Shown: positions 1 to 64,000 of the stretch, piece after piece | How the letters are laid out: every line of letters begins with the position of its first letter | Position numbering within the stretch: position 1 is the stretch's first letter | NCBI GenBank assembly: GCA_030153785.1 | Contig: JASKLF010000002.1 | Location: 118,683-182,682 of the forward strand | Source: a bacterium | GTDB taxonomy: Bacteria; Synergistota; GBS-1 | Reading direction: 5' to 3' | Length of the DNA stretch: 64,000 nt | Notes under the pieces: generated by a model | Told to the model about the DNA's origin: nothing | Databases searched by the model: none | Seen by the model: only the letters and a program-made list of their open reading frames with translations | Program-made: the position numbers and the translations under genes

Positions 1-926
1 TTAAGCTTCCTCTTCTGAACCCTAAGCTCTTTAAAAAGAAGAAGCATAAAAGCTACAGTTGCTATAATGAATAAAAATGTTAAAACTGCATAAATCCCTA
101 TACCTGGCACAAAGCCAAATAGCGTATAAAAGGGATCGAAAGAAACAAAAGCCGTGTACCAGCTTTTAGAAAGAAGAGAAAATTTGTCAAAAAGGACAAA
201 TCCTTTTCTTTCCTCAAGGTTCACCGGAATGTAAGAATACCTTTCAGTCGATGGTAGCTCTACACCAAAAACTTCTTTAAACTTTTTGCCAACGATAAAA
301 GGCCTCTCGGGAGAAAAAACTATACTTCCATCCTGAGCATCGATAATGAGAAAATTCTTAACTCTAAACAAACGAGATCCTATATTCTTAGAATAGCTTA
401 TAATAAAAGCAACAGCCCCCAAGAAATTACCTTCCTCATCTTTCACAGGGTAAGCCAAAGTTAAACCAAGGTCACCCTCCGAAAGCGTAATCGAGTTTGA
501 AAAGAGGGCATCTTTAGAATTCAATACCTTTTCAAAAAACGCCCATGAACTTTTCGATTCCCTGAAACTGTAACCGTAAGGAGTGTGCTCTGGAGGGAAC
601 CCTTCTTTTAAAACGCCATTCCTATCTATCCACTGAACGGCAAGAACGCTCCCCTCCGACTCTTCATAAAAGGATTTAAGGAGGCTCCTTATATCAGCTA
701 AGCGAGGGTTCCTTTCCAGCTCCCTACCTAAGAGCCTTATTTTAGAAATGTTTTCCTCAAGGACGGTCCTAACCAAATGCGAGGCAGATAAAAGCCTTTC
801 ATATCCTTCCTGTAAGAAAAGATTCCTTACCTCCCGAGTAGCAGAATAGTGCATAAACAGCATTAAAGTCACAAGTCCAACAATGCTAATGATTAAGAGA
901 TTTCTGTAAAGCTTAAGCCTATCCAA
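1..926 (-). CDS. Membrane sensor protein, N-terminal part (TM - dCache-like domain - TM), runs off the window edge
   Basis: Not in the ORF track; translated by hand. TTG at 926 follows SD GGAGGAGGTG. Sequence: LDRLKLYRNLLIISIVGLVTLMLFMHY...LTLAYPVKDEEGNFLGAVAFII...FLIIDAQDGSIVFSP...GIYAVLTFLFIIATVAFMLLLFKELRVQKRKL, open to position 1. The output domain is outside the window. Confidence 0.8.
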   Translation of the reverse strand, partial: MDRLKLYRNLLIISIVGLVTLMLFMHYSATREVRNLFLQEGYERLLSASHLVRTVLEENISKIRLLGRELERNPRLADIRSLLKSFYEESEGSVLAVQWIDRNGVLKEGFPPEHTPYGYSFRESKSSWAFFEKVLNSKDALFSNSITLSEGDLGLTLAYPVKDEEGNFLGAVAFIISYSKNIGSRLFRVKNFLIIDAQDGSIVFSPERPFIVGKKFKEVFGVELPSTERYSYIPVNLEERKGFVLFDKFSLLSKSWYTAFVSFDPFYTLFGFVPGIGIYAVLTFLFIIATVAFMLLLFKELRVQKRKL

Positions 927-950
927 CCATTCACCTCCTCCTTAAGAAAG

Positions 951-976
951 ATTATATCACCTATCTATGATATAAT
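951..976. promoter_or_regulatory. Back-to-back extended -10 promoters (TGATATAAT on both strands)
   Basis: ATTATATCA (951-959) and TGATATAAT (968-976) form a perfect 9-bp inverted repeat in the divergent gap between the sensor gene and guaA. Confidence 0.65.
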
Positions 977-1019
977 AAAGAAAAACAAGGAAAAATCAAG
1001 AAAGGGAGAGTAGAGAAAA

Positions 1020-2543
1020 ATGATAGCTATCTTAGACTTTGGTTCGCAATACACAAAGCTGATTGCAAGAAGAATAAGAGAACTCGGCGTTTATTCTGAA
1101 ATATTTCCTTGGGATACACCCATTCCCAAACTGTTAGAGAGAAAACCCTCGGGAATAATATTTTCGGGAGGTCCCGCAAGTGTACTTCAAAAGGATGCTC
1201 CTGCCCCAGACCCGAAGATTTTAGAAACAGGTATACCAATACTCGCCATATGCTACGGAATGCAAATTATAACAAAACTCCTTGGAGGAACGGTTAGCTC
1301 TGGAAAAGAAAGAGAATATGGAAGAACGGAAATGAAAATCTTGATGGAATCTCCTCTTTTTAAGAATCTGCCACAAGTAAGCCTCGTATGGATGAGCCAT
1401 GGAGATAGCGTTACCACTCCACCGCCAGGATTTCTAATTACCGCAGAGGGTGAAAAAACTAAGATAGCTGCTATGGAAGACCCGCAAAGAAAAATATACT
1501 GTCTTCAATTCCATCCAGAAGTAGTTCACACGGATTACGGAATGAAAATTCTGGACAACTTCTTGACAGAAATATGCAAAGTCACGAAAACCTGGAATAT
1601 GGAAAATTTCCTTAAGAAGATAAGGGAGGAAATAGACAAGAAGGTTGGAAGTGAAAGGGTGCTGTGTGCTTTAAGTGGTGGAGTAGATTCTACTGTGGCA
1701 GCCACGTTAGTCAAAGAAGTGATAGGAGATAGATTGGTAGCCGTATTTGTAAACAACGGATTGCTAAGAGAGGGAGAGGCAGAGGAAGTTAAGAGCTTCT
1801 TTGAAGAAAGAAACTTCAACCTAATATATGTAGATGCAAGCGAAAGTTTTTTAAACAGGCTTAAGGGAATTACTGACCCAGAGGAAAAAAGAAAAATAAT
1901 AGGACACGAATTTATTCGAGTATTTGAAGAAGTAGCCTCTAAGCAGGGAAAAATAAAGTTCTTACTTCAAGGCACATTATATCCCGATGTAATAGAAAGT
2001 GGGAGCGGAGGGAAGGGAGCAGCAAAGATTAAAAGCCACCATAACGTGGGAGGACTACCCACAAAGCTTAACTTCGAGCTTTTAGAACCTTTAAAAGAAC
2101 TCTTTAAAGATGAAGTTAGAAAGTTAGGAAAACTTCTGGGGATACCAGAGCAGGTTATAAAGAGACATCCATTCCCAGGACCAGGCTTGGCTGTGAGAAT
2201 CATTGGAGAGATAACACGAGAAAAGCTTAACATATTGAGAAAAGCTGACAAAATAGTTCAAGAAGAGTTTAGAAAGAGCGGGTGGTATGATAAGGTGTGG
2301 CAAGCTTTTGCCGTTTTACTTCCAACCAAAAGCGTTGGAGTAATGGGAGATGAAAGAAGTTACGGATATACAATAGTTCTACGAGCTGTTCATAGCGAAG
2401 ATGGAATGACGGCTGATTGGGCAAAACTCCCATATGAATTGCTCGAAAAGATCTCCAATAGGATAACTCGTGAAGTTGATGAAATAAATAGAGTAGTATA
2501 CGATATAACATCTAAACCTCCGGCAACGATAGAATGGGAGTAA
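1020..2543 (+). CDS. guaA: GMP synthase (glutamine-hydrolysing)
   Basis: [62 protein letters not shown]. Confidence 0.99.
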
Positions 2544-2547
2544 AAAG

Positions 2548-4635
2548 ATGAGAGAACTAAAAGACAAAATATTAAATGCCTTAATAAAGGCTTCGAAACC
2601 TATAAAACCCGAGCTTCTGCCAAACGTTGGAGCGAACATAAAGGATATAAAAAAAGCCGTTGAAGAACTTGAAAAAGAAGGTAAGGTCTTCATAGACTCA
2701 AGGGGTAGAGCCACTTTAGCATCAAAACTTAAGCTCCTTGCGGGAAGAATAAAAGTCCACCCTCGAGGATTTGCATTCTTCAAAACGGAAAGTGGTGAAG
2801 AGGTCTTCATACCACCAAGCCAGCTAAACGGGGCAATGAACGGTGATAAGGTCTTCATCAAGGTAAAACAAGAAAAAAGACGAGGAAAGTATGGAGAAGT
2901 AATTAAAGTCATAGAAAGAGCTAAAACAAAACTGGTGGGCAGACTCCAAATTTATCCCGCTTTCGCCTTATTCATTCCCGATGATCCTTCTATAAGAGAC
3001 CCAGTCTTAATTCCAAAGAAAAACCTTTTAGAAGGAGCAGAGAACGATGATAAGGTCCTTATAGAACTCACTTCCTTCCCTATGGGAAGTCAAGGCGCTA
3101 TTGGCAAACTGGTCAAGGTGCTTGGCAAAGCTGGAGAAACAGAAACAGAGGTTTTAAGTATCCTTCTTTCTTATGATGTTCCCCTTGAGTTTCCAGAAGA
3201 AGTGGAAAAGGAGAGCGAGGAAATAGAAGAATACATAACAGAAGAAGAAAAAAGAAAGAGACTTGACCTTAGAGAAAAAACAATCGTAACAATAGATGGA
3301 GAAGACGCAAGAGATTTTGATGATGCAGTCTCGGTAGAATTAGACGAAAACGGTAATTATATTCTCGGCGTTCATATAGCGGATGTAGGACATTATGTCA
3401 AAGAGGGTAGCGAATTAGACAAGGAAGCTTTCAAGAGAGGCTGTAGTGTGTATATAACCGACAGAGTAATACCAATGCTTCCATTTAAGCTATCTAACAA
3501 GATTTGTAGCCTTGTAGAAGGAGAAGATAGGCTAACCTTCAGCGTAATAATAAAAATAGATGGGCTCGGAAATGTTCTTGAATACGATATCAGAAAAAGC
3601 ATTATAAGGTCTAAAGCCCGATTAACCTACGAAGGAGTTAACGCCTTTTTCGAAGGTAAAGAAGAAGAACCATACAAAAGCCTTAAAAGGGAACTCTACT
3701 TGATGCGAGAACTTGCTACAATTTTGCGCAACAAGAGAATTTCGAGAGGCGCTCTTGACTTTGATTTTAAGGAAACAAAGATACTATTAGATGAAAATGG
3801 CAACGTTAAAGATATAATAAGTTACAAAAGAGGCATAGGCGAGAGAATAATAGAAGAATTTATGATCTTAGCGAACGAGTGTATCGCAGAGTTTGCCTCC
3901 CATAGATTGCTTCCATTTATATATAGAGTTCATGAACCCCCCGACCCTGCCAAGATACGCGAACTCTCAAGCGTGGTTAAACTATTTGGTTACAAACTTA
4001 AAATAAGAGGAGAAATAAAACCTAAACACCTTCAAGCGCTACTTGAAGAAATAAAAGACAAACCGGAAGAAAAGATTATCTCTACATTACTTTTAAGGTC
4101 CTTGGCAAGGGCGCGGTATGATGTAGAAAACCTGGGACACTTTGGATTGGCCTCGAGATGTTATACTCATTTCACATCGCCCATAAGAAGATATCCCGAC
4201 TTAGTTATTCACAGGATATTAGCTGAATTTCTTGAAAAAGGATACATTCCCCCTGAAAGGGAGAAAGAGCTTTCAAACTGGCTAATAGAAGCAGCAGTTA
4301 ACTCCACGAGGAGAGAACTTTTAGCAGACGAAGTAGAGGAAGAAGAAAAGAAATTCAGGAAATGCCTCTATATGAAGGAAAGATTAGGAGACATATTCGA
4401 GGGAGTGATAAGCGGAGTTATCCCACAGGGAATATTTGTGGAACTTGATAACGGGGTTGAAGGATTTGTTCCCTTAGACTTGATGCCACGTGATAGATAT
4501 ATAGTATCAGAAGAAAACTTCATGGTAATAGGAGCGAGAGCTAAAAGAATCTATAGAATTGGCGATAAGGTAAACGTCCAGGTTGTGAAATCTGACCCAT
4601 TAACAAGGAAAATAGACTTCTTACTTGTAGAGTAG
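2548..4635 (+). CDS. rnr: Ribonuclease R
   Basis: Cold-shock domains (HPRGFAF, AMNGDKV), RNB motif TIDGEDARDFDDA, YTHFTSPIRRYPDL, C-terminal S1. Confidence 0.97.
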   Translation: MRELKDKILNALIKASKPIKPELLPNVGANIKDIKKAVEELEKEGKVFIDSRGRATLASKLKLLAGRIKVHPRGFAFFKTESGEEVFIPPSQLNGAMNGDKVFIKVKQEKRRGKYGEVIKVIERAKTKLVGRLQIYPAFALFIPDDPSIRDPVLIPKKNLLEGAENDDKVLIELTSFPMGSQGAIGKLVKVLGKAGETETEVLSILLSYDVPLEFPEEVEKESEEIEEYITEEEKRKRLDLREKTIVTIDGEDARDFDDAVSVELDENGNYILGVHIADVGHYVKEGSELDKEAFKRGCSVYITDRVIPMLPFKLSNKICSLVEGEDRLTFSVIIKIDGLGNVLEYDIRKSIIRSKARLTYEGVNAFFEGKEEEPYKSLKRELYLMRELATILRNKRISRGALDFDFKETKILLDENGNVKDIISYKRGIGERIIEEFMILANECIAEFASHRLLPFIYRVHEPPDPAKIRELSSVVKLFGYKLKIRGEIKPKHLQALLEEIKDKPEEKIISTLLLRSLARARYDVENLGHFGLASRCYTHFTSPIRRYPDLVIHRILAEFLEKGYIPPEREKELSNWLIEAAVNSTRRELLADEVEEEEKKFRKCLYMKERLGDIFEGVISGVIPQGIFVELDNGVEGFVPLDLMPRDRYIVSEENFMVIGARAKRIYRIGDKVNVQVVKSDPLTRKIDFLLVE

Positions 4636-5724
4636 GCTTTTAGAAAGATCATCAAGGACTTCCGCTATAAAGATGTCGGTAGAAGATAGATCTAATTCGT
4701 AAGGCTCTTCCTCTCTCCCAAATCTATCGTACAAAACCTTAACAACAGGACGAATGGGAGAAACAGGGTTAATCTTGCTGACTACTCCTATCTTTCCATC
4801 ACTTAACCTAACGATGCTACCCAAAGGATATATTCCAAACCTCGTGATGAATTTACTTAAAATTTTGGGGTCAAAATGAACTGCTCCTTCGTGAAGCATC
4901 TTACTAACCGCTTCATAAGAAAGCATCTTAGATTTGTATGGTCTATCCGTAGTCAACGCATCAAAAACATCAACCACGGAGATTATCCTCGCCATAAAGC
5001 TTATACTACCATCGCTAAGTCCTCGAGGATAGCCTCTTCCCGAAAACCACTCATGATGCTGAGATATTATGGAAATCACATCTTCATTATCTTCCCCGGA
5101 GGATATCGCCAACTCTACTCCATATACAGGATGCTTTTTTATTTCTTCAAATTCCTCAGGAGTTAGAGGACCGGGCTTATTAATTATGCTTGCCGGAATT
5201 TTAAGTTTGCCTAAATCATGAAGTAATGCTCCCTTTGCTATTAGCCGAAGCTCATCTTTGCTGTAGCTAAACTCTAAGGCAAACAAAGTAGCAAGCATGG
5301 CCACATTTACCGAATGAACAAAGGTATAATCATCATGCCTTTTAAGGGCATACAAACTGAAAACCACTTCACCTTTTTCTACAATCTCGTTCACTATTCC
5401 ATCTACAGCTTCATCTACCTGCTTTATATCAATCCTACCAAGTGAAGCTACCCTCTTAACCGCATCGAGAGCCCTCTTCCTTGTTTCCTCACTTATGACA
5501 GGAAAAAGAGAATAAGCCTTCTCTCTTATATTAACTATTGAAGGAACGCTTATCTCTTCCTCATCGGCTTCTACGACTACACTCTCAATTTCAAACTCCA
5601 TAAGCTTTAGCTTTAACCTTTCACAATCTATTTCATCCCTAATTCTCCAACCTTGAGGAACAAGTAAAACCTTACTTTTTCCTGGAGAAAATACACCTGC
5701 CCCTATTACATCTCCAGGCTTCAA
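4621..5724 (-). CDS. HD-GYP domain cyclic-di-nucleotide phosphodiesterase (true start probably upstream, see findings)
   Basis: YTFVHSVNVA, LLHDLGK, HHEWFSGRGYPRGL, VDVFDALTTDRPYK, C-terminal YPLGSIVRLSDG. Confidence 0.93.
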   Translation of the reverse strand: MKPGDVIGAGVFSPGKSKVLLVPQGWRIRDEIDCERLKLKLMEFEIESVVVEADEEEISVPSIVNIREKAYSLFPVISEETRKRALDAVKRVASLGRIDIKQVDEAVDGIVNEIVEKGEVVFSLYALKRHDDYTFVHSVNVAMLATLFALEFSYSKDELRLIAKGALLHDLGKLKIPASIINKPGPLTPEEFEEIKKHPVYGVELAISSGEDNEDVISIISQHHEWFSGRGYPRGLSDGSISFMARIISVVDVFDALTTDRPYKSKMLSYEAVSKMLHEGAVHFDPKILSKFITRFGIYPLGSIVRLSDGKIGVVSKINPVSPIRPVVKVLYDRFGREEEPYELDLSSTDIFIAEVLDDLSKSLLYK

Positions 5725-5790
5725 ATCAAAGACATACTTTTTCAGTTTTATCCCAAAGATATTTTTTCCTCCCCTCAGAAAGCTAACGGT

Positions 5791-6255
5791 CTAAGAAGAG
5801 TAATCCAAAGTCTTAAGTTCTTCCTTTTCCTTCTCCGTTAATATCTTTTCTATGTTCAAGAGAATTATTAACCGCTTGTCTATTTTACCAACTCCCTCTA
5901 TGTAAGTAGCCTCAATTCCCGCAACAATAGGAGGTGGAGGCTCTACATTTTCCCTGGGTATCCTTATAATCTCCGAAACGCTATCAACAACTATCCCGAC
6001 AATTTGCTTTCCTACATTAACCACTATAACCCTCTTCTCTTTTTCAGAAACATCTCCACCTTCTAAATTAAATCTCTTTTTAAGGTCTACTATAGGAATT
6101 ATATTACCTCTAAGGTTGACTATTCCTTCAACGAAAGCAGGTGCCTGGGGAATATGAGTTACTTCTTGCACTCTAACTATCTCCTGCACCTTCGCTATAT
6201 CAACACCGTATTCCTCCTTACCAAGCCTAAAGACAACCAGTTGTAATTCCTCCAT
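5791..6255 (-). CDS. cheW: Chemotaxis coupling protein CheW
   Basis: LVVFRLGKEEYGVDIAKVQEI, GIVNLRGNIIPIVDLKKRF, GIVVDSVSEI. Confidence 0.96.
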   Translation of the reverse strand: MEELQLVVFRLGKEEYGVDIAKVQEIVRVQEVTHIPQAPAFVEGIVNLRGNIIPIVDLKKRFNLEGGDVSEKEKRVIVVNVGKQIVGIVVDSVSEIIRIPRENVEPPPPIVAGIEATYIEGVGKIDKRLIILLNIEKILTEKEKEELKTLDYSS

Positions 6256-6286
6256 CTTCTCTTCCTCCTTATAAAAGTTTTAAACA

Positions 6287-6320
6287 ATTATATTATAGCA
6301 TGCCAATCATCTCAAGTAAA
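6287..6320 (-). promoter_or_regulatory. Putative internal promoter for cheW-HD-GYP
   Basis: On the minus strand, TGCTATAAT (6300-6292) overlaps the kinase-helicase stop codon. A second TATAAT at 6292-6287 has TTGAGA 17 bp upstream. Confidence 0.5.
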
Positions 6321-8905
6321 AAACGAGAAGGCTCTACCCATCTATTTTCTACTTTCTTCGGATAAGAAAGATAGACTAACTCTGTGGCTCTTGTTAAAGC
6401 AACAAAGAGAAGCCTTCTTTCTTCTTCCAGCTCCTCCACCCTTGCTAAACTCGAGAGACTTGGAACATTTCCATCGTAAAGACCTGTTATAAAAACGGCA
6501 TCAAACTCCAAGCCCTTCGCAGAATGGAAAGTTAGAAGATTAAGCATATCCCCTTTTCTACCAACTCCCATCTCCTCCATAAGCGATACATGATTTAGAA
6601 AATCCCTTAGATCCGCTTCTCCGAAGGAAGATGCAAGTTTTAGAAGCTCAAGAAAACCATCTTTATAAGCTCTCCAATTTTTACCCCTCTTCTTAAAAAC
6701 ATTTGCTATCTCTAAAGGTATCCTTATTATCTCCTCCACAGTGAGACTAAGGCCTTCACAAAGGAGTTCTTTCAAAAACCCGATAAGCTTTTCAGCCTTA
6801 TCTCTGTTAGCAAACTTCCCCTCCTCAAGGCAAAGCCCATCTTGTGAAACCCTAAACACCTTCTTTTTTGAACCGAGAATCCAAGAAAAGAACTCGCTTA
6901 TAGAAGAGAAATCTCGCTCCAGAATTCCTCTAAGATACTCCAGCGTCTTTCTAACTTCCTCTCTCTCATAAAATCCCGAACCACCTATAATTCTATAAGG
7001 CAACCCAGCCTTCGCCAAAGATTCCTCAAATGCTCTTGACTGATGATTAAATCTATAAAGAATTCCTATCGAAGAAAGCTTCTTATGGCGAGCAAGTTCT
7101 TTAATGGACTGAACAACAAATCTCGCTTCGTCTACTTCATTTTTAGCTATATAAAGTTCGACCTTACCTTCCCCTTTTAGACTTACAATGTTAGACAAAT
7201 CAACGCCCGATTTAACCATCAAAGAGGCAGCAAGACCCAACACCCTCTTAGGTAACCTAAAGCTATGGGTAAGCTCATACCTTTTAAGGCTTAACTCCTT
7301 TTCGGCTCTCTCTATTATGTCTGGCATCGCTCCTCTCCATCTATATATCGATTGAACGCTATCTCCTGTCAGGAAAAGTTCCCCATCCTCAGAGCTAAGA
7401 AGTTTTACAAAGCGATACTGAGCCTCATTCAAATCCTGAAGCTCGTCAACAAAGATGAACTTAAAACGACCAGAATAAACTTCTCTCAAATCATCTTCTT
7501 CTAAAAGTTTAACCCCATAATACAGGAGATCATCGAAATCCATAAGGTTCCTCTTCCTCTTTAACTCAGATAACCTATAATAAATCTCCGCCACCTTTTT
7601 ATGCCAAGAGAATCTGGCAGAAACCAAAGCCTGTTCAGGAGAAACGAGCCTAACTCTAAGCGCCGAAATTTCATTTAACACCCTGTTTATAAGAGAAGGT
7701 TCGAGCTTTTCAGAGACCTCTTTAAGAAGCGGTGTCGAATCGCTAATTAAAGAAAAGTCCTCTGAAAATCCTATTCTGTCTGCCTCTCTTCTTAGTATTT
7801 TATAGATAGCGCCATGAAAAGTCTCTATCCATATATCCTTAGTATCTATACCCAATAGATACGAAAGCCTCTCCCTTAAATCCGAAGCTGCCCTACGCGT
7901 AAAAGCTAATACCAAAAACAGGTAAGGGTTCTCTCCATTGCGGATTTTTCTATACAATCGATGAAGAAGCGTTGTAGTTTTACCCGTTCCCGCTCCTCCA
8001 AGGAGAAGTATCCTCTTTTCAGGGGAAAAAACAACCTCGTGTTGAGAAGGTGTGAGTTGAAGTTCATTAGAAAAAACAGAACTCCTACTTGTTTCTTTAA
8101 GCTCGATAGTCCTATCCAATTTAAGAGCCTTTAACAAGTCTTCCTTAAAAGAGGAAACATCGATATATCTATGCTCCGGCCTTTTAGACAAGGCTTTAGC
8201 TAATACATCACTCAACTCTTGAGGATAAGAGGGAAGATAGAATTTCAACGGCTTGGGATCAACCTCAAAAACCTTTCTTCTTATGTCCTCAAGCGTATCT
8301 CCATCAAAGGGGTTTTTGCCCGTAAGAGACTCGTAGATAACAACAGCAATAGAATAGACATCACTCGATGGAAGGTAAATTCCATTCCAACTTTCGGGAG
8401 GCATGTAAACCGGGGTGCCCGCAACTGTGGCTTTGATGCTGCCACCTTTCAAGAAGACTCCTAACCCAAAGTCTACAAGCTTAACGATACCTTCGTTAGA
8501 TATAAGAATGTTTTCGGGCTTGATATCTCTATGAATTACACCCCTCGAATGCGCATATTGAAGGGCATCCAAAACTGGCAAAAATATCTGTGGAACATCC
8601 TCAAGCTTAATTCTCCCCTTTTCCAACAAATCTCGTAAAGATTTGCCCTCCACATACTCAATAACGAGGACCAATCTGCCATCTATTATGTCGAGATTAT
8701 AAAAGCGAGCTATGTTAGGGTGGTCTAACGAAGCCAAAATCTGAGCTTCACCCTTCAATATCTTAACGTCCTTCTCCTTCAGTTTTGAGACTTTTATAGC
8801 AAACTTCTTACCAATCAGAGTATCTTCTGCAAGGTACACATCTCCGAAAGCGCCGCCGCCAAGCCAGTTAATTATTTTATACTTACCAAGCTTTGTGATT
8901 AACAA
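6293..8905 (-). CDS. Fusion of a Hanks-type Ser/Thr protein kinase and a UvrD/PcrA-like SF1A helicase
   Basis: Kinase motifs: GGGAFGDV, FAIK, HRDIKPEN, DFG, GTPVYMPPE, SDVYS. Helicase motifs: LTPSQ, GGAGTGKT, LAFTRRAA, TFHG, DELQD, GDSVQSIYRWRGA, TFHSAKGLEF, EERRLLFVALTRA. TTG start after GGAGGA. Confidence 0.93.
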   Translation of the reverse strand: MLITKLGKYKIINWLGGGAFGDVYLAEDTLIGKKFAIKVSKLKEKDVKILKGEAQILASLDHPNIARFYNLDIIDGRLVLVIEYVEGKSLRDLLEKGRIKLEDVPQIFLPVLDALQYAHSRGVIHRDIKPENILISNEGIVKLVDFGLGVFLKGGSIKATVAGTPVYMPPESWNGIYLPSSDVYSIAVVIYESLTGKNPFDGDTLEDIRRKVFEVDPKPLKFYLPSYPQELSDVLAKALSKRPEHRYIDVSSFKEDLLKALKLDRTIELKETSRSSVFSNELQLTPSQHEVVFSPEKRILLLGGAGTGKTTTLLHRLYRKIRNGENPYLFLVLAFTRRAASDLRERLSYLLGIDTKDIWIETFHGAIYKILRREADRIGFSEDFSLISDSTPLLKEVSEKLEPSLINRVLNEISALRVRLVSPEQALVSARFSWHKKVAEIYYRLSELKRKRNLMDFDDLLYYGVKLLEEDDLREVYSGRFKFIFVDELQDLNEAQYRFVKLLSSEDGELFLTGDSVQSIYRWRGAMPDIIERAEKELSLKRYELTHSFRLPKRVLGLAASLMVKSGVDLSNIVSLKGEGKVELYIAKNEVDEARFVVQSIKELARHKKLSSIGILYRFNHQSRAFEESLAKAGLPYRIIGGSGFYEREEVRKTLEYLRGILERDFSSISEFFSWILGSKKKVFRVSQDGLCLEEGKFANRDKAEKLIGFLKELLCEGLSLTVEEIIRIPLEIANVFKKRGKNWRAYKDGFLELLKLASSFGEADLRDFLNHVSLMEEMGVGRKGDMLNLLTFHSAKGLEFDAVFITGLYDGNVPSLSSLARVEELEEERRLLFVALTRATELVYLSYPKKVENRWVEPSRFLLEMIGML

Positions 8906-8922
8906 CTAATGATGTCCTCCTC

Positions 8923-11079
8923 CTACTCCACAAAAATTTCTATTCTATCACCATCTTTTATAGGAGTTGTGAACCCTGCTTCTTCCCCATTAACTCTCAT
9001 CTTTACATATCCCTTTTTCCCTTTTAGCACTTCTTCTATAGGATAGTACTCAAACACATGAGATAGAATCGGATATTCGGAATAATTTTCCCTAATCTCT
9101 AATTTTGCTCCATCGTAAAGAAGGTCATCAAGAGAAGCCGAACGACCATCTAATGAGATATTAAAACCGCCCCATGTTATCTCAAGAAGCCTCTCATTCA
9201 CATATACCTTCATTTTCCTAAGCTCAACGTTAGGAAGCACATCTTTAACTCTATAAGAAACCTCTTTTAAATCGAAAAGGTCTATTCTATCGCCATCCTT
9301 AATTGGAGCATCTAATGAGGCCAAACTACCATTAACTAATATCCTGCCATCCCACAATGGCAGGACCTTTTCCTCCCCATTGATTAAAACCTTTATTTCA
9401 TAAGGAAAAGGAAGTGCTCCGACCCGCTTCAAAGCCTCTCTGACGGTTTTAACTTGAACAACTTCCACCTTGGCTCTATCATAAAGAGGAGCCTTAAGCG
9501 GAAGTTTCTTCCCATCAACGAAGACCTCGGGGAAAAACTCATGCATTTTACCATTTATAAACAACCGAATGGGAGAAAGCTCTCCCACCACATCTTTAAC
9601 GGAAGCAAAAGCTGCCTTTCCGGGACGGGCTCTTCTCACAGTTATTCTATCGCCGTGCTTTATTGGAAAATCTATATTAACTTCCTCTCCATTAACTGTT
9701 ATCTTTGCAGGTTCTCCCAGCTCTCCTCTTATAATCTTTATTTCGCCATTAACCTCAATAGTTAAGGCCATACCGGGACGAGGCCTAAGCTCCTCCTGAG
9801 TTATCCCCATTGGGATCAAGGCATCCAAAACCTTCAGCTCCCCAGTTAGAGAAACAAGGCGTATCATTTCATCATTTACCCACACGTCGATGAACTTGAA
9901 TCCCCCGCCCTTCTTTGCAACAAGGGCAATTCCTAAGGGGGTAACCATCTCCGGACCTTTTAATTTACCTGTGAGGTCTTCTACACCTTTAAGAAACTCC
10001 ACGCCTCTAACTCTAACCCTATTCCTCTCTATTCCCAGAAACTCAGACAATTTAACATCAAATAAGGGGACTTTACTACCACCACCAACGCATATCACCG
10101 CCTGTGGAGGAGAAGAATTAAGTTCGAGTATCTTCTCTGAAAGCAGTTTGGCATGTCTTTCAACCTCTGGTTCTATGACCTTTATAAGCTCCTCCCTCTC
10201 AATCCGATATACATTTCCCAATATATCCTCGAACTCCAGAACAGCGATATCCTCACTTAAAGATCTTTTCACTCTCTCGGCCACATTAAAATCAAGCAAA
10301 AACTTTTCACAAAGCCTTTCAGTTATCTCATCGCCAGCCACGGGAACCATACCATATGCAACCACGCTTCCTCCCTTAGTTATAGCTATATCCATAGTTC
10401 CCGCTCCAACATCTACCAAGGCCAAATTCAACATCCTCATATCAGGCGGAACTACAACCTCTATGGCAGCTATAGGTTCAAGAGTTATGCTAGAGAGCTT
10501 AAGCCCTGCTCTTCTTAAGACTGAAAGCATGCTGTCAAGAACCACTCTTGGCAAAAAAGTAGCAAGGACTTCAACACCCGCCTTCCTCCCTCTCTGTCCA
10601 ACAAGGTTTCTTATAATATCACCATCAAGGATGTATTTAACAACACTATAGCCAACACAATGAAATTCCTCGTCAGAATCAGATTCCTCTCTAAGCGTTT
10701 TAAGGGCATTCTGAAGAGCTTGAAGCTCCAATTCCCTCACAAGCTCCTCCTCTATATCTTCGGAAATATCGAGAGGGATTTCTGCAACTCCTCTCCTAGT
10801 TTTTAAAGCCCTACCAGCAAGAGCCACACTCACATCACTTAGCTTAGTTCCATATTCTCTTTCAAGATTCTCCTTTATTCTGGAAACCACCTTTGCAACT
10901 TGAGCAACATCATGAATTTGCCCATCTAACATAGAACGCGTTTTATGCTCTTCAAAAACTAAGTGTTTAACCCTAAGTAAATCTTCTTCATCCACCGGTT
11001 CAACTATAAGCCCAACCACATTTCTCGTACCTATGTCCAATGCAAAGATATCTTTCTCTTTGTTTCTGCCTCTCCCCAT
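8923..11079 (-). CDS. FtsA/PilM-like actin-fold ATPase with C-terminal beta-grasp (ThiS/MoaD-like) repeats
   Basis: ALDIGTRNV, LEPIAAI, LVDVGAGTMD, CVGGGSK; five C-terminal repeats of the type VNG-x8-IKDGDRI. Confidence 0.85.
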   Translation of the reverse strand: MGRGRNKEKDIFALDIGTRNVVGLIVEPVDEEDLLRVKHLVFEEHKTRSMLDGQIHDVAQVAKVVSRIKENLEREYGTKLSDVSVALAGRALKTRRGVAEIPLDISEDIEEELVRELELQALQNALKTLREESDSDEEFHCVGYSVVKYILDGDIIRNLVGQRGRKAGVEVLATFLPRVVLDSMLSVLRRAGLKLSSITLEPIAAIEVVVPPDMRMLNLALVDVGAGTMDIAITKGGSVVAYGMVPVAGDEITERLCEKFLLDFNVAERVKRSLSEDIAVLEFEDILGNVYRIEREELIKVIEPEVERHAKLLSEKILELNSSPPQAVICVGGGSKVPLFDVKLSEFLGIERNRVRVRGVEFLKGVEDLTGKLKGPEMVTPLGIALVAKKGGGFKFIDVWVNDEMIRLVSLTGELKVLDALIPMGITQEELRPRPGMALTIEVNGEIKIIRGELGEPAKITVNGEEVNIDFPIKHGDRITVRRARPGKAAFASVKDVVGELSPIRLFINGKMHEFFPEVFVDGKKLPLKAPLYDRAKVEVVQVKTVREALKRVGALPFPYEIKVLINGEEKVLPLWDGRILVNGSLASLDAPIKDGDRIDLFDLKEVSYRVKDVLPNVELRKMKVYVNERLLEITWGGFNISLDGRSASLDDLLYDGAKLEIRENYSEYPILSHVFEYYPIEEVLKGKKGYVKMRVNGEEAGFTTPIKDGDRIEIFVE

Positions 11080-11089
11080 ATTTCAAACT

Positions 11090-13426
11090 TCAGCCCCTTT
11101 CAAAATAAACTATTGTAACTCCTTGACCTCCCTCAGCTTCATCTCCAAACCTGAAGTCCTTAACATAGGGTAGCTCTTTAAGAAGATCCCACACCATTTT
11201 CCGCAAAACCCCTTCCCCCTTTCCATGAACTATCTTAACCTGAGGGTAACCTTTCAGAAAAGCTCTATCCAGAAATTTCAAAACCTCATCTCTCGCTTCT
11301 TCAACCTTCATTTTTCTTATAGAGAGCTCATAAGGAACTTCCTCAACGTCATAAGTTATCGTTCTACCTAAATCTTCCACAGCTTCCGTCTGGGATATTC
11401 CCTCTCCGCTTATTTCGTCCTTAGATAGGAAAACCCTGAAATATCCTATACGGAGAGCAACCTCCTCATCTTCGGGAAATATCTCCTCAACCTCTCCCCA
11501 CTGACCAAACTTTGGAACGTAAACTCGGTCACCTACTTTTAAAAACTTAACGCTTTTCAGTGGCTCGAACATTAAAGGTTTTTCTTCCCATATTCTTTCA
11601 GAAAATTCCTTTATTTTACTTTTGGCTTCAGCATAGCTCTTAATATCTCTTCTGGCGCTTTCGAGAACCTTCTTTAACTCTTTTTCAGCGTCCCTTATCA
11701 TTCTATTCGCCTTTAGCTTAGCCGAGCTAAGTATCTTATCTTCCCTCTGACGAATTTCCTCAAGCTTTTTCTCATATTTTTCCCTTACCTTTTTGGCTTC
11801 TTCAAGCTCCTCTTTAAGCTTAGATTCTAACAGAGAATAACTCGACCTTTTCGCATGAAGCTCTCTTATAACCCGCTCAACCTCCTCATCTTCATATGAG
11901 ATAAGCTTTGAAGCCTCTTCCAATATCTCATCCATCATGCCCAATCTTTTAGCTATGGCAATAGCGTTACTTGCCCCAGGAATGCCTATAAACAATCTAT
12001 AAGTGGGCTTTAGAGTCTCTATATCAAACTCTACAGAGGCATTTTCTATATCGCTTTCTCTTATAGCATAATACTTCAAAGCAGGATAGTGAGTGGTAAT
12101 TATGGCTTTTGCACCCTTTTTCTTTATGTATTTTAGTATAGCCATGGCGAGCGCTGCACCTTCCTGAGGATCGGTCCCCGCTCCGAGTTCATCAAGCAAC
12201 AATAAAGATTTAGGCGTAACCCGCGGAAGAACTCTGGCTATAGGTTCAATGTGAGAAGAAAAAGTCGAAAGATTTTGAGCTATGCTCTGTTCATCCCCTA
12301 TATCAGCAAATAGGAGATCGAACTCTCCTATAGAAGCTTCTTTAGCAGGTATAGGAAAACCGCTCCAACCCGCAAGAAGCATAAGACCTGCCGTTTTTAA
12401 AGCTACCGTCTTTCCTCCCGTGTTAGGACCAGTGATAACTAGTATATTAAACTTTCTACCAACTTCTATGGTTATAGGAACCGCATCCTTACCTAAGAGA
12501 GGATGTCTAACATCTACAAGTCTTAGAATAGATCTCTTATCCACCTCAGGTATTACTGCCTTTTCTTCCACCATAAAAAGTGCTCGGGCAAAGAGGTCGT
12601 CCAACTCCGCCACAACATCCACATTCTTCTTAAGTTCCAAAGAATGGAGCTGAACCATCTCTCCAAGGGCATAGAGTATCCTATTAACTTCGTTTTCTTC
12701 CTCAGACCTAAGTTCTCTCAATTCATTCTGAAGAGGAAGAATAGAAAGAGGTTCCATAAAGAGGGTTACTCCACTACCAGACAAATCATGAACAATCCCA
12801 GGAAAGAAACTCTTCTTATCCCTCTTAACGGGGATAACAAATCTCCCTTCCCTTATAGTATATATAGGCTCTTGAATAACATCTTCTAACTCTGGAGAAT
12901 GCATAATCTTAATAAGCTCATTTTTTATCTTCTCCTCTAAAAGCCTTATTCTCCTTCTCAACGAAGATAAAAGGGGAGTGGCCTCTGAATCTACTTCACC
13001 TCTTTCGTTTATAGCTTTAGAAATAGCTGAACTAAGATTCTTTAAAGGCGCTAAACTTCTTGCCAAAGAATACAACACAGGAAAATCGGCTTTCTTAACG
13101 AAGAAAAAGTCTCTTATCTTCTCTACCCCTCTGCAAAAATCTCTTATTCTAAGAAGCTCTTCCGGTAATAGCTTCAAGGAAACTTTTAAGTTTTCAAGTA
13201 ACGGCTCCACATCTATGAGGCTACCGGAAAAAGGTGGAATTTCTCCTGAAGAAAGCATTTCATAGGCCTCTCTAAGAAGAGAATGTTCCCTTTCCAGCTC
13301 TTCTTTAGACAAGATTCCCCGGCTTATTAGCCTTCGCCTTCCAACTTCAGTAAATGCTTTCTTGGAAAAGATTTCCTTAAGCTCCATAAATTCGAGAAGT
13401 CTTAGTGTTCTCTTTTCTACTTCCAT
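11090..13426 (-). CDS. mutS2: MutS2 ATPase with KOW and Smr domains
   Basis: ITGPNTGGKT, DIGDEQSIAQNLSTFSSH, LLDELGAGTDP, TTHY, KOW KVGDRVYV, Smr VHGKGEGVLR. Confidence 0.96.
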   Translation of the reverse strand: MEVEKRTLRLLEFMELKEIFSKKAFTEVGRRRLISRGILSKEELEREHSLLREAYEMLSSGEIPPFSGSLIDVEPLLENLKVSLKLLPEELLRIRDFCRGVEKIRDFFFVKKADFPVLYSLARSLAPLKNLSSAISKAINERGEVDSEATPLLSSLRRRIRLLEEKIKNELIKIMHSPELEDVIQEPIYTIREGRFVIPVKRDKKSFFPGIVHDLSGSGVTLFMEPLSILPLQNELRELRSEEENEVNRILYALGEMVQLHSLELKKNVDVVAELDDLFARALFMVEEKAVIPEVDKRSILRLVDVRHPLLGKDAVPITIEVGRKFNILVITGPNTGGKTVALKTAGLMLLAGWSGFPIPAKEASIGEFDLLFADIGDEQSIAQNLSTFSSHIEPIARVLPRVTPKSLLLLDELGAGTDPQEGAALAMAILKYIKKKGAKAIITTHYPALKYYAIRESDIENASVEFDIETLKPTYRLFIGIPGASNAIAIAKRLGMMDEILEEASKLISYEDEEVERVIRELHAKRSSYSLLESKLKEELEEAKKVREKYEKKLEEIRQREDKILSSAKLKANRMIRDAEKELKKVLESARRDIKSYAEAKSKIKEFSERIWEEKPLMFEPLKSVKFLKVGDRVYVPKFGQWGEVEEIFPEDEEVALRIGYFRVFLSKDEISGEGISQTEAVEDLGRTITYDVEEVPYELSIRKMKVEEARDEVLKFLDRAFLKGYPQVKIVHGKGEGVLRKMVWDLLKELPYVKDFRFGDEAEGGQGVTIVYFERG

Positions 13427-13926
13427 TTTAATTTACTCATCATCTCCTTTAAATAAGGTAAGGCATGAGCTTCAAATACCTTATATGCAACGGATTCCCC
13501 TTTTAACTCTTTAAGAATAGGGACATCCGGCAAAAGATAAATACCCCAGAAAAGTATAGAAAGCAGAAGCGCTCCCTCTGCTAAGCCAAAAACTAAACCT
13601 CCTCCTCTATCGAACCAGCCAAGCCATACTTTCTTAAAGAGTTTACTTAAAAAGCCTCCCAAAATGGAAAAAAATACCAGCACTCCTAAAAATATCAAAC
13701 CAAAAGCAACAATCTTAGACAGCGGAGAAATAGAGGGGAATATCCTGGCCAACAAAAGAGACAAATTAGATGAATACTTTAATGAGACACCTAAACCAAC
13801 AACCAAACCAATAATTGCGCATGCTTCCTTTGCTATACCTTTGAACCAGCCTCTAACCGAAAAGAAAAGAAGAATCACCAATGTAAGGAGGTCTAAGAAA
13901 CCAAAACTTAACTTCTCGCCAGACAC
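13417..13926 (-). CDS. cvpA: CvpA family (colicin V production) membrane protein
   Basis: LDLLTLVILLFFSVRGWFKG, WFDRGGGLVFG; zapA-cvpA-mutS2 synteny. Confidence 0.88.
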   Translation of the reverse strand: MSGEKLSFGFLDLLTLVILLFFSVRGWFKGIAKEACAIIGLVVGLGVSLKYSSNLSLLLARIFPSISPLSKIVAFGLIFLGVLVFFSILGGFLSKLFKKVWLGWFDRGGGLVFGLAEGALLLSILFWGIYLLPDVPILKELKGESVAYKVFEAHALPYLKEMMSKLKWK

Positions 13927-14159
13927 TCCTCCACCTTCCTACTAACCTTCATCAACTCAATTTTAAGATCGACAAGCCTTTCTGCAAGAATCAAAGCAGC
14001 CATAAGTACCTTCTCCTTTTCTCCAAGATACGGGTTTTTCCCTTCCACTTCCTGTAATACAGAACTTATCAAAGAAGCAACCTCCTGCAATTTCTCCTCA
14101 GGGCCCTCTCCTTTTATCCAATAGGATTCCCCAAAGATGGTTAGTCTAACTTTAGCCAT
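13908..14159 (-). CDS. zapA: Cell division protein ZapA
   Basis: MAKVRLTIFGESYWIKG...VLMAALILAERL plus coiled coil; ATG at 14159 preferred over the track start. Confidence 0.85.
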   Translation of the reverse strand: MAKVRLTIFGESYWIKGEGPEEKLQEVASLISSVLQEVEGKNPYLGEKEKVLMAALILAERLVDLKIELMKVSRKVEECLARS

Positions 14160-14400
14160 CCCTATCTTCCTTATTAACCACATCCACAAGCTTGCTGAAT
14201 ATCCTCTTTATCCTGTCCTCCATATCTTTCTTTTCGACTAAAAAGCGTTCCCTTTCCTTCTCAAGTTCCTCGTAAAATTTGAGCTTTTCTGTAACCTTAG
14301 CAAGCTCTTCCTTTAGATTTTTATTTTCCTCCTTTAACTTATCAATCAAAGCTATCAAAGAATCTATCTTTTCCTCGAGAGCCCTAAGTTCTTCTAACAA
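14152..14400 (-). CDS. Short coiled-coil protein, ZapB-like
   Basis: Heptad-rich LEEKIDSLIALIDKLKEENKNLKEEL; located between pheT and zapA. Confidence 0.65.
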   Translation of the reverse strand: MLEELRALEEKIDSLIALIDKLKEENKNLKEELAKVTEKLKFYEELEKERERFLVEKKDMEDRIKRIFSKLVDVVNKEDRDG

Positions 14401-14414
14401 CAGCTATTCCCCTC

Positions 14415-16814
14415 CTATCTAACCTTAAAACCTGCTTCCTCCAACTTCTTCCTTACAGCAATATCGATCTCCTCAACTTCACTATCTTTCAAAGTCCTAT
14501 CTTTAGCCCTATAAATAATGGAAAAAGTTAAACTCCTATATCCTTCGGGGACTTGAGGCCCCTGATAAAAATCGAAAACCTTAACATCTTCAACTATATC
14601 GCCACCGACTTCTCTTACTATCGATTCCACCTCAGCAGCCTTTCTACCGAAAGGAACCAAAACGGAAACATCTCTTCTCGTAGAAGGAAATTTAGGAAGC
14701 CCTCTGTATTTTAGCTCCTTAGGAACTATACTGAAGAATTTATCGAGATCTATCTCAGCAGCGTATACCGGCTCAGATATATCAAAGGAAAGGCATACTT
14801 TGGAAGCAATCTCACCAATCCATCCTATCCTATTACCCATAACGAAAATCGAAGCAGATTTGTATTTAGAAAGAAAAGGTAATTCCTCTTCAAGATCCTT
14901 AAATTCTGCAAAAACCTTAAACCCGTCAAAAAGGTTTTCCAATGCACCTTTAAGAGTAAATATGTCCTTCGGAATCTCGTATCCCGTTAATAGGTCCTTT
15001 TCCTTCCCACCCAGCATTATCATTCCAAGCTTCTTAATCTCTATTGGCAATCCCTCAAAAGTGAGCTCCGTTCTAAATACCTTACCAATCTCGAAAAGGG
15101 ATACATCTTTAACTCCCCTTCTATAGTTAACCAGCAAAGCAGAGAAAAGTCCGGGAAGCATAAAAGTCCTCATAACTGATTGATTTTCTTTAAGCGGGTT
15201 AATTAAAGAAACAGCCTCCCTAAAAGTATGGCCTTCAGGAAGTAAAAAACTATCAAAGACCTCAGGGTCAATAAAACTATAGGTTATAACTTCGCTAAAA
15301 CCACTTCCTACAAGTATATCCCTGACTTTCCAATCCAAAATTTGAACCTCATCCAATCCACCTACTTGCGTCTCCCCATGAGGCATTCTCGGTGGTATTT
15401 TAACGTAGCCATAAACGCGAGCTACCTCTTCAATTAAATCTATCTCTCTCTGAATATCCCCCCTGTATGTAGGAACTTCAACTTCCAACAAATCTTCTTT
15501 AAACCTCGAGTTGAACCCCAGAGAGGAAAGAATCGTCACAATCTCATCCTTTTTAAGCTCCGTTCCCAAGATTTTGTTAACCCTTTCAGGTCTCATGATA
15601 ACAAACCATGATTTAAAACTATCCTTACAAACATCAAAATAACCTCTTGAAACCTTACCCAAAGCTAACTTAGAAATAAGATATGCAGCTCTATTAGCAG
15701 CAAACAAGGTGTTTCCTGGATCTACCCTTCTTTCGAACCTATAAGAAGCTTCCGTGGTGATTCCTAAGGAGCGCGCAGTTATCCTAATAGAGGAAGGATT
15801 AAAGAAGGCAGACTCAAGAAAGACATTTTTGGTTCCGCTCCATATTTCTGTGTTTTCACCACCGATAACACCAGCAATACCTATTGGTCTATCAGCATCA
15901 GCTATAACAAGATTATCAGAAGAAAGAACCCTTTCTACCCCATCTATGCAACGAATCTTTTCTCCCTCTCTGGCTCTTCTCACGATAACCTTCTTCCCCC
16001 TGATCAGGTCAAGATCAAAGGCATGAAGCGGCTGTCCAAGCTCTAACATGACGTAATTTGTAATATCAACAACATTGTTTATAGGCCTTAAACCACAGTG
16101 TATCAGTCTCCTTTTCAGCCAGAGAGGACTTTCAGCAACTTTCACTCCTTCTATAACTCTACCAACGTATCTTGGACAAAGCTGATAATCCTCAATCTCT
16201 ACACTAACAAGCTCTTTTATATCCCTTCCTTGCTCCTGAAGGTCGAACTCTGGAAGAAGTCCACGCGGACCTATACCCTTTATCGCAGCTATCTCTCTCG
16301 CTATCCCTATGATACTCAGACAGTCACCCCTGTTAGGCGTTATGCTTACATCCAATATCACATCATCAAGGTCGTAAAGCTCAACCAATGTTTTTCCCTC
16401 TTCCACATCATCTGGTAAAAAGATAATACCCTCCTTTTCACCTATACCAAGCTCCTTCTCGGAAGGAAGAAAAGCGTCAATTTCCTCCCCTGACAACCTG
16501 TAACTCCTAACCACTCCCTTAGAAGGTATAGACACACCAGCAGGGGCAATTATAACCTTCCTACCCTTTTCTAAAGCTTCTTCTCCCTTGTAGAAAGCTT
16601 TATACGATTTCCCCTTTGCAACAAGAGTAACAACGATACCATCCTCAAGTTTTCTAACCTCGGAAAGGGTAACCGATATTAAGCCATCTAATCCGGGATT
16701 GAGATATATTATATCCTCGACCTCAAGGCCCAACATAAGCAATCGCTCAGCTAAAGCTTCCGGAGATAACCCCACATTAACAAATTCATTAAGCCATTTA
16801 AAAGAAATTCTCAT
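14415..16814 (-). CDS. pheT: Phenylalanine-tRNA ligase beta subunit
   Basis: ITPNRGDCLSIIGIARE, NNVVDITNYVMLELGQPLHAFD, ASYRFER, FDX-ACB domain FPSTRRDVS. Confidence 0.98.
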   Translation of the reverse strand: MRISFKWLNEFVNVGLSPEALAERLLMLGLEVEDIIYLNPGLDGLISVTLSEVRKLEDGIVVTLVAKGKSYKAFYKGEEALEKGRKVIIAPAGVSIPSKGVVRSYRLSGEEIDAFLPSEKELGIGEKEGIIFLPDDVEEGKTLVELYDLDDVILDVSITPNRGDCLSIIGIAREIAAIKGIGPRGLLPEFDLQEQGRDIKELVSVEIEDYQLCPRYVGRVIEGVKVAESPLWLKRRLIHCGLRPINNVVDITNYVMLELGQPLHAFDLDLIRGKKVIVRRAREGEKIRCIDGVERVLSSDNLVIADADRPIGIAGVIGGENTEIWSGTKNVFLESAFFNPSSIRITARSLGITTEASYRFERRVDPGNTLFAANRAAYLISKLALGKVSRGYFDVCKDSFKSWFVIMRPERVNKILGTELKKDEIVTILSSLGFNSRFKEDLLEVEVPTYRGDIQREIDLIEEVARVYGYVKIPPRMPHGETQVGGLDEVQILDWKVRDILVGSGFSEVITYSFIDPEVFDSFLLPEGHTFREAVSLINPLKENQSVMRTFMLPGLFSALLVNYRRGVKDVSLFEIGKVFRTELTFEGLPIEIKKLGMIMLGGKEKDLLTGYEIPKDIFTLKGALENLFDGFKVFAEFKDLEEELPFLSKYKSASIFVMGNRIGWIGEIASKVCLSFDISEPVYAAEIDLDKFFSIVPKELKYRGLPKFPSTRRDVSVLVPFGRKAAEVESIVREVGGDIVEDVKVFDFYQGPQVPEGYRSLTFSIIYRAKDRTLKDSEVEEIDIAVRKKLEEAGFKVR

Positions 16815-16826
16815 TCCGCTTCCCCC

Positions 16827-17843
16827 CTAAAATTGTTGCAAGAAACGGAGATCGTTCTCAAAAAATAACCTTATGTCATCTATACCATACTTAAGCATGG
16901 TTATCCTCTCAACTCCAAGACCAAAGGCAAATCCAACATACTTCCCGCTATCATACCCCACAGCTTTAAAAACCTCAGGGTGGACCATTCCCGCTCCTAA
17001 AATTTCAAGCCATCCCGTTCCCTTACAAACCACACAGCTTTCATCTTTTCCACCACATTTCACACACTCAACATCAACTTCCACACTTGGCTCGGTAAAG
17101 GGAAAATAACTCGGTCTGAATCTAATTTTCCGTTTCCCACCAAATATTCTATTGGCAAACTCAGATAAAACTCCCTTAAGGTCTGCAAGTTTTACATCCT
17201 CATCAACAAGAAGCCCTTCAACCTGGTGAAACATTGGAGAGTGTGTAGGGTCAGAATCCCTTCTATAAACTTTACCCGCAGATATGACCCTCAAAGGAGG
17301 TTTCCTTTTCTTCATCGCCCTTATTTGTACTGGAGATGTATGGGTTCGCAAAAGAGCATTGTCAGTTATGTAAAAAGTATCGTGCATATCTCTCGCCGGG
17401 TGATCCTTAGGAATATTCAACGCCTCGAAATTATAGTAATCAAGTTCAATTTCAGGCCCCTCCTCTAAGGAAAAGCCCATGTTCGAGAATATTTCTATTA
17501 TTTCCCTTAAAACTCTGTTTAAAGGGTGCAAACTCCCAATTTTAACGCGTCTTCCCGGAAGAGTAAAATCTACAAACCCCTCAAGCTCCCTCCTAAGCGC
17601 TTCGGCTTCTAAAATTTCCCTCTCCCTTTCCTTTATCTTCCATTCAATCCATTCCTTAAGCTCGTTCAAAAGTCTTCCCCTCTCCCTTCGTTCTTCCGGG
17701 GAGAGATTCTTAAATTCCTTAAAAGCGGCAGTTATTACTCCTTTTCTACCCACATACTTAGCTTTAACCTCATATAGAGTGGGGAGGCTTGAGGCCTCCC
17801 CAATATCCTTAAGGAAATCTTTTTTTACGTAATCCAAATTCAT
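16827..17843 (-). CDS. pheS: Phenylalanine-tRNA ligase alpha subunit
   Basis: HPARDMHDTF, LLRTHTSPVQIR, FHQVEG, FPFTEPS, GFAFGLGVER; ATG at 17843 follows GAGAGGGA. Confidence 0.99.
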   Translation of the reverse strand: MNLDYVKKDFLKDIGEASSLPTLYEVKAKYVGRKGVITAAFKEFKNLSPEERRERGRLLNELKEWIEWKIKEREREILEAEALRRELEGFVDFTLPGRRVKIGSLHPLNRVLREIIEIFSNMGFSLEEGPEIELDYYNFEALNIPKDHPARDMHDTFYITDNALLRTHTSPVQIRAMKKRKPPLRVISAGKVYRRDSDPTHSPMFHQVEGLLVDEDVKLADLKGVLSEFANRIFGGKRKIRFRPSYFPFTEPSVEVDVECVKCGGKDESCVVCKGTGWLEILGAGMVHPEVFKAVGYDSGKYVGFAFGLGVERITMLKYGIDDIRLFFENDLRFLQQF

Positions 17844-17856
17844 TCTCGATCCCTCT

Positions 17857-18216
17857 CTACGCAACCCCAAGGGATTCCTTAGCTACTTTTACAAGCTCCG
17901 AAAAAGAATCTCTGTCGTGAACAGCCAACTCTGCCAACATCTTCCTATTTATAGCTATACCAGCCTTCTTAAGCCCATTGATAAAGCGACTATACGTAAG
18001 ACCCTCTTCCCTCGCAGCTGCATTTATCCTAGCTATCCATAACCTTCTGAAATCTCTCTTCCTTGCTTTTCTGTCTCTATAGGAATAACTTAAAGCCTTA
18101 AGCATTGCTTCATGAGCTCTTCTAAAAACGTTCTTCTTCTGCCCATAGTAACCTTTCGTAAGCTTAAATAGCTTCTTTCTCCTACCTTTGCCAGAGCTTG
18201 CGTTTTTAACCCTCAT
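17857..18216 (-). CDS. rplT: 50S ribosomal protein L20
   Basis: [37 protein letters not shown]. Confidence 0.99.
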
Positions 18217-18251
18217 ATTCTTCACCCCTTTTCAAACAAAACAATCGGTTT

Positions 18252-18443
18252 TTACGCATAGGGAAGCATTTTCTTAACATTAAGAGCATCCCTACCGCTC
18301 AAATAGGCAGACCTTCTAAGATGCCTTTTCCTCTTAGAACTTTTCTTCCTCAAGAGGTGGCTCCTACCTGTTCTCATATACTTGACTTTACCAGTAGCAG
18401 TTAATTTGAATCTACGTGCAATGCTTCTCCGAGTTTTCATCAT
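18252..18443 (-). CDS. rpmI: 50S ribosomal protein L35
   Basis: MKTRRSIARRFKLTATGK...HLLRKKSSKRKRHLR; infC-rpmI-rplT order. Confidence 0.97.
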   Translation of the reverse strand: MMKTRRSIARRFKLTATGKVKYMRTGRSHLLRKKSSKRKRHLRRSAYLSGRDALNVKKMLPYA

Positions 18444-18458
18444 AATTACATCCCTCCT

Positions 18459-18962
18459 CTATTTTGGGGAAAGCATAACACTTATGGACCATCCTTCTGC
18501 CCTTGGACCCCACTCCAGCCTACCAAGGTCTTTTGTTTCCTCTACAATTTTCATCAATATTCCTTTCCCATCCTCCGCATAACTCAACTCCCTGCCCCTA
18601 AAAATCATGGAAACCTTAACTTTATAACCATCCTGGAGAAATTCCCTTATATTCTTAAGCTTGAACCTATAATCATGCTCCTCTATTTTAGGCCTCATCC
18701 TTATCTCCTTAACCACCGCCCCCTTAGGTTTACTTTTCGATTGCTTCATCTTCTTTTTAAGCTCATAACGATACTTCCCATAATCCATAAGTCTACACAC
18801 AGGTGGATCTGCTTCTGCAGCCACTTCAACAAGGTCCAACTGTTTCTCGTTCGCTATTCTAAGAGCTTCATCGAGATCTACGATTCCAATTTGTTTTCCA
18901 TCTTCATCGATTAGCCGGACCTTTCTTGCCCTAATTTCCTCATTAATGCGATACTCCTTAAT
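18459..18962 (-). CDS. infC: Translation initiation factor IF-3 (ATT start)
   Basis: RINEEIRARKVRLI, LDLVEV, PPVCRLMDYGKY, FRGRE. SD GGAGGTG lies 6 nt before the in-frame ATT at 18962. Confidence 0.97.
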   Translation of the reverse strand: MKEYRINEEIRARKVRLIDEDGKQIGIVDLDEALRIANEKQLDLVEVAAEADPPVCRLMDYGKYRYELKKKMKQSKSKPKGAVVKEIRMRPKIEEHDYRFKLKNIREFLQDGYKVKVSMIFRGRELSYAEDGKGILMKIVEETKDLGRLEWGPRAEGWSISVMLSPK

Positions 18963-18989
18963 AACTACCACCTCCATAGAAGTTCTTAA

Positions 18990-19110
18990 ACTATTAAAGG
19001 GCAGATAGGATACACCTATCTGCCCTTTAGCTTACTCTTATCTTGTACCCTGCAAGCTAGCTATTTTCAGCCACAGGGTGAGAGGCAGATAGATGCCCCT
19101 TCTTAACGTT
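18990..19110 (-). ncRNA. L20 leader-like ribosomal protein autoregulatory RNA
   Basis: Located 5' of infC-rpmI-rplT. Contains AAGAAG...TCTCACCCTG...CAGGGT helix. An upstream CTATCTGCC (19092-19084) is complementary to the 5' arm of the terminator, forming an antiterminator. Confidence 0.8.
18995..19029 (-). terminator. Attenuator hairpin upstream of infC
   Basis: 15-bp perfect stem TAAAGGGCAGATAGG / CCTATCTGCCCTTTA with a 5-nt loop. Confidence 0.85.
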
Positions 19111-19130
19111 TTGCCCCATATTTTACTTGA

Positions 19131-19139
19131 AGTATATCA
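19131..19139 (-). promoter_or_regulatory. Extended -10 promoter for the infC operon
   Basis: TGATATACT on the minus strand just 5' of the leader. Confidence 0.55.
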
Positions 19140-19160
19140 TGAAAACATTGATAAGTAAAG

Positions 19161-19964
19161 TCAAAACAGGATACTTAAAGCCCACCTAAAGTCGTCGGGT
19201 AACTCAGCCAAAATCCGAACATACTCTTTAGTAAAAGGGTGTTCAAAAGATAGCTCTTCACAATGGATCATGGCACGTGGCACTTTCCTTACAAGTTCTT
19301 CCTTAATCTTGCCTCTCCTATATAACTTTTCCCCCACTACAGGATGACCGATCTGAGAAAGGTGAACCCTTATTTGATGTTTCCTACCAGTTAATATGCG
19401 AGCCTCCAAGAGTGAAGCTATCTTATTCCTTTTTAAAACCTTAAAAATGGAAAGAGCATCTCTTCCATAAACTGGAGAGCTAACACTAAACGAATCTCTT
19501 TCTATATTCCCTTCAGCTATTACCTTGTAAACTTTGACAATTTGTCTCTTCCTAAAAAGTTCTTTAAATTTTTCAAAAATACCTTCCTCCTTCGCAAACA
19601 AAACGGCTCCCGTTGTTTCGGAATCTAATCTATGAATAGCCCTAACCCTTTTCCCTTTCTTATTTAGAAGAGCTTCAAGACTATCGGGAGAGCCATTTGT
19701 CTGCAAAAAGGGAGGTTTTGAAACAGCAAGAATATAGTCATCTTCAAACAAAATATCATATGAAAGGTTGGGTTTCCCAAAAATAACCTCTACCACATTT
19801 CCCCATGAAAGGGAAAAATTTGCTTTAAAGATCCTTTCTTTATCAACATAAACCCAACCCCTATCTATAATCCTCTTTACCGCCCGTCCTGAAAGGCCAA
19901 GCTTTTCTTTTAAAAAAGACCTCAAAACAGAGGGTTGATCCACGGTAAACTTTAAAAAATCCAA
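19161..19964 (-). CDS. RluA/RluD family pseudouridine synthase
   Basis: N-terminal S4-like domain, HRLDSETTG, LTGRKHQIRVHL, IGHPVVGE. Confidence 0.93.
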   Translation of the reverse strand: MDFLKFTVDQPSVLRSFLKEKLGLSGRAVKRIIDRGWVYVDKERIFKANFSLSWGNVVEVIFGKPNLSYDILFEDDYILAVSKPPFLQTNGSPDSLEALLNKKGKRVRAIHRLDSETTGAVLFAKEEGIFEKFKELFRKRQIVKVYKVIAEGNIERDSFSVSSPVYGRDALSIFKVLKRNKIASLLEARILTGRKHQIRVHLSQIGHPVVGEKLYRRGKIKEELVRKVPRAMIHCEELSFEHPFTKEYVRILAELPDDFRWALSILF

Positions 19965-19966
19965 CT

Positions 19967-21862
19967 TTACTTAAAACTGTTCTTCCTTTCCTCTAACATT
20001 TTCAGAAACTCCTCTATGGTATAGCTACCTATATCTCCTTCCTTCCTTTCCCTAATCGAAACCCTACCCTCGTTTACTTCCTTGTCCCCTATTATAACCA
20101 TATAAGGTACCTTCTCCAATTGAGCTCCTCTTATCTTGTATCCTAACTTTTCACTTCTATCGTCTAACTCCACCCTGTAATTTCTTTGAAGCAAAATCTC
20201 AAAAACTTTTTTAGCAAAAGGTATATGAGCCTCCCCAATCGTAAGTATTTTTACCTGAACGGGCGCAAGCCACAGGGGAAAAGCACCAGCATAATGCTCT
20301 ATTAGTATACCAAAAAATCTCTCCAAGCTACCATAGATAACCCTGTGAAGCATAACCGGTCTATATCTTTCTCCATCAGGACCAACATAAGTCACATCGA
20401 ACTTTTCAGGGATAAGAAAGTCAAGCTGAATTGTCCCACACTGCCAGGTTCTTCCTATGCAATCTTTAAGAAGAAAATCTATTTTGGGACCATAAAATGC
20501 CCCTTCTCCTTCTCGTATACTGTAGGGTATTGAAAGCTCTTCCAGGGTATCCCTCAGAGCGTTAGTAGCTTTCTCCCATATCTCTTCAGGCCCCATAGCT
20601 TTTTCAGGTTTCGTGCTTAAAACAACAGAATAATCAAAACCGAAAATATCTTTATAGAAATGGTCAGCAAGCTTTATGATACTTTCTATTTCGCTTTTTA
20701 TTTGATCAGGGGTGCAAAATATATGAGCATCATCTTGAGTAAAAGACCTAACTCTCATTAGCCCGTGGAGAACACCCGACCTTTCATGCCTATGAACTAT
20801 TCCCAGCTCAGCTAAGCGAAGAGGTAAATCCCTATAACTTTTTATACCTTCCTTGAAAACAATAATAGCCCCTGGACAATTCATCGGCTTTACAGCATAA
20901 TCCTTATCATCTATTTTTGTAAAATACATGTTCTCCTTATAATGATCCCAGTGACCCGACCTTTCCCAAAGCTCCTTAGATAGAATGAGAGGCGTCCTAA
21001 TCTCCTTATAACCGGCTTTTCGGTGCTCTTTTCTCCAAAAATCTATAAGTTCGTTTAATATAATCATGCCCTTAGGGTGAAAGAATGGAAAACCTGGGCC
21101 TTCCTCATGAAGACTAAAGAGATCAAGCTCCTTCCCTAACCTCCTGTGGTCCCTCTTTTTAGCTTCTTCAATTCTGGTTAAGTACTCTTCAAGAGCTTCT
21201 TTGGTCGGAAAAGCTGTACCGTAGATTCTCTGAAGCATTGGATTTTTTTCGTCTCCTCTCCAGTAAGCCCCTGCCACACTCAAAAGTTTGAAATGCTTAA
21301 CATACCCCGTAGAAGGCAAATGAGGACCTGCACACAAATCCACAAACTCTCCCTGCTTATAAAAGCTAACATTCTCATCAGGTATCTCATCAAGCAATTC
21401 AAGCTTATAGGGTTCTTCTTTAAGAATCTCCCTGGCCTCAGCTTTAGTCTTAATCTCTCTTATTATTGGATAGTCCGCCTCTACTATTTTCTTCATTTCC
21501 TCTTCAATTCTCTCCAAGTCTTCAGGAGAAAACCCTTCAGGATAATCAAAATCGTAGTAAAAACCATTTTCTATCGCAGGCCCTATGCCTAACTTAACAC
21601 TTGGGAACAACCTCTTTACAGCTTGAGCCATAACATGGGATGCTGTATGCCAAAAAGCCTTTTGAGAAAGGGGGTGAGAAAAGTCCAAAAACCTTACTTC
21701 ACAATTTTCTACCAAGGGGTAAGTGAGCTCCACTGTAGCTCCATTCACCTCTGCCATGAAAACATCCTTTAATCCTAACAACTTGGCCACATCAACAAGC
21801 GCAGTACCCTCGGGAATTTCCACCACTCGATCATTAACCTTTATTCGCAACATTATCACCAT
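19967..21862 (-). CDS. thrS: Threonine-tRNA ligase
   Basis: HTASHVMAQAV, DLCAGPH, RDHRRLG, KPMNCP, GAFYGPKID, WQCGTIQLDF, GSLERF. Confidence 0.99.
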   Translation of the reverse strand: MVIMLRIKVNDRVVEIPEGTALVDVAKLLGLKDVFMAEVNGATVELTYPLVENCEVRFLDFSHPLSQKAFWHTASHVMAQAVKRLFPSVKLGIGPAIENGFYYDFDYPEGFSPEDLERIEEEMKKIVEADYPIIREIKTKAEAREILKEEPYKLELLDEIPDENVSFYKQGEFVDLCAGPHLPSTGYVKHFKLLSVAGAYWRGDEKNPMLQRIYGTAFPTKEALEEYLTRIEEAKKRDHRRLGKELDLFSLHEEGPGFPFFHPKGMIILNELIDFWRKEHRKAGYKEIRTPLILSKELWERSGHWDHYKENMYFTKIDDKDYAVKPMNCPGAIIVFKEGIKSYRDLPLRLAELGIVHRHERSGVLHGLMRVRSFTQDDAHIFCTPDQIKSEIESIIKLADHFYKDIFGFDYSVVLSTKPEKAMGPEEIWEKATNALRDTLEELSIPYSIREGEGAFYGPKIDFLLKDCIGRTWQCGTIQLDFLIPEKFDVTYVGPDGERYRPVMLHRVIYGSLERFFGILIEHYAGAFPLWLAPVQVKILTIGEAHIPFAKKVFEILLQRNYRVELDDRSEKLGYKIRGAQLEKVPYMVIIGDKEVNEGRVSIRERKEGDIGSYTIEEFLKMLEERKNSFK

Positions 21863-21868
21863 CTCCTT

Positions 21869-23116
21869 TTAAACTTTGTTTACTTCCTTAAAACTTAAAG
21901 CTCTCGTATGTTTAGTATGAGACCATTGCCTTACCCTAACGGTTAAAAGAGCTTGAACTACTAAAGGGATCCAGGTCAAGCTCCACAAAACCAAATAAAC
22001 CATATATGGGAATGCTTTAATGGGAACCCTCTCCTGAAGTAATGCCAAAAACGGATAGAGCCATATCCACAAAGAAACAGCAAACCAAAACCAAAAAGGT
22101 AAAACCCCCGGATATGGAAGAGAAACCACATTAACATCTGAAACGTGAGAAAGAAAGAGAAAAAGAAGAATAAGACCTCCCAAGAGGATCCTTAACGGGG
22201 ATATGGCATAAAAGAACATATCGAGCATAAAAAGCTTTCCTTCCAAAAATGTCTTTTTCAAAAGTGAAAGACCATATTTTAGGGCCACACTCCAGTGCCC
22301 TCTCATCCATCTAAGCCGTTGATTCCAAGAATCTCTAAAAGTAAGCGGTTTCTCATCGTACACTTTAACATCATGAAGCCATCCAATCTTAATTCCTGCT
22401 AAATTAAGCTTCACGGTGAGCTCAAGGTCTTCTGTGAGCGAGGTTAAACCTAAAGCATACTTCTCTAATAAATCTATCGAAATAGCAAAACCCGTTCCCC
22501 CAAGCACGGCAGAAAAACCAACCCTGTACCTTGCAAGCTGAAAAACCCTATTGGATATCCAATAACCCAACGCATACGCTTTAGTTATCCAACTATCAAA
22601 AGGGTTTTTGGTGTCCAAATAGCATTGAACCACCTTCTCACCTGAAAGTATCTTTTCATTAACTCGGTTAAGGAAGTTAAGAGAAACCAAGTTATCAGCA
22701 TCAAAAACACAAACGGCGTCATACTTGCCTTCCTTTATAATCCTTCTAAAAGCCCAGTCAAGGGCATATTGCTTTCCCCTTTTACTTGGCTCTCGTCTCT
22801 CCCACACAATGGCTCCAGCCTCTTTAGCTAACTTGGCTGTATTATCGTTACAATTATCAGCAATAACTATAACCTCATAAAACCCCTTAGGATATTCAAG
22901 CTCCTTCAAGTTATTAATGAGGTTTTCTATAACGCTTTCCTCATCATGAGCAGGAATTAAAACAGCGAACTTTAAATATTTTTTAAAGGCCCCCTCTTCT
23001 TTTCTCCTCCATGGAAAAAGACCAATCGTATAGATAAAAAGATAGTACCCTCCTAAAAGAGCAGTAAAGACTTGAACACACAAAAAGAGATAAAAGTAAA
23101 GGTTCTTCTCCATCAT
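21869..23116 (-). CDS. Processive-type glycosyltransferase family 2 membrane protein
   Basis: IPAHDEE, ADNCND, FDADN (DxD), LTEDLE, QRLRW (QxxRW), flanking TM helices. Confidence 0.92.
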   Translation of the reverse strand: MMEKNLYFYLFLCVQVFTALLGGYYLFIYTIGLFPWRRKEEGAFKKYLKFAVLIPAHDEESVIENLINNLKELEYPKGFYEVIVIADNCNDNTAKLAKEAGAIVWERREPSKRGKQYALDWAFRRIIKEGKYDAVCVFDADNLVSLNFLNRVNEKILSGEKVVQCYLDTKNPFDSWITKAYALGYWISNRVFQLARYRVGFSAVLGGTGFAISIDLLEKYALGLTSLTEDLELTVKLNLAGIKIGWLHDVKVYDEKPLTFRDSWNQRLRWMRGHWSVALKYGLSLLKKTFLEGKLFMLDMFFYAISPLRILLGGLILLFLFLSHVSDVNVVSLPYPGVLPFWFWFAVSLWIWLYPFLALLQERVPIKAFPYMVYLVLWSLTWIPLVVQALLTVRVRQWSHTKHTRALSFKEVNKV

Positions 23117-24546
23117 TTCCCCTTGATATAAGACAAGACCTCTTGAACCCTGCGAAGAGCCTCCTTGATACCAATAAGTTCTATAATATAGTAAAGCTCT
23201 GGACCAGACCTCCTCCCTGTTATAGCAACTCTCAATGGAAACAATACCTTTCCCCTTTTAAGACCAACCTTTGAAACCACTTCTTTTAAAAGCTCCCAAA
23301 TTTCCGAAGAAGAAACTTCTTTATATTTAAAAGGATAAAAGACTTCAAGAAAAGCCTCAAGGATCTTCGGAACATCCTCGCCCTCCAATACTTCCTCTAC
23401 ATCAGAAGAAAATGGAAGGGAAAATCTTATTAAAGGCAAGGCCTCTTCTACCATCTCCCTTAGAGTAGATGTATGCTCTCTATACACAAAAACAACCTTT
23501 TTAAGCCACTCTTCATTCATCGAAAAGCCTTTTTCCAAAAAGAACGGTAGAGAATACTCATAAATCTTCTCAAGAGGAAGGGATCTCATATAATGTCCAT
23601 TCATCCATGTTAGCTTGCCTATATCGAATACAGCTGGACTCTTAGAAAGCCTATCCAAGGAGAATGCCTCTATCATTTCCTCCATAGAAAATATCTCTCT
23701 ATCATCAGGAGAAGACCAGCCCAGTAAAAGCAGATAATTATTCATAGCCTCGGGAATATAGCCATCTCTCCGATATTGGGAAATAGCAACAGCACCATGC
23801 CTCTTGCTTAGCTTGCTCCTGTCAGGACCTAAAATCATAGAAACATGAGCAAATTGAGGTGGCTTCCAGCCAAAAGCCTCATATAAAAGGAGTTGCTTCG
23901 GGGTATTAGCTATATGTTCATCCGCCCTTATTACATGGGTTATTCCCATGTAATGGTCATCTATCACAACGGCGAAGTTATATGTTGGAATACCATCTGA
24001 CCTCATTATAACAAAATCTCCTATATCTGCAAGGGAAAACTTAAAATGACCTCTGACTATATCCTCGAAGGTTATCTCACCATCGCCGGGAACCTTAAAT
24101 CTTATAGCAGGCTTCCTCCCCTCCTTCTCAAACCTTTCTCTTTCCTCCTCAGAGAGATCCCTGCATCTCCCGTTATATCTGGGAGCTATTCCTTTTAATA
24201 GCATTTCCTCTCGCATCTCTTCAATTTCAGATTCAGTGCAGTAACACTTATAAGCAAGCCCCCTTTTCAAGAGATCTAAAGCATGCTCTTTATAAAGCGA
24301 TAATCTCTCGGTTTGACGATACGGCCCCTCGTCCCATAAAAGTCCCAGCCACTCAAGGTCTTCCATAATTGCCTTTTCAGCCTCCAGGGTAGAGCGTTCC
24401 CTATCAGTATCTTCTATTCTGAGAATAAAGGTCCCCTTCATCTTCTTTGCGAACAAATAATTGTAAAGAGCTGTTCTAGCTCCTCCCACATGTAAAAACC
24501 CTGTAGGACTGGGAGCAAACCTTACCCTAACATCCACAAAGCTCAC
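23113..24546 (-). CDS. gltX: Glutamate-tRNA ligase
   Basis: RFAPSPTGFLHVGG, LRIEDTD, YNFAVVIDD, KLSKR. Confidence 0.98.
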   Translation of the reverse strand: MSFVDVRVRFAPSPTGFLHVGGARTALYNYLFAKKMKGTFILRIEDTDRERSTLEAEKAIMEDLEWLGLLWDEGPYRQTERLSLYKEHALDLLKRGLAYKCYCTESEIEEMREEMLLKGIAPRYNGRCRDLSEEERERFEKEGRKPAIRFKVPGDGEITFEDIVRGHFKFSLADIGDFVIMRSDGIPTYNFAVVIDDHYMGITHVIRADEHIANTPKQLLLYEAFGWKPPQFAHVSMILGPDRSKLSKRHGAVAISQYRRDGYIPEAMNNYLLLLGWSSPDDREIFSMEEMIEAFSLDRLSKSPAVFDIGKLTWMNGHYMRSLPLEKIYEYSLPFFLEKGFSMNEEWLKKVVFVYREHTSTLREMVEEALPLIRFSLPFSSDVEEVLEGEDVPKILEAFLEVFYPFKYKEVSSSEIWELLKEVVSKVGLKRGKVLFPLRVAITGRRSGPELYYIIELIGIKEALRRVQEVLSYIKGK

Positions 24547-25289
24547 CTCTTTCCTCCAAAACGATCATCCCACTGTATAACTTCTACCCTAACCTTCGCA
24601 AGTCCTCGGTTTTTCATTTGCAAAACTTCAGCTGCCGCAGTAGACAAATCTATTATCCTACCTTTAACATACGGCCCCCTATCTACAATTCTAACTATGA
24701 CCCACCGCCCCGTCTTAAGATCCGTAACCTTGACCAAGGAATTAAAAGGTAATGTCTTCGACGCTGCTACGAGCTTTCTATCCCAATAGATTTCCCCACT
24801 TGCGGTTCTCCTATTATTCCATTCACTACCATACCAGGAAGCAATGCCCTCCATAACCCTTGGATATGAAGTATTACGAGACCAAAGCCTATAAGATTGA
24901 AGCATCGCCATACCATCACAAAGGTTATTTAACCATACAGCTGCTAAATGAAAAGTAGTAGTGTTGTTGGCTTTAGCCTCTTCCTCGGAAACTCTAAGAA
25001 TCTCTTCATCTCCATATTTAATAACATGATCAGATTTTATGCCTACAATCTGGAAATCTCTAAACAGAAACCCTTTTCGCCAAAGAAGATTAATCTTCTC
25101 TACAAACTGGCGAGCCCTTTCCTGAGGGTCACGCGTCCTCAACCTCATAATGGTTTTACCCACAAACTTAACCTCTGCTATACCATCCCTGTTAACTTCA
25201 TACCAACAGGGGAAATTTTGTCCATAAGCTATCCCTGCAAACAAGAGGCATATCAAAAAACCGAAAAGAAATCCACATCTTCTAACCAT
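24543..25289 (-). CDS. rlpA: RlpA family lytic transglycosylase with N-terminal extension
   Basis: Signal peptide; GIASWYG, RTASGE, AASKTLPF, RIVDRGPYVKGRIIDLS. Confidence 0.88.
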   Translation of the reverse strand: MVRRCGFLFGFLICLLFAGIAYGQNFPCWYEVNRDGIAEVKFVGKTIMRLRTRDPQERARQFVEKINLLWRKGFLFRDFQIVGIKSDHVIKYGDEEILRVSEEEAKANNTTTFHLAAVWLNNLCDGMAMLQSYRLWSRNTSYPRVMEGIASWYGSEWNNRRTASGEIYWDRKLVAASKTLPFNSLVKVTDLKTGRWVIVRIVDRGPYVKGRIIDLSTAAAEVLQMKNRGLAKVRVEVIQWDDRFGGKR

Positions 25290-25764
25290 TTTTCTTCACC
25301 ACCCTCGCAAGAGTTATCGCAGCAATGCCTTCTTTCCTTCCTAAAGCTCCCAGTCCTTCAGGGCTAACAGCCTTTATGCTCACCTTGTCTATACTCAGAG
25401 CAAGCATTTTAGATATTTTCTCCCTCATTAAAGGGATAAACGGCTTTAAACGCGGATCCTCAGCAACAATGGTAATATCAACTTGAAAAGGAATATACCC
25501 TTCCTTCCCGATAATATCCAAAACCCTACTTAACAAAATCTCACTCCTTACATCCTTGTAAGTGGGATCCCCCGGAGGGAAATAATCTCCTATATCCCCC
25601 AACGCTAAGGCCCCAAGCAAAGCATCACAAAGGGAATGAATAACAACATCAGCATCCGAATGTCCAGACAGCCCTTTGTGATACTCTATCTCAATTCCGC
25701 CCAAAAACAGCTTTCTTCCAGAAACAAGTGGATGTACGTCGTATCCAAGTCCAATTCTATCCAT
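25282..25764 (-). CDS. ispF: 2-C-methyl-D-erythritol 2,4-cyclodiphosphate synthase
   Basis: RIGLGYDVH, GHSDADVVIH, DALLGALALGDIG. Confidence 0.97.
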   Translation of the reverse strand: MDRIGLGYDVHPLVSGRKLFLGGIEIEYHKGLSGHSDADVVIHSLCDALLGALALGDIGDYFPPGDPTYKDVRSEILLSRVLDIIGKEGYIPFQVDITIVAEDPRLKPFIPLMREKISKMLALSIDKVSIKAVSPEGLGALGRKEGIAAITLARVVKKNG

Positions 25765-25768
25765 ATCA

Positions 25769-26884
25769 CTACTTAGCTATCCTTTTTATTCTACCAAAAA
25801 TCATCCTTCCAGCCGCTGTTTGAAGGACGCTCGTAACTTGAAGCTCTACAACCCTACCTATATGAGCCTTTCCTTCTTCAACTACAACCATTGTTCCATC
25901 ATCAAGATAACCAACTCCCTGATCCACTTCCTTCCCTTCTCTTATAATCTGAACAACCAGCTCTTCTCCAGGTAGAACTAACGGTTTTAAAGCGTTAGCA
26001 AGCTCATTTATATTCAAGACTTTAACTCCTTCGATGTTAGCAACCTTATTTAAATTATAATCAGTGGTGAGAATCTCTGCATTAAGCTTTTTAGCAAGAG
26101 CTATTAGCTTTTCATCCACGTTCTTACCTTCGACATCTTCCTCGTATATCTTGACCTTATCCTTTCCCTCTTTTTGCAACTTCGTTAATATGTCGAGTCC
26201 TCGTCTACCACGACTTCTTTTCATGGGATCCGTCGAATCAGCAACATACTGAAGTTCATTCAACACAAATCTGGGAATAAGAAGAGGTCCTTCAATAAAT
26301 CCTGTTTTATAAATATCAAGTATTCTACCATCTATTATAACGCTGGTATCCAGTATCTTTGGACAAGGCGCTTCCCCTGTAAAGCTTTCTTTCTTGGAAG
26401 ATTTTAAAGAGAGTCTATCTTTCAGGCGCGGTATGGCCCCCAAAATTACCATTATTTCCTCTTTCTTCCTCAACGCAAGTCCTACACCGAGATATCCGAA
26501 GATTATATTAAGTATCAAAGGAAAATATTCTCCCACTATGGGGATAGGAGTTAAAGAAACCGCTAAGAGATTGGCAACTACAAGGCCTAAAATCAAACCC
26601 AACAAACCTATTCCTATGTCTACAGCAGGTAGTTTTTGCAAATCACTTTCTACACTGCTTACTACCTTAAGTATTGCCCTTATTATACTTGGAGACAATA
26701 TATACATTATGAAACCACCGATAACGGTAACAGCACCTACGAGACTCATCTTAGCTACTGGCGTCAAAGGGTAATCAATATACCTCAAAACATATGGACT
26801 AACCTGGTAGCCTATGCCTAACCCCAAAACAACAAAAATAGCTTGAAGAAGCCTTTCTACAAGGTGAACCTGCCTATCCGGCAC
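25769..26884 (-). CDS. Membrane PIN/TRAM domain protein (YacL-like)
   Basis: N-terminal TM helices, KILDTSVIIDGRI, RGRRGLD, TTDYNLNKVA, QGVGYLDDGTMVVVE, SVLQTAAGRMIF. Confidence 0.95.
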   Translation of the reverse strand: MPDRQVHLVERLLQAIFVVLGLGIGYQVSPYVLRYIDYPLTPVAKMSLVGAVTVIGGFIMYILSPSIIRAILKVVSSVESDLQKLPAVDIGIGLLGLILGLVVANLLAVSLTPIPIVGEYFPLILNIIFGYLGVGLALRKKEEIMVILGAIPRLKDRLSLKSSKKESFTGEAPCPKILDTSVIIDGRILDIYKTGFIEGPLLIPRFVLNELQYVADSTDPMKRSRGRRGLDILTKLQKEGKDKVKIYEEDVEGKNVDEKLIALAKKLNAEILTTDYNLNKVANIEGVKVLNINELANALKPLVLPGEELVVQIIREGKEVDQGVGYLDDGTMVVVEEGKAHIGRVVELQVTSVLQTAAGRMIFGRIKRIAK

Positions 26885-26887
26885 TAT

Positions 26888-27493
26888 TTACACCCCCTCA
26901 ACTTCTCTCCTCCCCTCGAAGGCCTTAGTCAAGGTAAGACTATCAGCCATATCTACGTTACCACCTATGGGAATACCAAAGGCCAACTGTGTTATCTTTA
27001 CCTTAAAAGGCTTAAGAAGGTCAATGATATAAAACATGGTAGTATCTCCCTCCACACTCGGATCCAAAGCTAAGATAACCTCTTTTACATTGCCACTTTT
27101 AACTCTCTCAATAAGCCCTTGAACATTTAGGTCTTCAGGACCTATACCTTCAGAAAAAGATATCAACCCTCCCAAGACATGGTAAACCCCCTTATAAAAG
27201 GAGGCTCTCTCGATACTTAAAAGATCCAGAATATCCTCAACAACACAAATTACAGATTTATCACGTCCAATATCAGAACATATACCGCAAGGATCGGTAT
27301 CGCTCAGAGCACCGCAAAGGGAACATGGTCTCAAGTTCTCCCTAACATCAACCAGAAGAGAGGCAATTCTCCTCACCTTTGCAGGGCTTTCCTTAAGCAG
27401 GTGAAATATTATTCTTTGTGAGCTTTTTTCCCCCAAACCCGGGAGCTCACTTAAAAGAGCTAACAGCTCTTTCAAAGATTTGGCTAAAACCAA
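26888..27493 (-). CDS. recR: Recombination mediator RecR
   Basis: LPGLGEKS HhH, zinc finger CSLC...CGIC, YHVLGG, Toprim EGDTT. Confidence 0.96.
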
Positions 27494-27783
27494 GGAAGTT
27501 TCATACCTCCTAAGAGACTGCCCATCCTGCTCATAGCAAGTTCTCTTGCCTTTTTAAGGGCATCATTAGTAGCCGCAACGATCAGATCTGATAACATCTC
27601 AACATCATCGGGATTTAAAACCTCAGGTTCTATATGAACTTCAAGGATTTCCTGTTGACCATTAGCTATAACTCTAACCATTCCTCCCCCCGCTGATCCC
27701 TCAACTCGCTGGGAAGCCAATTCTTCCTGTATCTTTAAGACTCTCTCCTGAAGCTGTTTTAGCATTCTCCCATCCACAGACAA
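27484..27783 (-). CDS. ybaB: YbaB/EbfC nucleoid-associated protein
   Basis: [27 protein letters not shown]; directly upstream of recR. Confidence 0.95.
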
Positions 27784-27791
27784 ACACCCCC

Positions 27792-28238
27792 TTAATAATG
27801 GTATGGCTCTCCTCTCATGACCTTAAAAGCCCTATATATTTGTTCAACCAAAATAAGACGAGCAAGCTCATGGGTAAAGGTTAATCTCGAAAGAGACCAA
27901 ACATCGATGGCCTTTCTCTTAACCTCTTCAGAAAGTCCTTTAACTCCACCTAAAACGAAAACCGGTTCCCTCCCATGAAGGAAGATACTTTCCAGTTCCT
28001 TTGAAAAATCCAGCGAAGATAAAAGCCTTCCCTTCTCATCTAATGCTATAAAGGAACAATCTCCCCTTATAGCCCTAAAAATATTATCCCCTTCCTTTAA
28101 TGGATCCCCCACTTCTTCAACTTCATTAACTAATACTTTACAAAAAGGTTTTAACCTCTTGAGATATTCATTTATGGCCTCCTTATAAAACCTCTGTTTT
28201 ATTCTACCAACCGCAATAATCTTCACCCTATAAGCCAT
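27792..28238 (-). CDS. rlmH: 23S rRNA pseudouridine-1915 N3-methyltransferase
   Basis: [47 protein letters not shown]-terminal YHY. Confidence 0.95.
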
Positions 28239-28398
28239 CCTTAACAATTAGCCTCTTTAACCTCTCCCTAGCTATCCATACCTCCCTTCCACACTTAACA
28301 CATTTAAGCCTGAAGTCTATCCCCTCCCTTAAAACCTTCCACTCATTATTACCACAAGGGTGAGGCTTTTTCAACCTAATGATATCTCCCACCTTCAT
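28228..28398 (-). CDS. DUF951 (YyzM-like) small Cys-containing protein, 56 aa, missed by the ORF track
   Basis: Hand translation [60 protein letters not shown] overlap with the upstream gene's stop. Confidence 0.9.
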   Translation of the reverse strand: MKVGDIIRLKKPHPCGNNEWKVLREGIDFRLKCVKCGREVWIARERLKRLIVKDGL

Positions 28399-29609
28399 CT
28401 TGGAAGATAAGATAACGGGTTTACCGTTCTTCCATCTATCCTGACCTCAAAGTGAAGATGACTACCCGTTGCCAACCCAGTGCTACCAACGCTCCCTATG
28501 ACCTGCCCTTGAGATACTTCCTGCCCTTCACTAACCACTACATCATTCAGATGAGCGTATACGGTAGCAATACCACCGCTATGAAGTATTATCACCACTC
28601 TTCCATAACCTCTAAGCCATCCAGCAAAGATTACCTCACCAGAAGCTGCAGCCTTTACAGCAGTTCCACGAGGAGCCTTTATATCTATACCGGCATGAAA
28701 CTCTCTTGTCTTAAACCGGGGGTGGACCCTGTATCCATAGCTTGAAACCACTTGTCCTTTCACAGGCCAGATCAACCTCGGTCTTCTTCTTCCCAACCTA
28801 AAACTGCTGCTTTCTTCACTTCTGCCTAAACTCGCTCTCCTCTTATCGGCTATAAGTTTTCTTATGGTTACTTCAAGTTGCCTCGAAAGCTCTTCAAATT
28901 CTTGATAAGCTTTTTGATAAAATGCCTTCTCTTTGCGAATTTTCTTGAGCAAAGCTTCTCTTTGTGACTTTTTACTATTTAAAGAGGCAAGTTCTCTTTT
29001 AAGTTTCTCCTTTAAAACTGTTAAATCCTTAAGTTTTCTTTCAAGCTCTGCCTTCTCTCTTGAAACTTCCTTCTCCCTTAATTCTATTTCTTTTATCAAA
29101 GAAGCCTCGTAATTAGCTATTCTTCTCAGATAAAAGCTATTCAATGCAAGGTCTTCCCAGCTAGAAGCTCTCAACAAAGCCTCAAGATAACTCGCCCTTC
29201 CATATCTATACATTGCGCAAAGCCTTTCTGAAAGAAGATGCCTTTTATACTCAAGCTCGGAAAGAAGCCTTCTTATTAAAGCCTTTTTCTTTTCTATTTC
29301 CGAATCCAATTTTTTTATCTTAAGACTTGTTATATTTACCTCGAGCGTTACCTTCTCTATTTCTTTATCAAGTTCGCTTATCTCGCTAAGAATGCTTTTT
29401 TCCTTCTTTTCCCTTGCTCTAATTTGCCTTTCTTGTTCCTCAAGCTGTTTTTTTATCCTCTCTAAAAGCTTTTGTTTTTTAGATATTTCTCTATCATAAT
29501 CTAAACCAAAAGTAACGGATGTAAGGAAAAAAGACAAGATCAAAAACAAAGGAAAAGCCTTACTCCACAGCAACCTTCCCCAAAAGCCTTTGAACAGCAA
29601 AAAGTCCAC
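28395..29609 (-). CDS. EnvC/CwlO-type coiled-coil plus M23 peptidase (FtsEX partner); start may be TTG at 29573
   Basis: Signal peptide, long coiled coil, M23 motifs HAGIDI, YAHL, TGSHLHFEVR; downstream of ftsEX. Confidence 0.92.
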   Translation of the reverse strand: MDFLLFKGFWGRLLWSKAFPLFLILSFFLTSVTFGLDYDREISKKQKLLERIKKQLEEQERQIRAREKKEKSILSEISELDKEIEKVTLEVNITSLKIKKLDSEIEKKKALIRRLLSELEYKRHLLSERLCAMYRYGRASYLEALLRASSWEDLALNSFYLRRIANYEASLIKEIELREKEVSREKAELERKLKDLTVLKEKLKRELASLNSKKSQREALLKKIRKEKAFYQKAYQEFEELSRQLEVTIRKLIADKRRASLGRSEESSSFRLGRRRPRLIWPVKGQVVSSYGYRVHPRFKTREFHAGIDIKAPRGTAVKAAASGEVIFAGWLRGYGRVVIILHSGGIATVYAHLNDVVVSEGQEVSQGQVIGSVGSTGLATGSHLHFEVRIDGRTVNPLSYLPR

Positions 29610-30450
29610 CCCCTAGACCTATTAAAAGACCACCTAAAGCGATAAAGCCACAAAGCTCGTATAGAAAACGCATATCGCCAATAAGCGGGATAAACGGAAA
29701 ATTAGCGAGTACAAACTTTAGCGCCTCTTTATACACAAAAAACAAGGCAGCTGCGGCAAAACCTCCTCCCAAACCGCCAAGGATCACACCTTCAAATAAG
29801 AATGGAAGTCTTATAAACCAATGGGTAGCTCCAACAAGCTTCATTATCTCTATTTCCTCTCTTCTAGCATAAACCACGAGACGAATCGTATTAAAGATAA
29901 CCAACAAAGCAGAAGCAAGGAGGATTAACGCGAGAACTCCTCCACCATACAGTAAGAGCCTCTGAATAGCTAATAGCTTACGAGCAGCCTCTTTTCCGTA
30001 GATCACTTCCTGAACTTCCTTCCAATTATTCACAACGCTTACAATGTTATCTATATCGGCAGCTTTCTTAACTTTTATTTCGAAAACATCAGGTAGAGGA
30101 TTAGTCTTAAGCAAATTCAGAAGATCTTCTCTGCCAATTTCTTTTGCAAGTCTCCTTAAGCCCTCCCCGCGAGAAACAAACTTTGCCTCTTTCACTCCAT
30201 CAAGAGAAAGAATCTTATCGTAAACTCTCTGAATCTCTTGTGGAGTAGGATCCCCTTTTAAGACAAGCCTTATTTCAAGGCTCTGTGATAGGCTTTCTAC
30301 CGAAAAACGAATGTTGATTCCTACAAGAAGAAACAATCCCACCAAGAACAAAACTATAAATATGGTAGTGACCGTAAGTAAGCTCATGAAACCATGACGC
30401 CATAGTCCCTTAAAAGCTTCCCTTAAGAAATACTTAAGCTTGTGCATCAT
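29560..30450 (-). CDS. ftsX: Cell division permease FtsX
   Basis: NPLPDVF, IFNTIRLVVYARREEIEIMKLVGAT, IRLPFLFEG. Confidence 0.96.
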   Translation of the reverse strand: MMHKLKYFLREAFKGLWRHGFMSLLTVTTIFIVLFLVGLFLLVGINIRFSVESLSQSLEIRLVLKGDPTPQEIQRVYDKILSLDGVKEAKFVSRGEGLRRLAKEIGREDLLNLLKTNPLPDVFEIKVKKAADIDNIVSVVNNWKEVQEVIYGKEAARKLLAIQRLLLYGGGVLALILLASALLVIFNTIRLVVYARREEIEIMKLVGATHWFIRLPFLFEGVILGGLGGGFAAAALFFVYKEALKFVLANFPFIPLIGDMRFLYELCGFIALGGLLIGLGGGLFAVQRLLGKVAVE

Positions 30451-31120
30451 AAGTCCCCTCTTTGTCGTCCCTCACCAAAACACCATCTTTAAGGGCAATG
30501 ACCCTTTTTCTCAGAGAGTTAACTATCTCCCTATTATGAGTAGCCACCAGTACTGTCGTCCCGTGAAGATTTGCCTCAACCAGAAGATCTAAAATGTTCT
30601 TAGCCGCTTCAAAGTCAAGATTTCCAGTGGGTTCATCAGCTAAAAGTATGGGAGGATCATTTACAAGTGCTCTTGCTATGGCGACTCTCTGCCGTTCCCC
30701 CCCAGAAAGCTGATATGGAAGAAGATCTTTTCTGTGAGACAAACCAACCCTCTCAAGAATTTCGTTAACTCTCGCATTTATTTCTGCCGGGTTATAACCA
30801 ATGACCTCCAAAGCAAAAGCAATGTTTTCATAAACTGTCTTATATGGAAGTAGCTTAAAATCCTGAAAAACAAAGCCTATTTGCCTTCTGAGAAACGGAA
30901 TCTTCCTTTCCTTCATCTTAGCGAGGTTCTCTCCCATAACATAAACACTACCGCGAGTTGGCTTTATTTCTCTGTATATCAGCCTTAAAAAGGTAGTTTT
31001 GCCGGAACCGGTAGGTCCTATTAGAAATACGAATTCCCCCTTTTCAATATTCACCGTAATATCTCTTAAAGCTATTATATTGTGAGGATAAATTTTTGTG
31101 ACCATATTGAAACTTATCAA
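30434..31120 (-). CDS. ftsE: Cell division ATP-binding protein FtsE
   Basis: GPTGSGKTT, LRRQIGFVFQDFKLL, LSGGERQRVAIARA, LADEPTGNLD. Confidence 0.97.
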   Translation of the reverse strand: MISFNMVTKIYPHNIIALRDITVNIEKGEFVFLIGPTGSGKTTFLRLIYREIKPTRGSVYVMGENLAKMKERKIPFLRRQIGFVFQDFKLLPYKTVYENIAFALEVIGYNPAEINARVNEILERVGLSHRKDLLPYQLSGGERQRVAIARALVNDPPILLADEPTGNLDFEAAKNILDLLVEANLHGTTVLVATHNREIVNSLRKRVIALKDGVLVRDDKEGTYDAQA

Positions 31121-32045
31121 GGAAGCTTTTCACCTCTCTTGCTATGCTATCTGCATCAAGTCCTACATGCCTCAAAAGGTCTGATGCCGAGCCCGAACAA
31201 CAAAACTTATCCCTTACGCCAAGCCTCTTCAAAGGAGAAGGAAGCTTTTCTGATATCAGCTCCGCTACAGCCCCTCCAAGCCCCCCTATTATGCTATGAT
31301 CTTCGGCGGTCACAATTTTTCTGGTTTTCGACAGGCTATCAAGAATAAGCTCTTCCGGCAAAGGCTTTATAGAATAAGCATCTATAACTTCAACAGAAAT
31401 ACCCTCTTTACTAAGAATTTCGGCAGCAGAAAGAGCTTCGTAAACGATAGGCCCCTCAGCTACTATAGTGACATCCCTTCCCTCTTTCAGTAACTTTCCC
31501 CCACCAACCTCAAAGCTCTCCTTCTCAGAATATATATCTGGAAGGGAAACCCTAGTTAGTCTTACATAAAAGGGACCCCTCTCCTCTGCCACTTTCAAAA
31601 TGATAGAGTAAGTGGATTGATAGTCTGAAGGTGCTAAAACTCTCATATTAGGCATAGCTCTCATTAGGGCTATATCCTCTATTGCCTGGTGGGTTGCTCC
31701 ATCCTCTCCGACAGTTATACCACCATGTGTAGCAACAATTTTAACATCGGCCTGAGAATAACCTATAGCAACTCTCGCTTGGTCATACGCCCGTGAAGTA
31801 GCAAAAACGGCGAAGGTACTTGCAAAAACCGTTTTGCCAGAAAGAGCCATTCCAGCCGCGGTAGCCATCATGTTTGCTTCTGCTATACCCATGTTAAAGA
31901 AGCGATTTGGGAAACGTGCTCCGAACTTAGCCGTTTGAGTGGAAGTTGATAAATCAGCATCGAAAACTACTATATCATTCCTTTCCTGGCCAAGCTTAAT
32001 TAAAGCTTCAGCATAAGCTTCTCTTGGAGACCTTTTTATCACCAT
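31044..32045 (-). CDS. Transketolase, C-terminal (pyrimidine-binding) subunit
   Basis: DADLSTST, NMGIAEANM, GEDGATHQAIED, EDHSIIGGLG. Confidence 0.95.
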   Translation of the reverse strand: MVIKRSPREAYAEALIKLGQERNDIVVFDADLSTSTQTAKFGARFPNRFFNMGIAEANMMATAAGMALSGKTVFASTFAVFATSRAYDQARVAIGYSQADVKIVATHGGITVGEDGATHQAIEDIALMRAMPNMRVLAPSDYQSTYSIILKVAEERGPFYVRLTRVSLPDIYSEKESFEVGGGKLLKEGRDVTIVAEGPIVYEALSAAEILSKEGISVEVIDAYSIKPLPEELILDSLSKTRKIVTAEDHSIIGGLGGAVAELISEKLPSPLKRLGVRDKFCCSGSASDLLRHVGLDADSIAREVKSFLDKFQYGHKNLSSQYNSFKRYYGEY

Positions 32046-32047
32046 AC

Positions 32048-32884
32048 CTAAATAACCTCCCCGAGCTCCATCAGAGCCTTTTTTACTTCCTCAGATGTTG
32101 GAGCCTTCCCATGAAAATTATTATTGTTCTCCATGAAAGAAACACCTTTACCCTTTACAGTATGAGCTATTATCACAGTCGGAGACTCTCTAACGCTTTC
32201 TACCCTGTTAAGGGCTTCCAAAATCTGGTAAAAGTCATGACCATCTACTTCAAAAACTTCCCATCCGAAAGCCCTCCATTTAGAAACCAAGGGGTAAGGA
32301 GAAACTATCTCATGGATAAATCCATCGAGTTGCATGCCATTATAATCAATTATGGCTGTAAAGTTGTCAAGGCGATAAAAGCTTGCAGACATTGCAACTT
32401 CCCATACCATTCCTTCCTGAATCTCGCCATCACCCAAGAGGACAAAAACCCTGTAATCCTTTCTGTCCAGCTTACCAGCAAGAGCCATCCCCTGAGCTAT
32501 AGCAAAGCCTATTCCTAACGAACCTGTTGAAGCTTCAACGCCGGGAGTTTCAAGCCTTGAAGGATGGCCTTGAAGGCGAGATCCTAACTTTCTAAGAGTC
32601 CATAACTCTTCTCTCGGAAAATAACCGCTTAAAGACAATACTGAATATAGTGCAGGCGCAGCATGCCCCTTCGAGAGAACAAACCTGTCCCTCTCCGGCC
32701 AAAAGGGATCTTTAGGATTATGTCTCATCCTCGCAAAATACAGAGAAACAAGAATTTCAACGCTCGAGAGAGACCCCCCTGGATGACCCGAACCTGCAAG
32801 CCCTGTCATCTTAACAATATCCCTTCTAACTTGATTTGCTATACTTTCAAGGTTCTTAACCAATTCATCAGAGATTACCACCAT
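32048..32884 (-). CDS. Transketolase, N-terminal (TPP-binding) subunit
   Basis: SGHPGGSLS, DRFVLSKGHAAPALY, LQGHP, GDGEIQEG, TVKGKG. Confidence 0.95.
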   Translation of the reverse strand: MVVISDELVKNLESIANQVRRDIVKMTGLAGSGHPGGSLSSVEILVSLYFARMRHNPKDPFWPERDRFVLSKGHAAPALYSVLSLSGYFPREELWTLRKLGSRLQGHPSRLETPGVEASTGSLGIGFAIAQGMALAGKLDRKDYRVFVLLGDGEIQEGMVWEVAMSASFYRLDNFTAIIDYNGMQLDGFIHEIVSPYPLVSKWRAFGWEVFEVDGHDFYQILEALNRVESVRESPTVIIAHTVKGKGVSFMENNNNFHGKAPTSEEVKKALMELGEVI

Positions 32885-33903
32885 TTCGCGTCATTCCCTC
32901 CCATAAGAATATCCATACATTCTTTGAAAACGTTTTTCACTTCATTTCTGAGAATTTGCACTTTTTCTTTCAATCTTTCTCTCTCTCTATCCCATTTTAC
33001 CATGAGCGTTCCTACATATCTATCTAAAAGAGCCAACTCTCTTTCATCGCTTATATAAGGCATTTTCAACAACTCGCATAAATTTTTAACCTTAGGATCA
33101 TAGGAAATTCCAACAAACGGAGTAGAAGCTAAAGCAGAAACAACAAGAGAATGTAACCTCATGCCAAAAAGAATCTCAAAAGAAGAAATTAGTTTTAAAG
33201 CTTCCCTCCAATCAACGAGCTCGTAAAACGGCACACCAAATTTTTTAGATAGCCTTTTTCCCTCTTCCCTCTCAAGGTCAGGCTGAAAAGAAATGATAGA
33301 AAGAGAAGTATTAAGTTTAAGAATGGCCTGAATTATTTTTTCTAAATCCCAATACCATTTCCTAAAGACAAAGCACACACCCTCTCTTCTAATAGGTTCG
33401 TTCACTGCAAAGTCCAAAGCGAAAGCAGGGTCCGGTGTAAAGAAAAGCTTATTGTTAGGGACAATATAACTCATGTTTTTATCCCTCAGTGCAACAAGAG
33501 AAGCTTTTGAAACAACTAATTTCAGCAAAGCAAGATTTGCCTTTCTGGCTATTGGCCCCAAGCTTTGTCCATACAAAAACACTTTAGCCTTTCTCGCATG
33601 CGCCAAAAAGATATGAGAAGAATAAAAAAGGGGGCTCCACGGCCCTGTCGTATCTTGAAATAGGCCACCGGGACCACTTATCAATATGTCACCCTTCCTT
33701 ATTTTTAAAAGTAACCCTATCAAGTTCAATCTATTCATAGAGGGCAATTTGTGCTCCCTGAACGTATGCTCTTTAGAGGCTGACAACACACAAACATTCT
33801 CCCCTCTAAAGCCAGATTCTAGCAATAGGCTTTTAAGGGCATCTAGAAGCATCTCGTCTCCCAAATTTCCAAAGCCATAATATCCGGAAATAAAAACCCT
33901 CAT
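32875..33903 (-). CDS. csaB: Polysaccharide pyruvyl transferase CsaB
   Basis: ISGYYGFGNLGDE, GGLFQDTT, GQSLGP, GMRLHSL, ISYDPKV. Confidence 0.9.
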   Translation of the reverse strand: MRVFISGYYGFGNLGDEMLLDALKSLLLESGFRGENVCVLSASKEHTFREHKLPSMNRLNLIGLLLKIRKGDILISGPGGLFQDTTGPWSPLFYSSHIFLAHARKAKVFLYGQSLGPIARKANLALLKLVVSKASLVALRDKNMSYIVPNNKLFFTPDPAFALDFAVNEPIRREGVCFVFRKWYWDLEKIIQAILKLNTSLSIISFQPDLEREEGKRLSKKFGVPFYELVDWREALKLISSFEILFGMRLHSLVVSALASTPFVGISYDPKVKNLCELLKMPYISDERELALLDRYVGTLMVKWDRERERLKEKVQILRNEVKNVFKECMDILMGGNDAKWW

Positions 33904-35783
33904 CTTTTAAAAAGATAAATAAGCAAAATTAAAAAGACCCCGACTAACCAACCCAAAACCATTCCGTTAAAAGTCCTTAAAAGAGAGAATAGAAAAGGAG
34001 TATGGATGTGGCAAAAGCTATTTACAATGGAAACGGAAGCCACTGTGGCCATCATTAGAATTAAAGGCCTATAGTTGGCCAAGAAACTCTTGCCAACCGT
34101 GTAAACAAAAAGAGCCATTGAAGGATAACCTATCAAGAACTCCTTAAAACGCGGTCTTGCGTAAAGCAAAGTATCCAGAATATCCCTTGCTTCTCTTTCC
34201 ACAGATATCGGTTTTACAAGAGGAAGATTACCACTTCTAAGAAGATATATCCCTACAACGCCCGAAAGAATTAGGAAAACCAAAAACTCCTCTTTCATGA
34301 AAGGTTCTTTAAGAAAAGCCCTTATGCTTCCCCTTTCTCTGTAAATGGCTAACAATCCCACAGCTATAAGAGGAAAAATGTAAGCTGCCTTTACACCCTT
34401 AAACTGAAGAATTTTTGACATGAAAAGAGGTTCCCCCAATATAGACCCTATATAAATTCCCGCTGAAAGAGAAACTGCTATAGGATAAAGGCTTAAGACT
34501 AAAAATCCCTTCGCATAAGAGAAGTAGCTATCCTCAAAAGAATACTTTCTACATCTTTCCATGAAAGCGAAGGCTCCCCAAACCGGAAAGAATAAGGCAA
34601 TCAAGAAAGCCAAGGCAATGTTACCCAAATAGACACCTTTAAAAACATAGAATAAAAGATAGGAGACGAAAGCCAAAGGCAAAGAGAAAGAGAAAATCCT
34701 TCCAAAGCTCGTTAAAAAGAGCGTAATCCCGGATAAAGCGCCTGATGCGATGAAAGAATCAAAAAGATAGCTCTTTTTATAGTTAATAATCGGAGCTGGT
34801 TCCCCCAATTTAAAGCCTGCCTTCTGAACAGAATCGATAAGATCGGAAATGTATTTCGCATTTTCCTCTAACAAGCTACCACTGAGATTAAAAAAGAATC
34901 TTACATATAAAATTCTCATGTTTCTTTCCTTAACAGCTCTCAAATATCTGGAAATCGCTCTATCCACACTATAGGAAAGCATCTCCTTTGCATCTATGCT
35001 GTGAACAAGAAGTATGTTAGGGAAATTGTAAAACGCAAGAGCTTCTTTCCCAACTTGCTTCCCAAATTCGATAAGTCCCATTTTATAGTTTCTTTTTCTC
35101 ATCTCAGAAGAGACCTCTTTAATCAATGATGGATAGCCTAAAACTTGCTCCCCATCAAATATAATAATTCTTTCTGCATCCAATTTATCCATCTCATCGA
35201 AAATATAGCTAATATAATCAGGGTTATTCTCCCTGAAGTTTCTTATCCTTAAATAAACTCTAAAACCCATATTCTTTAAGAGCTCTTCTTCGTCCTTTAA
35301 AAAGCAAATGGGAATATTAAGTGTGCTATCATAATCCTTTTTAACTTCCACAATAGCCTTATCGCTTAAACTGATAAGTTTAACCCTGTTTTTACCTATT
35401 GCAAGACCAATAGACTTTAAAATACAGTCCAGCAAAGATCTATCTTTGACAACTACATAAGTGAAGAACGGCTTTAAGTCCCCTGCAAGCCAATCGTGTT
35501 TTTCAGCCTCATAACCCGGCAGGGTAAAAACTCTACCTTCTCTCTGAAGTTCCCCAAGCGTGAGAGCATATATAGCTACAGCATTGGCACCACTCTCCTT
35601 AAGTTTCTTCAAAGTCGCACTGGTAGGAACTCCCTCCATCGCAGAGAGAAGCTTAATTTCCTCCATATCCAAGCAAATAGAGAAAACCTTGTTCTTGGAT
35701 TCCACATTCACCCTATAGTTAAAAAGAAAGTATAAAGAAAAAGCCAGTCCTAAAACAAAAAGCGAAAGTAAAACCCTACGCAT
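33900..35783 (-). CDS. DUF5693-like membrane protein (periplasmic domain plus multi-TM C-terminus)
   Basis: RAVKERNMRILYVR, FKGVK, RSGN, RPRFKEFLIGYP, NSFCHIHTP; adjacent to csaB. Confidence 0.75.
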   Translation of the reverse strand: MRRVLLSLFVLGLAFSLYFLFNYRVNVESKNKVFSICLDMEEIKLLSAMEGVPTSATLKKLKESGANAVAIYALTLGELQREGRVFTLPGYEAEKHDWLAGDLKPFFTYVVVKDRSLLDCILKSIGLAIGKNRVKLISLSDKAIVEVKKDYDSTLNIPICFLKDEEELLKNMGFRVYLRIRNFRENNPDYISYIFDEMDKLDAERIIIFDGEQVLGYPSLIKEVSSEMRKRNYKMGLIEFGKQVGKEALAFYNFPNILLVHSIDAKEMLSYSVDRAISRYLRAVKERNMRILYVRFFFNLSGSLLEENAKYISDLIDSVQKAGFKLGEPAPIINYKKSYLFDSFIASGALSGITLFLTSFGRIFSFSLPLAFVSYLLFYVFKGVYLGNIALAFLIALFFPVWGAFAFMERCRKYSFEDSYFSYAKGFLVLSLYPIAVSLSAGIYIGSILGEPLFMSKILQFKGVKAAYIFPLIAVGLLAIYRERGSIRAFLKEPFMKEEFLVFLILSGVVGIYLLRSGNLPLVKPISVEREARDILDTLLYARPRFKEFLIGYPSMALFVYTVGKSFLANYRPLILMMATVASVSIVNSFCHIHTPFLFSLLRTFNGMVLGWLVGVFLILLIYLFKR

Positions 35784-36399
35784 TTTCAACCTTATCACCC
35801 CAAAGAAGAGGATCAAAATCAAATTTTATTAAAAGCTTTCTTAACAAAGATAACGGCAATCCCACGACATTAAAATAGCAACCTTCTATTTTTTCAACAA
35901 AGAGAGAGGCCTTGCCTTGTATAGCATAGGCTCCAGCCTTGTCAGTCCACTCACCCGAGTTTATGTAAGCCTCTATCTCTTCCCGTTTAAGATAAAGAAA
36001 GCTAACCTTAGTAACCTCATAACCGCTTTCTATTCTCATACTTGGGGTTTCCAGAACTACAACCCCAGAGAAAACGCGATGGGTCTTCCCTTGCAAAATC
36101 TCTATCATTCTAAAAGCCTCTTCCTTAGAAGAAGGTTTTCCCAAAATGGAACCCATTATTTCAACCAGTGTATCTACCCCTATAATTAAAGCTCGCTCCC
36201 CTTCCTTCAAGAATTTTTCAGCCACATTTTGAGCCTTTTTCAAGGCAAGCTCAATTACTATATCCTCAGGACTGGTAGAAACATAATCCTCTTCGTTAAT
36301 ACCTATTGGAGGAAAAACGTCAAAGTCAATCCCTGTCATTTGAAGGAGCTCACGCCTTCTCGGAGAAGAGGAAGCCAAAATTATTCTAACTTTACTAAT
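35776..36399 (-). CDS. maf: Maf family nucleoside triphosphate pyrophosphatase (start uncertain: ATT at 36399 or TTG at 36426)
   Basis: IILASSSPRRRELL, GVDTLV, ILGKP, DKAGAYAIQG, GCYFNVVGLP. Confidence 0.93.
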   Translation of the reverse strand: MSKVRIILASSSPRRRELLQMTGIDFDVFPPIGINEEDYVSTSPEDIVIELALKKAQNVAEKFLKEGERALIIGVDTLVEIMGSILGKPSSKEEAFRMIEILQGKTHRVFSGVVVLETPSMRIESGYEVTKVSFLYLKREEIEAYINSGEWTDKAGAYAIQGKASLFVEKIEGCYFNVVGLPLSLLRKLLIKFDFDPLLWGDKVENA

Positions 36400-37157
36400 A
36401 GTAGGAACACCCCCATTAAAAAGCAATAAACAGAAAACAAGAAAAGCTTCCTCTGAACAATCCCCTTAAGGAGAATTTTAATCGCAAGCAAACTGAACAA
36501 GAAGGAAGAAACAAAACCCACAAAAAGGGGAAAATAACCGATCCCGCTTCTTAATAAACTTAAATCCTTAAGTTCGAGCAAAAACGCACCACCTATAGTG
36601 GGAATCGCAACAAGAAAAGAGAATCTCACAGCACTATCCAAGTCAAGGCCAAGAAAGGTACCGCCAAAAATGGTTACACCAGAACGAGAGAGCCCAGGAA
36701 AAACCCCAACACCCTGCGCTAATCCAATGAAAAAACCATCTCTAAAACCAATTTCCCACAAGTTTTTAAATCCTTTAAAATACTTCAATGAAAATAAAAA
36801 CAAGGATGTTAAAAGATAGAAGAAGGCCATTTCCTGAAGAGATATTTTTTCCACCCATCTTTCGAACGTAACACCCATAATTCCTGTTGGAATCAAAGCA
36901 CCAATGATAGCCCAACCAAGATTCCTAAAGCTCCCGTCTTTTGAAAAGAACCCCTTAGCTATTAAAAAAAGCTCCTTCCTAAAAAGGAGAAGGAGGGAAA
37001 GCAAGCTCCCTAAGTGAAAAAGCACATTCAAGAGAAGGATATTACCCTCTATGCCAAAAAACCTTTCCAAAACGACAAGATGACCCGAACTACTTATAGG
37101 AAGGAACTCCGTAAGCCCTTGGACTGCGCCTAATAAAAAGGCTTCAGCGATTTTCAT
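36381..37157 (-). CDS. uppP: Undecaprenyl-diphosphate phosphatase
   Basis: QGLTEFLPISSSGH, PGLSRSG, FSFL. Confidence 0.96.
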   Translation of the reverse strand: MKIAEAFLLGAVQGLTEFLPISSSGHLVVLERFFGIEGNILLLNVLFHLGSLLSLLLLFRKELFLIAKGFFSKDGSFRNLGWAIIGALIPTGIMGVTFERWVEKISLQEMAFFYLLTSLFLFSLKYFKGFKNLWEIGFRDGFFIGLAQGVGVFPGLSRSGVTIFGGTFLGLDLDSAVRFSFLVAIPTIGGAFLLELKDLSLLRSGIGYFPLFVGFVSSFLFSLLAIKILLKGIVQRKLFLFSVYCFLMGVFLLLVKLE

Positions 37158-38796
37158 CTTCGACCCTCATCAATATGGGGATGATTACAGGAAACCTTCC
37201 CGTGTTTTCCAAAAACAACCTTCTCAAACATTCTACAATCTTAGCCTCAACTACACTATCACTCAACCCGGAAAAGTCAGATAAAACTTTCCTAACTCTA
37301 TTTTTAGCCTCATCCATCAAGCCATTCCATTCTTTTTCGTATATGAACCCTTGAGATTCTATTTTAGGCTCACAGAGAAGCTTTCTACCGTTCAGCACAG
37401 CTGAAACAATGACCACACCATCTCGAGATAGCCTTCTTCTCTCCCTTAGAACCTCGTTACCTACATCCCCAACACCCAAACCATCTACTAAAATCGACCC
37501 CGTTTGCACCTTTCCCTTAAGCTTCGCTCCACTATGAGATAGCTCCAAAACATCCCCATTGGTTAGAACAAATATATTCTCCTTTGGCAAGCCCATCTCT
37601 TCAGCAATTTGAGCATGTCTGACCAAATGTCTATACTCACCGTGGATGGGAACAAAGTATTTCGGGCGAGTAAAGTTAAGCATCAGTTTCAGTTCCTCCC
37701 TACTCGCATGTCCAGATACATGTATCTGCCTATAGGGTTCGTATAACACTTCGGCTCCTCTCTGGAAAAGCAAATTAACAACCTTAGCTACAAGTCTTTC
37801 ATTACCAGGGATAGGCATGGCCGAAATTACTATTACATCATCGGGAGTAACCTTTACATACCTATGTTCCCCAGAAGCCATCAGGCTCAACCCTGATAAA
37901 GGCTCTCCCTGACTACCAGTAGTTATCACGACAACCTCGTGCGGAAAGCACATCTCAACTTCCTCAGGAGCTATCAAAGCGTCGTCAGGAAAGCTGATAT
38001 ACCCTAAATGCTTAGCAAGTTCCACAAGCTTTAGCATGCTTTTACCTATTATAGCTATCTTTCTACCATGCCTTAGTGCTGCATTTATAACTTGCTGAAT
38101 TCTATGAATATTTGATGAGAAGGTTGCAACTATTATCCTTTTCTTGCTCTCATGCATAAAAAGATCGTTTAAAGCAAAACCTACTTCCCTTTCTGAAGGA
38201 GTATATCCCTCATGCTCCGCATTAGTGCTGTCCGAAAGAAGCAAGAGCACTCCCTCATCCCCAAGCTCCGCAAATCTCCTATAGTCGGTAACCCTACCAT
38301 CAACTGGCGTCTGGTCAAACTTGAAATCCCCAGTATGAACAATAAGGCCAACAGGCGTTCTTATAGCCAAGCCAACCCCATCAGCTATGCTATGGCAAAC
38401 CCTCAAAAACTCTATTTTAAAAGGACCCAGTTCAATCACATCTTTTTCCCGTACAACCCTTTTCCTAAACTCAAAGCCATCGCTAAACTTACTTTCAACA
38501 ACCGCCAAAGTTAAGGGAGTTCCAAAAACAGGAACGTCGAGCTCCTTTAAAATGTAAGGAAGTCCCCCCACATGGTCCTCATGACCGTGGGTAAGCACTA
38601 TTCCCAAAACCTTATCTTTATTTTCTATGAGATAACTTATATCAGGTATAACAAGATCTACACCTGGCATATCTTCATCAGGAAATGCTAATCCTGCATC
38701 TATTACAAGTATGCTTTCCCCATATTGAAGTAGCAACATATTTTTGCCTATTTCCCCAAGTCCACCCAAAGGTATAACTAAAAGCCTCTGGCTCAT
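37144..38796 (-). CDS. rnj: Ribonuclease J
   Basis: [47 protein letters not shown]. Confidence 0.98.
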
Positions 38797-39239
38797 TTTA
38801 TCCCGGTATGTCCAAAGCCTCCTTCTCCCCTCTCAGTTTCATCAAGAACTTCTACATCCATTACTTCCACATGCTCTACCTTCGCTATAACCATTTGAGC
38901 GATCCTATCTCCCTTCCTCACCAGAAAAGGTTCTTTACCATGGTTTATAAGAATAACCTTGACTTCCCCCCTATAATCTGAATCCACGGTGCCGGGTGAG
39001 TTAAGCACTGTAACTCCATGTTTTAAGGCAAGACCGCTTCTTGGCCTGATCTGAGCTTCATACCCCGAAGGTAGAGAAATTCTTATACCCGTGGCAACGG
39101 CTTTCCACTCTCCAGGAGGAATTAAAACATCTTCAGAAGCCCTGAGGTCCAAACCTGAAGAGCCAGGAGTAGCATACAAAGGGAGAGGGATGTCTTCCCT
39201 CTCCCTCTTCACCTTTAAAATAACTTTCTTTTCCTTCAA
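38793..39239 (-). CDS. dut: dUTP diphosphatase
   Basis: [39 protein letters not shown]. Confidence 0.98.
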
Positions 39240-39242
39240 AGT

Positions 39243-41402
39243 TTATTTCCTCCTAAACTCCTGATGTTTTCTCGTATTACTCTTCTGAAAAGATGGCTTT
39301 TCAGAAACCTTATCCACTTCTCCCTTTGCCTCAAGAACTTTTCTCCTACTTAAAGCTATACGGCCAAGGCTATCTATTCCTATAACCATTACCTCAATTT
39401 CATCTCCAACTTTGACTACTTCCTCAACGCTTTTTATTCTCTTATCCGAAAGCTCCGAAATATGGACAAGTCCAATTTTCCCAGGCCACAACTCAACAAA
39501 AGCGCCAAATTTGGTCACTCTTGTAACCTTTCCCTTAAAGATGTCACCTTCTTTAACCTCTCTTGCTATATTCTTTATCATCTCCAAAGCCTTTAATCCG
39601 CTCTCTTCCGTGGGTGAAGAGATGTAAACTTTTCCATCTTCTTCTATGTGTATTTTAGCCCCCGTTTTCCTTATAATGTCCCTTATTATCTTTCCACCAG
39701 GGCCTATAACCTCATGAATTCTATCGGGGTCAACTTCTGCCACCATTATTCTCGGTGCATAAGGAGAAAGGGTAGGCCTCGGCTCTGATATAGCCTCCCT
39801 CATCTTATCAAGAATGAAGAGCCTACCTTCTTTCGCCTGTTCCAACGCTTGTTCTAAAGTATCAAAGGTAATACCCTTTATCTTCAAATCCATCTGAAGT
39901 GCGGTTATCCCCTTCTCTGTTCCAGCTACTTTAAAGTCCATATCACCATGATGATCTTCCAAGCCAAGGATATCGCTCAGTATCACCACTTTATCATCTT
40001 CCTTGATAAGCCCCATAGCTATACCCGCAACAGGAGCTTTAATTGGAACACCCGCATCCATTAAAGAAAGAGTGCCTCCGCACACCGTTGCCATCGAAGT
40101 AGAACCGTTAGAAGAGAGAATTTCTGAAACAACCCTTATTATATATGGGAATTCGTCTTCGGAAGGAATAACAGCCTTAAGGGCCCTTTCTGCCAACGCC
40201 CCATGTCCTATCTCTCTTCTACCCGGTCCTCTTAAGGGCCTTACTTCACCCACGCTATAGGGAGGAAAATTATAGTGAAGCATAAATCTTTTTGCCTCTT
40301 CCTCTCCAAGCCCATCGATTATCTGTTCATCTCCAACGACACCTATAGTAGTTATTACAAGCGCCTGTGTTTCTCCTCTTGTGAAGAGAGCAGAACCATG
40401 GGTTCTTGGTAATATACCAACTTCGCAGGTTATAGGTCTGATATCCTTCCAACCTCTGCCATCAGCCCTTCTACCCTCTTCAACTATCATCTTCCTCACG
40501 ATCTCGTGAAGAAGGCTATCAAGCTCTTCCTTTATCTGCAACTCATACCCCAAAAATTCCTCCCCGAGCTCTTTGAAGGCTTCCTCTTGAATCTTCGCAA
40601 TAGCGGCATTTCTTTCAGCCTTAGCCATTGCATTTAAAGCTTCCCTTATAGGGTTAGCCCATCTCTCCCTTATCCTCCGAGCCAATTCCTCATTTCTCGG
40701 GGAGAGCTCAATTTTGACCTTCTCCTTCCCAACCTTTTCTATCATGCTTTCCTGAATTTCCACAATCTTTTTAATATGCTCATGAGCAAACTCCATAGCG
40801 TTAATGATGACCTTTTCGGGAAGCTCGCGAGATCCAGATTCTACCATAACTATGGCCTCTTTAGTGCCAGCCACAACGAGGTCTAACTCGCTAGTCTCCA
40901 GCTCCAGTTCAGTAGGGTTAATCACAAACTCGCCATCGATATACCCCACCCTTACAGCAGCCACAGGTCCATCAAAAGGTATTTCAGAAATGCCCAATGC
41001 AAGAGAAGCTCCATTTATAGCAAGAAGCTCAGGCTGATTAAGTTGATCGTAAGATAATACCGTTACCACCACATGAACATCGTTACGAAACCCTTTGGGA
41101 AAGAGAGGCCTTATAGAGCGGTCCACAAGCCTAGCGCTCAGTATGGCCTTTTCACTGGGCTTTCCTTCCCTTTTAAAGAAGCCTCCAGGAATCTTCCCAG
41201 CAGCATAAAACCGCTCCTCATAATCTACAAGGAGCGGTAAAAAATCGATTCCTTCCCTAACCTCATCAGACATAACAGCTGTAACCAAGACTACCGTTCC
41301 ACCATATTTAACAAGCGTAGCTCCGTTAGCTTGCCAAGCAACTCTACCAACTTCAAAGGAGAGTTCTCGACCCCCTATATCTCCTCCTACAACCTCTACC
41401 AT
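39243..41402 (-). CDS. pnp: Polyribonucleotide nucleotidyltransferase (PNPase)
   Basis: [52 protein letters not shown] and S1 domains. Confidence 0.99.
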
Positions 41403-41409
41403 ACCCTAA

Positions 41410-41679
41410 TTACCTCCTAAGGCCGAGCCGCCTGATAAGTTCAAAATACCTGCGTGCATCTTTTTCCCTAAGATAGTTAAGTAGCCTGCGTCTTTTTCCT
41501 ACCATCTTAAATAGACCTCTTCTTGAATGAAAATCCTTAGGATGCTGTTTTAAATGTTCCGTCAGCTTGTTAATCCTCTCCGTCAAGATAGCAATTTGAA
41601 CCTCAGGAGATCCCGTATCGGACTCGTGAATTCTAAATTCTCTTATAATCGCTTCCTTTTCCTCTTTCGTTAAGGACAT
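41410..41679 (-). CDS. rpsO: 30S ribosomal protein S15
   Basis: [29 protein letters not shown]. Confidence 0.99.
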
Positions 41680-41709
41680 TTTTAAAATCCCCCCTTACTT
41701 ATTAATATT

Positions 41710-41757
41710 CCCCCACCCAAGCCCATCGCCGGGGTCTACGGTGAGCTTAGACGAAGG
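41710..41757 (-). ncRNA. Putative S15 (rpsO) leader RNA
   Basis: Minus-strand CCTTCGTCTAAGCTCA pairs with TGGGCTTGGGTGGGGG (16 bp including G-U pairs), capped by a CCG/CGG stem-loop. It lies between the promoter and the rpsO SD. Confidence 0.65.
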
Positions 41758-41772
41758 CTATATTTCTTATAC

Positions 41773-41781
41773 ATTATACCA
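41773..41781 (-). promoter_or_regulatory. Extended -10 promoter of the rpsO-pnp run
   Basis: TGGTATAAT on the minus strand just 5' of the leader hairpin. Confidence 0.65.
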
Positions 41782-41798
41782 CAAATAAAAGAAAAGGG

Positions 41799-41827
41799 TT
41801 GTTAGTTAACTATCCTTCTGATACAAT
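41799..41827 (+). promoter_or_regulatory. Sigma70-type promoter of fprA
   Basis: TTGTTA - 17 bp - TACAAT, with extended TG. Confidence 0.55.
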
Positions 41828-41867
41828 TTTAAAAAGAAACGGATTGCAAACGAGGAGGGATGAAAGG

Positions 41868-43091
41868 ATGCCTCAAATCTGGACCAAAAAGTTGTTTGAA
41901 ACCCCAGAAATATACTTGTTGAGGATCGACGATGACGAAATAAAGTTCTTCGAGGCAATTTGGGAAATTCCTGAAGGAATAACTTACAACGCCTATATAC
42001 TTAAAACAACAGAAGGGGTTATTCTCTTTGATGCGTGGAAAGATAACTATTCTAAAGAGTTTTTAGAAACGGTGGAGAAAATAGTAAAGCCAACTGAAAT
42101 AACACATATAGTAGTTCATCACATGGAACCAGACCATAGCGGAGCTTTACCAGCCTTATTAGAAGCCAACGGGAAAAAGGCTCAGATAATATGCTCCCCC
42201 ATTGCCAAAAAGCTATTAGATGCCTTCTTCGAAATGAAGGAAAACATAAAAGTCGCAGAAGATGGAGAGGAGTTGACTATAGGTAATATAAGGATGAAAT
42301 TCATTCACGTTCCATGGCTACATTGGCCAGACACCATGATAACATATCTTCCAGAGGAAGGCATCATCTTGGGATGCGATGTAGGAGGGGGATACTCCAT
42401 ACCAAATGGCTTGGATGAAAGTGAGGAAACCAATATAGAACATTATCTTAAATATGTAACGAAATATATCGTTACCGTGATAGGACACTACAAGAAATAC
42501 ATACTTGAAAACTTTGAAAAGCTTGAAAAACTCGGAGTACTAAATAACCTCAAGGCAATTCTACCAGGACACGGTTTAACCTGGCTTAAAGAACCCATGA
42601 AGCTTCTTGAGCATTATGCAAGAGTGGCAAAGGGAGAACCCCAAAAGGGTAAGATTCTTGTAATATATGACTCAATGTATGGTTTCGTAGAAAAGGGCAT
42701 AACAATAGCGTTGGACGAATTAAAGAAAAACGGGGTTAACCCTGTGGTATATAGCTTCACCGATAAGTTTGCTCCACCGGTAAGCGAATTATTGGGCGAA
42801 ATTCCAGATAGCGAAGCCATCCTGTTCGGCTTTTCCACTTACGAAGCAAGCCTACATCCTTTGGCTAAACAGCTGATTTATGAAATTTTGGACAAAGCGG
42901 ATTATGAAAAACCAGTTTTGGCTTTGGGTAGTTTCGGCTGGGCAGGCGCCTTAAAGAGAGAGATCCAAAAGCTACTAAAAGATTCAAAGTTCAATCTTAT
43001 CGACGCTATAGAGATTAACGGGAAACCAAAAGGGGAAGATGAGCTCAAAATAAGAGATGGTATCAAAAAGCTAATCCAGCAACCCTCATAA
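41868..43091 (+). CDS. fprA: Flavodiiron protein (FprA/FDP, O2/NO reductase)
   Basis: PEGITYNAY, HHMEPDHSG, WLHWPD, GCDVGG, PGHG, flavodoxin domain YDSMYG...GSFGW; ATG at 41868 follows GGAGG. Confidence 0.95.
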   Translation: MPQIWTKKLFETPEIYLLRIDDDEIKFFEAIWEIPEGITYNAYILKTTEGVILFDAWKDNYSKEFLETVEKIVKPTEITHIVVHHMEPDHSGALPALLEANGKKAQIICSPIAKKLLDAFFEMKENIKVAEDGEELTIGNIRMKFIHVPWLHWPDTMITYLPEEGIILGCDVGGGYSIPNGLDESEETNIEHYLKYVTKYIVTVIGHYKKYILENFEKLEKLGVLNNLKAILPGHGLTWLKEPMKLLEHYARVAKGEPQKGKILVIYDSMYGFVEKGITIALDELKKNGVNPVVYSFTDKFAPPVSELLGEIPDSEAILFGFSTYEASLHPLAKQLIYEILDKADYEKPVLALGSFGWAGALKREIQKLLKDSKFNLIDAIEINGKPKGEDELKIRDGIKKLIQQPS

Positions 43092-44127
43092 TATTTTTAG
43101 CTACGTCCGTATTATCTAAAACGCCCTTAAAAAGAAAGGCCCCTGTCCCGTGAGCAAAAATGGGGACAGGGGCTTTCGTATGCCCTTTAGTTCCCCATTT
43201 AATCTTGTAAGACGAATCCAAATATAGTCCACCAGTTTCATGGTCTGCAGTAACCACTATTAAAGTCTCTTCCGGATGCTGCTTATAAAAAGAAAAGGCC
43301 ACACTAACTGCTTCGTCCAAGGCTTTTATTCCCTCAATAGCATTCTTAACATCGTTTGCATGGCAAGCCCAATCAATTTTCCCCTCCTCTATGATCATAA
43401 GAAAACCACGGTCGTTGTAAAGAAAATCTATCCCCCCTTTTACAAAGGTAGCCAAAGTCACGTCGTTTTTAGAAGAAAACTCTTTCGTTCCAAACAAAAT
43501 CAACGCTCTCTTTCCTTTAAAGCTATAAAGCTCTTTCATGCTTCTTACAACTCTGCACCCTTTCCCCCTCGCAAGCTCTATTATGTTTGGTCTTTCATTC
43601 CTGTATTTTTTACTATTTCCAATAAGATCGTTCCCAACGAGATAATCGAAACCGCTATTGACCAAATCCAAAGCAATATAATAATAGTTAAACCTGCTGG
43701 GCTGACAAGAATAGAAGGCCGCTGGGGTAGCATCATCCAAGGAGACATCGGTTACTATACCAACCTTCATGCCTTTAGACTTAGCAAGGTAAGCCATACT
43801 CTTTAACTTCTTCCTTCTCGTGTAATCCATCCCTATAACACGGTTTAAAGTCTTTTGACCTGTAGCCAAGGCGGTTGCGGAAGAAGCCGAATCAGGGATT
43901 CCTCCATCAAAGGAGGTAGTAATAACCCTTCCTTTGAAATCGAACTTGAGGAAGACAAGCTCGCCATAAAAAGACCTTGCAAGATCTACCTGTGAAAAGC
44001 CCATGCCATCTCCTATAAAGAAAAAAACATACTTAGCTTTGGAAAAGGAAAAAGCGGTAGCATGAGCAAAAATAATGGCAAAAAAGAAAATAACGAGGAA
44101 AACAAAAACTCTCTTCGACTTAGACAT
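43063..44127 (-). CDS. Alkaline phosphatase (short form, with signal peptide)
   Basis: FIGDGMG, DSASSATA (catalytic Ser), ATPAAF, EEGKIDWACH, TADHETGG, GHT. Confidence 0.92.
   Translation of the reverse strand: MSKSKRVFVFLVIFFFAIIFAHATAFSFSKAKYVFFFIGDGMGFSQVDLARSFYGELVFLKFDFKGRVITTSFDGGIPDSASSATALATGQKTLNRVIGMDYTRRKKLKSMAYLAKSKGMKVGIVTDVSLDDATPAAFYSCQPSRFNYYYIALDLVNSGFDYLVGNDLIGNSKKYRNERPNIIELARGKGCRVVRSMKELYSFKGKRALILFGTKEFSSKNDVTLATFVKGGIDFLYNDRGFLMIIEEGKIDWACHANDVKNAIEGIKALDEAVSVAFSFYKQHPEETLIVVTADHETGGLYLDSSYKIKWGTKGHTKAPVPIFAHGTGAFLFKGVLDNTDVAKNIMRVAGLAF
43134..43177. terminator. Strong hairpin inside the phosphatase CDS, ~45 nt after the fprA stop
   Basis: GCCCCTGTCCC / GGGACAGGGGC 11-bp perfect stem, flanked by GAAAG and TTTC. 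Confidence 0.5.
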
Positions 44128-45578
44128 CGCTATCTAAAAAGGAAACCTCTTCCTTACTCTCTCCCTTCTTAAAGGGAAGCCTAAGATAGAAAACCGTTCC
44201 TCTCTCGCTCTCTCCAAGCCAGAGGTCGCCCTTCATAAGCTTAGCCAAGGTCTTCGATATGTAAAGTCCCAAACCAAGTCCACCACGAGAAAGGGAAGAA
44301 CGTTTAAACGGAGAGAATATTACACTCCTTATCTCATCCGGAATACCAGGCCCCGTATCTCTGATAGTAAACAGAAGCTCCGTTATATCATCCTCCTTGA
44401 GCTTCTCAACAGAAAGCTCTATAAATCCTCTCTCCGTAACCTTGGCAGCGTTCATAAGAAGGTTCAGCAAGATCTGCTCTAACTTAGGAGCATCTCCCAT
44501 AAGCAAGAATGGGAAATCTGGAACGTTTACCCTAAATTCTACCCCTTCCTTAATGTATGGCATTACCACGGTTTTAAGGTAATCAATGGTATCATTAATA
44601 TCAAAGGGTAGGTTTAAAACTTCGACCTTACCGGTTCTAATCCTGTAAGAATAAATGTAATTTTCAAGAAGTCTTTTAACCCCATAAATACTCGCATAAG
44701 CTCTATCAACGAGCTTTCTTTGAAGGTCATCCAAGTCCGTTTCCAACAATAGATCGAGAAAAGAGATAGCACTACCAGTCAAAGCCCTCACATCATGTCC
44801 AAGCATGCTTATAAAGCTATCTTTATCATTCAAGTTTCTTGCCAAAGTATCTAAAAAGCTCGACTTTATCATTACTCCCTCTCTTCCCAAGAGATTCCCC
44901 TTTTCATCATAAATTCCCCTTATAACCGAGGTTACCCATACAGGGCTACCATCAGCCCCTTTTAACAAAACCTGTCTAACTCTAATGCGATCTCTTTCCG
45001 AAAGAGCCCTTGTTATTTCTGTAAAGAGGTTTTCAGCCGAAACCTCATCGAAGTGAATTTCGTGAACCCTCTTACCTATAAGCTCTTCAGCCTTATAGCC
45101 AAGAATCCTTCTTGCCCCCTCATCATCGATAAACTCAAAACCTGTTGTTTAAATCTATCCTGAAAAAGGCAATAGGAACATCTTCAAAGATGTTCAGATA
45201 AATTTCCCTTTCTATAGGAAGTTTAATCAAGCTTACATAAATAATTCTCTTATCTCCTTCAGAAACGGCCTTCCCTCTTAAAACGGCGTAAAATGGAGCT
45301 CTATCCTTGGGGGCTAAATAAACATTAGAAGAATAAATCCTCCCCTTCGTACTTAGGTTTTTAACGAACTCCTTAAAAATCTCTTCACCATTAGCTTTGC
45401 TCTTAAAGGGGCGGAAAAACTCCCATAAGAAGGTTTTACTCGCTACTTCCCCCGGACTAATCCCCAAAAGTGAAGAAGCACCTTCATCTAAATAAAGGAT
45501 TTTCCCTTCCTCGTCCAGCTTCAAAAATCCTATCTCAAGCTCGACAGGTAAACTTTTCCCTTCATTCCCCTTTCCCAT
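44120..45578 (-). pseudogene. PAS-PAS-histidine kinase interrupted by a +1 frameshift (track ORFs 45135-45578 and 44120-44968)
   Basis: AGG TTT TGA G at 45143-45134. Removing one T gives a continuous PAS domain, FEDVPIAFFRIDLNNRFEFIDDEGARRILGYKAEELIGKRVHEI...KGADGSPVWV, followed by HisKA SMLGHDVR and HATPase NLLMNAAK, DTGPGI, GLGLGLYIS. Restored length is 485 aa. Confidence 0.85.
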
Positions 45579-46233
45579 AAAGCCTCTCTATCATCTCCCT
45601 GACGTTTCTCACATGCTCCAGGTCTGCTTTAAAGGCCATCTCCTCATTTTTAGAAACGATAGCTTCAAATATCTTCTTATGTTCCCTAACAGATTTTTCC
45701 TTTCTTCCAGGAACTCTTAAAGTGTTCTCCCCTAAACTCCTAATAATATTAAGATAATCCATGGTAATGTTAATCAATAAAAAATTATGGGTCGCCTTTG
45801 CAACCTCCAGGTGAAATTCTTGATCATACCTAAGAAGCTCATCAATCGAAACTTCTTTTCTATCCATGTCTTCCACTACCCTCTTAATTCGCTCTATATC
45901 TTCCAAACTTGCACATTTTGCCGCATATCTCGTTATAGTTGGCTCAAGAAGCTCTCTCGCCATAAGAGCCTCATAAAAAACCTTCGGGCTACCCACATCT
46001 ATCTCAGGAAGAGGCCGAACAAAACGCCCCCGTCCTAAAATTGTCTCTACAAGCCCCATAGATTCCAAAAGCCTGAAAGCTTCCCTTAAAGAAGCCCTGC
46101 TCACGCCAAATATGCGTAAAAGCTCTTCTTCCGAAGGAAGCTTTTCTCCGGGCTTAAGTTGTCCTTTTAAAATCCAATCCCTTATTTCCTCCGCAACTTC
46201 CTCATAAATTCTCTTTGGTTTAAAAATTGGCAT
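45562..46233 (-). CDS. GntR/FadR family transcriptional regulator
   Basis: LKPGEKLPSEEEL, FGVSRASLREA, GRGRFV; FCD domain DQEFHLEVAKATHN. Confidence 0.95.
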   Translation of the reverse strand: MPIFKPKRIYEEVAEEIRDWILKGQLKPGEKLPSEEELLRIFGVSRASLREAFRLLESMGLVETILGRGRFVRPLPEIDVGSPKVFYEALMARELLEPTITRYAAKCASLEDIERIKRVVEDMDRKEVSIDELLRYDQEFHLEVAKATHNFLLINITMDYLNIIRSLGENTLRVPGRKEKSVREHKKIFEAIVSKNEEMAFKADLEHVRNVREMIERLYGKGE

Positions 46234-47054
46234 TACTCCAACAACTCCTTTGGATTAGAACAAGCCATAATCTCTATTTCTTTATCAATTATACCAGTTT
46301 TATTCAATATAGATACGTAGCTCTTGAAACCTTCCACGGGGTCAGGATTAAAAGCTTGCCCTAAATCGGAAGCTATAACTGTGGTCCTAACTCCCACCAT
46401 CTTGATAGCGCTAACAGCTTCCTCTATGGAAACGTGCCTTAAGGGGTCTTCACTCAAAATTGCATAAAAGCACCTTTCAAAGAAAACCCCCCTTTTAGAA
46501 AGCTCTAACTGCAAGTCAATGGGCATCTTCGTTATCCATAACTCAGGGTGAGTAACGAGAACTTTTTGAACGCCTCTTCTAAAAGCCTCTTCTATTAAGA
46601 CAGCTATCTCTTTAAGAGAAAGATGCCCTGTTCCCAATATTACATTTTTCTGGGCTATAAGGTCCAATATATGGTAAACCTCCTCCTTCAAAGAACCATC
46701 ATCCTTCAGTATAGAGATAGCGCCCTCAAGAGGGCTACCAGTTTTTTGACGATGGTTTAGGGCATCCACCGTTGGCATCCAAACCTCCTTGCCTCCCAGA
46801 TTCAAAGCAACTTCCACGGCATTAGGATTTAATCCCCCAACGCTCCTGTTCAAGACTATACCCCCATATACCTTTATTCCACCGACTACCTTTTGAGCTA
46901 TAATTGCCCTTGAAACGGTGGACTCGAAGTGATTTTTTATAAGTATTCCTGCCATATTAGCGCTCTTGGCACGCTCGGCAAGCTCCACATCTGAAAGCTT
47001 CCTCTCTATAATATCTGGCGATGTGTGAACATGCATATCTATAAATCCATCCAA
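46233..47054 (-). CDS. Metal-dependent amidohydrolase-fold protein (DUF6282-like)
   Basis: IDMHVHTSPD, IKNH, GGLNP, VWMPT, TGHLS, THPE, SDLGQ. Confidence 0.8.
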   Translation of the reverse strand: MDGFIDMHVHTSPDIIERKLSDVELAERAKSANMAGILIKNHFESTVSRAIIAQKVVGGIKVYGGIVLNRSVGGLNPNAVEVALNLGGKEVWMPTVDALNHRQKTGSPLEGAISILKDDGSLKEEVYHILDLIAQKNVILGTGHLSLKEIAVLIEEAFRRGVQKVLVTHPELWITKMPIDLQLELSKRGVFFERCFYAILSEDPLRHVSIEEAVSAIKMVGVRTTVIASDLGQAFNPDPVEGFKSYVSILNKTGIIDKEIEIMACSNPKELLE

Positions 47055-47090
47055 TAAAACCCCACCTCCCTCTAAGACAAAAGCAATTTA

Positions 47091-47119
47091 AATATAACAA
47101 GTCACTATTCTTAAGTCAA
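47091..47119 (-). promoter_or_regulatory. Sigma70-type promoter of the amidohydrolase-GntR-kinase-phosphatase run
   Basis: TTGACT - 17 bp - TATATT, with extended TG. Confidence 0.65.
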
Positions 47120-47158
47120 CATAGAATTTTTCCAATCTCGTAGTAAAAGCTTAAAAAG

Positions 47159-47812
47159 CTACTTTAACTGTGATGCATAATAGCAATTTTCTTGAAGGGG
47201 ACACTCATCACATTTTGGTCGTTTTACACAATACCTCTTAGCATGTTCTACTATTAACCCATGGAGCTCCTGATAGAGAGCAAGGTCAGGAGGATACTCA
47301 GACTCAAAAAGGTTTTTAATCTCGTCGTAACCCTGCAAATCAATATTAAACAGTCTTTTTAAAAGTCTCTTCGTATAACTATCAACCACAAAAACGGGCT
47401 TATCAAGAGCATAAAGCAAGATTGAGTCCGCAGTTTCCTTGCCTACCCCTTTTACTTCAAGCAAACTTTTTCGCAAAGCATCTGTAGGAACGCTCTTCAA
47501 TCTATTAAGGTCAAAGTCATAAGCCTTAAGAAACGCAAGCAATGCCTTTAGCCTTTTCGCCTTCAAATTAAAGAAACCCGCAGGACGAATAAGCTCCGCT
47601 AATTTCTCGGTAGAAAGGGCTTCCGCCTTTCTTAAAATATCATTCTCCCCCAGTGCCTTCTTGAGATTTTCTATGGCACGAGAAACGTTCTTCCAATTCG
47701 TATTTTGAGTAAGAACGGCCCCTATGATGATTTCTTCTGGCAAACCGGGCCACCACTTTCCCAGGAAACCATACACCTTCTTTAGACACGTATAAAGGTC
47801 GCTCACTTTCAT
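47159..47812 (-). CDS. Endonuclease III-related HhH-GPD DNA glycosylase with FeS cluster loop
   Basis: WWP, GAVLTQNTNWKNV, IRPAGFF, KGVGKETADSILLYA, FVVDSY, CVKRPKCDECPLQENC. Confidence 0.92.
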   Translation of the reverse strand: MKVSDLYTCLKKVYGFLGKWWPGLPEEIIIGAVLTQNTNWKNVSRAIENLKKALGENDILRKAEALSTEKLAELIRPAGFFNLKAKRLKALLAFLKAYDFDLNRLKSVPTDALRKSLLEVKGVGKETADSILLYALDKPVFVVDSYTKRLLKRLFNIDLQGYDEIKNLFESEYPPDLALYQELHGLIVEHAKRYCVKRPKCDECPLQENCYYASQLK

Positions 47813-47819
47813 GGCTTAG

Positions 47820-47869
47820 ATTATATACCCATGTTACCCCCTTGACAAACTTGATATACCCAGTATACT
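47820..47869. promoter_or_regulatory. Divergent promoters with overlapping -35 boxes
   Basis: Plus strand: TTGACA (47842-47847) - 16 bp - TATACT (47864-47869). Minus strand: TTGTCA (47848-47843) - 17 bp - TATAAT (47825-47820). Confidence 0.7.
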
Positions 47870-47908
47870 TTTACTTAAGTGTTTTCTATAAGAGCGGGAG
47901 GTGAAATC

Positions 47909-49375
47909 GTGTTTGATATCGGTATTGTCGGCGGAGGAGCTGTCGGATCATCGATAGCTTATGAGCTATCAAGGTTTAATCTTAAGATAGCCGTTTTCGA
48001 AAAAGAACCCGATGTGATTTTTGGGGCAAGCGGTAGAAACAGTGGAGTTGTACATGCAGGTTTTTACTATCGCCCAGGCTCTCTCAAAGCCAAACTCTGC
48101 GTTGAGGGAAACAAAAAAATAAAAGAATGGATGAAAATTCTTAATGTGCCATTTAAAGCTACAGGGAAAATTCTTGTAGCATTTGAAGAAGAGGAAGTGC
48201 AAGAGCTCTATAAGCTTAAGGAAATAGGAGATACTAATGGCGTCGAAGGACTCGAAATAATTAAGGGGAGCGAAAACGTTCAAAAACTCTGTCCAACAGT
48301 GGGAGAAGCCGTAGCGTGCATGTACTCTCCAGCAACGGCCATTTTCTCTCCTTACCTATTTGTTATAGCCCTTGCCGAAACTAACTTATTAAACGATGTC
48401 AAATACTTTTTAAATTGCAAGATAGTAGAGGTCAAAAGAGAAAATGGTAACTTTATGCTTAAAGACCAAAACGGGAACAGATACGAATGCAGGTGGCTTA
48501 TAAACGCAACAGGAGTCCACTGTGCTGAATTTTCAAAGATGGTAGGAATAGACAGTTACCGAATTTATCCATGCAAGGGAGAGTACCTTTTACTTGATAA
48601 AGCTTTAGCTCCTCTCCTTAATATGCCCATATACCCTGTACCCAGTAAAGACGTGGGAGCCTATCTTGGCGTTCACATAACGCCCACCGTAGAAGGACCG
48701 ATAACAATAGGTCCCTCCGCGGAATACATAGAAGACCCTGAAGGATACGAAACCACACCTGAAATTATGGAACAACTCTTTCAAGGAGGATACAAACTCT
48801 GGCCCTACTTTAAAAGAAGCGATGTAATAAGAACCTTTACAGGAGTGAGGGCAAAGCCTGTTCCACCGGGAGACAAAACCTTTTACGACTTCCTGATTAA
48901 AGAAGAGGAATCTGTGCCTAACTTTATAAACCTGATAGGAATAGAATCACCAGGCTTTACCAGCGCCCCTGCAATAGCCAGGGTAGTAAGGGAAATTATC
49001 GAAAAGAAAGAAAAACTCATTCCTAAAGAAAAATTCGTTCCAGCCTCACCGCGTAAAGAAAGATTCGAAGATCTCCCGGAAGAGGAAAAACAAAGGAGAG
49101 CAAGGGAAAACCCAGAATATGGAGAAATAATTTGTAGATGCGAAAAGGTAACTAAAAGGGAAATAATAGAAGCAATTGAAAATCCCCTTGGAGCAAAAAC
49201 CCTTGCAAGCATAAAATACAGAACAAGGGCAATGATGGGAAGATGCCAAGGAGGATATTGTTTACCCAAAATAGTAGAAATTCTTGAAAAAGAGTTCGGA
49301 TATAAACCCGAAGATTTTCAACTTCATAAAGAAGGGTCATGGCTATTCTCGGGGAGGATGAGAAAAAATGACTGA
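47909..49375 (+). CDS. FAD-dependent oxidoreductase with C-terminal BFD-like [2Fe-2S] domain (glycerol-3-phosphate dehydrogenase-like subunit)
   Basis: GGGAVG, ASGRNSGVVHAG, GIESPGFTSAPA, ICRCEKVT, RTRAMMGRCQGGYC; GTG at 47909 follows GGAGGTG. Confidence 0.88.
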   Translation: MFDIGIVGGGAVGSSIAYELSRFNLKIAVFEKEPDVIFGASGRNSGVVHAGFYYRPGSLKAKLCVEGNKKIKEWMKILNVPFKATGKILVAFEEEEVQELYKLKEIGDTNGVEGLEIIKGSENVQKLCPTVGEAVACMYSPATAIFSPYLFVIALAETNLLNDVKYFLNCKIVEVKRENGNFMLKDQNGNRYECRWLINATGVHCAEFSKMVGIDSYRIYPCKGEYLLLDKALAPLLNMPIYPVPSKDVGAYLGVHITPTVEGPITIGPSAEYIEDPEGYETTPEIMEQLFQGGYKLWPYFKRSDVIRTFTGVRAKPVPPGDKTFYDFLIKEEESVPNFINLIGIESPGFTSAPAIARVVREIIEKKEKLIPKEKFVPASPRKERFEDLPEEEKQRRARENPEYGEIICRCEKVTKREIIEAIENPLGAKTLASIKYRTRAMMGRCQGGYCLPKIVEILEKEFGYKPEDFQLHKEGSWLFSGRMRKND

Positions 49376-50603
49376 AAAAGATGTAGTAATAATAGGTGCG
49401 GGACCGGCAGGTTTAGCTTGCGCAACGAGACTTAAGGAAATCGGCGTCAACGATGTCCTCCTTATAGAGAGAGAAAAGAAGCTTGGCGGAATATTAAATC
49501 AATGTATTCACGACGGATTTGGCTTACACAAATTTAAAGAAACTTTGACAGGACCAGAATACATAGAAAGATATCTACAAAAGCTTATAAACTACAAAGT
49601 AGAGGTTCTCTCAGATACTATGGTAGTAAACCTATTTCCGGATAAAAGCATGATACTAAGCGGGCCATGGGGCAGAGAGAAAATAAAGGCAAAGGCTGTA
49701 GTCCTTGCAATGGGCTGCAGAGAAAGAACGGCTGGAGCAATATGGCTTGCAGGATCGAGACCGGCAGGCGTGTATACCGCTGGAGTGGCACAGAGACTAA
49801 TGAACATAGATAATTACATGATTGGCAACGAGGTAGTAATATTAGGCTCCGGAGATGTGGGACTCATAATGGCAAGAAGGTTAACTTTGGAGGGAGCGCG
49901 CGTTTTAATGGTCTTAGAAAAGCTACCATACTCAAGCGGACTTCCAAGAAACATATCTCAGTGTCTTAACGATTATGATATCCCATTGTATCTTAAAACC
50001 ACTGTGACACGCATTCATGGAAAAGCGAGAATAGAAGGTGTAACTTATGTAAGCTTAGACGATGAAGGGAAGCCTATACCGGGTAGCGAAAGATTCATAA
50101 GATGCGATACGCTCCTGCTATCTGTGGGGCTTATCCCTGAAAATGAACTTTCAAGGGAAGCGGGAGTAGCCATACATCCTGTAACAGGCGGACCCATCGT
50201 CAATGATACCTATCAAACAAATATAGAAGGAGTGTTCGCCGCAGGAAACGTGTTGCATGTGCACGATCTCGCCGATTGGGCATCTATGGAGGGAGAGCTT
50301 GTGGCGGACTTTGCCAAACGCTATCTCGAAGGGAGCTTACCACAAACCCAAAATTGGATAGAAGTTAAAGCGGGAGAAGGGATCAGATACGTCCTCCCCC
50401 AAAGAATATCTGGTAAAATAGATGTAAATCTCCTTTTTAGAGTTAGTTTTCCTGCAAGAAATAAGCATATAGTTATAAAAGACAAGGACAGGATAATAAA
50501 GAGAAAGAGAGTGATTAATCCACACCCTGCCATAATGGAAAATATCGAGGTAAAAAGAGATGAACTAAAAGGAGTGCAAAGCTTGGAGGTGATGATAGAA
50601 TGA
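49368..50603 (+). CDS. NAD(P)/FAD-dependent oxidoreductase (second subunit of the trio)
   Basis: IIGAGPAGLA, GGILNQCIHDGFG, AMGCRER, GSGDVGLIMARR, GNVLHVHDL. Confidence 0.88.
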   Translation: MTEKDVVIIGAGPAGLACATRLKEIGVNDVLLIEREKKLGGILNQCIHDGFGLHKFKETLTGPEYIERYLQKLINYKVEVLSDTMVVNLFPDKSMILSGPWGREKIKAKAVVLAMGCRERTAGAIWLAGSRPAGVYTAGVAQRLMNIDNYMIGNEVVILGSGDVGLIMARRLTLEGARVLMVLEKLPYSSGLPRNISQCLNDYDIPLYLKTTVTRIHGKARIEGVTYVSLDDEGKPIPGSERFIRCDTLLLSVGLIPENELSREAGVAIHPVTGGPIVNDTYQTNIEGVFAAGNVLHVHDLADWASMEGELVADFAKRYLEGSLPQTQNWIEVKAGEGIRYVLPQRISGKIDVNLLFRVSFPARNKHIVIKDKDRIIKRKRVINPHPAIMENIEVKRDELKGVQSLEVMIE

Positions 50604-50968
50604 CGAAAGAGATGGTTTGTATACTTTGCCCAAATAGCTGTAACTTAATAGTCACCCAGAGCGACAAAAACCCAGATGGATTGAAGGTTGAAAACGCCCT
50701 ATGTCCAAAGGGGAAGGAATATGCCCACAACGAACTATTTAACCCAAAGAGAACCATAGCATCAAGCATACTCGTCGAAGAGGGGGAACTTCCCTTAGTA
50801 AGCGTGAAAATAGATAAGCCCATACCTAAAAGCAAGATCTTTGAGGTTATGAAAGAAATAAAGAAAGCAAAAGTAAAAGCTCCCGTAAAGATAGGAGATA
50901 TACTGATAAAAAATGTGGCAGGGACGGATGCCAACGTAATAGCGACAAAAAGCGTGGATAAGATATAA
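50600..50968 (+). CDS. DUF1667 family CxxC protein (third subunit)
   Basis: CILCPNSC, CPKGKEYA, PKRTIASS, PVKIGDILIKNV. Confidence 0.85.
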   Translation: MTKEMVCILCPNSCNLIVTQSDKNPDGLKVENALCPKGKEYAHNELFNPKRTIASSILVEEGELPLVSVKIDKPIPKSKIFEVMKEIKKAKVKAPVKIGDILIKNVAGTDANVIATKSVDKI

Positions 50969-51463
50969 ATGATTTTCTCCATAATAGCTTTAACTTGGTT
51001 TTTACTCGAAAAGGGGTGGAATTTTTTTAAGAGCGGTGAGAAGAACATACGGTATATCATGTTGGTTCTTCTCACCGCTCTTATATTAATTTACGGAGGT
51101 TATAAAGCCACATTTGAGGGAGAGAACATAATGGGAAGCCTTTTAGCACTGGCTGGCATGGGGTTAGGGCTTTGGGGAAGAAGCGCCATGAAAGAAAGCT
51201 TTTCCGTAAAAACCGAAAAACCGGAAAAGCTAATTAAAAGCGGACCATACGCGATTATAAGACACCCCCTTTATTTGGGGTTGATACTCCTATGCATGGG
51301 TGGAGTAATAGCCTCAAGCTCCAAACTCCTTATAATACCCTTTCTCATAAACCTCGTAGTAATCATCAAAAAGGTTAAAACGGAAGAAGAGTTGTTAGAG
51401 AGCTTACCGGAGTTTAAAGAGTATAAAAGTAGGACCTGGAAGCTAATTCCCTTCCTCTGGTAA
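50969..51463 (+). CDS. Isoprenylcysteine carboxyl methyltransferase/PEMT family membrane protein
   Basis: LIKSGPYAIIRHPLYLG, EEELL, YKSRTWKLIP. Confidence 0.8.
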   Translation: MIFSIIALTWFLLEKGWNFFKSGEKNIRYIMLVLLTALILIYGGYKATFEGENIMGSLLALAGMGLGLWGRSAMKESFSVKTEKPEKLIKSGPYAIIRHPLYLGLILLCMGGVIASSSKLLIIPFLINLVVIIKKVKTEEELLESLPEFKEYKSRTWKLIPFLW

Positions 51464-53107
51464 ATCGAGAAAATCCAAGAATCGCTCTAAAGCCCTCGGT
51501 TCATCGAGAGAGGCTAAAAGTTCCCTTTTGCTCTTGAGGGGGCGTTTTTCTATTATCCTTTTTGCCCTCCCCTCACCAATACCAGGAATAGCCTCGATAG
51601 CTGTAAAAGGAGCTTCGTTTATATTAAAGGGAAGGGGAAGAGCTGTAATGGAACGATAGCCATGGTCCACTACAAAAACATCTAAACTCTTTCCAATTGG
51701 TAAAGGGATTGGAATACCGACGAGTAAAGGATAACTGCCCAAAGCCCTTCCAAAGCTTAGCTTACCCTGAACCTCCTCAATTATCACATCCCTTATTATC
51801 GTTCCCGGAGGAGCAACCTTTTTAAGCATGGGCATATCTATTTCCTCTCTGGTCTTTCGCTTCCAAGTTTCAAAAAGCTTCTTATTAATCTTAGGTGGTT
51901 TTCCCTTAAGCATTCTGTATAGGGGCGTCCCCTCAAAAACCATAACCTGTCTAATATTTATTCTCCTCAGGAGAAGCTCTTTATCCAAAACCTCTTTCAA
52001 AAACTCAAAGTTAAGCTCATAGGTTCTCTTACTTTCCCCGGGTAACCCGTAAAGCAGATTAACACCTGGAAGGAGCTTTGGAAGCTCTTTATCTTTCCGC
52101 CAACCCCCAGCCTTATTAATAATCTCAATAGCTTTGAGAGCTTTCTCTCTATCAGCTTTCAAATTGTTCCTTTTTATGACCTCAGGGTCAACGCTCTCAA
52201 CACCAAGAGGAGCCGTATCTCCGGGAGTATTGTAGTTAGCTATAATTTTGGCTATTTCATAACACTCTTCTGAAAAATCAGCTATATACGAAGGATTAGC
52301 ATTGTCCATATGAAGGACCTTAATGTCAGGCGCAACTTCCCTTATACCTTTATATAATTTCTCCAAAGCCTGAACGTTGGGTCTTCCTGAGCTCATATAG
52401 GCGAAGAGGTTAGGCTGTCTTCCAAGCCTGAAGGCTCTACAACCAGCTTCGTATAGAGAGTGCACCTCCTCTATCACATCCTCCGGAGGTCTATATTCCA
52501 CAAAGTCAAGTAAGCCCTCCGTGCAAAAAGAACAATGTGAGGCTCTTTCACAGCCTCTGCCCGTTTCTATCTCACATATAACATCGGGGAATCTTTCGTG
52601 AAGCTTGATGATTGAAGCCCCCAAGTTAGCCCATTCTCTTAAGTCCTTGTAACTTCTTTTAGCAAATGGGTCTACCCCTCCCTTAAGATAGGTATTCAGC
52701 ACGGCACAGGGGTCTCCAAAGGCTATCAAATCGAAAGCTAAATCACTAACATCAAGAGCCTTTTTCCCTCCCCTGATGGAATAACCATACTTTATAGGAC
52801 CACATAAGATCTTAAAGGGACGCCTAACGAGGGAAGATATTTCTTTCAGCTCTTTCAATGTTAACGGAGTTCCACCCCTATACCTCCCGGGAACTGTAAA
52901 ACCAGAGATAACTATTAGCAAGTCAAAAGAATCGAGAAAGCTGAACCTGTTTTCTTTCGCCCTCCAGAAATCAACGGTTATATAATCGGGCTCTATTCCC
53001 CAAGAGAGCAGGACACCCGCTAAATATCGGGGATAAGGAGATATATAAGGTGGGACACCAAAACATGCAGGTTCATCCACATATCCATCGAATAACAAAA
53101 CCTTCAT
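51443..53107 (-). CDS. Radical SAM protein with C-terminal helix-hairpin-helix (COG1031-like)
   Basis: DGYVDEPACFGVPPYISPYPRY, EIETGRGCERASHCSFC, FRLGRQP, HMDNANP, RRINIRQV, HhH IPGIGEGRA. Confidence 0.85.
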   Translation of the reverse strand: MKVLLFDGYVDEPACFGVPPYISPYPRYLAGVLLSWGIEPDYITVDFWRAKENRFSFLDSFDLLIVISGFTVPGRYRGGTPLTLKELKEISSLVRRPFKILCGPIKYGYSIRGGKKALDVSDLAFDLIAFGDPCAVLNTYLKGGVDPFAKRSYKDLREWANLGASIIKLHERFPDVICEIETGRGCERASHCSFCTEGLLDFVEYRPPEDVIEEVHSLYEAGCRAFRLGRQPNLFAYMSSGRPNVQALEKLYKGIREVAPDIKVLHMDNANPSYIADFSEECYEIAKIIANYNTPGDTAPLGVESVDPEVIKRNNLKADREKALKAIEIINKAGGWRKDKELPKLLPGVNLLYGLPGESKRTYELNFEFLKEVLDKELLLRRINIRQVMVFEGTPLYRMLKGKPPKINKKLFETWKRKTREEIDMPMLKKVAPPGTIIRDVIIEEVQGKLSFGRALGSYPLLVGIPIPLPIGKSLDVFVVDHGYRSITALPLPFNINEAPFTAIEAIPGIGEGRAKRIIEKRPLKSKRELLASLDEPRALERFLDFLDLPEEGN

Positions 53108-53115
53108 GTTATTAA

Positions 53116-53424
53116 TCATATCACAGAAAGAAGCCAATGGACTAAAACACCAATCAAAACGGAAATACCAAGGTTATTCCACCTAATGTAAGACAAAAAT
53201 ACGAAAAACAAAGCAATAAGGCTTGAGGCTAAACCCTTAACATTTAAAGGAAAGCTCACAAGCGAGGTAACAAAAAGGGCCGACATCAAAGATGCCGAGG
53301 ATTCTTTTGAAAACTCGTCAACATTGGAAAGCCTTTTAAGCATATCCTTGAAATAAAAAGGCAGAAGCCTAGAAAGGTAGGTTAAAATAGCAACAAGCAC
53401 AATTACTAAACAATTTTCAAACAT
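53116..53424 (-). CDS. azlD: AzlD-like branched-chain amino acid exporter, small subunit
   Basis: ILTYLSRLLPF, three TM helices, downstream of azlC. Confidence 0.75.
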   Translation of the reverse strand: MFENCLVIVLVAILTYLSRLLPFYFKDMLKRLSNVDEFSKESSASLMSALFVTSLVSFPLNVKGLASSLIALFFVFLSYIRWNNLGISVLIGVLVHWLLSVI

Positions 53425-53433
53425 TCATATCCC

Positions 53434-54105
53434 CTACCTTCTATACTTCACGGTTAAAAGAGGAATAACCAGACCTGCAGTTAAAATCCCTAAAAAGGTA
53501 TAGCCTATATAATGAAACAATAAAGCAACCAATCCCCCACCAACTATGGAAAGCTTTCTGCCATCCCTAAAAGCTGGCAACAGAAGAATAAAAAACAATA
53601 CCGTAAGCGAAAAGGAAAGGGAATCAGAAAGAGAAAAACTGGACATTAGAAATTCCCCACCAAAGATGCCTATGGAAGTTCCGAATAGCCAGGATAAATA
53701 AGCCCCAAGCTCGAGTCCCCACAAAAAGCTTTCGCTTTCCAAAATAGAAGAGGAGACGGCGAAAACTTCATCTGTCAACCCGAAGGCTGTTACAAAAGGC
53801 ATCCTCACATCATAGCGATGAGAGATTATAGAACCGTAAATCAAATGTCTCAGATTAAGCAAAACTGGGATAATTACAGCACTTATATGAGAAACCCCTA
53901 TCAAGGAAATCATTGCAAACTGGCTTGCACCAGCATATACCAAAAGGGAAGATAAAAAAGTTTCAAATCTGCTGAGTCCCACGGACACCGCCGAAACTCC
54001 AAAGGCTACAGCCACAGGAATGTAACCTAATACTATAGGGACACTTAAAAGGAGTCCTTTTTTGAAACTATTTACTGAAAAGCCAGCATTGAACAAAGTG
54101 CCCAC
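53434..54105 (-). CDS. azlC: AzlC family branched-chain amino acid exporter permease
   Basis: [40 protein letters not shown]. Confidence 0.93.
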
Positions 54106-55033
54106 TCTCCACTTCCACTAAAGGGGGTTCCTTATCGCAAAGAGAAAAAGCTTTGTCACATCTATCCTTAAACCTACAGCCTTGCGGGAAGCTAAGAAGA
54201 CTTGGAACAGATCCCGGTATAGAGTAAAGCCTTTTTTCTTCCTTGTCTAACCGGGGCATGGAATTCAAAAGACCAAAGGTGTAAGGATGAAGAGGCCTAT
54301 CAAAAATGGAAAACACATCGCCAACCTCCACAATCTTTCCCCCATACATGACGCCAACCCGATGAGAGATCTCAGCTATAATAGAAAGGTCATGGGTTAT
54401 GAACAATATGGAAGCTTTATATTCTTCTTTTAACCTCTCCATAAGCTCAAGTATTTGAGCTTGAACGGTAACATCTAAAGCGGTGGTTGGCTCATCAGCG
54501 ATAAGCAAGCGTGGGTTATTTATCAAGGCCATTGCAATCATGGCCCTTTGTCTCATGCCCCCAGACATTTGATAGGGATACTCCTCTGCCCTTCTGCGTG
54601 GATTAGGAATTCCTACCTTTTCTATCATATAAACCGCCCTCTCCCAAGCTTCATCCCAGCTAACTTCAGGATAATGGACAACGATAGCCTCAGCTATTTG
54701 AAACCCTATAGAATAAACAGGATTCAGAACGACCATCGGTTCTTGAAAGATCATGGAAATCTTTCTGCCTCTTATATCCCTCATTTCTTCATAAGACTTT
54801 TCCAGTAAGTTTTCTCCCTCGAAGATGATCTTACCGCCCACTATTTTACCCGGAGATGGAACGAGCCTCATTATAGAAAGAGCTGTCACGCTCTTTCCAC
54901 ACCCAGACTCTCCGACAAGGCCAAAAATCTCTCCCTCATTAATAAAAAACGAAACGTCATCTACGGCTTTTCCCACGCCCTCTTCAAGAAAAAAATAGGT
55001 CTTAAGATTCAAAACCTCAAGCAACTTCTTCAT
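54068..55033 (-). CDS. Oligopeptide ABC transporter ATP-binding protein (OppD/DppD)
   Basis: [36 protein letters not shown]-terminal GCRF...RC...C...C. Confidence 0.96.
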
Positions 55034-55926
55034 TACCTAACTCTAATCCTCCTCAGCTTGGGATCGAGAATATCCCTTATAGCATCACCGAGCAAATTCC
55101 ACCCCAGAACAAAAAGGGCTATCGTCCCCCCAGGATAGACGAAAGTATACCAATACCTAAGGGCTTCACCAGGTGCACCCACAATCCAATTTCGGGCATA
55201 TGAAATCATTTGCCCCCAATCAGCATACCCGTCAGGAGCCCCAACCCCAAGAAAGCTTAAAGCTGATGCCGTAACCACCATAGAACCCATACTCATAGAA
55301 GCTTGAATTATCACAGGATAAATCGTATTTGGCAAAATGTGCTTAAATATGATCTTAAAAGAACTAACCCCTATTGCCTTTGCAGCCAAAACATACAGCT
55401 CTTCTTTTGCGGAAAGAAAGCTCCCCCTTATCAAGCGAGCATACCCCATCCACCCGAAGGCAATAAGGGCTATCATGACCTTATCCAACCCTTTGCCAAG
55501 TATTGTTGTAAGAACCATTGCGGCAACTAAGAAAGGAAATGCCATAAAGATGTCAGTTATCCTCATTATGATTTCGTCTATCCATCCGCCAAAGTAGCCA
55601 GAAATGGCACCAACAACCACCCCTATCAGCGCAGAGAAAATCACGGTCATGAAACCGACCTTAAAAGCCGTCCTTGCTCCCCAAACTATCCCATAGAAAA
55701 TATCATACTGCCCTTCAGTTGTACCAAAGGGATGATCTGGAGATGGAGGAGAAGGTTCCACAGCCCATCCCCCTTTAGGAAGAAGATAAGGCTCATCTGG
55801 ATACTCAGGAGGGGCAATAACAGGAGCAAAGATAGCCACCAAGGCAAAAAATAGGACTATAACTAAACCTAAACATGAAGAGGGATTTTTAAGAAGTCTT
55901 TTAAGAACCCATAAAACTTCATTCAT
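55033..55926 (-). CDS. Oligopeptide ABC transporter permease (OppC/DppC)
   Basis: [47 protein letters not shown]. Confidence 0.95.
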
Positions 55927-56963
55927 TCGAGTCTCACCCGTGGGTCTACAACAGCATAAAGCACATCAATGACAAGGTTCCCCAATACTAAAAGGAAAGC
56001 GTAAAATATCGTTATGCCCAAGATGAGTGGATAATCAAGCTGCTGAGCTGCGGTAGCCGCAAGTCGACCTATTCCAGGATAATCAAAGATGGTTTCCGTT
56101 ATCACAACTCCGCCAAGCAAACCTAAAACCATCATTCCCGCCACGGTAAGAACAGGTATTAAAGCGTTTTTCTTGGCGTGTCTGTGAATCACAAGTTTCT
56201 CAGGAACTCCCTTTGCCCGCGCCATGACGATATATTCCTTGTGAAGAACTTCAAGCATGCTTGACCGAGTTATCCTCAGAATAAAAGCCCACCACAAATA
56301 AGAAAGGGTTATTATCGGTCCAACAAGATGCCTCAAAGCATCTAATGCTACATCGAATCTACCATTTAAGATTCCATCCACCACATATAGCCCTGTATAA
56401 AGTTTAAAATCGGGGGAACTAACAATGTTCTGAGCCCATAAAGAAAGCCTGCCCGGAGGAAACAAACCTAAAACACCATAAAGAAGGAACAAAACCAATA
56501 TCCCAAAAACGAAGGATGGTAAAGACCAACCTATCACAGCAAAAATTCTTATCGCCTGATCTAAAGGTTTGTCTCGATTAACAGCCGAAATTATTCCCAG
56601 CCATATACCTCCCCAAACAACAGGGAAAACAGCAAACAAAGCGAGCTCTAAAGTTGCAGGAAACCTGCTTAATATGGCATCCTTCACCGGCTGATGAGCC
56701 ACCTCTGACCAGCCAAGGTCGAAGCGCAAAACCCTCTTGAGCCAATCAAAATATTGAACCAACAAGGGTTTATTTAGACCATATTTATCTACCAGCTTTT
56801 CCAAATCATCAGCGGATAAACTTTTAAGCTCAGCAGGGCTCTTTATGTAAGCGGAAAGCCTCTGAACGGGATCAAGAAACTGCATCATGAAGAAAACTAA
56901 AAATGTAACGCCTAACAGGATAACGGGCAATATCAAAAGCCTGCGTAATATATAAGCTGTCAT
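55923..56963 (-). CDS. Oligopeptide ABC transporter permease (OppB/DppB)
   Basis: YILRRLL, RFPATLEL, ARAKG, TETIFDYPGIG, LYAVVDPRVR. Confidence 0.95.
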   Translation of the reverse strand: MTAYILRRLLILPVILLGVTFLVFFMMQFLDPVQRLSAYIKSPAELKSLSADDLEKLVDKYGLNKPLLVQYFDWLKRVLRFDLGWSEVAHQPVKDAILSRFPATLELALFAVFPVVWGGIWLGIISAVNRDKPLDQAIRIFAVIGWSLPSFVFGILVLFLLYGVLGLFPPGRLSLWAQNIVSSPDFKLYTGLYVVDGILNGRFDVALDALRHLVGPIITLSYLWWAFILRITRSSMLEVLHKEYIVMARAKGVPEKLVIHRHAKKNALIPVLTVAGMMVLGLLGGVVITETIFDYPGIGRLAATAAQQLDYPLILGITIFYAFLLVLGNLVIDVLYAVVDPRVRLE

Positions 56964-56969
56964 ACCAAA

Positions 56970-58820
56970 CTATTCCTCAGATTTGTATAAGCTGTAGAAA
57001 TCCCCACCGGGTCTCATGGGATTATAATACCAACCCTTTATCCAGCTCCTCGAAACGTGTACCCCCATAGCCTGGTAAAGCAATATATGTGGAGCAAACT
57101 CGTATTCCTTCCTTTGAAGCTCAAAATAAATTTTCTCCCTCTCCTTAGGATCATTAGTCATCATGGCCTTCTCTATCAACTCATCAAACTCCGCCTTGGC
57201 AAGCTCAACAGCCTTCCTACCTTGATATGCCATAAAGGTTCCCCTACTACTCAAGAAAGGCTGGACAAAGTTATGGGGATCAGGATGGTCAGCAAGCCAT
57301 CCCATTATGAAAAGAGGAAGATTTCCCTTGGTCAGGTCGGATAAATAGGTTGACCATTGAACGCCTCTTACCTCTATCTTAAACTTTGGATTTAACTTAC
57401 GTGCATTTCTTGCAAGCATTTCAGCGGCAATTTTCCTCTCCTCGTTACCAGAATTATACAGTATCGTAAACTTAAATCCCTTCTCCCATACCTTTCCATT
57501 CCACGCTTTCCTAAATTCCTCTTCCGCTCTCTTCATATCGAAAGAGTATTTGGGGCCATCAGGGTTATAGCCTAAGAGCCCTTTCGGAATTATCCCAGTA
57601 GGCTGGACAGCCTCTCCTCTCCAAACCTCTTTTATATAAGTATCCCAATCAAAGAGATAGCAAAAACCCTTACGAACGTGTATATCGCTAAAAAAGTCCG
57701 ATGGTATGCCGTTTCCATCAAGCTTTCCACTGCCTATGTAAGGATTACCTTCGAGCCTTATATTAAAGTTGAAAAGAACGGTCTCTATAGCTAAAGTGGG
57801 CAATCCACGAATAATCCTTACTCCCTCCATCTTCTCAATCTGAGGAAGGTAATGCCTTGGCACATAAACCGCATCTGCATCCCCTCTCTCCAGAAGCATT
57901 CTCCTTGTAGCCCACTCATCCACTTTCTTTATTAAAACATACTTTATCTTTGCAGGCTCCCTCCAATAGTTCTCGTTCCTTTCGAGCTTAACATATTCTC
58001 CTTTCCTCCATTCCACAAGCTTAAAGGGCCCAGTTCCATTCATCTTTTCATAAAGAGGATCCTTCTCCTTCTGAGGGTCGTGATACTTCCACCACTCATC
58101 TGGAGTTCCCGGCCAATCTCCCTGCTCAATGCACCATTTTTTACTCAATATGGCTGACCAGCCAGCCCCCTGAGCAAGCACATTTAAAAAGGGAGGATAC
58201 GGCTTAGCAAGATGAAAGATAACCTTATCACCTTGGACCTCTACAGCTTTATCTATCATCTCGTATATTTCCTGCATGACAGACTCGTATTCAGGTTTTA
58301 GTTTTCCATCTTCGGTAAAAAGCTCATCCCAATCAGAAACATTAGCTTTATCCCTGACTAAATCTTCCAAGCTCTCATAACCCAACAAAGGATCGAGTAT
58401 CATCCAGCTTGGGCCACCAGTTCTGTCGAGAATCATGCACCTTTTAAAAGAATAAGCTACATCCTCCGGAGTAAGTTCATATCCGTTATGAAATTTAACC
58501 CCCTTTCTTATGGGGAATATGTAAGTCTTACCATCATCCCTTATCAATCCGTTCTCCGCGCTAGGAACTTCTGTAGCTAAAAGAGGAACAAAATCGGTAA
58601 CGCTCTCCCCTTTATACCCTATAAGGTTTTCATAAACGTTGTATATTATCTCCCCACTTGCCGTATCGTAGGAAAAATGAGGGTCAAGGGTATCCACATC
58701 ACCTATGGTAGCAATAACTATGGTATCGGGGTTTTTAACCTCAGCAGAAACGAAAGGCGAAAGCAAAAAAAGCATCAACAGACCAATTGCCAAACACCGC
58801 AGCAAATTTTTATTATCCAA
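56970..58820 (-). CDS. Oligopeptide ABC transporter substrate-binding protein (family 5)
   Basis: Signal peptide; TLDPHFSYD, VYENL, RKGVKFHNG, GTGPFKL, GWLADHPDP. Confidence 0.93.
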   Translation of the reverse strand: MDNKNLLRCLAIGLLMLFLLSPFVSAEVKNPDTIVIATIGDVDTLDPHFSYDTASGEIIYNVYENLIGYKGESVTDFVPLLATEVPSAENGLIRDDGKTYIFPIRKGVKFHNGYELTPEDVAYSFKRCMILDRTGGPSWMILDPLLGYESLEDLVRDKANVSDWDELFTEDGKLKPEYESVMQEIYEMIDKAVEVQGDKVIFHLAKPYPPFLNVLAQGAGWSAILSKKWCIEQGDWPGTPDEWWKYHDPQKEKDPLYEKMNGTGPFKLVEWRKGEYVKLERNENYWREPAKIKYVLIKKVDEWATRRMLLERGDADAVYVPRHYLPQIEKMEGVRIIRGLPTLAIETVLFNFNIRLEGNPYIGSGKLDGNGIPSDFFSDIHVRKGFCYLFDWDTYIKEVWRGEAVQPTGIIPKGLLGYNPDGPKYSFDMKRAEEEFRKAWNGKVWEKGFKFTILYNSGNEERKIAAEMLARNARKLNPKFKIEVRGVQWSTYLSDLTKGNLPLFIMGWLADHPDPHNFVQPFLSSRGTFMAYQGRKAVELAKAEFDELIEKAMMTNDPKEREKIYFELQRKEYEFAPHILLYQAMGVHVSRSWIKGWYYNPMRPGGDFYSLYKSEE

Positions 58821-58835
58821 CCATTCACACCTCCC

Positions 58836-59933
58836 CTATAGGGGGTTAAGGGTAGCATCCACACCAAGCTCCGAAGCTATAGCATTAATCTCCTCTACAA
58901 CTTTGTAATAAAGCTTTACCTTCTCCTTTTGCTCAGCAGCCTTTTCGTATTCCTTCTCTCCCGGAACATATATCCTCGTGCAATTCTCTCTCTTCTCGGC
59001 CGCCTTTATTTCCTCCACAAATCTGGAAAGATTCCTTTTAAACACATCAGGCTCTATGAAGGCATCTATCCTCATCGCTCCTAAAAAGTGCCCCACTCCA
59101 GAAGGTTTTCCTTTCTCCTCATAAAGATGAATGCCAAATATACCGCCGGAAAGAACACCCGACAGAACATCGACCACAAAGGAAAGTCCATAACCCTTAT
59201 GACCTCCCGTCTCTTCATCAGCGCCTCCTAAAGGAAGCAAACCTCCTCCACGCCTTGCTGCCATGTTATCCAATACTCTACCAGGGTCGTCACAGGGATT
59301 ACCAAATTCATCGGTAGCCCAGCATAACGGTATTTTCTTACCCATTCTCCTATACACCTCAAGCTTACCCTGAGGAACCGTAGAAGTAGCCATATCGAGA
59401 ACCACAGGCCACCCCTTCTCTATGGGGAAAGCTATAGATATGGGATTGGTTCCAAGAAAAACATTTCTCCCAAAGGTAGGAACCATCAAGGGTGTAGAAT
59501 TCGTTAGGGATATTCCTATCATATCTCTTTCCAATGCCATCATAGCGTAGTAGCCTGCTATCCCGTAGTGATTAGAATTCCTGATAGCAGCAAAACAAAC
59601 GTTATTTTTCTCGGCCTTCTCTATAACCTTCTTCATCGCCTTATATGCGACAACCTGACCGAGGCCTCCTTGACCATCTATGGTCAGGGTGTTAGCCGTC
59701 TCTTTAACTATGATACCCTCAACCCCCGGGATCATCATCCCTGTTTTAATACCGTCTACATACCTTTTCAACCTTCCAACACCGTGAGAATCGATGCCTC
59801 TCTTATCCGCTTCAATCAAAACATCAGCTGTAATCTCCGCATGCTCCTCAGGAACATTAAGAGAGATAAAAACCTTCTTTACCACATTTTTTAACTCGTC
59901 TACCCTTACCTCAAGCCACTCCTTCTGAGCCAA
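58836..59933 (-). CDS. Ldh2/ComC/AllD family oxidoreductase (malate/L-lactate dehydrogenase type 2)
   Basis: ADKRGIDSHG, SNHYGIAGYY, GTNPIS, LDMATS, GHKGYGL, VPGE; TTG at 59933 lies 8 nt after GGAGG. Confidence 0.93.
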   Translation of the reverse strand: MAQKEWLEVRVDELKNVVKKVFISLNVPEEHAEITADVLIEADKRGIDSHGVGRLKRYVDGIKTGMMIPGVEGIIVKETANTLTIDGQGGLGQVVAYKAMKKVIEKAEKNNVCFAAIRNSNHYGIAGYYAMMALERDMIGISLTNSTPLMVPTFGRNVFLGTNPISIAFPIEKGWPVVLDMATSTVPQGKLEVYRRMGKKIPLCWATDEFGNPCDDPGRVLDNMAARRGGGLLPLGGADEETGGHKGYGLSFVVDVLSGVLSGGIFGIHLYEEKGKPSGVGHFLGAMRIDAFIEPDVFKRNLSRFVEEIKAAEKRENCTRIYVPGEKEYEKAAEQKEKVKLYYKVVEEINAIASELGVDATLNPL

Positions 59934-60050
59934 CTTCATCCCTCCTTGCCGATCAGGTTTATTCATTATTATACAACAAGGAGGGCACAAAAATGTTTGC
60001 TATTTTTTAACTGGCTCCGTAATAAAAGGTGCTTTCTATATTAGCGAATT

Positions 60051-61097
60051 TTAAGTTTCCGATTTTATCTCACCAGCAAAGTTTGTAAGCATCATATTTA
60101 TAATCTCGTCGTAAGCGCTAACTCGTCCTAAAACCCACATCAGTTTAACCACTGCAACTTCGCTAAGCATATCATGAAGGGAAACGGCTCCAGCTTCCAT
60201 CAATCGCTTTGCCACATAATAAGGTTTCGGACCAAATCTTACAACGCCCTTTAAGTAGCATTGTGAAGTTACAAATACGGGAATTCCCCTCTCCCGAAGT
60301 TTTTTTATTGCATCTATCAAGGAAAGAGGCTCGGTAACTCGAGCTCCTCCCGAACCAAAAGATTCAAGAACTATCCCCTTTATACCAGCCTCCGCTAAGT
60401 CCTCAAGGATTTTCGGTTTAAATCCGGGAAAGAGCTTAATTAAAGCCACGCTATTATCAAGGTTAGTCTCGGCATAAACAGCTCCCTCAGATTGCTTACT
60501 CGAAGTCCCTACCTTCTTTGAATTTAGATTAACAATGCCGTTTTCAATATAGCCCACGTATTCAGAGTTAACGCTAACAAAGGCTCCGAAATCGCTTGAG
60601 CTTATCTTCCTCGCTCTAACTCCACTTATAATCTTTCCATCGAAAACCAAAAAAACCCCACCTATGGAGACCTTCGTTAAAAAGGTGAGAGAGTCAAGAA
60701 AGTTTCGGACACCGTCAGAACCCTCCTCAAGTATGGGTATCATTGAACCGGTTAAAACCACAGGTTTGTTCAAATTTCTTAGCATGAAGCTTAAAGCGGC
60801 AGAGGTATAATGCATCGTGTCTGTTCCATGAGTTATTAAGATACCATCATAACTTTCTATATTCTCCCCCACGAACTTCGCAAGATCAACCCAAATTTGG
60901 GGTATCATTTCAGAGCTATCTATAAATTCGATAACATCGCTTCTAATCTCCAAATAGATATCGGCGGGAACAATCCTATCAACGATAGTCTTAATCATAT
61001 CCTTAGGCGCAGGAACATATGAATCGCTTGCCTCGTCATAAATCATATCTATGGTCCCACCGGTCCTAACCCATAATATTCTCTTCAAAAAGGTCAC
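60051..61097 (-). CDS. Type I (cytoplasmic) L-asparaginase family protein
   Basis: TGGTI, DSSEM, THGTDTM, PVVLTGS, RARK, FGSG. Confidence 0.92.
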   Translation of the reverse strand: MTFLKRILWVRTGGTIDMIYDEASDSYVPAPKDMIKTIVDRIVPADIYLEIRSDVIEFIDSSEMIPQIWVDLAKFVGENIESYDGILITHGTDTMHYTSAALSFMLRNLNKPVVLTGSMIPILEEGSDGVRNFLDSLTFLTKVSIGGVFLVFDGKIISGVRARKISSSDFGAFVSVNSEYVGYIENGIVNLNSKKVGTSSKQSEGAVYAETNLDNSVALIKLFPGFKPKILEDLAEAGIKGIVLESFGSGGARVTEPLSLIDAIKKLRERGIPVFVTSQCYLKGVVRFGPKPYYVAKRLMEAGAVSLHDMLSEVAVVKLMWVLGRVSAYDEIINMMLTNFAGEIKSET

Positions 61098-62302
61098 CCC
61101 TTTCTAAACCTTCTAAATTTTAAATTTAGCTCTCTCTGTGCATCCTCGATCCCTTCCCAAAGCCTTAAAGTAGCCTTCCTCAAAATTAAAACCGTCTCAT
61201 CCACATCCCTCTCATCAACGAAAGGTATTCTATATTCCTCGATATAAGCCTTGGGCAAACACATGGAAATAACGGCACCTGTCCCCGGCATTAGGCCAAC
61301 CGCCCTCGCTACCCTATTAATCTGAGAGCTCATGAAAACGATGCCGCCCGCATCCTCAGAAACCAGCTTAGCAAGTTCTCCTAAAAGCAAAGCTCTTTTT
61401 CGCGAGGTTTTAGACTTAGAAAGGGCTTTTGCAAGGTTAAGCAAATGCTTAAGAAACCTCTCAACCTCAACTTCTATGGCAGGCTTATCAAGTAATGGGA
61501 ATGCCGTATCCAAACACAAAAATGGGAAGGAAAGCTCCTCGAGGGCTTTACACAAACTTGATGCAACGGTGGAATTATCCACTTCCTTATTATATCTAAC
61601 AAGAAAACTTCTTTGGCTAATCTCAATTGCAGGGTTAAAGGCCTTGCTCTCCACCACTATAGTAGGAGTCTTCAAAGCTCTGAGCTTCTTCAAAAGTCGA
61701 AGCTTTATCCCCCTGTAAACATTTCCCTCCAGATCTTCACAAGGACCCAAGCCAGCCCTCGAACCATTCACGGTAGCTACCAAAGTCAAAGGAACCCCGT
61801 TAAAATCAAGGTTCACTCCCCAAACTATATCAGAGCACACATCATCTGAAGACTTAAACATTACAGACCCCGGGACAGCATTCTTTAAAGCCTCTAAGAT
61901 GCTTTCCGCCAAAGCATACATGAAGGATACTGCAACTTCGCTAACCCCGTTACCGTAAAACTCACCAAAAACCTCGAGTGCTGAACGCTGAATAAAAAGG
62001 GGGTTAACCCCCGCCCTTTTAAGGGCATAAGCTTCAAAGGGAGTTAACCCCCGACGAGGTCTACCCACACCAACCCCACCATGAGAGGTGAGGACCTCTA
62101 TCTTATCCTTGTCAGCCCTAATCTCCTCAAGCTCAATCTTTAAACCAAATAGTTCCCGAACAAACCCAACAACAGCTAAAAAACCCAGGGAATCATCCTG
62201 AACAAAACCGGAGTGACTAAAAAGATGTCCAACACCTATATGCCCAGCTATGCAAATTCTTCTTTCTTTATTAATCGGGAGCATAAAACTTTGCCTTATC
62301 AA
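61094..62302 (-). CDS. Conserved-looking hypothetical protein with His/Asp-rich N-terminal motif
   Basis: 402-aa ORF overlapping both neighbours; GHIGVGHLFSHSGFVQDDS, GPCEDLEGN, ESKAF; no family recognised. Confidence 0.75.
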   Translation of the reverse strand: MIRQSFMLPINKERRICIAGHIGVGHLFSHSGFVQDDSLGFLAVVGFVRELFGLKIELEEIRADKDKIEVLTSHGGVGVGRPRRGLTPFEAYALKRAGVNPLFIQRSALEVFGEFYGNGVSEVAVSFMYALAESILEALKNAVPGSVMFKSSDDVCSDIVWGVNLDFNGVPLTLVATVNGSRAGLGPCEDLEGNVYRGIKLRLLKKLRALKTPTIVVESKAFNPAIEISQRSFLVRYNKEVDNSTVASSLCKALEELSFPFLCLDTAFPLLDKPAIEVEVERFLKHLLNLAKALSKSKTSRKRALLLGELAKLVSEDAGGIVFMSSQINRVARAVGLMPGTGAVISMCLPKAYIEEYRIPFVDERDVDETVLILRKATLRLWEGIEDAQRELNLKFRRFRKG

Positions 62303-63530
62303 ATTCCCCTAACCCTTTAGCTACAACCATAACTCCGAGAGGATCGCCTGTAACATTAAGCATGGTATTAGGCATATCTATAAGGGTATAAATCCCAGCT
62401 ATCCACGGTATCGGCGTGAGAGGAAGTCCCATTATAGAGAGAGTAATAGCCGCAACAATGATACCACCACCTGGAACACCAGCACAAGCTGCGGCACCTA
62501 TAACACCTAAAAATAACGCTATAGCTATCTGCCCGCCTGTTAAGGAAACCCCAAACATCTGACTTGACCACGCAACATATATGGGCATCTCAGCTGCAAC
62601 AGCCTGCATATTGATGGTAGCAGCTATTGGTATTATCAACTGAGCCATGTCCACGGGAACTCCCAGCTTGCTTGCCCTCTCAAGCGTGACAGGCATTGTA
62701 GCACTACTTGAAGTCGTGGAAAAGGCGGTTATCATCGCAGGATATATCTTTCTCCAGTACTGTAAAGGATTAACACCAAGGTATCCCGCAAGTATAATAG
62801 GATGAACGACAAGAAGTATGATCCCATATGCAATCCACTGGGTCAAAACCATCTTGAAAACCGCACCTAACACCATCCCTCCTGCGACTCCTACAAGATT
62901 AGCAGCGAGAGCAAAGATACCTATAGGAGCATACCACAAAACGATATCGATAAACTTATAAATAACACCAAGTATGGCATTAAGCATATCTACAAAAAGC
63001 TGTTTCTTATCAGGCATATCCTTTCCCAGAAGCACAGCAGCAAACCCCATAAGAATGGCAGCAACAATGATTTGCATTCCCTGAAGGTTAAGGAAAGGAG
63101 CAATGAAATTATTAGGAATAACGGTAGCTATTATATCCTCTAAGCTTGCAAGTTTTGGCGGAGTCCAGCCAGGAGGAGGCTCCAGTTTAACCCCCACACC
63201 CGGTTTTATAATTCCGGCTACCGTAAACCCAATAAACGCCGCTATAAGTCCCACGATAGCCCAGTAAAGCAAAAACCTACCAAAGACCTTACCAAGTCTG
63301 CGCATATCAGCAACAAAAGATATAGCCAGAGTTATAGAAACAAAGATTAAAGGACCGATTAAAAACTTTAAAAGGGATATAAATACATCGCCCAAAGGCT
63401 TAATAACCGCCACATTAGGACCAGCAACGTACCCCACAAGCGCGCCGAGGAAAAACGCCAAAAGCATAAACAAGGGACGCTTGCCAAGCTTTAGTGGAAC
63501 CGCTAACTGATTATTACTCAAGAACAACAC
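62271..63530 (-). CDS. Dicarboxylate/amino acid:cation symporter (DAACS/SLC1) family protein, atypical
   Basis: GDVFISLLK, IPNN, APIGIFAL, AFSTTSSSATMP, GVPGGG, NVTGD. Confidence 0.92.
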   Translation of the reverse strand: MLFLSNNQLAVPLKLGKRPLFMLLAFFLGALVGYVAGPNVAVIKPLGDVFISLLKFLIGPLIFVSITLAISFVADMRRLGKVFGRFLLYWAIVGLIAAFIGFTVAGIIKPGVGVKLEPPPGWTPPKLASLEDIIATVIPNNFIAPFLNLQGMQIIVAAILMGFAAVLLGKDMPDKKQLFVDMLNAILGVIYKFIDIVLWYAPIGIFALAANLVGVAGGMVLGAVFKMVLTQWIAYGIILLVVHPIILAGYLGVNPLQYWRKIYPAMITAFSTTSSSATMPVTLERASKLGVPVDMAQLIIPIAATINMQAVAAEMPIYVAWSSQMFGVSLTGGQIAIALFLGVIGAAACAGVPGGGIIVAAITLSIMGLPLTPIPWIAGIYTLIDMPNTMLNVTGDPLGVMVVAKGLGEFDKAKFYAPD

Positions 63531-63565
63531 CCCCCCTTTTCTTAGGCTTTAATGCTTACAAATAA

Positions 63566-63593
63566 ATTATAGTGCTTTAAGTTAAAATAGCAA
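63566..63593 (-). promoter_or_regulatory. Putative promoter of the transporter-hypothetical-asparaginase operon
   Basis: TTGCTA - 16 bp - TATAAT on the minus strand. Confidence 0.55.
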
Positions 63594-63675
63594 AGGTTTC
63601 TGTGGTAAGGAAAAGCAAGTTTTAACAAAAATAACAAAGCCTTCTCACCCTAATCGCCAGAAAATCACAAGAAAA

Positions 63676-63716
63676 TTAAAAAGCGGGGGCATCGTTAAGA
63701 CGCCCCCGCTTTTTAA
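63676..63716. terminator. Bidirectional intrinsic terminator
   Basis: TTAAAAAGCGGGGGC / GCCCCCGCTTTTTAA inverted repeat with a T-tract on both strands. Confidence 0.9.
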
Positions 63717-63737
63717 AAGCCAACTAAAAAGAGCCCG

Positions 63738-63872
63738 TCACTTTCTTAGCAAGTTACCCACAGGACACACAGCGCACCAAGCCCTGTAGTTGTAATATAT
63801 AGAAAGAGGTATTCCCACCGCGCTGGATATAAAACACGCCCTGTAAAAGATTAATCCCAATTTTTTAAACAT
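63738..63872 (-). pseudogene. Short ORF or remnant of a membrane 4Fe-4S-binding (Fer4_5-type) protein
   Basis: Hand translation MFKKLGLIFYRACFISSAVGIPLSIYYNYRAWCAVCPVGNLLRK; R-x-W-C-x2-C-P-x-G motif after a TM helix. Confidence 0.55.
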
Positions 63873-63898
63873 CTCGATACCTTCGTAATCAAATGGCC

Positions 63899-64000
63899 TC
63901 ACCTAATTGACGGCTCTTTCAAAATCTGGACAGGGTCTTGGTGGGCAAGTTCTGGAAATTCAAGGAATTCAACATCTACCTTATCATTAAAGATTTTTAC
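63899..64000 (-). CDS. 3' end of an unidentified gene entering from the window edge
   Basis: Open frame ...VKIFNDKVDVEFLEFPELAHQDPVQILKEPSIR* ending at TGA 63901-63899. Confidence 0.4.
   Translation of the reverse strand, partial: VKIFNDKVDVEFLEFPELAHQDPVQILKEPSIR

Follow-up and report, generated by a model that had tools for sequence, protein, structure and literature searches.

Cytoplasmic Hanks-type kinases are found in PD-T4-6, MADS (MAD6), BREX (PglW) and the TerY-P triad, and Stk2 is a kinase-containing defence module. In some kinase conflict modules the kinase is joined to a nucleic-acid-binding domain (PMC10542128). Monomers of the SF1A UvrD family are ssDNA translocases, and contact of the 2B subdomain and its GIG motif with duplex DNA is regulatory in UvrD-type enzymes (PMC11912403; PMC13365976). 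Gabija GajB, which is UvrD-like and partner-dependent, has lost the GIG motif, and neither binding to DNA nor unwinding was seen for it (PMC10681800). The ARPP systems (Iyer et al., 2022; PMC9503650) feature ARPP-1, with an invariant Cys and Gln, in contexts with ADP-ribosylglycohydrolase (ARG), HIRAN, WYL and a deacetylase; section 3.8 of that paper covers the pairing with HIRAN and WYL proteins and proposes an SRAP-like sugar cross-link, and ribose is also proposed there as the ARPP target. The term 'UvrD' occurs 0 times in its main text, although its supplementary neighborhood tables could list such a context. Literature searches recovered neither an experimental function for ARPP-1 nor a bacterial Hanks kinase joined directly to an SF1A DNA motor.

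We report such a fusion from a 64,000-nt stretch of bacterial DNA (the window), where it forms one intact 870-aa ORF on the minus strand with a TTG start codon (Table 1); the plus-strand frame of 6293–8905 is riddled with stops. The first-pass annotation had described a complete Hanks kinase followed by an SF1A helicase starting at LTPSQ, with all helicase motifs intact and the protein ending straight after motif VI, and each of these points was borne out. Pfam recovered Pkinase (aa 9–247, E 1e-51), UvrD-helicase (aa 284–537, E 7e-59) and UvrD_C (up to aa 850, E 6e-44); LTPSQ indeed begins at nt 8056, and the chain ends about 10 aa beyond SRF. All Hanks-type Ser/Thr motifs are present, namely the Gly loop (GGGAFG), the VAIK Lys (K38), the αC Glu (E53), HRD125–127, DFG145–147, an APE-like motif, the subdomain IX Asp and the subdomain XI Arg, together with the activation-loop T160 and residues G163-T164, D182 and R246. 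The motor keeps motifs Q, I, Ia, Ib, II, III, IV, IVa, V and VI and the 1A/1B/2A/2B fold. As also claimed, there is no transmembrane stretch (highest 19-residue hydropathy 1.4) and, by Pfam, no PASTA domain. Single contigs of runs X5 and X7, from two studies, run unbroken across the entire stretch; the differences are 7 substitutions and one deletion outside the ORF. Contig pieces from X8 and X9 bridge the linker. The kinase-motor junction is thus spanned by contigs from four studies, and misassembly or a chance fusion is rejected.

Table 1. Features of the fusion gene and its flanks (window coordinates).
Feature	Position	Strand	Basis
Kinase-SF1A (UvrD/PcrA-like) fusion gene, Hanks-type kinase, 870 aa	6293..8905	-	ORF, Pfam, contigs
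Ser/Thr kinase domain, aa 1-262	8120..8905	-	Pfam PF00069, conservation, closest solved kinases
Flexible linker, aa 263-283	8057..8119	-	AlphaFold2 pLDDT <50 at aa 264-281
SF1A motor, aa 284-866	6308..8056	-	Pfam, conservation, Foldseek to PcrA 1pjr and UvrD 2is6
2B subdomain, shortened, fastest-evolving, without GIG, ~aa 646-780	6566..6970	-	Boundaries are an estimate
Shine-Dalgarno GGAGGAGG, 10 nt 5' of the TTG start	8916..8923	-	Sequence
Sigma-70-like promoter TTGAGA-17-TATAAT, overlapping the 3' end of the fusion gene	6287..6315	-	Consensus match only

An alignment of 96 group-1 rows, query included, showed near-complete retention of both active sites: K38 is conserved in 94, E53 in 95, and HRD and DFG in all 96, as are K309, D487/E488, Q518 and the arginines R550, R618 and R839 of the motor. 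The T160 position is Ser or Thr in 69 of 74 sequences. Two copies (G170 and L178) carry frameshifts, and one protein without a kinase (P0179) nests in the motor clade, as either a fragment or a loss. PcrA, UvrD, Rep and Mtb UvrD1 (1pjr, 2is6, 9dci) are the best solved-structure and Foldseek matches of the motor, which shares with them four subdomains and all ATP and ssDNA motifs. Unlike these, the fusion has an N-terminal kinase, forms a separate clade in the helicase tree (support 1.0), fails the PcrA equivalog model (TIGR01073, 359 bits vs a cut-off of 911) and has a 2B subdomain about 20 aa shorter and devoid of the GIG motif (0/75 in the fusion family vs 53/69 PcrA/UvrD). The shortening suspected earlier is evident in the FYER-to-HxAKG span, which is 147 aa in the query and has a median of 149 in the family vs 172 in PcrA/UvrD (46/75 and 63 rows parsed, respectively). 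The strand-separation hairpin of the source family, that is, the taxonomic family of the source genome, lacks an aromatic residue common in other members. A separate canonical pcrA lies on contig C8 of the source genome; its 636-aa product retains PSRGVG, and its coexistence rules out the fusion as a PcrA replacement. The fusion does lack a C-terminal Tudor tail, as first noted, but this does not set it apart because the genome's own PcrA and those of three relatives lack it too. The kinase has the RD fold and motifs of PknB, StkP and PrkC (StkP and PknB being the closest solved kinases). It differs from these in its lack of a TM helix or PASTA domain (NF033483, 229 bits vs a cut-off of 450), in being tethered to a DNA motor, and in the family-specific residues W14, R41, R67-F68 and W173. 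A further difference is that searches of the source family turned up neither a PP2C nor an FHA partner.

In the phylum of the source genome the fusion is found in 4/246 genomes, all of the source family (taxon names of relatives follow the source labels), and in a WOR-3-like phylum it is patchily present in 54/151. A contig scan with generic kinase words yielded 1 full fusion among 77 loci. The fusion has apparently been transferred across phyla. Recent mobile acquisition is rejected, as its GC and GC3 match those of its neighbors and no phage, plasmid or viral-contig copy was found, the viral scan being of one motif pattern. A kinase-UvrD fusion of ~960 aa from Acidobacteriota/Blastocatellia has the same domain order but only ~29% identity, and the helicase tree and the kinase tree each give it an independent origin; this order thus arose at least twice. 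Related kinase-helicase fusions also exist. Synteny is stable in 4/4 genomes of the source family, across three genera, with the fusion gene at the tail of an infC-pheST-zapBA-cvpA-mutS2-ftsA-like run. The promoter at 6315–6287 (11/12 sigma-70 consensus positions, a consensus match only) suggests that cheW has its own promoter, in which case the upstream run would end with the fusion. Expression was seen in no usable RNA run. The first-pass annotation was right about this placement, which it called unusual; since neighbors differ outside the source family, the mutS2/pheST position is lineage-specific and uninformative, and we reject a functional meaning for the mutS2/ftsA-like/cheW position. 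The fusion is the only Pkinase match in the 4/4 source-family genomes (completeness 96–99%), in which PP2C, FHA and LexA were each found in 0/4. A role as SOS/LexA substitute is rejected, as LexA shows no anticorrelation in the WOR-3-like phylum (32/54 fusion genomes vs 45/97 others).

The clue that the first-pass annotation missed is a partner gene coding for an ARPP-1 protein (PF20208, above the Pfam cut-off) with the invariant Cys and Gln. In the WOR-3-like phylum its clade, ARPP-K, is present in 53/54 fusion genomes vs 1/97 others, counts taken among kin and hence not independent. The sole fusion genome without it (G179) is interrupted by a contig end, and in the sole fusion-negative genome with it (G184) the contig stops 12 bp past the ARPP gene. 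ARPP adjoins the fusion in only 20/53 genomes, usually immediately upstream and often with a 4-nt overlap, and is unlinked in 33/53. All 4/4 fusion genomes of the source family have an unlinked ARPP of this clade, which in the source genome lies at 48753–49694 of C9, a different contig from that of the fusion; the pair is retained, though unlinked, in this second phylum besides the WOR-3-like one. The ARPP and fusion trees are congruent, with 30 of 32 strong ARPP splits recovered in the latter. In an AU test a grouping of the source family's ARPP with its own phylum's native ARPPs was not rejected (p=0.145). In contrast to the contexts described by Iyer et al. (PMC9503650), ARG shows no co-occurrence (4/54 fusion genomes vs 9/97 others) and the source family's own ARG is unlinked, so a connection to ADP-ribose is unsupported and was rejected. 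For ARPP, Foldseek gave nothing at E<=0.001, and the best VIA match reached a Z of 4.7; this does not by itself show the fold to be new.

Because the pair is kept even when its members lie far apart, it likely forms a switch. We tentatively favor, at somewhat under an even chance, a chromosomal DNA-sensing kinase module in which the fusion and ARPP would act as a self-contained switch: the motor, loaded on exposed single-stranded or damaged DNA, would activate the kinase and so convert such DNA to a phosphorylation signal. The sequence shows that the two active sites are conserved and that the motor retains its ssDNA and ATP residues while lacking GIG, an auto-inhibitory element that contacts duplex DNA. 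By the biochemistry of the UvrD family, the fusion would be a 3'-5' ssDNA translocase or sensor more than a conventionally regulated helicase, with routine unwinding left to the separate PcrA. Motors crowding on shared ssDNA could then unite the tethered RD-type kinases, which would trans-phosphorylate the activation loop at the T160 position. More speculatively, ARPP, with its invariant Cys/Gln/Arg site, may be the dedicated partner: it might mark or process a damaged DNA sugar that is then met by the motor, or be a substrate or eraser of the kinase, given that no PP2C or FHA was found in the source family. Its substrate may be DNA, RNA or a modified nucleotide. Given that GajB likewise lacks GIG, and that neither binding to DNA nor unwinding was seen for it (PMC10681800), the motor could instead be a scaffold. 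The AU result, the kinase-less P0179, the hairpin of the source family without its aromatic residue and the two frameshifted copies also count against the module. The first-pass annotation had proposed a nucleic-acid-sensing kinase or a phosphorylation-gated helicase in DNA-damage signalling or defence; the anatomy fits, and its defence option is weakened by what follows.

An unlikely alternative is toxin-antitoxin or abortive-infection defence, with the motor sensing phage replication DNA, the kinase toxic and ARPP its antidote or trigger. The near-obligate pairing with an often upstream, 4-nt-overlapping ARPP, the GajB-like GIG loss (PMC10681800), and the patchy presence and apparent cross-phylum transfer agree with it, as does the faster evolution of ARPP than of its neighbors (51–59% identity vs 70–84% for guaA, rnr, mutS2 and PcrA). 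PADLOC matched the fusion to GajB and PD-T4-6/MAD6 domains, but these matches are generic and single-domain, covering only the kinase, below NCBIfam cut-offs, in the case of PD-T4-6, MAD6, PglW and TerY-P. The 4/68 flanking proteins that it matched are each accounted for by a housekeeping domain. No partner genes of BREX, MADS, PD-T4-6 or TerY-P adjoin the fusion, and a GajA-type OLD/TOPRIM nuclease was found neither in the source family (PF20469, 0/4 genomes) nor among the 68 flanking proteins; the fusion further differs from GajB in its kinase, its housekeeping neighbors, and a longer 2B with the hairpin region still there (PMC10681800). Its identity (74/68/63%) resembles that of PcrA (75/74/70%), its rate also being similar to that of MutS2. 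With the fixed position, the absence of phage, plasmid or viral-contig copies from the searches and the survival of the pair when separated, this argues against defence. Antitoxins often leave orphan copies; no clear orphan ARPP-K was found.

Slightly less probable is a phosphorylation-gated repair motor, in which the kinase, acting in cis or on ARPP, would switch a translocase that clears ARPP-DNA adducts or protein blocks. The output would then be DNA repair and not a cell-wide signal. The source family's lack of an FHA reader or PP2C network suits such a motor, as does the degenerate regulatory surface of 2B, which implies a need for other control. ARPP-fusion rate covariation is alike for all parts (raw r 0.76–0.82) and not decisive for the partner domain; it is slightly highest for 1A/1B, a weak effect (partial r 0.31). 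However, AlphaFold2 gave no confident kinase-motor packing (pTM 0.57), and the conserved residues specific to the family are concentrated in the kinase (15, against 7 in the motor). The SRAP-like cross-linking role proposed for ARPP (PMC9503650) would also favor the gated motor, but SRAP is not among the Foldseek or VIA matches listed (best Z 4.7), so that relationship gains no structural support from these searches.

It appears improbable that ARPP represents a novel type of phosphatase or phospho-lyase, Cys-dependent, that would undo the work of the kinase and so close a phosphorylation switch on a few protein targets. One-to-one co-inheritance, the invariant C-x4-R with further Arg and Gln, the invariance of C102, E104, R107, R82 and R126, and the paucity of alternatives would fit: PP2C is undetected in 40/54 fusion genomes and all of the source family, and no SpoIIE-type phosphatase was found in two genomes (G000 and G003). 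Yet known Cys phosphatases use C-x5-R, and the same ARPP residues are equally invariant in clades without a kinase partner. PP2C is as frequent in fusion-negative genomes (25/97 vs 14/54), by which its exclusion by the fusion is rejected; the phosphatases surveyed were of the PP2C and SpoIIE types. Least probable of all, a motor working on RNA, R-loops or stalled transcription or translation complexes, with ARPP handling ribose ends, would suit the local context after mutS2, pheST and infC and the proposed action on ribose (PMC9503650), but that context is not conserved beyond the source family, the motifs are of SF1A DNA type and there is no RNA-polymerase-binding tail.

Returning to the DNA-sensing module, the one-to-one partner offers a clean, testable handle on ARPP-1, with its predicted active site and lack of a clear structural match, and the source family is a natural minimal case for the pair: with a single Pkinase match and no PP2C or FHA found, its substrates and means of reversal must be few and findable. 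Given at least two origins of the kinase-UvrD order, and given the related kinase-helicase fusions, this may be a general design. A doubtful but wider possibility is that ARPP, as covalent lesion marker, and the motor-tethered kinase form a third bacterial DNA-damage signalling route, independent of LexA/RecA and WYL. If so, this would be a prokaryotic analogue of sensor-kinase checkpoints, in a module complete enough to cross phyla and work without any other Hanks kinase, PP2C or FHA.

The 870-aa reading frame that the first-pass annotation described as uninterrupted, with a Hanks kinase joined to a UvrD-type helicase, proved to be so: it lies on the minus strand behind a strong ribosome-binding site, the plus-strand frame is closed, and Pfam places both domains within it (see table). 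Its NCBIfam scores fall far under the equivalog cut-offs (pcrA, 359 against 911; PknB, 229 against 450). In the AlphaFold2 model both domains are well modelled (mean pLDDT 85) and the linker is disordered (pTM 0.57), the top Foldseek matches being UvrD and PcrA. Misassembly at the junction was ruled out, as four studies provide contigs for the stretch, unbroken in two of them, and in all four the linker is bridged; GC and GC3 are in line with those of the adjoining genes. The fusion is real and, within the literature searched, undescribed: open-access PMC and bioRxiv papers yielded nothing relevant on a kinase-SF1A motor architecture. It is assembled from known parts; among related arrangements, the CoCoNuTs work mentions, in the section touching on them, TerY-P kinases fused to nucleic-acid-binding domains (PMC10542128).

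Features of the fusion, its partner and their surroundings (G000, the window's genome; G002, another genome of its family; L numbers, loci compared)
Feature	Location	Details
Kinase-motor fusion	window 6293-8905 (-)	870 aa
Pkinase	fusion aa 9-247	Pfam
UvrD-helicase/UvrD_C	fusion aa 284-850	Pfam
FtsA/PilM-like actin-fold ATPase	window 8923-11079 (-)	718 aa; several C-terminal ThiS/MoaD-like ubiquitin-fold repeats
Missing base	window 5762	intergenic between cheW and HD-domain gene; missing in contigs of three other runs
ARPP partner	G000:C9:48753-49694 (L250:8754-9695)	flanks: branched-chain amino-acid ABC operon; single-domain response regulator
Housekeeping PcrA of G000	G000:C8:28062-29972 (L251)	636 aa; no C-terminal Tudor tail
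Two-gene insertion, G002	L100:10818-14464 (-)	about 608 aa each, one with HEAT repeats

A word-indexed search, in which the best 7,999 candidates were scored, recovered at least 96 proteins with both domains (814-909 aa, query included; other members 35-75% identical) and at least 15 longer kinase-UvrD proteins, each roughly 960 aa in length and about 29% identical. Source labels, on which the phylum names used here rest, include Synergistetes (74% identical), WOR-3, Hydrothermota and Aminicenantia among the former and Blastocatellia for the latter; an exhaustive representative search brought in more clusters without placing a new architecture among the top matches. Across the 96 aligned rows the catalytic residues in the two domains vary hardly or not at all, which shows two active sites predicted to be intact. 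In a helicase tree of 120 rows the family forms a single clade (support 1.0) separate from PcrA/UvrD, its kinase-less members being a truncated fusion (P0152) and a fragment or loss (P0179). The Blastocatellia/Acidobacteriota group (about 960 aa; P0098-P0112, P0167) is, judged by the trees, an independent fusion. In the ESM Atlas there are kinase+AAA_11/12 and kinase+DinG-like fusions as well. Two fusion copies, in genome G170 (L347) and metagenome locus L178, are frameshifted by assembly error or as pseudogenes.

In the window's phylum the fusion occurs in 4 of 246 genomes (threshold 1e-175, three candidates scored per genome; contig-cut copies could escape), namely all four family genomes, spanning three genera, which disposes of the concern that relatives might lack it. 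Its position is the same in all four, as is the FtsA/PilM-like ATPase gene upstream; in one genus only, a two-gene insertion separates the latter from the fusion. Among the matches listed for 151 genomes of another phylum, that of G041, inferred to be WOR-3-like, there are at least 49 full and 5 partial copies, 36 weaker matches aside. A PcrA-rooted tree nests the four family sequences within the WOR-3-like ones (24-row subclade, support 0.99), suggesting transfer of the fusion into the window's family.

Across the family the fusion retains 74/68/63% identity, like PcrA and MutS2, and is the sole PF00069 match; domain searches of the four genomes (96-99% complete) found no PP2C, FHA, LexA or OLD-TOPRIM, and no SpoIIE-type phosphatase in two of them, G000 and G003. 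ARG, LexA and PP2C showed no association with the fusion in the WOR-3-like set. The setting is housekeeping-like and stable, with a canonical Ser/Thr network undetected. A toxin-antitoxin or defence role, the latter raised at first pass, is unlikely: PADLOC matched only single domains in the fusion, and among 68 flanking proteins (a single one for each cluster, at most two genes away, 31 loci) it hit four, all with housekeeping domains by Pfam; we found neither a full-length match in plasmids or phages nor, with one motif pattern, a copy on viral contigs.

Set against 69 proteins of the PcrA/UvrD type, a non-redundant sample of 75 members retains the ATP and ssDNA motifs, whereas the 2B subdomain, correctly noted at first pass as shortened and divergent, is about 20 aa shorter, has lost residues conserved in PcrA and lacks the duplex-contacting GIG motif (0/75 against 53/69). 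The missing Tudor tail, likewise confirmed, is equally missing from the family's own PcrA, a separate copy of which is present in each of the four genomes. Published work on SF1A monomers shows them to be ssDNA translocases, with 2B/GIG as an auto-inhibitory and dimerisation element (PMC11912403; PMC13365976); Gabija GajB resembles the fusion motor in lacking GIG, and the passages on it report that neither unwinding nor DNA binding was seen (PMC10681800). By part, 2B evolves fastest and the kinase slowest (tree lengths 40.7 against 18.2), family-specific conserved residues lie mostly in the kinase (15 against 7), and 69 of 74 members have a Ser/Thr three residues ahead of the activation-loop GT. 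A repair motor gated by phosphorylation would accord with the degenerate 2B and less readily with conservation centred on the kinase; we regard it as rather improbable.

We examined 36 loci, namely 35 fusions and L178, with near-duplicates and short contigs among them; in 20 the fusion directly adjoins a gene of about 300 aa encoding ARPP-1 (PF20208). The window's genome has a single copy, on a contig other than the fusion's, and an ABC gene lies upstream of it in all four family genomes; ARPP evolves faster than the fusion (59/53/51%). A profile built from operonic ARPPs divides the ARPPs at 228 versus 221 bits, and their clade, ARPP-K, received SH-aLRT values of 96 and 98 in quick IQ-TREE runs and only 0.44-0.82 in FastTree runs. 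Within the WOR-3-like set ARPP-K occurs in 53 of 54 listed fusion genomes versus 1 of 97 others, counts made among kin; the exception (G179) has an ARPP start at a contig end, and in the lone non-fusion carrier (G184) the contig stops 12 bp past ARPP. With adjacency in only 20 of those 53 genomes, the co-occurrence shows ARPP as a putative near-obligate partner. The fusion and ARPP trees are congruent: they share 30/32 and 32/39 of the strong splits, with a patristic r of 0.82 and two pairs in conflict. Vertical descent would predict as much. Thirteen further genomes of the window's phylum carry more distant ARPPs; the six placed all fall outside ARPP-K, but an AU test did not reject grouping the family ARPP with others of its phylum (p=0.145), so that joint transfer of fusion and ARPP is favoured, no more. 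ARPP clades lacking a kinase partner (L288-L306, L252, L359-L364) occur in WOR-3-like and Synergistota-like genomes; some of their members are long fusions of 500-680 aa, one with an N-terminal region weakly matching PADLOC PDC-M03B. The ARPP structure is predicted confidently (pTM 0.91), with no clear Foldseek or VIA match among solved structures. The 2022 paper, in its part on ARPP, gives contexts with ARG, HIRAN, WYL and deacetylase and proposes SRAP-like chemistry (PMC9503650); searches of open-access PMC and bioRxiv gave no other paper on ARPP. That ARPP acts as an eraser, a reading that the co-inheritance of ARPP-K with the fusion would allow, seems to us improbable.

PknB is activated as a dimer, and PknB and PKR are models for kinase activation by proximity. 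The fusion motor would load onto ssDNA, the tethered kinases would, by analogy with these two, be activated by proximity, and ARPP would take part as partner. We tentatively prefer this reading of the fusion as a DNA-sensing signalling module; an RNA-directed role is the least probable, the retained motifs being those for ssDNA. The window's phylum is the second with the fusion-ARPP pair, here split yet fixed, and the cells that keep the split pair show no further Hanks kinase and neither PP2C nor FHA proteins.
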